From: Eledone cirrhosa
Lineage: Eukaryota
Direction: 5' to 3'
NCBI GenBank assembly: GCA_964016885.1
Contig: OZ024757.1
Coordinates: forward strand, 4,340,001 to 4,404,000
Length of the DNA: 64,000 nt
Positions 1-64,000 of this stretch are shown here, one piece after another. The notes below the pieces were generated by a model, which saw nothing but the letters and a program-made list of their open reading frames with translations, was not told where the DNA came from and ran no database searches. A program made the translations under genes and the position numbers. Position 1 is the stretch's first letter, and each line of letters opens with the position of its first letter.

Positions 1-119
1 AGTTATTCTGTCAGCATAAGCTGGGTGAATATATGAGCGCGTAGAAAATAGACCTTTCAAGATGAATTCAATGTAAGAAAGAAGGAAATTGTTTTCGTCG
101 CGAACGGGGTGAAGTGAGA

Positions 120-362
120 AGGGGAGAAACAGTGAGTGAGTGAGTGGAAGTGTGAGGAAGAGGTCAGTAGAGAGAAAGTGTTAACTGACATGACAGAGGG
201 GGCGAAAGAAAGTAAGAGAAACAGAAAGAACGAGGGAGCAGTCAGAGAGAGAAAGAGAAAACAGAATCGCAGTTTAGGTAAATATATGTGAAAAAATGGG
301 GAGAAGAATACTGTAGGTTGCACATGGATAACATGTTATAAAATGACTCCCTCATCAGATAT
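120..362 (-). mobile_element. Diverged PLE-type terminal-repeat remnant, related to the 5817-6845 family
   Basis: The purine-rich block (gagtgagtgagtggaagtgtgaggaagagg...) aligns by eye with 6140-6365. Minus-strand CTGATGAG at about 351-358 has no intact GAAA partner. Confidence 0.5.
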
Positions 363-679
363 ATAAATAAGATGCCGAGGTTCCCCATGCAATCGAGATG
401 TCCTTCGTGCATTTGTTGTTGATTATGAGAACGGATTCCTCAGATGAAGATCGATGTATTTGATATGCCGCTGGCAGGAAAACACACGTCCTAATGCCTG
501 TGCCCCCAGCATAAATATGAGTTCCTTGAAGGGTTTGCCAGCCGTCGCGTTTGTTAGAAATAACTATCACCGAAAAAAGACGAAAAGAACGAAGAACTGA
601 GTGCAACCAAAACCCAGTAGACAGTTGAAGGAACACAAAGAGCTCTGAGGAGGGTATACATTTAGTTGACGCCCATCTA

Positions 680-1190
680 TAGACAACAACAACAACAACG
701 ACGACAACTACAACAACAACAATGAAAATAACATCAAACCGCCGACCAAAGTTGTCCACAGTGGTCGCAATAGTCGTGCTGATACCATCACCCTATTGAC
801 AACAACAACTAAAACAACAGCTACAGTAAAAGCACTTACAACGACAACAGCAACAAACGACAACAACAACAAAAACACAGACCAGCGTCGTGTATTCAGC
901 TCGTAGTCATCGCAGTGACGGTTCCACCCTGTTGACCGTAAGAGCGATAACGCCAAAGCAATAAAAAGGAGTTTAGAGGTAGGTGGGTACCAAGAGTTGG
1001 TGATATCAATCATCATGACCATAAACAGTAACAACAATAATGACAACGACAACAAACACCAACACCGCCCTTCACCCATCCCGTTCGTCGCAGTAGTAGT
1101 GGTATCAACTATGTTAGTATTAAGCCATTAGTAACACCAATACCAACAACAAGACCAGCGATGATCCCACCACGGCGACGGCGGCAACAG
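680..1190. repeat. (ACA/ACG)n-rich low-complexity region
   Basis: Runs of acaacaacaac interrupted by unique sequence. Confidence 0.6.
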
Positions 1191-1711
1191 GAAAAAAGCC
1201 ACGCTTCCATGAAAATTAAACTAACTTTTGTTGAAACAAGGAGGTGAAAATGGGATAGAAAACATAGATGGGTATTTATATATATAAAAAAAACATTCCT
1301 AGTTAATACAATCCTCTCTATCACTGGAAGGCACAAGGCCAGCAATGATCAAAGCATTCAGTCCAAACCACAGTGGCAACAATACTATCAAAGGGGCTGT
1401 TAGGCCATGGAAGAGAGTTACGGGAAGCGAAAGTAGGAACAGGAACAAATAGAAGAAACGAGAACACATAGAGAACATAAACAGAGGAAAAGGGAACAAA
1501 GGACAAGAAACAAGCACACATAGAGACTCCAGGTGTGCAAACAAGATAACCAAGGCTCGCCTGACGCTGGGGTTGCCGCGAGGCTATGCCTGGCTTCCAC
1601 GAACAAGATTGTAAAAGTGTTCAACTAGCACCACTACGTTGCTAGTCCGTACAGTTTGAGGAAGGTTCCAGAAGATCTGTGGAGGCAGGTGCTTACCCCT
1701 TTTATTGATAA

Positions 1712-4231
1712 CTCAAGCTCCCCTCTTTAAAGAACAACATCATTCCAACCACCATCAGGAATATACATCTACCCGAATGTTTACGATCACCATCCTTCGA
1801 AAACACCATCCGCCACATTCAACGCACGTTTATCAAGAAAATACTACGACACAACCACCACCAACTGCGACTCCATATACAAACGCTTTCCGAGCACATA
1901 GATCGTATAGCTCCAACCCTCACCCCTGACCACCAGGTCCAGGAAATACGCAAAGCTATAGATCAGTGTTACCACACCAGAGTCAAATATGATAAACAGC
2001 GCCTTATACGGAAATACGAATGGACTGTAAACAAATACTACAATGACAACATCCGCTCCCACAGACGGACCGACTACAACCACACCAGGAGCAACAGCTA
2101 TACAACACCCTCCGCTACACCCCCCAACATCGATCTACCTACCAACGATGCTTCACACCTCGTTACCGACTTAACCGGTACCCTCACCAACGACGAACTC
2201 GAACTTCTGCGCCTCGGACCCAAGTTCATCATTACACAGCGTCTCGATGATAGACTGAAACTCGACATCGAAACCAACTTCTGTCGGACAGCATATCAAC
2301 TGAAATGGCTAACCGCCATCCAAAACAACACCGAGATCGATTACAACCCCACAACCCACCCCACACTCCCCACGTATCACCTCGACAACCCACTCCACCC
2401 CCCACCCACCAACCACGAACTTGACACTAAACTACTCAGTTTGAAACATTCTATCTCTAACATCCTTTCCCAACACACACACACACACAATAAACGCAAC
2501 CTCACCAATGCACAATTTAATACTCTCACCAACCTAAGATCCAGGAACCTTGTGTACCTTCCCTCTGACAAGGGGAAAGAATTCTGTGTCATCTCGAGAG
2601 AGACCTACAACAACTTAGCTCTCCAACATCTTAATGACCACAGCCTCTACTCGAAAGTCACAGGGACCTCCTCGACTCTAATCGAGGAAGGCATTAACAC
2701 CATATGGACTAACATCTGTGTCCAACGAAAACTGCCAAAGAAGGTAAAAAACAACATAATGACTCGAAACAGCAAATTACCCACCTTCTACCACCTGGTT
2801 AAAACACATAAACAAGGACCCGATTTGAAAATCAGGCCCATTGTCTCTAGCGTGGAGGGCCCACTCTACAAAATATCGTGGCTGCTCTCCACACTACTGA
2901 AACCCATTCTACACACACTACCAGCCCACGTCAGCAGCTCAAAGGAGGTCTTGGAGCGACTACACCATCTGGCGCCCAACACCAGAAAGGACAACGGTTA
3001 TGCCTTCAGTCTTGATGTGGTCGCCCTTTATACCTCCGTACCAGCATCCCCAGCTGTCGACCTGTTGACCGAACGAGTCCGAGCATCTAACTTACACTGC
3101 TTCGGACTCACACACACGGACATCCACCAACTCCTCTCCTTCGTTGTGGATAATGCACTCTTCAATTTCCTCGGCCACACGTACAAACAAATCTCTGGGC
3201 TACCTATGGGCTCTAGTCTGTCCGGCATACTTGCGATCTCGTACATGGACCACCTGGAACGCAAGGCACTCAATACCTGCCAACCCAACGCCGTCGCCTT
3301 CTACTCCAGATACGTTGATGACATCCTGATACTTACTTCTTCCCGGGAGATGGCGAATGAAATTCACCAAATCTTCAACGATACTGACCATCACGTCGAT
3401 TTCACCATCGAACACCCAGGAGAAGACGGGTCACTCGCCCTCCTCAACTTCCGTATCAACATCTCGGAAGAAGGAGACATAAACACCACCTTCTACCGCA
3501 AAGCAGCGTGCAAGGACTTATTTGTGCATTATAACTCAGCCCTCCCCAACAACGCTAAGAGAGGCTATGTCCTAAATGAACTGACACGGATCACTAACAG
3601 ATGCAGCGACCCGATGGGTGGTCTCACCCATACCACGCAATTCCGTAATCTACTCAGATCTAATGGCTATCCCAAGCGACTGATTAACGGAATTAGAGAC
3701 CCCAGACCCAATAGACAGACGCCCACTAGAAACTTAAATAAAAGCAGCTGCTTCTTTAAAATCCCCCACCTGAGTGAATATACCACGAACGCCATCCGCA
3801 GGGCCATACGGACGGAGGGACTTGACATACATTTGGCCCACACAGGACCTTCGCTGCGAAGATGCCTCTCCAACAAACCCGACGAGTCAGATGGGACGTG
3901 TTCCCTCAGCAACTGCCCGATACGGGGGGCAGATTGCCTACGCACCTATGTCGTATATAAGATTCAATGCGATAAATGTAACAAGTTTTACTTAGGTAGC
4001 ACCATCCGACCCCTACATGTTCGTATCAAGGAACATATCAACACCAACGCATCTTCCTTCCGTAAACACATCCTTAAATGCGGAAACCCACAGGGTAGAC
4101 CCTTGGTCACAGTCCTAGCGACTGAACGCAGCATCGGATCCTTAAGGATAAAGGAAGCACTTGTTATTAAGAACCTCAGACCCCCATTTAACAACCGGGC
4201 TGAGAGAAATGAGCTGACATGGCTAACTTAA
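1712..4231 (+). CDS. Penelope-like retroelement polyprotein: N-terminal domain, reverse transcriptase and C-terminal GIY-YIG endonuclease (tentatively Naiad-like)
   Basis: The track ORF 2441-4231 stays open upstream in frame to the TAA at 1709-1711, giving about 839 codons. Motifs: LVTDLTGTLTNDELELLRLGPKF, PSDKG, LVKTHK..RPIVS, SLDVVALYT, GLPMGSSLSG, RYVDD, FYRK, C-x4-CP-x5-C linker, VVY-x3-CxxC-x3-YLGSTIRPLHVRIKEH, KEA..N. Confidence 0.93.
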   Translation, partial: LKLPSLKNNIIPTTIRNIHLPECLRSPSFENTIRHIQRTFIKKILRHNHHQLRLHIQTLSEHIDRIAPTLTPDHQVQEIRKAIDQCYHTRVKYDKQRLIRKYEWTVNKYYNDNIRSHRRTDYNHTRSNSYTTPSATPPNIDLPTNDASHLVTDLTGTLTNDELELLRLGPKFIITQRLDDRLKLDIETNFCRTAYQLKWLTAIQNNTEIDYNPTTHPTLPTYHLDNPLHPPPTNHELDTKLLSLKHSISNILSQHTHTHNKRNLTNAQFNTLTNLRSRNLVYLPSDKGKEFCVISRETYNNLALQHLNDHSLYSKVTGTSSTLIEEGINTIWTNICVQRKLPKKVKNNIMTRNSKLPTFYHLVKTHKQGPDLKIRPIVSSVEGPLYKISWLLSTLLKPILHTLPAHVSSSKEVLERLHHLAPNTRKDNGYAFSLDVVALYTSVPASPAVDLLTERVRASNLHCFGLTHTDIHQLLSFVVDNALFNFLGHTYKQISGLPMGSSLSGILAISYMDHLERKALNTCQPNAVAFYSRYVDDILILTSSREMANEIHQIFNDTDHHVDFTIEHPGEDGSLALLNFRINISEEGDINTTFYRKAACKDLFVHYNSALPNNAKRGYVLNELTRITNRCSDPMGGLTHTTQFRNLLRSNGYPKRLINGIRDPRPNRQTPTRNLNKSSCFFKIPHLSEYTTNAIRRAIRTEGLDIHLAHTGPSLRRCLSNKPDESDGTCSLSNCPIRGADCLRTYVVYKIQCDKCNKFYLGSTIRPLHVRIKEHINTNASSFRKHILKCGNPQGRPLVTVLATERSIGSLRIKEALVIKNLRPPFNNRAERNELTWLT

Positions 4232-4249
4232 CCATAGTGACCATTCACA

Positions 4250-4640
4250 GCCTACAGCCTGCTATCTTCACACACACGCACGTATATGCATACCCATACG
4301 CATACACACACACATCTATATTTATACACGCACACATGTTTTTACAACCTACCACCTTTCACACCCTTTGATTTCCAGCTTCTACAGCCCACTATCTTTC
4401 ACACACACACGCACTCACACATATACACACACAGTTACACACACATGTATACCCATACGCTTACACACACACATCTATATTTATACACGCACACATGTTT
4501 TACAACCTACCACCTTTCACACCCTTTGATTTCCAGCTTCTACAGCCCACTATCTTTCACACACACACACACTCACACATATACACACTTACACTTATAC
4601 ACACACAGTTACACACACATATATTTACACACACATATCT
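4250..4640 (+). repeat. About 159-bp CA-rich tandem duplication in the PLE 3' UTR
   Basis: tctatatttatacacgcacacatg occurs at 4315 and 4474. Confidence 0.85.
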
Positions 4641-4831
4641 TACGGCTTTCACACGCTAGCGCACCCTCTTGATTTAACCCATTTGGTCAGTAGCTTTTGC
4701 CACAGCCTATCACGCGCACGCGCATTCTTTCCCTCGTTTAAATTTTAAATTAATTTTCTCCCCATAACGGCATTCCTGTCTTAACGACATCACAACTTTC
4801 TCCGCTTGGCCTGTTCCCCCCCTTTTGGAAC

Positions 4832-4869
4832 TTTCCCCCGTTGATGGGCGTGAGCCCGAAATATTGGGA
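4832..4869 (+). ncRNA. Minimal hammerhead-like motif with an altered core
   Basis: ccc-CCGTTGA-t-gggc gtga gccc-GAAA-ta-tt-ggg. Stems I, II and III are recognisable but CUGANGA is altered. Confidence 0.5.
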
Positions 4870-5016
4870 TTAAATCTCCACTACGGTAACCCTTCTACCT
4901 TTGTTTTGTTTTCATCTTTGTCTCTCTCAATTTTCACTTTCACCTGTTTCTCCTATCTATCATTCTCTTCCTACCTCGAGATTTCCCTCTGCATTGTTGT
5001 GGCTTTCTTAACTATG

Positions 5017-5079
<63 letters not shown>

Positions 5080-5082
<3 letters not shown>

Positions 5083-5600
5083 GGAAAATAGTAAAATCGA
5101 ATCTCTGGCGGTTTGCAAATAAATCGGCCTACTTATATGAAATGATGAGTTAGCAAAGCACTCGATAAGTAATAACATACGTTTAAATAGCTTGACAAAT
5201 CGAACATTGTGGTAGGCGAATCTAACACACAATATAGACCAAAGTAACGATAGAACTAATCAGGTTGAGAAAAATACACCTGGACAAATCAAACGATTAA
5301 TCGTTTAAAGTGTTTCTTTGAATCCGAAATCAAATATCAGACTTACATGACTGGCAAGCTCGTGGTATTCATGATCGAACGGAGGATTCAGTTTTTCAAC
5401 AGGATTTTCGTTCTGCCTATATGTTGCTGCTATATATATGCTGCGTATCGTATCTATAGCTGTCACGTGTTAATTCCGGCAAGGGAAATAACCCCCGGTT
5501 TTTGGCGGGTTATTCAAAATGTTAGACAAAGGAAATATTTTAATTTCCGCTAATCATCATGATAAGCTCTCAACTAGATGTTATAAAACAAACATAAATA
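5080..5600 (-). mobile_element. Non-coding pLTR-like insert with a degenerate long-stem-II hammerhead (5286-5407)
   Basis: Minus strand reads aaatc-CTGTTGA-long hairpin (tgaatcc/ggattca)-TAAA-cgattaatcg-tt-tgattt. TCGAGTGCT tail motif at 5157-5165. Flanked by (TA)n. Confidence 0.5.
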
Positions 5601-5718
5601 ATTATATATATATATATATTAGAAAGTGAGGTTTTTTTTATAAAATAAAATATATATTTTTTTTAAATAAGACTCCAGTTGCATTTTCGATTTCATCTTT
5701 TTTCCTTACACACACACA

Positions 5719-6845
<1,127 letters not shown>

Positions 6846-7009
6846 ATATATATATATATATATAAGTTGTGGTGTGTGTCTATATGTTATATTACTTGGA
6901 TATTACATTAGTTGTGGTGTATATATAAAATAATCTAATGTGTTATATACTCTTGTACATTTACAATACACAACAAATGAAATTATTTCCTACCAAATGA
7001 ATTTTTATA

Positions 7010-7352
7010 CTTTGGTAGGGTCATGCTGCCAATAAAAACACACGCACATATTGATTTCCATTCAATTTATTATAAACTCCTAGTCGGTTAATTTAATAAC
7101 CGGATGGTTGTTTAGTTGTTGATTGTCACCAAAGCTCTTTCGTCACACATTCTGTGACCTCCTCAGTGACTACTTTTGTTGTTGTTTCCTGCCTCTCCAA
7201 GATGGTTTAAGATAGGACAAAGGAGAGCCACTAAATAACAACAGTGGTAGTCACCGAGGAGATCACAGAATAGGTGACGAAGTAGCTTTGATGACAATCA
7301 ACAAATAAGCTACCATTTGGTTATTAAACTAACCGACTGGGAAATTATAATA
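7010..7352. mobile_element. PLE pLTR with inverted partial copy; hammerhead at 7125-7170 (-)
   Basis: Minus strand reads gtca-CTGAGGA-g-gtcaca gaatg tgtgac-GAAA-gagcttt-ggtgac. A diverged inverted copy lies at about 7245-7352. Same family as 14515 and 23915. Confidence 0.8.
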
Positions 7353-7941
7353 ATTCTCACATCCATTCTCTCACTCTCTTTTTCCTTCTCTGGAAGAAAT
7401 CTCCTGTGTTCAAATCTAAAGAGGGGTGGGCTCTGCCAGGTTTAAAAAACGCTCCAGAAGGGCCGTTAGTCAATTCGGTGCCTTTAAGTCTCCCTCGGGA
7501 GTTACGGGACTTTCTCTCTTTTCTTCACCGCCATCGTCGCCATATTGATTGCTTAGAAATCCTTCTCCCAACACATTTAGTTCGACATATCTCCTTCCAC
7601 ATTTGGCAGACGACCAGATACTTTAAAGCAGGCGTATATTGAAATAAATCGCCTCTCTCTCTCTTTGTTGCTTTTAAGTAGTTACATTCAATTTGTCAGC
7701 GGCCCTGCTGTTTCGCTTATATGTCAAACACACATACACACATTGACAGATAGATAAAAAAAACACACACACACACATTAGCAGATAAATACAAACATAC
7801 ACATCTATATATATCTCTATCTATCTATGTGTCTGTATATCTATCTACTTACCTATCTATCTCTCTATTTATCTATTTATCAATTTATTTCATTTATTCT
7901 CGCCCTCTCTCTCTACATTATACACACATACACACACACAC

Positions 7942-8024
<83 letters not shown>

Positions 8025-8261
8025 TGTATAAGTGTGTCAGTGGGTTAAGTCGTCTGACCAACCCACAATTGGCCAAACGTGTTGAGTACAGCTAAAACCC
8101 TGACATGACCAAAACCAACCAGAGATCAGTGGAAGTCAACGAGGGAGGCGAGGGAGAAGAAGGCCATGGATTGGATCTCTGCCTAAATATACATTTACTG
8201 ATCCATCAATCAATTTGTTTATCTGACTGCCAGTCTAAATACATAGCTGTTTATCCCATAT

Positions 8262-8306
<45 letters not shown>

Positions 8307-8393
8307 TATACATAGATACAACATACGTATATATATATACATACATACGTATATATAAACGAAGCCAACTTTATAATGTTTGATTTACACTTG

Positions 8394-11103
<2,710 letters not shown>

Positions 11104-11105
<2 letters not shown>

Positions 11106-11708
11106 TTGGAGGTTGTTTTTTGTTATTTCGTGGGCCGAAATGCGAATCTCGATAATTTATGTTTGTATTATTCTCCAGACTCTAGTTATTGACATGTTAA
11201 TTTTAACCCTTCTGTTGAGAACTCTATTCGATTTGTGATGTTTTTGCATTCTTGCATAAAATATACACAACTGAATTCATTCGCCTGATATAGGGGTTGC
11301 CTCCCTTGCCTATCCCCACGTGGGGTCAGCAATATTCAGTCCTTGTATTAACATTGAACTAAAATCTGTTGAGAAAGTGGCTTCCTTGTTCAATCATCTT
11401 ACCAGAAGCCTGACATTATTTATGTAAGCGGACGGTACTTGATTTAGGAGCCGCAGAAACCCATATACTGGATTTTACCAACCTTCCAGGGGTCCGGGTA
11501 AATTTTCAATACCCGAATTACTTGATCGTTTTTGTTTTTTTGGGGGGTTATGCGAATGATTGTTTAACCATCGTCTCAGTGTGTTTGGCCTTTAAAGTTT
11601 GTTATAGCTCTGGTTAATCTGAAACATTGAGCACTTGCCGCGCGTCTCGGAGGTTGTTTTTCGTTATTTCGTGGGCCGAAATGTGAATCTCGATAATTTA
11701 TGTTTGTT
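11104..11708 (-). mobile_element. About 542-bp unit with terminal direct repeat; degenerate PLE-derived element
   Basis: 11104-11166 is repeated at 11646-11708. Minus-strand 11330-11400 reads like a GIY-YIG C-terminus (LNKEA...GLN). A homolog lies at about 51750-51935. Confidence 0.55.
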
Positions 11709-11812
11709 TATATATATATATATATATATATATCCAAAATTAAGATAATATATATATATGATGGATATATATATATATATACAAAATTAAGATATATATA
11801 TATATGATGGAT

Positions 11813-12400
11813 GCCCCCTCGTTATCGAGTATGGCCATTGCACGATATACCATTATTAATAATTATTAATTAATTCTATCGCCAAAAGCAGAAAAGATCA
11901 ACATCATCGGTAACTACTGAGCCGCAGGTTTTATATCGGAGTTATCCCAGTTTCCTGAGTTGCCTTCTCCTAGTAGAATGCCCTGACAAAGGCTAGGGAT
12001 CCTTCACTCCCAGTGGTTTAACCGCGCGGTACATGTGTGTATACATATTTACACACTTTCGGTTGGCCGTATGTAACCCAGTGCAACCTGTCGCATGGTG
12101 GGGTCGTCGGCGACTAAACCGGCAACCCCACTAAATTTACTTGGTGAGGAGGGTGATTTTGGACACCCTGCAGGACACAAAACAAAACCTTACAAAGGGC
12201 GGAAGAACTCATAAGAGTCACCGGCCATATATGTGTTCGATCTACGGAATAGCCTACTTGTAAAATTAAAGTGCAAGTGACTAAACATTCTACAAACACA
12301 TGAAGTACTAACAGAGTTCTCAGGGAGATTCAGAGTGACACCATGGCTGACAAGGCTGGTTCATTCAATGAAATCCTTTTTTTGCCAGCTGTATAAAAAT
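11813..12400 (+). mobile_element. Probable 5' UTR fragment of an RTE-like LINE or a related SINE
   Basis: GC-richer island with gagttgccttctcctag-type sequence reminiscent of RTE 5' ends. No ORF is present, so the assignment is weak. Confidence 0.3.
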
Positions 12401-12403
12401 ATA

Positions 12404-12501
12404 GTGTCTTGCTCAACGATATAACCACACCCCCACCCCAGTAGGGGAATGGAAATCTTTACCTTATGATTTCATTAACCCAACAACTGAGCCACGTGCC
12501 T

Positions 12502-12505
<4 letters not shown>
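12404..12505. mobile_element. Old SINE fragment (second family)
   Basis: gtgtcttgctcaa...gggaatggaa...ctgagccacgtgccttcac resembles the reverse complement of a tRNA-derived SINE head. Confidence 0.45.
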
Positions 12506-12550
<45 letters not shown>

Positions 12551-12553
<3 letters not shown>

Positions 12554-14445
12554 ACAAAGGAAATGTGGTAAGGAACCAGGTGGACCATAACGCACCAAAG
12601 TACTCAATACTTAGGGTAGTAGAGTGGGTAAGAGGAACGAGCAGGACCCCGACGGCTGAGCTCAAGCCGTTTCGACGGCTAATTCTGGTCTAAGTGAACA
12701 TTTTTATCCTGGTATATGAATAGCCGAGCTTCTCAGGGGGGTAATTCCATATATGGTAAAAGTGATTGTCATAAGGATTGGTCAAAAGTTTGTTGTTGAG
12801 ACACATAATTCTATCATGGCAATTTGTGGAAGGAAGGGGTAGCTGAACCTGCCAGTAGAAGAAAGAGGGAGAGGGGTTGGAGGAAACCCAGTCGTGCGTT
12901 GATAGTGCCAACTACAGCAGGGCAGGAGGTCAAGAAAGTATACTAGGGAGGGGGAGGGGGAGGAAGTCGAAACAATAAGTAAAACAATATGGGGTAAAAA
13001 TATAGAAGAATACCGAGAATGTTAAAAAAAACAATTAAATATAAAAAAACAATTTCTGGTTACTATTCCCCAACGACAGCCATCAAATCTCTCACTGGTA
13101 CTGCTAGACTATAGAAAAGTTTTCTAGGTGGGACGGAATTATAATGAGACCCTTTTAAGAGGTAGTAGTAATCAACCGAGTATATCTTACGGTGAGGGTC
13201 AACAAGTGGGGGCCAAAATACTAAAGAAACTACCACGAAATAATAATTCAGAGTCCCGAGACTAATACGAAATAATTGTTTCTACCCTAGGCACAAGGCC
13301 AGCAACCACCTAGTGCAAAAAATAAACTAATACGAAATAATAATTCAGAATCCTGAAAAAGAATACTAATACTATCTCTAAGGGTGCCGCTGCGATACAA
13401 AAATTCTACTGCAAACTACATAAATGCTCGTACGAAGTATATGAAAAATTTGATACGGAAAATTAATACAGAATCCCCCCCACCCAAAAAAAAAAAGAAA
13501 TACTAATATACGAGAAATTAAAGCAAAGATACCACTAAGAAATGTAGAAAGCACGGAAAAGGGGCAGCCATCGGATAAGAAAGCAAGTATCCGGGGTCTA
13601 TCACATCTGCTATAAAAAGCGGAGTCGGCCAATTCTATCATAGAATAGGGGAAGGGGGTGGGGGTACTGAGGCTACAAAGGACCGAGGGGCTGCCTCGGG
13701 TGGGCGTGAAAGTGAAAAGGACGACGACAAAGAAAGAGGTCTGGGGTGGAAGGACTAGGAAGGGATGCGGGAAGAAGGAAATATAGAGGAAGCGATAAAA
13801 AGATATAAAAGAAGATCTTACGTCTACCTTTGCAAGCAGGGGTTACCCATTACAAAGTCGGCAAGTGGGGTGTTACAGCCATTGTCTAACCCCCCCCTCC
13901 GGGTCATTATGGGGTTTGAGGGCGAGGTAAGTCCTACGCAATATGTGCTTGCATGCAGTTACCAGTTCGTCTTTCTTGTTTAAGAGTTAGTCCGTCGAAA
14001 ACAGCATTTGTAAAGTTTCCTCCGAGCATAAATTGCACGGACGGTGTCCTCCCGTGTAAGAGTTGGCTCCGGACAGTAAGCTCCAAGTGAGATCATATTG
14101 TTTTATTTATTGTTTCGACTTCCTCCCCCCCCCCTAGTATACTTCCTTGACCTCCTGCCCTGCTGTAGTTGGCACTATCAACGCACGACTGGGTTTCCTC
14201 CACCCCCTCTCCCTATTTCTTCTACTGGCAGGTTCAGCTACCCCCTCCTTCCACAAATTGCTATGATAGAATTATGTGTCTCAACAACAAACTTTTGACC
14301 AATCCTTGTGACAATCACTTTTACCATATATGGAATTACCCCCTGAGAAGCTCGGCTATTCATATACCAGGATAAAAATGTTCATTTAGTCCAGAATTAG
14401 CCGTCGAAACGGCTTGAGCTCAGCCGTCGGGGTCCTACTCGTTCC

Positions 14446-14446
<1 letters not shown>
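12551..14446 (-). mobile_element. 5'-truncated Hydra-type PLE (endonuclease C-terminus plus about 1.4 kb 3' UTR) with an inverted pLTR copy at its 5' end
   Basis: Minus-strand 13930-14098 translates YDLTWSLLSGANSYTGGHRPCNLCSEETLQML...LLNKKDELVTACKH. 14095-14446 is the reverse complement of 12632-12990. Flanked by (TA)n. Confidence 0.85.
14338..14433 (+). ncRNA. Hammerhead ribozyme with extended stem II and a CUGAGAAG core (mirror copy 12646-12742, -)
   Basis: acccc-CTGAGAA-g..cggcta..tagccg.c-GAAA-cggct tgagctc agccg-TC-ggggt. Confidence 0.72.
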
Positions 14447-14514
<68 letters not shown>

Positions 14515-14520
<6 letters not shown>

Positions 14521-14929
14521 ATACTTTGGGAGGGATCATGTTGCCAATAAGAAACACACGCACCAGTTGCTTTCACTTCAATTTATTATAATAAATTTAT
14601 AAATTTAGGAATTTATAAATTTCCGGCTGGTTGGTTGGTTCCACAACCAGATGGTTGTTTATATATTGTCAAAGTTCTTTCGTCACACATTCTGTGACCT
14701 CTTCAGTGACTGGGGATTCTTTTCTTTGTTTTTGTGCCTCTCCTTTGTTCTGTCCTACGCCATCTTGTTTCTCAGATGGCGTAGGACAGAACAGCGATCA
14801 GAATATTAAACATAGCACTACTGGACATTGCTGAGCTTTTGAGTATCAGGTATTTGGAGACCATGGGTTTAGCGTAGTGTGAGTGGAGAATTTGCGCCTT
14901 CTCGTCTATAGTGTTAATCCAGAGTTCCG

Positions 14930-14930
<1 letters not shown>
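14515..14930 (-). mobile_element. Internally deleted PLE: RT-thumb fragment fused to a pLTR; hammerhead at 14668-14710
   Basis: Minus-strand 14790-14930 encodes TELWIN...QILHSHYAKPMVSKYLILKSSAMS. The ribozyme reads gtca-CTGAAGA-g-gtcaca gaatg tgtgac-GAAA-gaac-TT-tgac. Confidence 0.75.
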
Positions 14931-14994
<64 letters not shown>

Positions 14995-15081
14995 ATCCAT
15001 CCATCCATACATACATACATACATACATACATACATACATACATACATACATACATACATACATACATACATACATACATT

Positions 15082-15545
15082 GAGACAGATGGCACTAAGG
15101 AATACTGGTGGAACCTGAAAATAAAAACTGTCACCAAATTAAAGCACAACCGGCCTGATATTGTTGTTTGGGACCACACATTTAAAACGTGTTCTGTTGT
15201 GGAGATCAGCTGCCCACTTGATGTAAACGTTGTCAGAAAAATACATGAGAAGAAGGACATCTACGGACCATTGATGAGGAGTTTACAAATCCAGTATCCA
15301 AGATACACCTTTAGCTTCATACCCATCATTATTGGAGCTACGGGTTATATACCAACCCGCTTGGACCAAAGTATGACTGAACTTGGATTTGAGGACAAAG
15401 AGCGCAGCTCCCTAATTCATAGTCTACAAATGGCTGCGATAGCTGACACCTTCAAAATTTGCAAAACATTCTTGCGATTCAAGGGATTTTAATTTCTTTT
15501 CTTTTACAACCTTGCCACCAGGAAGGTGGCCGGTCAAAAAAAAAA
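15082..15545 (+). mobile_element. 3' fragment of an RLE-type non-LTR retrotransposon (R4/Dong-like)
   Basis: YWWNLKIKT..HNRPDIVVWD..VEISCPLD..EKKDIY..PIIIGATG matches the PD-(D/E)xK restriction-like endonuclease. Stop at 15492, then a short UTR and an A-run. Confidence 0.85.
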
Positions 15546-15590
15546 TACTCGAAATTAACAGAAAGAGATAACATATATATATATACATAT

Positions 15591-16503
15591 AATTGCAAGT
15601 CTGAAGAACTATTAGATAAAATATATAGTATTTCCTCTCCTAGTCCATATAAATCAACCACATACAAAATCATTTAAACGAGGCTATAAGTTTAAAATCT
15701 AATTATGAAGAAATAATAGACAAATGATACAGTCTATCGTCCGCGATGTAGAGCCATATGACATTTATCTAATTATTTCTTTTAGCCTGTAGAAATTGAT
15801 TACACAAATAATTAACTACACGGAGTTCGGTACAAAATAGAAGTTTGAAGAAAAAATGCACATAAATTTTATCAAAATTCCTCTAGTCCTGACCACCGGC
15901 GGTTTCGTTCCACTTTTTGGATATACCCGATCTAGGATCTATCCACGAGGCTTAGAACTCATCAGGAGATACCTCAAACTGGACTAAGGTTTTTCTATCA
16001 TGTTCCCCGCCAGAAATGAATTCAAAATGGCTAAGAACTATTACGTGGTTAGTGGTCAAGGCAGAAAATGTGTGATTGGTGCCTGTCGGCGAGTAGGCTC
16101 GTTGCTAGAAAGCACAGCCGAATACTGCCTAAATTTTACTCAACCTTACGGGAGTATATATTAAATTCAAAGGGGTATATATATATAATTAGACATAGTC
16201 ACAGATACATATATGAGTTTGGAAACCTTTCACGGTGTGGCTGAATGAAGAATTAATTAAGCAAATAATCATTAATCAGAGCTATGAATAAAATTGCAAG
16301 TCTGAAGAAGTATTAGATAAAATATAAACAGTATTTCCTCTCCTAGTCCGTATAAATCAACCACATAAAAAATCATTTAAACGAGGCTATAAATTTAAAA
16401 TGTACTTATGAAGAAATAATAGACAAATGATACAGACTATCTTCCACGATGTACAGCCATATGACATTTATCTAATTATTTCTTTTAGCCTGTAGAAATT
16501 GAC
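15591..16503 (-). mobile_element. Non-coding element with about 700-bp unit and about 210-bp terminal direct repeats; hammerhead at 15887-15969
   Basis: 15591-15800 is repeated at 16292-16503. Minus strand reads CTGATGA-gttc..tggata..tatcca..ggaac-GAAA-ccgccggtgg-TC-agga. The repeat is homologous to the 41539 family. Confidence 0.8.
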
Positions 16504-16527
16504 TAGATAGATACACATATATGTGTG

Positions 16528-16699
<172 letters not shown>

Positions 16700-16709
16700 C
16701 TATAATGAA

Positions 16710-16884
16710 GAAATGGCTTCTACGGGACTAGAACTGTTTTATTCAAAAGAAATCACTAGGAAAGCTTTCCTGATGATTTCTTTTGAATGAAACACTTCTA
16801 GTCCTGTAGAAGCCATTTCAATATCAAACTTGATGTTTACACTTTACTAATGTATTGAGGACCTTACTGACTGTAGTTACCTCC

Positions 16885-16887
<3 letters not shown>
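16710..16887 (+). mobile_element. Solo Hydra-type pLTR with 5' fold-back; hammerhead at 16764-16813
   Basis: gctttc-CTGATGA-tttcttttgaat-GAAA-cac ttctagtc ctg-TA-gaagc, with an inverted copy at 16710-16765. Related to 32333 and 40320. Confidence 0.8.
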
Positions 16888-16956
<69 letters not shown>

Positions 16957-16957
<1 letters not shown>

Positions 16958-17661
16958 TAGCCGAATTACCCGTGCCTTGCTGCGTTTCACACATTTTATT
17001 GTAAGAAAAGGATGATTGATTTTAAACCAGTGATATAATTTATGGAGAAAAACACTGCATTTCAATATTACTCAATGTAAAATGTAATGCATGAAAAATT
17101 GGAAAACATTATTTTTTGTAATATAGGGCGGTGGATTGGCAGTATCGGTAGAGGGTCGGACGCCATGCTTTGACGCATAGAGTTACGGCCCTTGCCATAC
17201 TGAGTTCAAATCCCGCCGAGGTTAACTTTGCCTTTCATCCTTAAGGGGTCGATAAAATAAAGTACCAGTAATGTACTGAGTAATTGCTGGCCTTGTGCCA
17301 AAAGTAGAAACAATTATTTTTTGTAATATATCAAATCAAAATTACATTATTAAATCTTATTCTAATTTTGTTTCTTGTAAATCATTTTTTTTCAAAATAT
17401 CAATTGAAAACTTTTGTGAATAGGCATCATACCTTATCATTTACCTACGGTTTAAATTTCATATAAATCGAAGGGAAAAAATTTTCAGCGGGAAGTTGTG
17501 CTTCCGGGGAACCCTAATAGAGGGTTTAACCCCAATTAGGGTGTCTTAATATTATTGAAATTTGCTGATATTTTGTGAATATTGTAATTTACCTATGGAG
17601 GAGTTCGTGAACAAACAAACAAACAAACAAACATACAGGAACTACAACTTTATATATATAT
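16957..17661 (-). mobile_element. Non-autonomous Helitron-like element H1 (contains a SINE)
   Basis: The minus-strand 3' end has a GC hairpin followed by CTAA. The 5' end is TATATAAAG followed by (TTTG)n, as in Lep1-type elements. Confidence 0.65.
17126..17312 (+). mobile_element. tRNA-derived SINE, full length, with 18-bp TSD
   Basis: A-box-like tggcagtatcgg and B-box gagttcaaatcc. The TSD attattttttgtaatata occurs at 17108-17125 and 17313-17330. Confidence 0.9.
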
Positions 17662-17662
17662 A

Positions 17663-18437
17663 CTAGCAGAATGGCTCGGGATTTGCTCTAGGGTTCTTAT
17701 ATATTTTATATATATTTATCCTTATTGAGCCTCGTGAAATAAATACGTTTGTTTATATTTTGTTATTGTGTATGCAAAAATATCTGTACACGAATATATA
17801 ATTATATATATATATATTAAAATAACAGATTAAAGTTTAAGCAAAGAATCGCTGCTTTCACCCTTAACGGGATCTTCTGAAACTAAAAAATCAATCTGTG
17901 AACGCAGAAGTAAATATTTCGAAAAACATTACACACTATATATATATACACACACTATATATATACATATATACACACATACACTGATCGCGTCATAATG
18001 ACGTATGCAGACAGTCAGGCATATTGACAGATATTATAAGGGCGCGCAACGAGTTACGCCCCTTTATGGTTTGAGTTCAAATCCCCCGAGGTTAACTTTG
18101 CCTTTCATCCTTACGGGGTCGATAAAATAAAGCACCAGTAATGTATTGGGTAATTGCTGGCCTTGTGCCAAAAGTAGAAACAATTATAAGGGCGCGCGTC
18201 ATATCTATGTATCTATCTAAAAAGAGAAAGACTAAGAGAGAGAGAAAGATATCGCTAAATCGCCTAATGCGGTCCCTAGGGCATTGAAAATTTGAAATTC
18301 TTTTGCTCAGAATACTCAATAGGACCATAAGTATTACATGTGTAAAGTTTGAAAAAACTCGGTTGGGTGGTTCTCGAGTTTTAGTGATTGGTGTAGACAG
18401 ACAGACAAACAGACATTCTCTGTTTTAGTAATATAGA
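17663..18437 (-). mobile_element. Non-autonomous Helitron-like element H2 (contains a truncated SINE)
   Basis: 5' TC at 18437 followed by (TGTC)n. 3' hairpin plus CTAG at 17663-17666. Confidence 0.75.
18048..18182 (+). mobile_element. 5'-truncated SINE with TSD attataagggcgcg
   Basis: Matches the 3' two-thirds of the 17126 SINE and has a duplicated flank. Confidence 0.85.
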
Positions 18438-19455
18438 CTAGCAGAAAACCACCCGGTGGGCGGTTTTCTGCTAGCAAATCTAGTGTATATACTGATATTG
18501 TTGATATTTGGATAAGAAATGTTTTCGGCACCACATGTTCACCGTCTCTGGTGTGTCTTTTATGCATGTATAAATATATATGTTATCTATACGGTGAAAT
18601 CTTTGAAATAAATATATGTTAAAACGAAAAAGGAGAAAATAAATAACTGGCGGTTAGAAAAAAATATTCCTATGAAATTTTAATCATACCATTAGGTGTG
18701 AATAAGGAAATATTTTTTTATTGTCAAAACAAATGTTCAAAAGTTAAACTTCAATTTTTTTAATTATTTCCAATTTTTTCATGAAATTGAACACTGGACA
18801 TTGGCTGCTGGAAATGGAAATTAAATCGTATTTAATTGTATTTAAATTTCTAACCTTATTTAATTATTTATATTTTTTCAATAAGAAATTTAAAAAAAAC
18901 AACAAAAATTGAAGAAAAAAAATTGAACAAATCAAACGTAGGTTATGGAACTGCGCAATCTGATTAATAAATTATCTCATCAGCAGCAACCTTCTTCAAA
19001 TGGTCCTTATTATCAGCAGCAACAACTTCAAATTCAATGGCAACCTTCTTCAAACCACAAATTCAATGGCAACCTTCTTCAAATGGTCCTTATTATCAGC
19101 AGCAACAACCACAAATTCAATGGCAACCTTCTTCAAACAACAAATTGAATGGCAACCTTATTCGCATGGTGTCAAGTCAGAACCGCCTCGAACTGGTTAC
19201 TTCTGGCTTGTGCAAGGTGTCTCTATAGCAACCAGCGATTCCCTCGGCCTCTGTGACCAAAGTCAGTGGAGAGGGGAAGGTAATATTTCTGTAGCACGTG
19301 TTTTAGCGTCTATTCACTCTCTCTCGCCATCTCTCCCTCCCGCTATCCCCCTCTCGTAGTCTGTCTCTTTCTTTCACTCTCACCCTCTCTCTACGCACGT
19401 GTTTCCACTGTCGGACAGACAGACAGAGAAATTGCTGGTTATATATATAAGTAGA
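18438..19455 (-). mobile_element. Non-autonomous Helitron-like element H3 with an internal tandem repeat (18970-19160)
   Basis: 5' A|TC at 19455 followed by (TGTC)n. 3' CTAG at 18438-18441. Confidence 0.7.
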
Positions 19456-19499
19456 TATATATATAAATATATACATATACATATATATATATGTGTGTG

Positions 19500-23910
<4,411 letters not shown>

Positions 23911-23914
23911 TATG

Positions 23915-25090
23915 GAAAAGAATCCCCAGTCACTGAAGAGGTGTGACGAAAGAACTTTGTGACGAAAGAACTTTGACAATATATGAACAACCGTCCGGTT
24001 ATTGATCCAACCAACCAACTGGAAATTTATAAATTCTTAAATTTATAAATTTAATTTATAATAAACTAGCAGTAAAGCCCGGCGTTGCTCGGGGTCGCTC
24101 AGTAGCTGTGTTAAAGTTACAATGTTAAGTTTCTTTCTTGGCTTAAAAACTGTAGTGTCTACTGTGCAGACTTGCATGTGGTGTTTTTGATTAATATTCC
24201 CTCAACCAACAATATGCCTTATGAAGTTAAGAAAACATAACGATAACCCGAATGAGGATGCTGGGGATAGAAACTGCACTGGTTATTTATTAACAAAGAT
24301 CGAAAATGTAAACACTGCAACGCAGAGAAAAACATTAGCGTAACCAAATTATCAGTTATGTCTGTCTGCACGCCTATATCACCTCTCTGCACGACTGTCT
24401 GTCTGCACGCCTATATCACCTCTCTGCACGACTGTCTGTCTGCACGCCTATATCACCTCTCTGCACGACTGTCTGTCTGCACGCGTATATCACCTCTCTG
24501 CACGACTGTCTGTCTGCACGACTGTCTGTCTGCACGCCTAACGACGAAATATTTGCTTGTTTTACGTAGTCTTTAAATAGACTTGTTTTCAAGTAAAAAT
24601 ATTGTTTTAAAATGCTTTTAAATGGAAATGAAGCAAAACGGAAGCTTAGTGTTCGAACTGATGAATTTTGCAGGTCAATATTTTGCTGGCTCGACAACTG
24701 TTCGTGTATTGTATTGTGTTAATGTCATTTTAAACGCTGAGAAAGCCAGCGTAATTTTTTACGTAAGACGCTCAATGTAAACAGAACAAAGGGAAATAAC
24801 TGATAACTTACGCTAAAAAATCGATACATTATATTCGATTTCGTCACATAGGGTGGGTCAATTTGAAATATTTTTTTTCCGATGTCTTCGCTAGGGCTCA
24901 ATGTACAAGTATAGCAATTTCGGTGCAATTCCGTGAGAGATTCTAAGAGGAGATGTGTGCCAAAAATCGATAGACAGACAGACAACCACAGTTTTATATA
25001 TATAGATTGTAGTGAATGCAACTGATGCGTGTGTTTCTTATTGTCAACATGACCCTCCCAAAGTATAACAATATCGGTTTCAACACACGT
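23915..25090 (+). mobile_element. pLTR of the 7010/14515 family, interrupted by Helitron H4
   Basis: 23915-24065 joined to 25007-25075 reconstitutes the reverse complement of 14515-14720. Confidence 0.85.
24066..25006 (-). mobile_element. Non-autonomous Helitron H4 with a 37-bp tandem repeat (24361-24540)
   Basis: 5' TC at 25006; 3' ccgagcaacgccggg hairpin plus CTAG. Inserted between A and T with no TSD, and the empty site is visible at about 14575-14590. Confidence 0.9.
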
Positions 25091-25210
25091 TTTCAGATAA
25101 AGAATCTTGCTAAACAAATTCAGAAACGAAATATATATATATATGTATATATATATAAACATATATATATATATACATATATTTATACATATATATATAT
25201 ATACATACAT

Positions 25211-25244
<34 letters not shown>

Positions 25245-27905
25245 GCTCGACTCCTTTCTCTCCTTCTTCTGCTCCTTCCACCCCTCCCTCCACTTCACCA
25301 CCTCTATCTCCACCACCCACGTCCACTTCTTAGACATCTCCGTCGCCTTCGACCCCTCCCACCACTCCCTCGTCACCTCCGCCTTCTTCAAACCCAGCGA
25401 CTCCCACTCTTACCTCGACTTCACCTCTTCCCACCCCCCACACTAAACACTTCATTCCCTACTCCCAACTTCTCAGGATCCGCCGCCTCTGTAGCCGTGA
25501 TGCTGACTTCGAGTCCCAGGCCCTTTCCCTAGTCAGCCATTTCATCCGCAGAGGTTACCCCCCTCTCTCGTCTACACCGCTCTCACCCGCGCCCGTGCTG
25601 TCCCCCGCTCCACCACCCTCACCCCACGCCACCGCACACCCACCCACCGTCTCCCCTTCCCCATCACCTACCACCCCTCCACCTTACCCCTCCACCGCAC
25701 CATCCGCCGCCTCTTCCGACGCCTCCAGTCCGACCCCTCCACCTCCCACATCTTCCGAACCCCACCACTCCCCTCCTTCAAACGCGCACGCAATCTCCGC
25801 ACCCTCCTCGTCCTCAGCTCCCTACCCCCCAACCCACGCTCTGTTTCCCCCCTCCCGGTTCCTTTCCCTGTTCTAGGCCCCGCTGCAACACCTGTCCCCA
25901 CATCACCAACACCACCACCTTCCAGGGTCCCAACGGCCACTCTCTCTCTGTCCGGCATGCCTTCCGCTGCACCTCCTCCAACCTAGTCTACGGACTTCGC
26001 TGCACGGAGTGCAGCGCGACTTATGTCGGACAGACGGGACGCGCCTGGCGGACCGAGTCACGGAGTACCTCCGGGATATTCGTCTCGGGGGCAGTTCCCC
26101 CATCGCCCGCCACTTTGGTGGCCCTGGACACTCCGCACGCCATCTCACAGTCTGTGGCCTACTCCAGTGCCACGGAACACCCGCCCATCGCCTTACGGTC
26201 GAACAACGAACTATCTTCATCTTACAGACCCACACTCGCCCCGGCCTAAACTCCCCACCCTTATTCCTTTAGCGCTCGACCGCCCCCCTCCCCCCACACT
26301 TATCCCCCACTAACACCACTAACACACCCTCCTTTTCACCGCCCACCCCACACTAACAACACTAACACCTCCACTCCACGCCTCATCTGACCACCCTTCC
26401 CCAACTAACATACTGACATCCCTTCCCTCCCCTCTTCTCCTCCTCCCCCTCCTTATCACACGCACACACCCACCGGTTCATATATACACGCGCTCACACT
26501 AAACACACACCCTACTACCACCACTAACCCTCACCCCCACACCTCTCATCCCCACACCTCCATCCCACCACCCCGCAACTAACATCACTAATACCCCCTA
26601 ACCTAAGCACACGAACACACGCACCCACTTACACCACCCACCCCACACGCAACTAACATCACTAACACCCCCCAACCCCACGCACACGTACCCACACACC
26701 CTCGTACACCACCAACTCTACACACCCTACCACCACTAACCCCCACTCACACCTGCATTCAACCCCTCCCCACCTCCCGTATACTAACACCCACTAACAC
26801 CTCTTCATCAAGCTACACACACACACCAGTACACCACACTCCCTCCATAGAACCACACACACCCTTCTCTCCCCGCTCCACCCACACCCTCGCTCCACAC
26901 TCACTCATCCCACTAACACCTCTACTAATACACACACACACACCCTCCTCACTCCAACTTTCACACCTACCCATCCTCGCCCCTTTACCATTCCACCGAC
27001 TGCTGCTATGCCCTCTGACCACCTCCCAGCACAAAGAGACACACAGCACACCCACTTCTTGAGCACTTCCTGTTGCGCGCGCACCTCACATCTCTCCTCT
27101 TCCGACCATCGCTTCATGGAATACCCACACGCAGAAATTGACCAACTCAGAATCCAGTAAACATCTTTGGAATTTACCTACTTTTCAACCATCCTCTTAC
27201 GTAATCACCTATATAACTCACCCACACACACACCCCAAAAAAAATTTTTTCTCCACACGCCACCCACACCCACAACACGCTTAAACCCCACACACACGTG
27301 CTTCCCACCACATATTTACACCCTCAGCCTCCTGATTCCTCTCCCCCTACCCCCCTATCCACACACGCACAGACACTCCGACCCACAAAAACACCCCCCA
27401 CACACACCTCTTCCTGAACATGCAACCCCGTTCTTCCCCCAACCCTTACTTTCACATACACACACCCACACACACACGCACACCTACACACACACACCAC
27501 CTTCAGCCCTCCCCGCTCGGACATCCCGTCTCCCTCTCCCCACTCCACCCGCCACCACCCCTACTCACCCCACACCCTTCCAACACCTGTTTACCCCCCT
27601 TTTAATTTCAGTTTATTTTGATCATGCCTTTATTTTTAAATTTTCTCATTCCTTGTATTTTGATCATGCTTTATTTTTATTTTTTATCTTTATTTGTTAT
27701 TTTTTCATTCGCACCGTTTCCTTTCGCTATATGTCTCTCCACCACTCCCCTACACACCTTTTGAACTCTGTTCCCACACACTTCTCACCTGAGGAAGGGC
27801 TTATGCCCGAAACGTCGTCCCCCACCTACCCCCACTCTCCTGAGCGTGAAATTAATAAACATTTATTGTACTGCCTCTCTGTTTTGTCCCTGTTCAAATG
27901 TTTCC

Positions 27906-27908
<3 letters not shown>
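25245..27908 (+). mobile_element. 5'-truncated, frameshifted Neptune-type PLE with about 1.6 kb C/A-rich 3' UTR
   Basis: Motifs: HFLDISV..FFKPSDSHSYLDFTSSHP, IPYSQLLRIRRLCS, PCSRPRCNTCPHI linker, CTSSNLVYGLRCTEC..YVGQTG, PIARHF..H, PGLN. Coding ends at 26272. Confidence 0.92.
27786..27819 (+). ncRNA. Minimal PLE hammerhead ribozyme
   Basis: ac-CTGAGGA-a-gggc ttat gccc-GAAA-cg-TC-gt, with a palindromic ACGT stem III. Confidence 0.8.
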
Positions 27909-27967
<59 letters not shown>

Positions 27968-28418
27968 CTCCGTAGCAAAATAACAGAGTATGAAAACACC
28001 AACGACATCATGGTGCAGGGGTCATACATTTTCCTATATATACATATATATATATTTATATATATTTATATATATTCATATATATTTATATATTTTTTCT
28101 ACCCTTCTTTTTCGTTTGTTTCAGCCTCACTTTCATATTTCTTAAATATTTTTGTTTTCAAATCCATATCTAATAAATACACCAGATTTTTATTCATTCT
28201 GACGACTGAAAACAGATATAAATATCTCCTTTCAAGAAACCACTGGTAAATGAAATAATTATCTTATGTTGTTTATTACATAACTAATAAGCTCTGTAAC
28301 CTACATAGAACACTCTTTTCTCCTGTACCTTTCCGGCGGAATTACTTCATTTACACACACACACACATATTAGTCTTCAAATTTATTATTATTACTATAT
28401 ATATATATATTTATTACA

Positions 28419-28605
28419 GGGCGGTGGATTAGTAGTATCGGTAGAGGGTCGGACGTCATGCTTTCCACCATAGTTACGTCCCTTTACGATCCGAGTTCAA
28501 ATCCCGCCGAGGTTGACTTTGCCTTTCATCCTTACGGGGTCGATAAAATAATGTACCAGTAATGCACTGGGTAATTGCTGGCCTTGTGTCTAAAGTAGAA
28601 ACAAT
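28419..28605 (+). mobile_element. tRNA-derived SINE, full length
   Basis: High similarity to 17126-17312. Confidence 0.9.
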
Positions 28606-28629
28606 TACTATATATATATATATATATAT

Positions 28630-29041
28630 AATGTAGGAGGTGAGTTTTATTGTAGCACAATAAAGCAATGCAAATATCGGATAAGTAGCACTCAACAGTT
28701 TATTGGACTGGAGTATATATAAGAAGAAATTAAAAGATGGTTAGAAAAGTTCCACGTATTTTATTATGCGCATTTCAAAAACAAATATCATCCAGGGACG
28801 ATATTTGCGTCCTCATCAGATAAAATAGGGAGACATGATATGAAGTTTAAAAAAGAGACTTGTGAACAAAGTAGTGTCTAAACAACATATGTTGTTTACA
28901 CACTACCTTTCTCACAAGTGTCTTTTTTTAAGCTTCATATTTTATCTGATGAGAACGCAAATATCGTCGCTGGATGATATTTGTTTTTGAAATGTGCATA
29001 ATAAAATACGTGGAACTTTTCTAACCACCTTTTAATTTCTT

Positions 29042-29045
<4 letters not shown>
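28630..29045. mobile_element. Fold-back pLTR pair with hammerheads at 28759-28825 (-) and 28940-29006 (+)
   Basis: ttttat-CTGATGA-16-bp G.U-rich stem II-GAAA-tgcgca-TA-ataaaa. Flanked by (TA)n. Confidence 0.85.
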
Positions 29046-29076
<31 letters not shown>

Positions 29077-29541
29077 GTTTAGTCCCATAAAACCGGCTGC
29101 TATTTCTAGCGGCACGGGTATAGGACGGGCTAGACGCTGGGTCACATGTGCGTTCAACAACATATTTCTATCAGTCTTCCTAAGTATTTTGAAGTGAAAC
29201 ATACCAATTTCTGGATACCTGCAGAAGAGCACAGAAATGGGAATTTTCACTTAATTGTTGCGAAACAAATTTAAGATTTGAAATTTAAATTTGTCCTGGT
29301 ATCACGGCTGTTGCCAATATAGGTTTGTTTTTATTGATTTATTATTTTAAATCGAGACAGGCAAACTGTATTAATTTAATTAGTATTTTTCAATCTAGCT
29401 AACTTGTTCATTTGCAATACAAACACTTATATACTTGTGTTAGTGTTTATCCCTATCATATATTCACTTGTATTACATGGCTGAGAAATATCCCTTTCTT
29501 TGAGCTATTTAATTGTAAAAGACTGTTTGAGTTTATAACTC

Positions 29542-29753
<212 letters not shown>

Positions 29754-29984
29754 TTTATACTTATATATACACTATATACAACTATAAAAAACAGGAAAGG
29801 TCAGTAATTCAATACTACATTATTACCAGTAAGAAAAATAGCTCAATGTAAATACATCAGATGTTTTACAGAGCCGGAATATAAATTACAGAATAATCAA
29901 AACTATGTTCAAAACATTTTATTGCTGACAATTGTTTCTTCCAATTTTTCGTTTGGAATCATATACATATACATATATATATAC

Positions 29985-30265
29985 CAGTGGGGAAGGGTAA
30001 CCTGGAATGCAGGGCATGCAGTCCAATCGCCATGGCGGAAAGTAGGGCTGTGCAATTCCCTCTAAATGACCCCCCGGTCAAAGAAGCATATAGTGTTATC
30101 TAGTGTGTGTGTGTGTTATCTAGTGTGTGGGTGTGTTATCTTTTTATGTGTCTACGATTTAGTAACCAGCCAAAATTCTGCTTGCTTCAACCGACGCAAT
30201 TGATCAACTCAAGATACTATAACGCATGCACTACATACGTTGCATGCGCGGACCCTTCGCCTCTG
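29985..30265. mobile_element. MITE-like element with imperfect terminal inverted repeats
   Basis: cagtggggaagggt at the left end versus acccttcgcctctg at the right end, with weaker similarity over about 50 bp. Confidence 0.55.
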
Positions 30266-30275
30266 ATATATACAT

Positions 30276-30642
<367 letters not shown>

Positions 30643-30652
30643 TATATATATT

Positions 30653-30751
<99 letters not shown>

Positions 30752-30850
30752 GTGTCTATGTATATGTATGTTTGTGTGTATGTGTATATATGTATATATA
30801 TGTTTGTGTGTATATGTATATATATATGTGTGTATATATATGTATATATA

Positions 30851-31181
30851 TATTGAAAGGATAACAAGGACGATTGGTTACTCCTTCATTACATTTATAA
30901 ATAAATGTAATGAAGGAGTAACCAATCGTCCTTGTTATCCTTTCAATATATTACACTCTGTATAGCTCTACACCTCAACACAGAAGTGAACCTAAATATC
31001 GAGTGCTCTCCCGGGTGAACCTGCAGTAACTCCAAGTTACACTCCCTAGATATGGTGAACTAACTGTTACAAGTTACACTCCTTCGGTATGGTGAACTAA
31101 CTGTTGTGTAACCACTTCTACCTAACTCGTCCCATGGACTGAGTGCTCTACCACTACGGATATTACCTTTCAGTGTTCCAC

Positions 31182-31186
<5 letters not shown>
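30851..31186 (+). mobile_element. pLTR tail with about 48-bp perfect 5' fold-back
   Basis: Hairpin at 30851-30950. GAGTGCT at 31001 and 31141. Flanked by (TA)n. Confidence 0.6.
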
Positions 31187-31227
<41 letters not shown>

Positions 31228-31317
31228 GTATATGTATATATATGTATATGTATATGTATATGTGTGTGTATATATATATATAGGTGTATTTATGTATACG
31301 TATGTATGTACATATAC

Positions 31318-31367
<50 letters not shown>

Positions 31368-32127
31368 TTATAGTTCACTTCAAGCATTGTGTAATGAAGT
31401 ATAAACGTTTGTATTTGTAAGCCAAAATAATGCAGGTGTGAACATAGAATACAAAATGCAAATGCAAAAGATATTGTTGACAATTAGTCTTTTAGATTTA
31501 TTTAAATGACCTTAATTTTCGAGATAATATCTCTTCTTCGAAGGGAAGTAAAGCGGTTAAACCAGTGTTCTAAATAGCTTGCCAAGTCATGCTGACAGGA
31601 AATGGTATAGAGTATCTGTTCCATCTCTAATGTCAAAGAGTTAAGGTTAGGTGGATAAAGTGTAGTCTCCCTTTGAAGGGGGTTTTGTACATGTCTGTTT
31701 AAGTGGGTGGGAGAATGCGTGAAAGTGTAAGTATGTGTGTGTGTGAGTGTGAGAAGATATGTCTATACGTAAATGTGGGGGATAGATGTTCTCTCGTGTT
31801 AGAACTGGTCTTTGTGTGTGTATGTGTGTGTGCGTGAGAGACTTAAAACTCAAGGCTACTTGATAATCGGGACCCCAGAGGCCAAAAATCGATATTTTCA
31901 AAAATCGATGAAACTCGACGCAAGTGTGTATTTTGATCCGGGGATAAACGTGCGCTACATTAAATTTTCGAAAAATCGATAATTGGATCACCAGAGGCAA
32001 AAATCAGGACAACTCTAACTTACACTCTTTCCCTCTCTTCCACCTCACTGGCGCAGCCACACCTCCTGCCTGCTGATAAAATACATAGATAGATAAACAC
32101 ACACATATATAGTTATGTATATAAGTA

Positions 32128-32190
<63 letters not shown>

Positions 32191-32235
32191 ATATATATAT
32201 GTGTGTGTATATATATATATATATGTGTGAGTGTG

Positions 32236-32276
<41 letters not shown>

Positions 32277-32332
32277 GTATGTGTGTATGTGTATATACAT
32301 ACATATACATATATATATATATATATATAGAT

Positions 32333-32385
32333 GAGATTCTACAGGACTAGAACTGTTTCATTCTTTATAAATCATCAGGAATCTC
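32333..32385 (-). ncRNA. Isolated 53-nt hammerhead ribozyme within (TA)n
   Basis: gagattc-CTGATGA-tttataaagaat-GAAA-cag ttctagtc ctg-TA-gaatctc. Confidence 0.75.
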
Positions 32386-32434
32386 TCTCTATATATATAT
32401 ATATGTATATGTATGTATATACACATACACACAC

Positions 32435-32557
<123 letters not shown>

Positions 32558-32628
32558 TATATACACAAATAAATATATATATATACATATATATATATAC
32601 ATATATATATACATATATATATATACAA

Positions 32629-32661
<33 letters not shown>

Positions 32662-32688
32662 AATATATATATAAATATATATATATAA

Positions 32689-33816
32689 CTTATATATAAA
32701 GTGAAGATGGGCATTGTTTGGTGTTCCCAACTTGCATGCTACACCGTTCATCCAATTTTCATGAAAACTCACACATATATAAAACTCAACGCGTAGAGTG
32801 GAATAAGCTACTTGAAAATTTCGAAAAGTCGATAATGGGGACCCCAGTAGCCAAAAATCTATATTTTCAAAAATCGATGAAACTCGACGCAAGTGTGTAT
32901 TTTGATTCGGGGATAAACGTGCGCTACATTAAATTTTCTAAAAATCGATAATTGGATCATCTCAGGATGCCGCCTCCATGCACTGTCAGCCAGCATCCCC
33001 TCCTCGGCCCTTTCTTTTGCATGACCGCCGTGCTCCTTCAAGACTCCCATGGCTATCTATGCCGCATCAATTCCTTGCCACCCGCTTAAACGTCATCAGT
33101 ATGGCTTATTGTTGCCTCATTTGATCACCGATTTTCGCAGGCTAAACACAATACAAACGTGCACGATAGTCCATGGTAAATCTTTTTAATTACATGTTCT
33201 TGAGGCTGTTGCAAAGGGCAATAACCCTAGACGCAATTTTGATCAACTTTTTTTCACATATAGCAAATTTACAGGGACAGATATTTAGCTACTCAAATCT
33301 ACTTCAGAGGTCACGCATTCATGTAAAAAATCATTAAAACTGAAGCGGGGGTTCGACTTTGCGCAAAAAACAAGGCAAAGTTGCAGATGGGATAATTTTT
33401 TACAGGAACGTCCGATTTTCGTGAAAACTGTCGCAAATGATTCGTCCATTATGCCGCGATTTAGATAAAGTCCCTTTTATTTCTTCTTCTGCGCATGTTA
33501 GCGCCAAAATTGTAAAAAAAAAAAAAATTTGAAAAAATCGACTTTTTCACCCTACTTTAAAAATCAACTGAAATTTCAATTTCAAGTTAATTTGACTTCC
33601 GTCATTCTTGCAAAGAACAATTTCAACGATACACTCTGAACCTACAATTGATCCATTATTTATGCTCAATTACACACTTGCGTATACTAACCTCTATTTT
33701 TTCCCTTGAGGTTCGAAGGTTTTTGCACCTGTGATGCGCGGGAAGTAACTTTCAAACATTTTAACAACAGACCAAAGGTCGACTTACACCCGGGCAACGC
33801 CGGGTACTTTTGCTAG
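32689..33816 (+). mobile_element. Non-autonomous Helitron H5
   Basis: 3' end cccgggcaacgccggg-tacttttg-CTAG|T, and a TATATAAAG-type 5' end. The internal segment 32840-32960 is duplicated at 31870-31990. Confidence 0.8.
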
Positions 33817-33829
33817 TATATATATATAT

Positions 33830-34297
<468 letters not shown>

Positions 34298-34442
34298 GTA
34301 GTGAGATTAAGGAACGGATTTTTCAAACTTATGGATGAGTATGTAAATAAATATGTAAATAAGGTTGAGTTATGTGATTGAAAAACCGTTATTTTAAACG
34401 CTATGGAAAGTTTAGATATATTAGTAGGAGAGAAAGAAAGAA

Positions 34443-34606
34443 AGAAGAAGAAGAAGAAGAAGAAGAAGAAGAAGAAGAAGAAGAAGAAGAAGAAGAAGAA
34501 GAAGAAGAAGAAGAAGAAGAAGAAGAAGAAGAAGAAGAAGAAGAAGAAGAAGAAGAAGAAGAAGAAGAAGAAGAAGAAGAAGAAGAAGAAGAAGAAGAAG
34601 AAGAAG
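34443..34606. repeat. (GAA)n microsatellite inside a diverged copy of the 38830-39500 family
   Basis: More than 50 perfect GAA units. Flank 34295-34425 is similar to the reverse complement of 39110-39240. Confidence 0.9.
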
Positions 34607-35349
34607 ATCACTTATATACGTTAACTTTGGGGAAATAAATTTGAATATTTACCTATATTATGTATATATTGATATGGAGAATTATGATTGTAAGTATTTA
34701 TCTTATAATATTGTAGTGGGTTAAATATATAAATATCTATATATATTTTAATAATAGCATATGTATTATTATTAAAGAAATAATTTGCAATTATTAGTTG
34801 TTTATAATATGAGTTACGAGATGTTGATTTTGTGTTTTATGTAGATAAATAAATAAATAAATAAATAAATAGGTAGTTCAAGTTTTAGGTGGTTGTTTAT
34901 AATATGAGTTACGAGGGAAGTTGATTTTGTATTTTATGTAAATAAAAAGGTAGTTAAAATTATGAATTTATATATTTGGATAACTTGTTCGGCTTTGAGA
35001 ATGTTTTAAATTAATGGAGTTAGGTATAAGTTTATTTGATTGAGAAAGGAAAGATAACTCCAATTTTATTTGTTAATTGATAAAATTTTTAAGAATTAGT
35101 GTGAGATTAATTAATTATTTAGTCGAAAGAAATGTTGATGTTTAAACATTGTCTTGAATAGGATACATTTTTCTAAAGTCAGTTAATGGTTATTAATCTA
35201 GGTTTAAAAAATAGCTTTAGAGGGTGTCATTTAAAAAATATAATGTAAGAATTAAAGAATTAAAAAATTAAAATTAAAATTATATAGATATACATTTATA
35301 TAAAATATCTATACACATATATATATATAAATAAATAAATATATATATA

Positions 35350-35820
35350 TAAACGGAAAAAATGAAACGAAATTTCATTTCCCACTCTTAGTATGGCTGT
35401 TACTTAAATATAAGTATGTACACGTACATACATATATGTATACAGACGTACAGTAGTATGTATATATACATACATGCACACATATATATATGTACGTAGG
35501 GATTCACCGAACATTTATTATAATGCTCGGTGTGTTTGTAAACAAAAATCCCGTATTAAGCCGTAGTGTCTAGCAACCATCGTTGCTCGTTTGTTCAACA
35601 CTGACAAAGGAACGCTGTACTGGTTTCAAGCTTATTAGCTATCGTCAGCAACGTATACCTTCCTGCCAGATTGATGAACGTATATACTTACCTTATGCAT
35701 ATTAACGGCTAAGTAGCCCAATTTGCATATCGAGTGGGTTAATCGGCCGGGTCCACCGAAAACGATAAACGGAAAAAATGAAACGAAATTTCATTTCCCA
35801 CTCTTAGTACGGCTGTTACT

Positions 35821-35828
<8 letters not shown>
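35350..35828 (-). mobile_element. Retrozyme-like element: about 417-bp unit with 60-bp terminal repeat; hammerhead at 35612-35654
   Basis: 35351-35410 is repeated at 35768-35827. Ribozyme reads acgttg-CTGACGA-tagct aata agctt-GAAA-ccag-TA-cagcgt. A partial homolog lies at 52973-53268. Confidence 0.82.
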
Positions 35829-35873
<45 letters not shown>

Positions 35874-35882
<9 letters not shown>

Positions 35883-36912
35883 AATATAGACATAGAATAT
35901 TCGAAAATATTCTGTATGTTTATAATAAACATTTTGAAGACCTAATCGCTATAGAATAGAATACGTCACGTATTACAATTAGATTCTCGATAAAAGCAAG
36001 GGAAGTAATCTACGCGTTTCATTCTCGTTAGAAATCATCAGGACTACATATCCAGTGCTTTTATCGAGAATGACACAGCTAGAGACTTATAGAATACTTA
36101 GCTGTGTACAGGAACTGGTTTGAAAGAGCGGTTGCCGGTCCGGCAGGAATTAGAAATTGGAATAAATGCTCTGAAATAGCGATATATATGTGAATATAGA
36201 CATAGAATATTCGAAAATATTCTGTATGTTTATAATAAACATTTTGAAGACCTAATCGCTATAGAATAGAATACGTCACGTATTACAATTAGATTCTCGA
36301 TAAAAGCAAGGGAAGTAATCTACGCGTTTCATTCTCGTTAGAAATCATCAGGACTACATATCCAGTGCTTTTATCGAGAATGACACAGCTAGAGACTTAT
36401 AGAATACTTAGCTGTGTACAGGAGAATGAAACGCGTAGATTACTTCCCTTGCTTTTATCGAGAATCTAATTGTAATACGTGACGTATTCTATTCTATAGC
36501 GATTAGGTCTTCAAAATGTTTATTATAAACATACAGAATATTTTCGAATATTCTATGTCTATATTCACATATATATCGCTATTTCAGAGCATTTATTCCA
36601 ATTTCTAATTCCTGCCGGACCGGCAACCGCTCTTTCAAACCAGTTCCTGTACACAGCTAAGTATTCTATAAGTCTCTAGCTGTGTCATTCTCGATAAAAG
36701 CACTGGATATGTAGTCCTGATGATTTCTAACGAGAATGAAACGCGTAGATTACTTCCCTTGCTTTTATCGAGAATCTAATTGTAATACGTGACGTATTCT
36801 ATTCTATAGCGATTAGGTCTTCAAAATGTTTATTATAAACATACAGAATATTTTCGAATATTCTATGTCTATATTCACATATATATCGCTATTTCAGAGC
36901 ATTTATTCCAAT
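35874..36912. mobile_element. Retrozyme-like 310-bp tandem array with a central inversion and three intact hammerheads
   Basis: Minus-strand units occupy 35874-36422 and plus-strand units 36423-36912. gtagtc-CTGATGA-tttct aacg agaat-GAAA-cgcg-TA-gattac occurs at 36005-36047 (-), 36315-36357 (-) and 36711-36753 (+). Confidence 0.92.
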
Positions 36913-36937
36913 ATATATATATATATAAATATATATA

Positions 36938-38245
36938 GAAGAAATGTTTTGCTGAAAGGTGAAAGTACTACAAATATTAGAGATATTACCATTTAGAGAT
37001 ATTAATATGTCAGAAATTTAAATCGTTAAAGAAGATAGGATCATTTTGAAGATTTATAGGAATATTATAAATTACACATAGTTCTGTATGTAGAATTTTG
37101 GCGATGTCTGCAAGAATTAAATAATTCTGTCCTGAGATTAATAGAGTTTTGACAATTAATTATATAAAAAATTTCTTCAATACACAATTTATAGAATTGT
37201 TACGATTTCATCAGATAAAATACAAAGTGTGTTTTATACAAAGCTTTAAATAGAGCAGGGTATCCGAATAAAATTAAATACATTGACAACAATAACATGG
37301 CAAATCACCCTAGTATTAATTATAATAAACAATTTAACTTAAACTCTAAACCAAACAAAAGAACTAGAACTAAAAATATTATTTGGTACTCACCCCCATT
37401 CTCATTAAGCGTTAAAACACCTTTAGCAAAACTATTCTGTAAAGCACTAGACAAATGTTTTCCTAAAGCCCACAGATATCACTTAATCTTTAACAGGCAT
37501 ACTATAAAACTATCCTACTCTACTACTATGAACATAGCACAAAATATAAATAGAATTAATAATAGAAACTTAAATTTAAACCCTAACCAAAATAACCATA
37601 ATAGCAGTAATAATATTTCTAGCAATATTCCTGTATAATAGTACCGTTCCGAGCAACAACAACTCCATAAAATGTAACTGTAGAATCAAATCAAACTGCC
37701 CTTTACAAAATAATTGTTTAGACAAAAACGTAGTTTATAAATGCACAGATAAAGCTAGTGATAAAATATTTAACTATGTTGGGGCCACTTCTACAAAATT
37801 TAAAGAACGCTGGAATAACCATAATCATACATTTAAAAGATCTGATAAAAAATCTACTTCACTTTCACATCTTATATGGAACTTAAAAGTAATAATATAG
37901 ACTATTCAATATCTTGGAAAACAATTTCAAAAAGCACCTGCGTACCGAAATATGGCTTTATCAAGATTCTGTAAATTGAGTTTCGAAGAAATGTTTATAT
38001 AATTAACTGTCAAAACTCTATTAATCTCAGAACAGAGTTATTTTCTTCTTGCAGACATCGCCAAAATTCCATGTTCAGAACTATGTTTAATTTATAATAT
38101 TCCTATAAACCTTCAAAATGATCCTCTCCTCTTTAACAATTTGAAATGTTTAATATTTTTAATATTTTAATATTTCTAAATGTGAATATCTCTAATAATT
38201 GTAATACTTTTACCTTTCAGCAAAAATTTATTTTAAAATATACAT
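36938..38245 (+). mobile_element. Degenerate 3' portion of a Hydra-type PLE with a diverged inverted copy of its 3' end (36938-37190)
   Basis: ALNRAGY..RTKNIIWYSPPFSLSVKT..LIFNRHTIKLSYS, CNCRIKSNCPLQNNCLDKNVVYKC..YVGATSTKFKERWNNH, and NLRTELFSSCRH. Confidence 0.88.
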
Positions 38246-38266
38246 ATATATATATTTATATATATA

Positions 38267-38462
38267 TAACGAAGGAAATGTGGTAAGGAACCAGGTGGAT
38301 CATAACACACCAAAGTACGCAATACTTAGGGTAGTAGAGTGGGTAATAGGAACGAGTAGGACGCCGACGGCTGAGCTCAAGCTGTTTCGACGGCTAATTC
38401 TGAGTCCAGAATTAGCCGTCGAAACGGCTTGAGCTCAGCCGTCACGGTCCTACTCGTTCCTA
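38267..38462. mobile_element. Truncated fold-back pLTR of the 12551 family
   Basis: Matches 12551-12690 followed by its inverse. Confidence 0.88.
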
Positions 38463-38476
38463 CATATATATATATA

Positions 38477-38828
38477 TTAGAATTGGAGCTCTGAAATAGC
38501 AATATATATATATGGATGTATATATAATGTATTTTGCAATACACTTTATGCTTAATTAAAAGCATTTTGAAGACCGTAAGCTATTGTTTTTTAGAGTAGT
38601 GACAAATTCACTTACTTTGATCTCAGCAAACACGGGAGATAAGCCGACCAGGCCTTGTTTCGCTTTTGTTGAAGCTTATCAAGGCTAACTACTCCCACCT
38701 GTCTACCGAGATCACTGATGTTATATTCTTATAGAATTCTAGTAAATAATCAGGAGCTGATTATACAGAGCGGTTGTTGGTCAGGCAGAAATTAAAAATT
38801 AGAATTGGAGCTCTGAAATAGCAATATA
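38477..38828 (-). mobile_element. About 322-bp unit, diverged relative of the 310-bp retrozyme-like family, with a degenerate hammerhead (38643-38685)
   Basis: 29-bp terminal direct repeat. Shared blocks cattttgaagacc and gagcggttg..gctctgaaatagc. The core reads TTGATAA..GAAA. Confidence 0.7.
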
Positions 38829-38829
38829 T

Positions 38830-39497
38830 TGTAAATTATAATAATTGTAAATTATCTATAATTGTAAATTATCTATATCTCTTTAATACTAATACATATG
38901 CAATTATTAATATATACAGATATTTATACATGTAACCTACTACAATATTGTAATAAGATAAATACTTACAAACATAATTCTCCATATAAGTATATACATA
39001 ATATAGGTAAATATTCAAATCCCCCCCCAAAAAAATTAACGTAAATACGAGATCTTCTTTCCTTTTTTCTTTTTCTTTCTTTTTTCTTTCTTTCCTACTC
39101 ATACAAACACCTATCTAAATTCTCCATAGCCTCTAAAATAACGTTTTTTCAAACGTATACCTCAACCTCATTTACATATTCATTTGCATACTCATCTTAA
39201 CAATTTTGAAAAATCTGTCTTTAACTCCACTATCCAAGGAAAACTTCAACCGTTAAGGCATGTTCCTTGGCTATGTCAAAATTTATAAAACACACTTTGT
39301 ATTTTATTTGATGAAAGCGTACCAAAGGTTTTGGTACCCTTGAAATATATATAATAGAATAAATATGGTTTTATAAATATAGTTTCCATTTATTTAATTT
39401 CATTGAATATTAAACTCCAGAAAACTTGTCGAGTGCTCTGAATCAGTTATAAACATTTATATTTGTTGAATTACCAACAAATTGAATATCCCTTCTA

Positions 39498-39500
<3 letters not shown>
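38830..39500 (+). mobile_element. PLE 3' UTR/pLTR with a U3-variant hammerhead (39302-39359)
   Basis: ttttat-TTGATGA-aagcgtaccaaa ggt tttggtaccctt-GAAA-tatata-TA-atagaa, and TCGAGTGCT at 39429. Homologs lie at 47795-49100 and 34295. Confidence 0.7.
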
Positions 39501-39532
<32 letters not shown>

Positions 39533-39629
39533 ATTTATAAAGACGTCAGAAATCTTTACTCTAACTCCTGTCATATCAAAGAAATTCATTTGTAACAAAT
39601 GATTTGTGGAAATTGTGTTGGGGGGGGGT

Positions 39630-39631
39630 GA

Positions 39632-39688
<57 letters not shown>

Positions 39689-39703
39689 CATCAGCAGCAG
39701 TAT

Positions 39704-39739
<36 letters not shown>

Positions 39740-39758
39740 CAGCAGCAGCAGCAGCACC

Positions 39759-39829
<71 letters not shown>

Positions 39830-39851
39830 CAGCAGTAGTAGTAGCAGCAGC

Positions 39852-39892
<41 letters not shown>

Positions 39893-40048
39893 CAGCAGCA
39901 GTAGTAGTAGTAGTTTTAATGGTAGTGGTGGTGGTGGTTGGAGGGGGTAGTATTGATGGTCTTGTTGGTTGTTCTGGTGATGGTGTTTCTGTTGTTGTTA
40001 CTGTTGTTGTTGTTGTTGTTACTGTTGTTGTTGTTGTTGTTGTTGTTT
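39630..40048. repeat. (TAG/CAG)n then (GTG/GTT)n trinucleotide microsatellites
   Basis: Direct inspection. Confidence 0.95.
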
Positions 40049-40263
40049 TTAATCAGATAACCAGGGATCGATGACACCCGATAACCTTCTACTGACATCC
40101 AATTGGCTGTTGTAATCAGTGATAATGTTATTGATGATGATGTTGTTGTTATTTTTCCAATATTTAGTTCCAGCACAATAATCTATGCAGCAATGTTTCA
40201 CCTCACACACTCAAATCTACACACACATACCTACACACACATACACACACACACATACCTAAA

Positions 40264-40310
<47 letters not shown>

Positions 40311-40319
40311 TTTTTTTTT

Positions 40320-40852
40320 TTTATTTTATAGAAGGAGTTTCTACAGGACTAGTACTGTTTCATTCAGATGAAATCTTCAGGAAGCTTCCTGACAATTTCA
40401 TCTGAATGAAACAGTACTAGTCCTGTAGAAGCTCCTTCTATAAAATAAAAATTGTTTACTCTGCCATGTATTGAGTACCTTACTTACTGTGGTTATCCCC
40501 GACTCAACCCGGGACCTACGTATCCAAGCACACCCTAGTGCCCTTATAACCATCCTCAAGAAAATATGCTAACAAGAATCGACCTCAATACCTCCTTGAA
40601 GAACATTCCTATCCCACCAAGGAAACAGTACCTAAAAACCCTCATTAGACGGACTCATGAATTCATCAAACGAATTAGATGGAGATCGTTCTTTTTCGAC
40701 CACCCTGATGTAGCGCTTCCTGAAGATTTCATCTGAATGAAACAGTACTAGTCCTGTAGAAGCTCCTTCTATAAAATAAAAAATGTTTACTCTGCCATGT
40801 ATTGAGTACCTTACTTACCGTGGTTATCCCCGACTCAACTCGGGATCTACGT
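40320..40852 (+). mobile_element. Internally deleted Hydra-type PLE: inverted pLTR, pLTR, ORF start, pLTR
   Basis: ATG at 40566 begins MLTRIDLNTSLKNIPIPPRKQYLKTLIRRTHEFIKRIRWRSFFFDHPD. The pLTRs are at about 40384-40522 and 40715-40852. Hammerhead gcttc-CTGAAGA..GAAA-cag tactagtc ctg-TA-gaagc at 40715-40763. Confidence 0.88.
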
Positions 40853-40874
40853 ATATATATATATATATATTATA

Positions 40875-41090
40875 TAACCAAGGAAATGTGGTAAGGAACC
40901 AGATGGACCATAACGCACCAGAGTACTCAATACTTAGAGTAGTAGAGTGGAAAATAGGAAAAAGTATGACCCCGACGGCAGAGCTCAAGCCGTTTCGACG
41001 GCTATTTCTGGACAGAAATAGCCGTTCTGAGTTCAGAAATAGCCGTCGAAACGGCTTGAACTCTGCCGTCGGGGGTCATACTTTTTCCTA
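40875..41090. mobile_element. Truncated fold-back pLTR, subfamily of the 12551 family
   Basis: Same tail and ribozyme 3' half, with an inversion at about 41010-41030. Confidence 0.85.
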
Positions 41091-41102
41091 TATATATATA
41101 TA

Positions 41103-41184
41103 GTTTAATAAATGAACAGAGAATAAAAAACAGAGAGGCAGTACAAATGATATTAGTATTAGTTTCACGCTTGAGGGTGGGGGT
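41103..41184 (-). mobile_element. 3' tail fragment of the Neptune-type family
   Basis: The reverse complement resembles 27830-27905 (agcgtgaaa..tgtactgcctctctgtttt). Confidence 0.7.
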
Positions 41185-41498
41185 ATATATATATGTATGT
41201 ATGAATATATATATGTGTTTGTGTGTATACATGCATATATATGTATATGTCTGTTTATGTATACATATAAACACCCACACATATTTCTGCACAATTACAT
41301 AACAGTCTACTTCTGCTGACTATTTTATTTAATGTTCTTTTGTGTACATTACGTGTCTGTGATTGCACTTCATCAGAAAAGAAAAACAGTAAAAGGGAAG
41401 AAGAAAAATCGGTTATATTCCCCATATGGGTGCCTTATTTCAGGAATAAGCATTACTTATCCTGACTAATCTAACGTACAAAACTGTGTGTGTGTGTA

Positions 41499-41541
<43 letters not shown>

Positions 41542-42438
41542 TAAAACATGTCTATAGAATCACCAGATAAAATATATACCATTTCCTCTCCCAATTAGCA
41601 TAATTAACCATATAAAAATCGAATGGACCAGGCTATAAGAATAAGGCTTCTATAAAGAAATCTCCAACAAATAATTTATTGTCTAGATTAGAGCAAACTT
41701 CTGAAGAGTCCGATACTCGAGTTTCCGAAGTTATTGGAAATCTCAAAATGCGGACGAAACCATGGTCGAGGTAAATAAATGTATTCTCTTTTCTCTTAGT
41801 TTACTTTAAACCTAATTCTATTTAATTGACTGTATATCTGGGCGATTACGCTGTCGAAATATTCGATAAATATTCCGTCGCAGCCGACGCGAAGGGCTAG
41901 TTTCGGTTATTTGTTGGAGATTTCTTCATAGAAGCCTTATTCTTATAGCCTGGTCTATTCGATTTTTTATTTGGTTAATTATGCTAATTGGGAGAGGAAA
42001 TGGTATATATTTTATCTGGTGATTCTATAGACATGTTTTATGATATATATCTCTGATTATTTAATTTATTAACTTTTCATTGAGCCACAAAGTAACCCGT
42101 TGCAAAACACGTATATGTATATATGTATATATATATATATGTAAACCTTTATATGTAATAATCTCCCATCAGGTTGAGATACAAATTTGGCTGTATTGTG
42201 CTGTGCTTGTGGTTAGAAAAAGCTATCTCACTTACCGCTTTTCATAGGCGCCGCTAAACTCCACTGCAGGTTACTCCTCTTCCACGTGCGTCCAACTGCT
42301 TTACACCGGGAGCTGCCAAAATTCGCGTCCACACCGTTTCTGGTCACCACTAGAGAGGCCCTCTGCTGGCCCTTCCGGTCGAGCACTCCCCCGCTTCCGG
42401 CCACCGCACGCCACACCATACCCACACGCCCCCTGATC

Positions 42439-43413
42439 TCAAGGATCAATTTCCCCCTCGTCCTTCTGCATATGAAAGTCTGCTGTCCAGGTTGGTGGTT
42501 TACGACTTCTTTGCGATCTCCGCAGTGTTGGGGCAGCACTTTGGGTTTCCTCTTCCTCGGAGTCCGTTGACACAGTGATTCTACGGACATCCAGGACATG
42601 ACGTGGTACTCCGTCCACGGACACATTGTTCTGTGAATTTACGGCCGTCACCGTTCCCCTTCCCCATTGAGATGTGCAGCGTGCATCTGGGGGCTTAACC
42701 CAGACTTCTTCGCCCACCTGCACGAATGCACTCTCTCTCCCCACTGGCCGTTGTGGTGGCGTGCACGGGTGCCGCCACCTGTATCTGAATACTGCTCTGT
42801 GTGGCACCGATTCCTCGACCTGTCCCACCCAAGGGGACATGTTGTACCAGAACACTGCCTCCATTGGTGAGATATGGCCCCGCTCCGCCATTGCCTTAAT
42901 CGTCCGGTGGTGTCGCTCCACAATTCCATTCCCGCTCGGCCTGTGCGCTGCTCTGAAGAAACGGTCCACCTTCCATCCATCGAGCATCTCCCTCAGCACC
43001 TCCGAGCGGAACGGTGCGCTGTTGTCCATCAGCAGTTCGTCCACAGGGCCCCGCTCCAAGAACACCTCTCTCAACGTCCGCATGATTTCCTCGGCCGTTC
43101 CAGTCTTCATCTCCCTCCATATCGCCATCCGTCCTGGTCCACAGTCGACCATCGAGAGGTACGTTCCCTGTAGGTAGTGCGTTATATCCACCGCCAATCG
43201 CTTCCAGTCGCGATCCACCAGGAGGCTTCCCGTTTCGTATACACCCGGGGCGGGATCAATGGACTGACATCGGACGCAGCCTCTAACCACCCTTTGAATA
43301 CTGTGTCTGTTAACGTCCGAGTCGATTCTCCTGGCTAGGAACAGGCTCCTATCCACTCCCATGTGGTGCATGTCATGCAACCCTTTCAGATCCGACTCGG
43401 TCAGCCGACACAC
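42439..43413 (-). CDS. Integrase domain (HHCC plus DDE) of the LTR element, frame intact
   Basis: LHDMHHMGV..CVRCQ, AVDITH, LMDN, GNGIVERHHRTIK. Confidence 0.9.
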   Translation of the reverse strand: MCRLTESDLKGLHDMHHMGVDRSLFLARRIDSDVNRHSIQRVVRGCVRCQSIDPAPGVYETGSLLVDRDWKRLAVDITHYLQGTYLSMVDCGPGRMAIWREMKTGTAEEIMRTLREVFLERGPVDELLMDNSAPFRSEVLREMLDGWKVDRFFRAAHRPSGNGIVERHHRTIKAMAERGHISPMEAVFWYNMSPWVGQVEESVPHRAVFRYRWRHPCTPPQRPVGRESAFVQVGEEVWVKPPDARCTSQWGRGTVTAVNSQNNVSVDGVPRHVLDVRRITVSTDSEEEETQSAAPTLRRSQRSRKPPTWTADFHMQKDEGEIDP

Positions 43414-43437
43414 GGCAGCTATCTCATCTTCTACCTC

Positions 43438-45130
43438 TTACGGCGCTTCCATCCAGGCTTTCTTCACCCTAGTTAAGATGACCGCCCTATTTTTCTCTGA
43501 GAGCACGAAAACTACGCTCAGCCTCAGGTCGAACTCGGTGGCCAGCTCTCCTAAAGTTCCCAGGTGGCGCTTTATCAGCATCTCCGCCGCCCCTCTCGTT
43601 CGCACTCTCTTCTCACTGGTGAGCACTGATCTCACCCATCCGAGTACAGTAGCCGAGTCGGTGCGTATCTCGATGGTGCGCAGTCCCCACCTCAGGGCGA
43701 GGTTCACCCCTCTCAACACTGCGTCCAGTTCGGCCACATTGATGTGGTTGCAGTCGTCCTTCTTCCTAAGTCAGGTTGCATCCTCGACCTCAACACCTCC
43801 TATCTCCAACGTGACACCCAGCCCTATGCTGCTGGCATCGCACCATACGGTCCCGCTCTGTGATTTTGGAACATACCAGCGTCCCCGACTGGGTCGTCGG
43901 CCCTCCCCCTCCCCACGATCTCCTGCATCATGGCCACCGTCCTCTCTCCCACTCTGTCACTCCAAGTCACTCCTCCCGTTCGTCTCTTGACATAGCTGCA
44001 TGCCGTCCGGAGCCACCCAGCAATCGGGTAGTGACCCACCAACTTTCCACACACCGAGAAAAGCTCCCACCTACTCATACCTGGGCCCAGTTCTGGAACT
44101 TCATTTCCCCTCTGGAATACCAAGACGCCCGTCCTGTCTCGCCGTAGCCTAAGTCCCAGCGCGGCTCCTCCCTCCAACGCTTCTGACGGCTTCGCAGCCA
44201 GTCCATACTCCTGTAAATGGCTCGTGACCTCCGCCGCCGACACCACAGACTCGTCCACTAGGATGTTGTCAATATAGGAGTTAGTGGCCCTCTTCACCTT
44301 GTCGGCCTTTCCTAGAATGGTCTTGAGGACCGCTGCCATGATCTTCGGTGCGGAGCTCAGCCCGAAACCGAGCCTGGTCAGGCAATATGTCCGGCCCTTA
44401 TATCTGATCAGCTGATACTGCCAGAGCTTCTCGTCTATATGCAATTGCAAGTATGCCGACTTTAGATCTACGATTGCTGACGTCATGCGTCTCCACTCAC
44501 GCAGGGTTTCCCCACAGACATCCGTGACCTCGCCACCCGTGTAGCATGACACGTGCTCGTTCAGCTCCCGAAAGTCCAGCACCGGCCTCACCTTGTTCTT
44601 CTCGCTCGAACTCGCTCCTAATGTTTCCCTTCAATGTGTTGATAGCAGCTCACTTTGGTCTTCAGTGTTGGTGGTTCTCCCTTCCAGTACCACTCAACAA
44701 CCCATCGCTGCCCATCGAACACGGCCTTGAAGTCTTTGTCCTGCACAGTGTAAGCGGAGTATTTTTCCTCATGGGCCTTCTGGTTCTCCTGTCGCGCACT
44801 CGCAGCGCATACCGATGCAGCGGCGCCAAACGACACACCGACGTTGTTCACTGTGACGCCTCCTAGACGGCCAATTGCGTCCACGCCCATAACCACGCCG
44901 ATCACATCAACCTCGCTGTCTACTACGATGGCAGAAAGCCTTATTTTCCTTCCCCGTACCGCTATTTCCATCTCGCTGCGACCTCGGCATTCAATTTTCC
45001 TGCCGTCGACTGCCCTTACGCTGCTCTTCACTCTCCACCTCTGCGCCACCCCCGCGGTCACCAGTGTCGTAGTACAGCCCGTGTTCACGAGGGCTCGCTG
45101 TGGCTTTCCCCTCACGAAGACTTCCACCAC
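43438..45130 (-). pseudogene. pol: pol protease, RT and RNase H (frameshifted, catalytic substitutions)
   Basis: ALVNTG (D to N), RPVLDFRELN, DLKSAY, LGFGLSSAP, YIDN (YIDD mutated), WCDAS, AELDAV, RTDS. Confidence 0.9.
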
Positions 45131-45141
45131 AGGCAGCGCTT

Positions 45142-45899
45142 CTATTCGTAAGGGGCAACTACCGGCGCAGTAGTTCCCCTTGGATCGTTTCCCTGGTCGC
45201 AGTTAGTAGCGATGTGGCCTGGTCGCTTACACCGGTAGCATATTATTTCCGGCCTTGACTCTTTGCAGTCTCTAGCCATGTGCGGGCCCTGGCACCGAAA
45301 ACAGCGACCTCTAAACGTTCGCGGGCGACCGCGTTCCGTGGTTGCCTCCCTTTCACCATTTCGCTGCCAGCTGTCTTGAGCCTCTGTAGTTGCTATCGCC
45401 GCAACACTCTTTTTGGCCTCTTCTGCTATGATCCGGGCTTGTTGCACCAGTGAACGCATTTCCATTTCTTTGTAACCCGGGACTTGCTGCAGTTTCACCG
45501 CTATGTCGTCTGGAAATACATTTATGAACACCAACTGCACCGTGCGTTCGCATTCCACCTGATATCCAGCAACATAGCCAATCGCCGTATTTCCGCTGCG
45601 AAAATGTCGACGCGCTCACCATTCCATCTAATTCTTGCCAGCTTAACGAAAGCGGCTAACGGTCCCTCTGCAAATGCGTCTATCATGCGCCTCTCAATCT
45701 TTTGCGCATCTCTTTGGCTGTGTTCGTCCAACTCAAGGAAGAGTACCAACGCGTCCCCCTCGAGGTACAGTGCCATGAGGCCAGCCACATCTTCTATCTT
45801 CTGCAAGCTTGCGACCAGCCGGACTTTCCGCAGCCAAGCGACAACACCTTCCCCGGTAAATGCCCTGATAGCTTCGCTTGTTCGTAGTCTTGTCGCCAT
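45142..45899 (-). pseudogene. gag: gag (frameshifted) with two zinc knuckles
   Basis: CFRCQGPHMARDC and CYRCKRPGHIATNC. Confidence 0.9.
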
Positions 45900-47025
45900 C
45901 TTCTAATTTATCTTGCGGTACGTGATAAAAAAAACAACAGGCTCCTCTCTGTTTTTCCAGTAGCTTTTTTTTTTTTTTTTTTTTCAATCAGATCTGTTTC
46001 CAGTGCCGAAATAGCTTGTGGTTAGAAAAAGCTATCTCACTTACCGCTTTTCATAGGCGCCGCTAAATTCCACTGCAGGTTACTCCTCTTCCACGTGCGT
46101 CCAACTGCTTAACACCGGGAGCTGCCAAAACTCGCGTCCACACCGTTGCTGGTCACCACTAGTGAGGCCCTCTGCTGACCCTTCCGGTCAAGCATCCTTC
46201 CGGCCAAGCACCCTTACGGTCGAGCACTACCTCGCTTCCGGCCACCGCACGCCACACCGTACCCACAGTGCTTTCTAGCAAAAAGCCACCAGCCGTAAGC
46301 AACTACCACACTCCTTCCAACCTGACCGCTGCTACGTCACGATTCTTAGCCATTTTTGAATGTATTCTTGGCGCGATCACTTTGAAAAGTTTATTGTCTA
46401 GATTAGAGCAAACTCCTGAAGAGTCCGATGCTCGAGTTTCAGAAGTTATTGGAAATCTCAAAATGCGGACGAAACCATGGTCGAGGTAAATAAATGTATT
46501 CTCTTTTCTCCTAGTTTATTTTACACCTAATTCTGTTTAATTGACTATATCTGGGCGATTACGCTGTCGCAATATTCGATAAATATTCCGTCGCAGCCGA
46601 CGCGAAGGGCTAGTTTCGGTTATTTGTTGGAGATTTCTTCATAGAAGCCTTATTCTTATAGCCTGGTCTATTCGATTTTTTATATGGTTAATTATGCTAA
46701 TTGGGAGAGGAAATGGTATATATTTTATCTGGTGATTCTATAGACATGTTTTATGATATATAGCACTGATTATTTAATTTATTAACTTTTCATTGAGCCA
46801 CAAAGTGACCCGGTGTAAAACACGTATATGTATATATGTATATATATATATATATATGTAAACCTTTATATATATATATATATTTACATGTATTCGGTAT
46901 ACAATGGTGCAATTCACTTCTAGACTCAACGCCATATTCCCAATGACAGGGGTGACGGAGTACATTAATAAAGATGAAATGCGAAGTTTAAGGTGTTAGA
47001 GTCCTTTATTATTTGAGCCGTTAGA

Positions 47026-47213
47026 TGGCGGTGGATGGCAGTATCGGTAGAGGGTCGGACACCATGGTTTGACGAATAGAGTTACGGGCCTTGCCATTCT
47101 GAGTTCAAATCCCGCCGAGGTTAACTTTGCCTTTCATCCTTACGGGGTCGATAAAATAAAGTACCAGTAATGCACTGAGATAATTGCTGGCCTTGTGCCA
47201 AAAAGTAGAAACA
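47026..47213 (+). mobile_element. tRNA-derived SINE with 16-bp TSD
   Basis: TSD attatttgagccgtta at 47008-47023 and 47214-47229. Confidence 0.9.
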
Positions 47214-47571
47214 ATTATTTGAGCCGTTATATATATTACATTGTGATCTCTTCAGACAGCAAAAATTGATTAAAAGGTAACATTTCTGAGGCAATTTTAT
47301 TTGGAAGGGAGCGGACTAAAAAAATGTGTTTTTGCTTTGGTTGACCGCCTCCTTCTTCGCATTTTCATCTTTATTTTATATATATATATATTAAAGTGCT
47401 TATACGTGGTTGTTACGCTGTAACTTGGTGAGGATAAGCCGGTTCGAGCGATCCAAAATCGCTCTACGTCACTAGTTTATCCCAGTTAAAAGTTAGTGAT
47501 TATTAGTGACGGAGTATTCATTTATCAAATTAAGAGTAATTTAGACGGGGTTAACCATAATTACTTTATTT

Positions 47572-47622
47572 CATGATATATATTTCTGTTACATGGTTAT
47601 ATGTGTGACTTCATCAGGTGCT
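47572..47622 (-). ncRNA. Hammerhead-like motif with intact core and weak stem I
   Basis: CTGATGA-a-gtcacacat ataacc atgtaac-a-GAAA-tatata-TC. Confidence 0.5.
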
Positions 47623-47794
47623 CATACAATCATTAGGTGTAGTTTTGCAACCATGGGAATATGTCGCTGGTCATGTATTACGATCCAGTTCTGATCTCAG
47701 CAGACACATCCTCGTGATTGCATAACTACATCTATGATTATGGTGAAGCAACCGAATCTAAACTACTCCTAATTTGATATATATTTATATATAT

Positions 47795-49100
47795 ATAAGC
47801 AAAGAGATATTTAATTTGCTGGTAATTCAACAAATTTATTTATTATAACAGATTCGAAGCACTCTACAGATTTCCTGAAGTATAATATCAATGATATTAA
47901 TAAATGGAAACTATATTTATAAAACCATATTTATTTTATTATATATATTTCAAGGGTACCAAAAAACTTTGGCACGCTCTCATCAAATAAAATACAAAAT
48001 TTGTTTCATAAATAGTGACATATCCGATAAACCAGACCTTACCGGTTCAGGTTCCATTTGGATAGTGAAAGAAAAAGAGAAAAATTTTCAAAATTTAGGA
48101 TGGATATGCAAATGAAGTAGAAGCGTAGACTGAAAAAATCGTTATATTTAGACGCTAGGTAAATTTAAATAATTATTAGGTTACTTTATAAAAGAAAAAG
48201 ATGAAGAAGAAGGAAGAAAGATAGGCTAATATTATTATTAGGATCCCGCCGAGGTCAACTTTGCCTTTCATCCTTACGGGGTCGATAAAATAAAGTACCA
48301 GTAATGTACTGGGTAATTTGCTGGCCTTGTGCCAAAAGTAGAAACAATTATTATTAGGGTGCAAGTAGATTTCAAAATTAAGAATTAAAAATGAGTTGAA
48401 GTGGTAGAATGCTAATCCAAAAATGTTTAAATATATATGAGTTATAATATAATATATATAATCTATATAAGTACAATATATATAATCTATATGTAAGTAC
48501 ACTTTAGCTTATTATATTACAACCAGTCAATTATATAAATAGATAAAAATATAAATATTATTGGTGATTATACATGCTGTTATTAATTCAAATATAATTT
48601 AAGGGTTACGAAGAATATTGTGTTTACATTTTTAAAATATAGTTAAGAAAAAGACATAGTTCGAATTTTATTATAGAAGAACTTTTTGTACCTTCAAATA
48701 GTTCAATCAAGATAGAAAACATTAAGTTAACGAAAATTATAGAGACTTAGAATATTTATGTTGTTAAGAAGAGAGGATGTTTTATGCGTGCTAGATTATA
48801 AAGGAAAAGGAAAAAAAAAGGAAAAGATAACTTCAATGTTTATTAGTTACCTTGTTTACGTTATTTTCTTCCTAATTCACTATATAGATAATATCTAAAT
48901 ACATATATAAAAGAAATTCTCTTCTTTGAAAACATGTAATATAAAATACCTTATAATCATACATAAAATAATATATAAAATTTTCTCCACATACATTTTA
49001 AGTAAATTCAAATATAAATGACAAATCTAACGTAAATAGGGTAACTAATAATATAAATATGGTTTTATAAATATAGTTTCCATTTATTAATATCGTTGAT
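47795..49100 (-). mobile_element. Diverged PLE 3' UTR/pLTR of the 38830 family, containing a SINE 3' fragment (48243-48347)
   Basis: 47795-48010 is the reverse complement of about 39280-39500. Hammerhead with TTGATGA core at about 47933-47991. Confidence 0.65.
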
Positions 49101-49239
49101 ATATATATATATATATGTGTGTGTGTGGGGGGAGGGAGATCGTTATAAACCTTAATGGACCGAAATTATTGTAATTTCCAAAGTTTGACTGAGGAGATGG
49201 GACTGTCAGTCTTTCCATTGTTTTTCCATTGGCTTTGTC

Positions 49240-49278
<39 letters not shown>

Positions 49279-49280
49279 AT

Positions 49281-49313
<33 letters not shown>

Positions 49314-49597
49314 TATAAAATAAATAGGATGTGGTGGGGTTTTAATATGTAAACTAAACGACTAATTCTGTTTTTTTTTAAATCAAGGAAGACAACCCAG
49401 AAAATTTACCTATTTTCCAGCCCCTCCGCTTATTCTCCCTGCCTAGCTCCTAATAGTTGAGACCCGAGAGTAATTATGTTTCTATCTAAATTATTTTTTA
49501 GTAAAAAGTTGCCCCATTTTTTTAACACTCTTACAGTAGCTGCCAGGTTAAGACGTACGATAGCGGGCCTAACTACACATCATAATCTCTATATATA

Positions 49598-49784
49598 TGT
49601 TTCTACTTTTAGCACAAGGCCAGCAATTCACCAGTGCATTACTGGTACTTTATTTTATCGACCTCGTAAGGATGAAAGGCAAAGTTAACCTCGGCGGGTT
49701 TTGAACTCAGATCATAAAGGGCCATAACTCTATGCTGCAATGCATGGTGTCCGACTTTCTACCGATACTGCCAATCCACCGCCC
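49598..49784 (-). mobile_element. tRNA-derived SINE, full length
   Basis: Reverse complement of the 17126 family. Confidence 0.9.
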
Positions 49785-49873
49785 TTATATGAGTATATGT
49801 GTGTGTGTATGTGTGAGTGTATATATATGTGTCTGTATGTGTGCATGTTTGTATATATGTGTATGTATATATA

Positions 49874-50756
49874 CGAGGTGTGTCAGAAAGTTCCAGGACT
49901 GATGTCACAAAAGATTTATTTCAAACCCAAACTTCGCACTAACAGTTTTCTCCTTCAAAGTAATCCCCCTGGAGTCTAATGCACTTTTCCATCCTTTTCT
50001 GCCACGCTTACATGCACTCCTGGAAGGATTCTTGCAGCATCCTCCGCAGTTCCGTCGTCACGGCCTTTTTGATGTCGTCCACGTCTTCAAAACGGGTCCC
50101 CTCTGGGTCGTACTCGGAGATCCACGACTCATCACCGGTGATCACTGTCCCTAGCAAGTCTGGTTCGGTTTCAAGACGCTTGAGGATGTCCTGGCATACT
50201 TGCATGCGTCGACCCTTCTGGTTATCGTTCAGCAGTTTTGGCACCATCTTCGCGCAGACTTGCCGCATGTCCAAATCTTCAGTGACAATCTTCCAGACGC
50301 TGTCCCAATTCATGCCCAGCTCATTTGCCATCAGTCGAACAGTCAGCCGACGATCGCTACGCACCATCTGCCTGACGCGCTCAACGTTGACCTCGATCCT
50401 GGTTGTTGAGGGCCTTCTGCTCCTGGGGTCATCTTGCACCACTCAAAAACACGTGAGCGTGACATCATCTCATCTCCATACACTTGTGAAGCAATCCCAG
50501 TGCTTCTGACGGAGTTTTCCGCAACCGTACCAGAAACTTCAAGTTTGTTCGTTGCTCTGTGCTCATTGCTTGACGACCTGAAACAGAGGACATGTATATA
50601 AAATTATGAAGAAAAAGTTTGATGGCTACAGAGAGCTAAGATTACAGTTACATACTCCAGGTGGATTACTTTGAAGGAGAAAACTCTTACTGTGAAGTTT
50701 GGGTTTGAAATAAATCTTTTGTGACATCAGTGCTGGATCTTTTCTGACACACCTCG
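49874..50756 (-). mobile_element. Internally deleted mariner (Tc1/mariner) transposon
   Basis: About 105-bp TIRs (cgaggtgtgtcagaaa..) and TA TSD. Transposase remnant DDPRSRRPST..DRRLTVR..KMVPKLL..ITGDESW..YDPE is joined to the C-terminal GTRFEDV. Confidence 0.93.
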
Positions 50757-50809
<53 letters not shown>

Positions 50810-50811
50810 TA

Positions 50812-51449
50812 TTCTAGGGCGGGAAAAATTCCTGAGATCCATGGAGGAGTTCTCTACACCGGTCTCTGTCCCTCATTATTGCTGTCATGTCCTGCGTCTC
50901 CAACAGACCAGTGTCTGTCCTTAGGGCATCAACATACGTTAACCTTGGTCTTCCTCTTCCAGTGTGTCCATGTAGAGGCTCCCACAGGAGCACTGAGTGC
51001 AATATCAACTCTGGATGTCGGTGAGCATGTCCGGCTAACCTCAGTCTCCTCTATATCAATTTTGAGGTGACTTTTGGGAGGCACCCATACAGCTCTGAGT
51101 TTTTCATCCTCAGTGTACACTGATTAATGTTCAGAGCCATCCTCAGCATTCTCGTGTAGCACCCATCCACCATCTAAGTGAGTTTCTTGGTCAGTGTCCA
51201 AGTCTCAGACCCGTACAGCAGCACAGACTCCACTACAGCAACATATCTGGTAGAGAATGTTGAGAAGCCAGAGGAGATCACTAATGTAGGCGGGAAGCCG
51301 CTAGAATTGGTTGAGGACTTGGGAGCAAAGATTGGGACTACGGAGGATGATGTGGTTGAGAGGAAGAGCAAAGCCTAGGTGGCGTGCCACAGTTTGAGAT
51401 CGGTGTGGAAGTCGGACCTTCGTAAAGACCTGAAAATCCGCCTCTTCAT
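50812..51449 (-). mobile_element. 3' fragment of an RTE-like LINE with inverted 5' segment
   Basis: Minus-strand 50812-51250 reads VESVLLYGSETWTLTK..GCYTRMLRMALNI..GRGRPRLTYVD. Plus-strand 51250-51449 reads the upstream segment ..ACHSLRSVWKSDLRKDLKIRLF. Confidence 0.85.
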
Positions 51450-51458
51450 ATATATATA

Positions 51459-51544
<86 letters not shown>

Positions 51545-51546
<2 letters not shown>

Positions 51547-51738
51547 TTAAAGGTTAAACAAGGTTCAATGAATAAATCAAAGAATTAGTTTTACAATAGA
51601 TTGGAAGCACTCAACAGTTATGGTTTTCCGGAGTTATTAATATTAATTCAAAATATTAACAAAAATAGAACTTCTTGTGATCAAGTATATTTTATAAAAT
51701 ATACTTGATCACAAGAAGTTCTATTTTTGTTAATATTA
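51545..51738. mobile_element. Fold-back tail fragment of the 22107-22314 pLTR family
   Basis: Matches 22107-22255 and has a hairpin centred at about 51695. Confidence 0.8.
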
Positions 51739-51939
51739 TATTTTTATTGTTTGACCTGAATTACTTGGTCGTTTGTTTTGGCTGTGCGGATGATATGTTT
51801 AACCATCATCTCAGTGTGTTTGGCCCTTAACGTATGTTGTAGCTCTGATTCACATGAATCATCGAGCGCTTGCTACACATATCGGATGTTGATTTTCGTT
51901 AATTCCTGTGCTGAAATACGATTCTCGCTAATTTATATT

Positions 51940-51984
<45 letters not shown>

Positions 51985-51987
<3 letters not shown>

Positions 51988-52447
51988 ATAACAAGTTATC
52001 GTTATAGGTAATCCAGTTAAGGGTTGTGAGTACTCTACGTCGTGGATAGATTTAACGTACGGCTTTGTTTGACTCAACAAGATGTTTCCATAGTTAGGCA
52101 GCGAGTTCGCGGTAATTCCTATGCAGTTTATACTTGGAGTAATAATAGTGAAAGAATGAAGAGTAACATGGTTGGCTGTACAACAAAGGGCTTTATTTCA
52201 GGTATTGACAATTGTTTCATTGATCAGGTGAGTCTAGAGGTCGCTATATATCTTGCTCCGAGTGAATTATTTTTATATCTTCGTATTCTGATGTGTTGAT
52301 CAATGGTAAATAATGTAATGGCGATCGAGTGACGCAGCTTCAAGCGATTAGCGAACTATAGACTCACCTGATCAATGAAACAATTGACAATACCTGAAAT
52401 AAAGCCCCTTGTTGTACAGCCGACCATGTTACTCTTCATTCTTTCAC

Positions 52448-52449
<2 letters not shown>
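51985..52449. mobile_element. Fold-back pLTR with a damaged hammerhead (GAAAC-aatt-GTC retained)
   Basis: 52147-52237 is inverted at 52358-52449. GAGTACT tail motif at about 52028. Confidence 0.65.
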
Positions 52450-52481
<32 letters not shown>

Positions 52482-52534
52482 TAGAGTATGTGTGTACATG
52501 TATATATCTGTGTATGCATTTGTAAATACATTGT

Positions 52535-52566
<32 letters not shown>

Positions 52567-52924
52567 GAGAGAGAGAGAGGGGGGGGGTATAGACACAGGC
52601 AAGCAAATGCGCACCGACATGAAATTAGAAATTAGAAAGTATTTGTGTATGTATATGTATATATATATAGAGTAAGAGAGAGAGAGGGAGTAAGAGAGAG
52701 AGTGGGAGAGAGAGAGAGAGAGCGAGAGAGAGATTGTTTGGTGTAGATACTTCAAATTTATTTACATTAAATCTCTTGTTAGGAATCTTTGAGAATTAAA
52801 TTAGAATTTCAGGGACGACGAGAAAAATGCCACTTGAATCCGTTGTTGACTCCACTTCACAAATTCAGTATAGCAGCTTCTCACATAGCTAGACAGACAG
52901 ACAGACAAACACACACATACACAT

Positions 52925-52970
<46 letters not shown>

Positions 52971-53284
52971 GTGGAAAAATGAAACGAAATTTCATTTCTC
53001 ACTCTTAGTACGGCTGTTACTTAAATGTAAGTATGTATACGTACATACATATATGTATACAGACGTACAGTAGTATACATACATGCACACATATATATAT
53101 GTACGTATGGGTTTACCGAATATTTATTATAATGTTCGGTTTGTTTGTAAAGAAACACCCCGAATTATTCCGTAGAGTGTTCAGAAAACCATCGTCGCCT
53201 TTTTGTTCAACATTGACACAGGACACGTTAATATGCATAAGGAAAGTATATACTTTCAGACGTTCATAGATATATAAATAGATA

Positions 53285-53660
53285 TATTTCTTTATTAGCC
53301 ACAAGGGCGCACAAGAAAAGGGGACAATACAAAGACATGCCGGGGATTTTACATACAGTCGTGTAAAAAATATAAAAACAAACAATTACAACAATCGAAA
53401 TCCCCAATAGGGGGGAGGCGCCACAAATGGGTTGTTTAATGCCCTGTCGATAGAACAACCCTCAACTCCAGGAGCGTGTTGTGCAAGTGCTCCCTTCTTC
53501 CTTTTGCTCTCTTCCTCAACCTACAGGCTTATAAACAGAGAAGGCCCAATCACTCGGACCATTTTCGCTTCATTCACCCACCTTTCAGTAAATTTACTGG
53601 GGTGCAGTGCCTCTCTCTCCACCCTGATTCTCCTTCTAAAGTGATACTTAAAGAAGGGAA
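53285..53660 (-). mobile_element. Tx1/L1-clade LINE 3' fragment A
   Basis: Homologous to the ORF2 C-terminus and 3' UTR of 53737-54120. Bounded by GATA-like sequence. Confidence 0.88.
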
Positions 53661-53674
53661 TATAGATAGATAGT

Positions 53675-53735
<61 letters not shown>

Positions 53736-53736
53736 C

Positions 53737-56700
53737 ATTTTCCTTTTATTTGCCACCAGGGCATCAAAAAGTGGGACAAGTACAATGGGGGGAGTTTACA
53801 TGAAAAGGCGTCCTCAATAAGGAGGAGGCAATAACAAAGTACAAAAATAAAATAAAATATAACAAAATAAATTTTATAACAAAATCCTCAATAGGGAGGA
53901 GGCGCACACACACCCGAAAAAAAGTGTGCAACCCTTCTCCTCGGGAGCACAGAGAGGGGGTGTTCCCTTGATCTTTCATCTTCCTCACCTATAGTCTGAT
54001 GTAGAGTGAAGGCCCATTCACACGGGCCATTCTCGCCACTTTCACCCATCTTTCATAAAAACGGCTGGGGTGCAGCACCTCTCTCTCCATCCTGATCCTT
54101 CTTCCGAAATGATATCGGAAGAAACGGACCAGTTGTTGGCCAGAGAGAAAGGTGTCTGACCTCAGTCCTTTCAGACGCGTCCACCATACAACCTCTTTCG
54201 CCATGGCTATTACGCACAGAAACACCGACTCTCCTTCGTTTATGAAGAGGGGAGGCGGCTTGATCGTTACAATAGACTCGGTGGTCAACCGGATTGGTCC
54301 CACCCTTGACAGCAGTTGTTCGACATAGCCCCACAGATCGGCAATTCCCGAGCAGTGTACCAATGCGTGTGCAACGGTTTCCTCGTCGCACACGCATCTG
54401 GGACAGATCTTTTTCGAGGGGTCCCTACCCGGGCGCCCGTGTCTGTAGAGCCTTTCTCGAACGGCAGAGCCCCTCGTTAGCACTGCCAGGCCAGGGACCT
54501 CTGGAAGTTATCCATGGGTCCCGGGCTGAATGTCCTACCGAACAGGTTGGCCAGTTCGTCTTCCTCCATCTTCCTCCTTCAGCTTAGCCCCTGTAAAGCT
54601 TTCGTACTCCGCCAGTAAAGTGCCGATCGCCTCGATTTCCGAGGCCGTCGAGACCATTGCTGTTACGTCGTCGGCGTAGGCCGACACCGCTATCCGCAAT
54701 CTCCGTTCCAACGGGATGCCCTGCAACAACTCCAACTTCCGCAGCAGTGGCTCTAGAGTCATTACATACAGAAGGGAGGAGGGCACCCTTGTCGGATGGA
54801 CCGCGCAATTTCGAAGGGCTCCGAGAGATAGCCGTTCACCTTGACTCTAGAGCAGATGCGGCTGCTGTGCATGGCATTGATCCAGCCCCTAAAAACGGGT
54901 CCGAAGCCTGCCGCCGCTAGCACCGCATCCAGGTAACCATGGTCAACCCTATCGAACGCCTTAGATTGATCCAAGTTGATCAGGGCCCCACCAAAGCTGG
55001 GTTCGTTCCCAACCCTCTCTATGATGTATCGCATGAGGTGGAGGTTGTCGTGGATGGACCTGGACGGGATAGCACATGTCTGCGCATCTCCCACCAGGTT
55101 GCCCACGACGAGCGCCAACCTCTTTGCTAGCACCTTGGCCAAAATCTGTAACTCTGTATTTAGCAGAGTTATGGGCCTGACATTATTTATATCGTCCCCC
55201 TTGTTCTCGTCCTTCCTCACTAGCGTGACTACGCCCTTGGTCACAGCACAGGGGATTCTCCTGTTCTGTTGCCAGTTGCAGTAGACCGCCTCGAGGAGAT
55301 CGGGGAACAAGTCCGGCATAGCTAGATATAGTTCTTATGGAAGACTATCGAGACCCGGGGATTTGCGTTTGCCGCATTGGCTCAGCACGTCCTCTATCTC
55401 AGCGGCTGAAATCGGCTCCTCGTAGGACTTCGCCTCCCTGTCCGAGAGACGCGGCAGGCCGTCGAGGTATGGACCGAAGTCCACATCCCCAACCGGCTCC
55501 CCGCCCCTTCCAAACAATCAGGCAAACTGCTTTTAAAAAGCCTCGCACATCTGCTTAGGTTCAAGGATCACCCATCCATCCTGGTCTCGCAAAGACCGGA
55601 TAGTGGATCTGCTCCCTCTTTTGGCTTCTGTCACGCGGGCCCAGCTAACAGCTTTGGTCCCCTCGTTTCCCAGAGCACGTATTTTGCTTTGGACGATGCA
55701 GCCTTCGTGTTTCGCGTCGAAGAACTGGCCCAGGGCCGTTCTCGACGCTAGCACTCTGGCCACGTCGCCGCTTCTAATTGCCTCTTCTACACTATCTATC
55801 AGCTGCCTTTCCTTCCTATTTCTATTTGAGGCTAACTCCTTACTAAATTCTATAGAGACTACTCTAATCTCTCTTTTGAGAGATCCCCACCACCTGCTGT
55901 TGACGATGGCGCCCGTCAACCGCTCCTTAACTAAAGTGCTAATCCGGTCCCTGTAAGCCTTACTTGCCGGTAAGGACAAGTTGAGCTTCCAGTAACCGGG
56001 TCCCTGTCTATGCGTTCTGTCAAGGTTGACCATGCAGCTCACTAACTTGTGGTCTGAATAGCCAACCATGCTTATGTTTGGACAACTTAAAAAGTCCTTA
56101 TCCTTATGTCTAACTAAGAACCTATCTAGGTACGACCTAGATGATCCGCTACGGTTTGCCCAAGTCCAAGTTGGCGCAGTCGGAAAATCTAGTCAATATC
56201 TATCGGCCAGGTCAAATCGACCGATTAACCCTTTGAGGCTATTACACCCCTCTCTATCGGGACAGGCCCCAACGTAGTCCCAACGTGCATCTAGGATACC
56301 ATTCCAGTCTCCCACTAATAGCAAGGAGCGGGAAAAGTCTCCAGACGATGGAAGAAGTCCGGCCGCATTGACCCGAAAGGGCCGTAGGCGGCTACCAACC
56401 TAAACGCTCCGCCTTCACCACTTCCAAGGTCCAGAACCACTAGTCGACCCTCCGGGTCCAAATGTACCGTCTGTGTTGCGAGACCCAGATGTTTTTGAAG
56501 CAGAACGACAACCCCACCTCCACCTCCGGGCTGACAGAGAGATGCGTGCATCTCAAAGTCATCAAAGGTGGGGGCCAGCTGTCGCACGTTGCTGATCCGG
56601 GCCTCGCAAATAACCATCACATATATACGTTGTGACCTGAGTTCATTTAGAAGCATTGCTTGCTTCCAAGTTGAGCCCAGGCCACGCGCATTTAAACAGC

Positions 56701-58762
56701 CTACTCTTAGCATAGCCATGTTGGTGGTGAAGAGAAAAGGCACTTACCTCTCTGCGTCCTGGGTATCGGGCTGCACAATTTCCATGAGGATAGGGGATGG
56801 GTTGTTGGGTGGGGTGGTGGTTTGTGGAAGTGTAGGGGCATCAGTGTGTTGTGTGGTTGGGATGTTTGGAGTTGTGTGGGTGTTTAGGGAGGGGGTGGGG
56901 TAGTTTTTTTAGGAGGAGGCGGTTAATGGGCCCGACGCAGGTGGGGGGGGGGCACGTCCTCTTTAAAGTTGTCTTTTAGAGTTTTATAATTGTCCTCTGG
57001 GGCCTTAATCATTTTGAGGTGGGGGAAATCCCCTGCCTGGGTGAAGTTAGGCCCTTGGGTTTTTATTAAATTGTTGTTGTACACAATGTTTAACAGTTTT
57101 TTGTTTCTTGTGTTTATGTATGTGTATGCATGTTTTTGTTTTCGTGTGGTGTTTTTTGTTTGCTGTTGTGTGCTCTTTTGTGTTGGTGTCAGTGTTATGT
57201 TTTGGGGAGGGGTTGTTTTCATTTGTGTGTCTGAGGTGTGTTTTCTTTTTTTTTCTTTTGATTGTGTGGAAGTGCTCCTCCTCGTCTGACGACGAACGAG
57301 GGTCATCTTCCGCGTTGGAGGGGAGGGGTATATTTTCGGGTTGTGTTTGCGGTGCGGGTGTTTTGGAAATTGTTTTTTTTTAGTGGGGGGGGGACATTGT
57401 TTTGTTTTGGTTTGAGCTGTGGTTGTTGTTTTTGTAGTGGTGGTTGTGGTGGTTGTGTTGGTTGTGCAGTTGTTGGTGGTGTAGGCAGGATTGGGGTTTT
57501 CTTATTAAGTTGGGCACAGACAGCCCTCAGGTGACCTCTGGTTCCACAGAGGTAACACGAGGGCCGCCTACCCTCAATGGTAATGTTGATGAAAGTTTGA
57601 TCATCCAGTATGACGCGTTCAGGGATCTGGGCGATCCTTTCGGGCCTCATTTGAACTACAAGTTCGAAGCTCGTCCCACTGAACGCGTCACCCGATGCCT
57701 TTCCCATGGACACCAGCGTGTCATCATCCAGGTTCAGGAAACCTGTCAAAACCCACCATATGTCCATGATCGGCAGGATGAGTGGATTTTTATTTTTTGT
57801 GTCCTTCTACCCATGTACGTAGGGTAGAAGGTGTATGCGGTGGATGTAATTAGTTTTATGGACAGTTTCACTGCTGTGTCCCTGTCCTTCATGAGAATGG
57901 ATAGACTCCCGTAGAGTCTATCCTTCTGAATGAATGTGATGTCTTTCATGACGTCTTTTAAAACCAGCTCTATCTCACTGTGATGGTTGAGCTGGTTTTT
58001 TGCTTTTATTTGAGATTGTCCTAAACATGACAGTGTTTAGGAGTCTCTGGCTTTTTAGTTCCGGGGGGGGGGGGGGGGAGTGGATCGAAAATGCACCATT
58101 TTCCCCGTACACTATATATTTTTTGGAATCTGCCAGTAGCTCCTTCGCTTTGGTTATATCTACTGGCAGATAGTCGAGGGTTTTCTTTGCCGTCTGGGCG
58201 AAGGAGACCTGAGTGGTGTTGTTGTTATCATTGTTGTTGTTATCACAGTTATTGGTCTTGTTGTTGTTGTTGTTATTGTTATTGTTGTTGGTGTTGTTTT
58301 CGTCCGTAGCATTGTTGTTGTTGGTGTTGTTTTCGTCCGTAGCATTGTTGTTGTTGTTGTTGTTGCTGGTGCCGCTGGTTGTTTGGATTGTTGCCATGGC
58401 AACGTCAAGTTGTCGGTCAGCAGGTGGAGAAAATCCTTCCTCTGGCTGACCTTTGTCTTTGACCTCTGCTACTATGACAGTGGCAGGGAGAAGCTGTGAG
58501 CTTATCTTCCCCTTTCCTCCTTCGAATTTTGGTGAAGAAGCTTCAGCCATTTAAAAAAAATGTTAGCTTTTCAAAAATAAAAAAATTTTGTTAACTATTT
58601 CGCCTAAAGGCGTAGAATATTTTGAGAGACTGACCAGATCAAAATTTGACCTGGCAGTCCCTCTACAAAATGGTACAAAAATTAAAGTTTACAGTCAAGA
58701 ATTTCTATAGAAATTTAAGCAGAACTTACTCAGCAAGTTACACGCGTGTGTCCATCCCAGAT
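53737..58762 (-). mobile_element. Tx1/L1-clade LINE B: 5' UTR, ORF1 and ORF2 (decayed, internal deletion near 54570)
   Basis: ORF1 starts at 58550 and has a CYLCGTRGHLRAVC knuckle. ORF2 ATG at 56719 leads to APE (LNARGL, GDWN, SDHK), GPGYWKLN, KSPGLD, RPITLLNTE, LDQSKAFDRV, RQGCP, AYADD and CPRC..ETVAHALVHC. (GATA)n on both sides. Confidence 0.95.
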
Positions 58763-58782
58763 GATAGATAGATAGATAGATA

Positions 58783-59372
58783 TATTTCTTTATTAGCCAC
58801 AGGGGCACAAAAGAAGGGGACAAATACAAAGGGGGAAGTTTACATACAATAAAAACGTGTAAAATGTTATCACAGATGGAATTTAAAAGTTAGTCGATTT
58901 TCCCCAATAGAGGGAGACAGTTTATATGGGTAACACAGACCCCCGAAAAAAATGTGCAACCCTCATCTCCAGGAGTACGAAGAGCTTGTACTCCCTTCCT
59001 CTCCTCCTCCTTTTCCTCAACCTACAGGCTGATATAGAGAGAAGGCCCATTCACTCGGGCCATTCTCGCCACTTTCACCCACCTTTCATAAAACTTGCTG
59101 GGGTACAGCACCTCTCTCTCCATCCTGATTCTTCTTCCAAAGTGGTATTTGAAAAAAAGAATCAGTTGTTGGCCGGAGAGAAAGGTGTCTGACCTCAGCC
59201 CTTTCAACCTTGTCCACCATACAACCTCTTTCGCCATAGCTATCACACAAAGGAAAACCGCCTCTCCTTCGTTTTTGAAGGAGGGTGGCGGTTTGATCAT
59301 GACAATGGACTCGGTGGTCAACTGGATTGGTCCCACCCGCGACAATAGTCGTTCCACATAGCCCCACAGGTC

Positions 59373-59373
<1 letters not shown>
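58783..59373 (-). mobile_element. Tx1/L1-clade LINE 3' fragment C
   Basis: The ORF2 C-terminus DLWGYVERLLSRVG..RVNGPSLYISL closely matches element B. (GATA)n on both sides. Confidence 0.92.
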
Positions 59374-59431
<58 letters not shown>

Positions 59432-59433
<2 letters not shown>

Positions 59434-62400
59434 TTATTTGTCACAGGGGTGTACAAAAATGGGATATTACAAGACGTAACGGCGGGGGTTTTACATAAAA
59501 ATAACTTTAACATTAATAAATAACAAACTATATATAATAAAATAACAATTGAAATCCCCAGTAGGAGGAGGGGGCGTTACTGCAGGGTTGTTTTATACCC
59601 CGTGGATAGAACAACCCTCAACACCAGGAACACGTTTTGTGGGTGTTCCTGTCTTCCCTCTGTTTATCTTCCTCGACCTACAGGTTTATATACAGAGAAG
59701 GCCCATTCACTCGGGCCATTTTTGCCACATTTACCCACCTTTCAGCGAATTTACTGAGATGTAGCACCTCTCTCTCTCTCCACTCTCACCTTCTTTCTGA
59801 AGTGATACTTAAAGAAGGGGATAAGTTGTTGTCCGGGGAGAAGGTGTTTGCCCTCAGTCCTGTTAACCTCGTCCTCCATATTACCTCTTTCGCCATAGCC
59901 ACCAGACAAAGGAAAACCGCCCCTCCTTCAGTCTTAAATGAAGGCGGCGGAGTGATCATCACGATGGACTCGGCTGACAACTGGATGCGTCCTACACGTG
60001 ATAGCAGCTGTTCGACATCATTCCACAGGTCGGTCACCCTGGGCACTGAACAATTGCGTGCAGAGCGGTTTCGATGTCCTGCTCGCATATTGGACAGGTT
60101 CTTTTGGCAGGATCTATGCCAGGGCGTCCCTGCCTGTAAATTTTGTCTGTAACTGGTAGAGCTCCTCGGTAGCACTGCCAGGCAGAGACCTCTGGAAGTT
60201 ATCCATAGGCCCCGGACGAAAAGTCCTCCCGAACAGACTGGTCAGTTCGTCCTCCTCGATGCCTAGAGTTTCCCCGAGAACGTTGTCGCACTTATCCTCC
60301 ACTAATCCCCTATAGAATGTCAAAGTGGAGTCTCCGCTGATTGCCGTTTCCGCTTGGTAGAGGGCTGTGAGCGCCTATAGGCACTCGAGGTGCCAGGCAC
60401 CCATTTTCGGTCTTCGCTTGACCCAGGACTGCAGCTCTGTTAGTGAGACGAGTTGTGGAAGAGCTTGTCTCACAAACGACAGCCACACCGGTTCACCGGT
60501 CAGGAATACCTGGAGATTGCGTAGCCTCAGCACATGTTTGCGCATCATCAGCCACGGCATGCCCAGCGCTCTGTTAGAAGGGTGTTGACAGCAGATGGAT
60601 CTCCTCACCAATGGTGCCTGTTTCTTCCAGAGAAACTTGAAGAGTAACCGTTCCATTTTGGTAAGGTATTCGCGGTGGCAATGCACGACTGTTAAGCGGT
60701 AGTAGATGATGGACGCTATGTATGTGTTCGCCACCTCCGCTCGACCTTTTAAGGATAGGTTGCACTCTGCCTACTTCTGGGTGAGCGCAAATAATTTGGC
60801 CGTGACCTCGTTCCAGTTTTTCTCCACCTGGAGGTCCCGACCGAACCAGACCCCGAGCAATTTCACCGGTCCGTCCGTCCAGCGTCCGACAGACGCCGTG
60901 GGACGGCATCGGTTTGCCTCTCCACATTCCGAGTTGCAAATCGACAGACTTGTCCGGGTTCAGTTTTACTACCGTGAGCCTTTCGTATTATTGCAGTAAG
61001 TTGCCTATCGTCCCGATTTCCGAGGTTTACGACACCATTACTGTCACGTCGTCGGCATAAGCCGACGCCGCTTTCCGCAGTCCCGGTTCCAACGGGATGC
61101 CCTGCAGCAGCTCCAACTTCCGCAGTAGTGGCTCTAGAGTCAGTATGTACAGAATGGAGGAGAGAGGGCATCCCTGTCGGATGGAACGCGTGATTGCGTA
61201 CGGCTCCAATAGGTGGCCGTTCACCTTGACCATCTAGCAGATGTTGGTGTGCATTGCGGCGATCCAGCCCCTGAAGACGGGTCCGGTCGCCTTGAGAACC
61301 GCTTCCAAGAATCGATAGTTAAGCCTATCGAACGCCTTAGACTGATCTAAATTGATCAGAGCCCCACCGAAGCCTGGTTTACACCCCAGTCTCTCTATGA
61401 TGTATCGCATGAGGTGGAGGTTGTCGTGTATGGACCTGGTCGGGATTGCACACGTTTGCGCTTTCCCTACCATGTTCTCGACGACAAGCGCCAGCCTTGT
61501 TGCCAACACCTTGGCCAAAATCTTTAACTCTGTGTTGAGCAGAGTTGTGGGCCTAAAGTTGCTTAGTTCGTCCCCTTTGTTCTCGTCTTTCCTGATCAGC
61601 GTTACTACGCCCCTGCCTGCAGAACTGGGAATCCTCCCATTCTGCTGCCAGTTGCAGTAGACGGCCTCGAGGACGCTAGAGAACAAGTCCGGCATGCCTA
61701 TGTAAAACTCATAGGGTAGACCATCTAGACCGGGTGATTTGCGTTTCCCGCAGCTGCCCAGAACGTACCGTATCTCAGTGACTGTGATAGGTCTTTCGGA
61801 GAACTCGGTGTCCATGCTCGAGAGACGCGGCAGGCCGTTGAGGTATGAACCGAAGTCCATTGCCCCGTTCGACGTACCGCCACTCTGCTCGAACAGTTCC
61901 GCAAAGTGACGCTGAAAGGACGCACACATCCGCTTTGGGTCAAGTAGCACGCGTCCGTTTTAGTCTTTCAAAGACCGAATCGTGGACTTGTTGCCTCTGC
62001 CACTCGGGCCCAGCTAATAGCTTTCGCTCCCTCGTTTCCTAGAGCATGTGATTTACTTCTGACCACGCAGCCTTCGTGTTTCGAAGAACTGGTCCAGTGC
62101 TGTTTAGGTTGCTAGCACTCTAGCTACGTTGCCACTCCTAAGCGCCTCCTCTACCTTGGCTACTAGTTCCATTTCTGCTAAAGTCTATCGACTCTACTCT
62201 AATTGCTTTCTTGAGGGAGTAACACCATCTGTTGTTGACGATGGCTCCCGTCAATTGTTGCTTAACTAATCTACTTATCCGTTCACTGTAGGCTTTACGT
62301 CTCTGTAGCGACATGTTCAGCTTCCGGTATCCGGGTCCTTGTCTATCCATTCTATCATGGTTGACTATGCAGATGACTAGTTTGTGGTCTGAATAGGCAA

Positions 62401-63780
62401 CCATGTGCATTTGTAGACAGCTTAACATCTTCTTGTCTCTCTCTAATAAAGAACCTGTCTAAATACGATCTGATGTCCCACTGAGGTTTGTCTACGTCCA
62501 CTGTGGTGCAGTCGGGAAATCTAGTCCATACTTATCGGCCAGTTGGAATTGGCCAATTACATTTTTGAGGCTGTTGCACCCACCTCTACTGGGACATGAT
62601 CCTACGTAGTCCCATCGTGCGTCTAGGATACCATTCCAGTCCCCCACTAAAAGCAAGGAGCGAGACGTTCACAGAAAAGACTCTAGACGCTTAAAGAAGT
62701 CTGGCCGCGATTGCCCAGTCGAGGCATAAACGGCCACCAGTCTGAAGGCTCCACCTCCAACACTGTTCACATCTAGGACTACCAGTCTACCATCCGGGTC
62801 CAAGTGCTGTACTTCGACGTTCAGGTTTTTCCGAAACATGACAGCCAAGGTTTTTCCGAAACATGACAGCCACTCCCCTCCATCTCCTGGCTGACAGAGA
62901 GATGCGTAGATCTCAAAGTCATTGAAGATGGGGAATAGTTGCTGCCTATTGTGGATCCTGGACTCGGTGATGGCTATCACATCCATACCGTGTGACCTAA
63001 GGTCGTTTAAAAGTTGGCCCTGTTTCCAGGGCATCCATAGGCCACGCACATTCACGCTTTCAACTCGTAAATTAGCCATGTTGGTGGAGAAGAGTTGGCG
63101 AAAAAGGACGAAAAGATGCACTTACCTTTTCGTTTACTGGAGATCGGGTTGTTCAATCTCCATTTGGGTGCTGGTGGGGGTGTTGAGTGGGGTGGGGAAA
63201 CATTTTAATAGGACGCGGTTAATGGGCTTTTGACAGGGGTTGCCAACGTCCTGCGAAAATTGTTCTTTTAATTCTTGATAGGTTTCTATTGAAACCCTTA
63301 TGAGTTTTAGGTGTGATTGAGAGTCTGCTTTGACAAAGGTTTTCCCCTCAGTTTCTACTTTGGGGTCTTGGGAGATGACCTCCATTAGGTTTTTGTTGTT
63401 TGTATGAATATGTGTATTGTTTGTTTGCTTTTTTGTGTTGTTTTGGTTTGGTGTTCATTTTGTAATTTTATTTTATGGTGGGTATTTGTGTTTGGGGTGG
63501 TGTTTGTGTTTGTTTTTCTGGTAGGGGGAGGGGTGATTGTGGTAGCGTTTGTGTTGTTGTTTGTGTTGGTGGTTGTGTGTTCGTGTTGGTGATTGTTGTT
63601 TTTGTGGATTTGCGGTGTCTCTGTTTTTTGTTTTTTTGATTTCCGAGACTCTCCTTCACCTTCACTTGGGGATGGAGAAGTAGTAGCCTCGTCTGATGAT
63701 GAATCGTCATCAGGGGCGTGTGGGAGGGGTATGTTGTGTGGTGATGGTGTGTTTGTGTGTGTGATTGTGATAGTGTTGGA
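59432..63780 (-). mobile_element. Tx1/L1-clade LINE D, 5'-truncated within ORF1, with frameshifted ORF2
   Basis: ORF2 ATG at 63079 leads to VNVRGL, SDHK, KSPGLDGLP, LDQSKAFD, RQGCPLS and AYADD. The 3' end abuts (GATA)n and the 5' end abuts ggatggatag. Confidence 0.93.
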
Positions 63781-63785
63781 TGGAT

Positions 63786-63975
63786 AGGCGAATTGGCAGA
63801 GTCGTTAGAACGTCATAGAATGCTTTGTGGTATTCATTCCGGCTCTCTGCTCTCTGAGTTCAAATCCCTCCGAGGTCAACTTTGCCTTTCATCCTTTCAA
63901 GGTTAATAGAAAAAGTACCAGTCAAGTACTGGCAACAATTCTTCCTCTCTTTGGAAGAAATTTGCTGGAGAGGGA
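63786..63975 (+). mobile_element. Older subfamily copy of the tRNA-derived SINE
   Basis: tggcagagtcgttaga..gagttcaaatccc..gaggtcaactttgcctttcatcc..agtaccagt. Confidence 0.85.
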
Positions 63976-64000
63976 TGAGCTCCACCAGGCTTTATAACGC

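Follow-up and report, generated by a model that had tools for sequence, protein, structure and literature searches.

The window analyzed here, a 64,000-nucleotide stretch of contig OZ024757.1 from Eledone cirrhosa, contains a 4.06-kb gypsy-like LTR retrotransposon on the minus strand, and this element holds the primer site under study. In the direction of the element, its features are as follows.

46268..46272, minus strand: target-site duplication AGCAC, left copy, 5 bp
46017..46267, minus strand: 5' LTR, 251 bp, TG...CA
46029..46037, minus strand: U5 arm agatagctt, able to fold onto the primer site; absent from most relatives
46005..46016, minus strand: primer-binding position, 12 nt, exact complement of nt 1 to 12 of host tRNA-Phe(GAA)
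45142..45899, minus strand: gag region with start codon at 45899 and a CCHC zinc knuckle, frame broken
44618..45202, minus strand: aspartic protease stretch
43824..44630, minus strand: reverse transcriptase (RT) stretch plus DUF7047, which forms the thumb region in a relative's model
43438..43823, minus strand: expected single RNase H region, positioned by inference from relatives; frame broken in the window copy
42439..43437, minus strand: integrase stretch
42427..42440, minus strand: polypurine tract adjoining the 3' LTR
42208..42426, minus strand: 3' LTR, 219 bp, 95.9% identical to the 5' LTR over 219 aligned columns
42203..42207, minus strand: target-site duplication AGCAC, right copy

Paired TG...CA LTRs, a target-site duplication, and a polypurine tract mark this as an LTR retrotransposon. 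The coding part of the window copy consists of several broken open stretches in which zinc knuckle, protease, RT with DUF7047, and integrase follow one another, and the domain order gag-PR-RT-RNase H-integrase is that of Ty3/gypsy elements (Metaviridae). The RT is divergent: its best matches among solved structures were retroviral RTs at E values of 5e-8 or weaker, and a fold search returned HIV RT entries only among the best 50 matches listed. In the predicted model of one relative, P0123 (pLDDT 86.9), the thumb helices formed by DUF7047 are followed directly by one RNase H fold; neither a tether nor a second RNase H, as in the dual-RNase H layout of Tat, Odin, and retroviruses, was found in that model. 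Four relatives and the window stretches gave no match to the gag and protease Pfam families of BEL/Pao elements, and no chromodomain match was obtained. A profile search recovered 624 protein clusters at E values up to 1e-30, and the named protein relatives came from octopus (close), crustaceans, gastropods, a sea spider, a bryozoan, Trichuris, and the sponge Sycon; the species carrying the lineage include Trichuris suis, Aplysia californica, Sycon ciliatum, Palaemon carinicauda, and Watersipora subatra. Viral contigs searched for relatives yielded one weak match, and querying the host genome (3.0 Gb) with a distant RT gave 95 places, many of which coincide with sites known before. The primer site belongs to a gypsy-like LTR retrotransposon lineage marked by DUF7047.

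The surroundings of the element are themselves repetitive. A 490-bp direct repeat (95.5% identity) lies just outside both LTRs, at window positions 41675-42160 and 46390-46878, with further inverted pieces at 41532-41674. The element appears to lie between tandemly arranged copies of a different repeat. Elsewhere in the window, at 1712-4231, an 839-amino-acid open frame with RT and GIY-YIG matches represents a Penelope-like element.

On the minus strand, positions 46016..46005 read AGCTATTTCGGC and adjoin the last base of the 5' LTR (46017, ...CCACA) with zero gap, at an LTR end that is set independently by the 3' LTR and the target-site duplication. A sequence-only reading of this DNA had proposed that these 12 nt are complementary to the 5' end of tRNA-Phe and had named a differing host tRNA as grounds for abandoning the idea. 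The 5' end of host tRNA-Phe is identical to the complement of the site, and pairing with nt 1 to 12 of tRNA-Phe(GAA) is exact at 12 of 12 positions, terminating exactly at tRNA nt 1. At the other border, tRNA nt 12 faces the base adjoining the LTR, which is the geometry needed if the 3' end of the primer is nt 12. The site does not begin with TGG or match a tRNA CCA end, as it would in canonical priming, and it does not match an anticodon arm, as it would in half-tRNA priming.

In the host genome, 247 places begin with GCCGAAATAGCTCAG (the complementary 12 bases plus CAG), compared to 0 for the control. ARAGORN called tRNA-Phe(GAA) at the matched place in five of seven loci tested; of the other two, one had no tRNA and one was a degenerate copy. 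The genome has large tandem tRNA arrays (C4:117.36-117.54 Mb, C2:102.02-102.15 Mb, and C4:79.56-79.62 Mb), which comprise tRNA-Phe together with tRNA-Asn; intron-bearing elongator tRNA-Met; and tRNA-Lys(CUU). Exact CA+12-mer sites numbered 275+194+58 = 527 genome-wide, compared to 0+1+0 for the reversed patterns, and this is not chance. They span many families with unrelated U5 ends and leaders, and 52 of 60 sampled sites had sense gag-pol homology within 1.5 kb downstream. Since this set was chosen by motif, it demonstrates that the site is real and not how frequent it is. Close copies of the window element were sampled at 30 loci, one of which lacked the anchor and was left out of the junction count; of the 29 readable at the junction, 25 had the exact site and the remaining 4 were off by one transition. 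Lys- or Met-type sites were not found in the host genome in exact form, and one loose match was obtained in a search whose reversed control hit a repeat and was uninformative.

We examined relatives in other hosts in a manner that selected the loci independently of the motif. An RT profile fetched 87 loci (80 from metagenomes and 7 embedded in metagenome-assembled genomes [MAGs]), and the 53 with at least 1,500 nt upstream of the RT match formed the test set. The pattern AGCT[AG][TC]NNNGGC was present in the expected upstream zone of 41 of these 53 loci and on the opposite strand in 3. Among the 12 misses, 6 had a near site after CA (L139, L144, L150, L173, L179, and L180), L196 was doubtful, and L156, L184, L188, L189, and L192 had ample upstream DNA and no recognizable site. 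In six elements (L151, L153, L160, L166, L178, and L204/206) the LTR end was defined by the LTR pair, and the site followed it directly. After removal of 8 near-duplicates from 58 loci, 50 distinct flanks remained. ACA stood at the LTR end in 47 to 49 of the 50 at each position, and the 12-mer was highly conserved except at the bases facing tRNA nt 4 to 6. Information was 1.72 bits at the base facing tRNA nt 1 and dropped to 0.48 one base further on, values over the 50 flanks that are partly shaped by the search motif. No conserved TGG-type site was found near the junction in relatives.

Several side observations concern these relatives. The polypurine tract is strongly similar lineage-wide (window 42427-42440 and L120-L206), and a loose pattern for it, run without a control, matched 66 of the 87 loci. 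The sites of L139, L144, and L145 are one G short in the terminal GG compared with two common types, which gives an 11-nt version. L200 to L206 are animal-type retrotransposons inside contigs of three bacterial MAG records, and their presence there is likely eukaryotic contamination; in L204 to L206, the embedded relative lies within a tandem unit with tRNA-Ser(TGA) genes, and its 3' LTR is followed by a second LTR end and site.

Where the letters of the site change, they often spell the start of another real tRNA. The site of L180 equals nt 1 to 12 of host elongator tRNA-Met(CAU): it differs from the Phe site by five changes, all of which match tRNA-Met, the LTR-adjacent base included. The site of L173 equals the start of host tRNA-Lys(CUU), and those of L128, L183, and L201 equal the start of zebrafish tRNA-Lys(UUU) as tabulated in PMC4688932; the Lys and Met partners were taken from E. 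cirrhosa or zebrafish as stand-in hosts, and site and tRNA were matched within one and the same host for the E. cirrhosa genome only. Ten further distinct sites equal the start of a tRNA-Phe gene found in L217. In all, a tRNA partner was established for 25 of 50 distinct sites. The 25 without an established partner include two common types (10 and 5 sites), and these 25 are expected to be candidate tRNA-Phe starts of their own hosts. When viral contigs were scanned for tRNA starts, most of the genes obtained were of viral or prokaryote type, and 1 of 46 tRNA-Phe genes fitted a site variant; the one match to the Lys(UUU)-type start proved to be a tRNA-Phe of bacterial type. The supplement to PMC13524379 contained no further tRNA-Phe starts. 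The finding is broader than what the sequence-only reading had claimed, in that switches to the starts of Lys and Met tRNAs occur in the lineage as well.

The RT tree comprised 59 rows (L085, which gave no match, was dropped). L173 and L183 were sisters on it (97/92). One 12-mer type requires 9 changes among 10 tree rows, 7 of them forced by supported branches, and clustered no more than shuffles did; two other types were clustered. Site types are not simply inherited along the RT tree.

From the position of the site, its exact match, its conservation, its sharp borders, and the switches to other tRNA starts, we consider it likely that a 12-nt piece, cut from the 5' end of a tRNA, serves the element as primer for minus-strand DNA (tRNA-Phe here; tRNA-Phe, tRNA-Lys, or elongator tRNA-Met in relatives). 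The 5' strand of the tRNA would leave the acceptor stem and D stem and pair with the site, a cut between nt 12 and 13 would free a 3'-OH, and extension would begin at the LTR's terminal A and leave a blunt cDNA end. By analogy with Tf1, the cut is most likely made by the RNase H of the element itself, to which we assign a little over half of the confidence placed in the cleaved primer. Plus-strand synthesis may then run off the 5' end of the primer and recopy the site from the tRNA, which would account for the site tracking host tRNA sequences. Three copies match a minor host tRNA-Phe variant, compared to 0 for the control letter; recopying is plausible and weakly supported.

It is also possible, if unlikely, that a host nuclease produces the 5' tRNA fragment before packaging and the element takes it up ready-made as its primer, an explanation that departs from cleavage by the element only in who cuts. 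Such fragments are common in animals (PMC4688932); however, those tabulated there are 18 to 30 nt long, and the 12-nt length stays constant over many hosts, whichever tRNA start (Phe, Lys, or Met) is matched. We infer that this constancy suits a ruler set by the element's duplex.

Reverse transcriptases of retrons are known to prime from a branch. By the same chemistry, the tRNA here could stay uncut, with synthesis starting from the 2'-OH of nt 12 to give a branched RNA-DNA molecule, and this fits all of the sequence results equally well. We nevertheless judge it improbable: the LTR primer types listed in the survey PMC6317226 all rely on a free 3' end, which two of them obtain via cleavage, and the geometry is nearly that of Tf1, in which the RNA's initial 11 bases pair with the site and cleavage by RNase H falls between 11 and 12 (PMC7175516). 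Sequence alone cannot separate a cut by element RNase H, a cut by a host nuclease, and an uncut 2'-OH branch.

Quite improbable, in our view, is a site that binds tRNA 5' ends or fragments for packaging or regulation while the true primer lies elsewhere. tRNA fragments and pre-tRNAs have been reported to act on primer sites in silencing (PMC7472051 and PMC13537249). Against this stands the zero gap between the site and the LTR end, which is where a primer must terminate, and among the 50 distinct flanks no conserved feature other than the 12-mer was found near the junction. A TGG located 14 nt downstream in the window family is missing from sister families. Moreover, a silencing target would be expected to be lost, yet the site is kept across RTs whose median identity among relatives is 49%.

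The least probable explanation, which we regard as largely refuted, is pairing of the site with RNA of the element itself, the match to tRNA being incidental. Tf1 and Tj1 are known self-primers (PMC7175516 and PMC4600332), and the sequence-only reading had offered a U5/leader hairpin or self-priming as its alternative. The hairpin does exist in the window family, where the centroid fold contains a 10-bp U5/site stem, at -11.5 kcal/mol compared to -18.7 kcal/mol for the 12-bp tRNA duplex, but support for it ends with that family. For 45 relatives, pairing of the site with its own upstream 250 nt averaged -9.6 kcal/mol, compared to -9.5 kcal/mol with those of others (median rank, 0.41), and the longest exact complement in the element's own locus was 5 to 8 nt in 49 of 49 cases and 6 nt in the window LTR. 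Covariation of relatives with the U5 arm, raised earlier as a possible refutation of the tRNA match, was not what we observed; instead, the match to tRNA starts is retained while U5 varies freely, and changes in the site follow tRNA starts and not U5. The earlier tRNA-start reading is thus supported by these comparisons, with priming itself the inferred step.

Two further candidates were rejected. Pairing of U5 with tRNA nt 13 to 32 gave a P value of 0.009 in host families (15 representatives, which are not independent) but 0.26 in 49 other-host relatives, and we dropped it because of this null result and because a tRNA-Ser control pairs equally well in the host genome. In 6 of 15 host families, a splice-donor-like GGTAAGT or GGTAGGT precedes the LTR end by 26 to 29 nt (in the window, at about 46046-46040, minus strand), and an intron starting at such a donor would take the primer site out of gag mRNA. 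A primer made by splicing, which was evaluated by donor motifs only, was rejected because the motif is rare in relatives elsewhere: GGTAAGT preceded the LTR end in 3 of 49 other-host relatives and lay downstream in 2 of 49.

Taken as a whole, the site is real, is conserved across a large animal lineage, and is best read as a primer type that is not listed so far. The survey PMC6317226 lists whole tRNA, half tRNA, and self-primer; a 12-nt 5'-terminal tRNA primer, if confirmed, would be a fourth type that links tRNA priming with Tf1-type self-priming, and it would bring gypsy-like elements into the range of truncated-tRNA priming. The literature covered, which lay outside subscription journals, older papers, and Repbase Reports, held no description of DUF7047 or of a primer site matching tRNA nt 1 to 12. 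A site at the 5' end of the tRNA explains why standard primer-site searches leave a large lineage without a site. If the cleaved-primer reading holds, very short 5' tRNA fragments should arise from a source linked to retroelements, and the primer site should be a target of 5' fragments and not of 3' fragments. More tentatively, and at a confidence somewhat short of even, we propose the fuller picture of an ancient lineage, ranging from sponges to cephalopods, crustaceans, and nematodes, that would capture the tRNA 5' end, cut it after nt 12 with its own RNase H (Tf1 chemistry in trans), recopy the site, and jump among Phe, Lys, and Met, as a fourth kind of LTR priming.

Like canonical 3'-CCA priming, including that of the tRNA-Phe-using errantiviruses described in PMC13524379, priming in the window lineage would use a host tRNA and a site beside the 5' LTR (8 to 18 nt in canonical elements); in contrast, its site lacks the initial TGG and is complementary to the other end of the tRNA. 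PMC13524379 searches tRNA 3' 12-mers only, and such searches would miss a site that faces the 5' end. Mollusc and annelid gypsy clades are classified in PMC6238403 and PMC8220671, which do not analyze primers. With the half-tRNA copia-type elements (Osser, Bryco, Bianca, fungal copia, and Helenus; PMC6317226 and PMC10886601) the lineage would share a 3'-truncated tRNA primer. Those elements use a tRNA cut within the anticodon arm, and their site corresponds to the anticodon region, with anticodon-loop sites reported for fungal elements in PMC10886601, and PMC6317226 assigns half-tRNA primers, among the three primer types surveyed, to copia lineages only; the window site, in contrast, matches nt 1 to 12, ends at the first base of the tRNA, and belongs to an element of gypsy-type order. 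Tf1 and Tj1, which are Tf1/sushi chromoviruses (PMC7175516 and PMC4600332), resemble the lineage in the chemistry proposed, with a primer that consists of the 5'-terminal 11 to 12 nt of an RNA, pairs at the primer site, and has to be freed by a cut, and the gypsy-type domain order is common to both. Unlike them, the window lineage has no self-complement, conserved U5 structure, or chromodomain match. Tf1 and Tj1 draw this primer from their own transcript, whereas the window lineage is proposed to take it in trans from a host tRNA.
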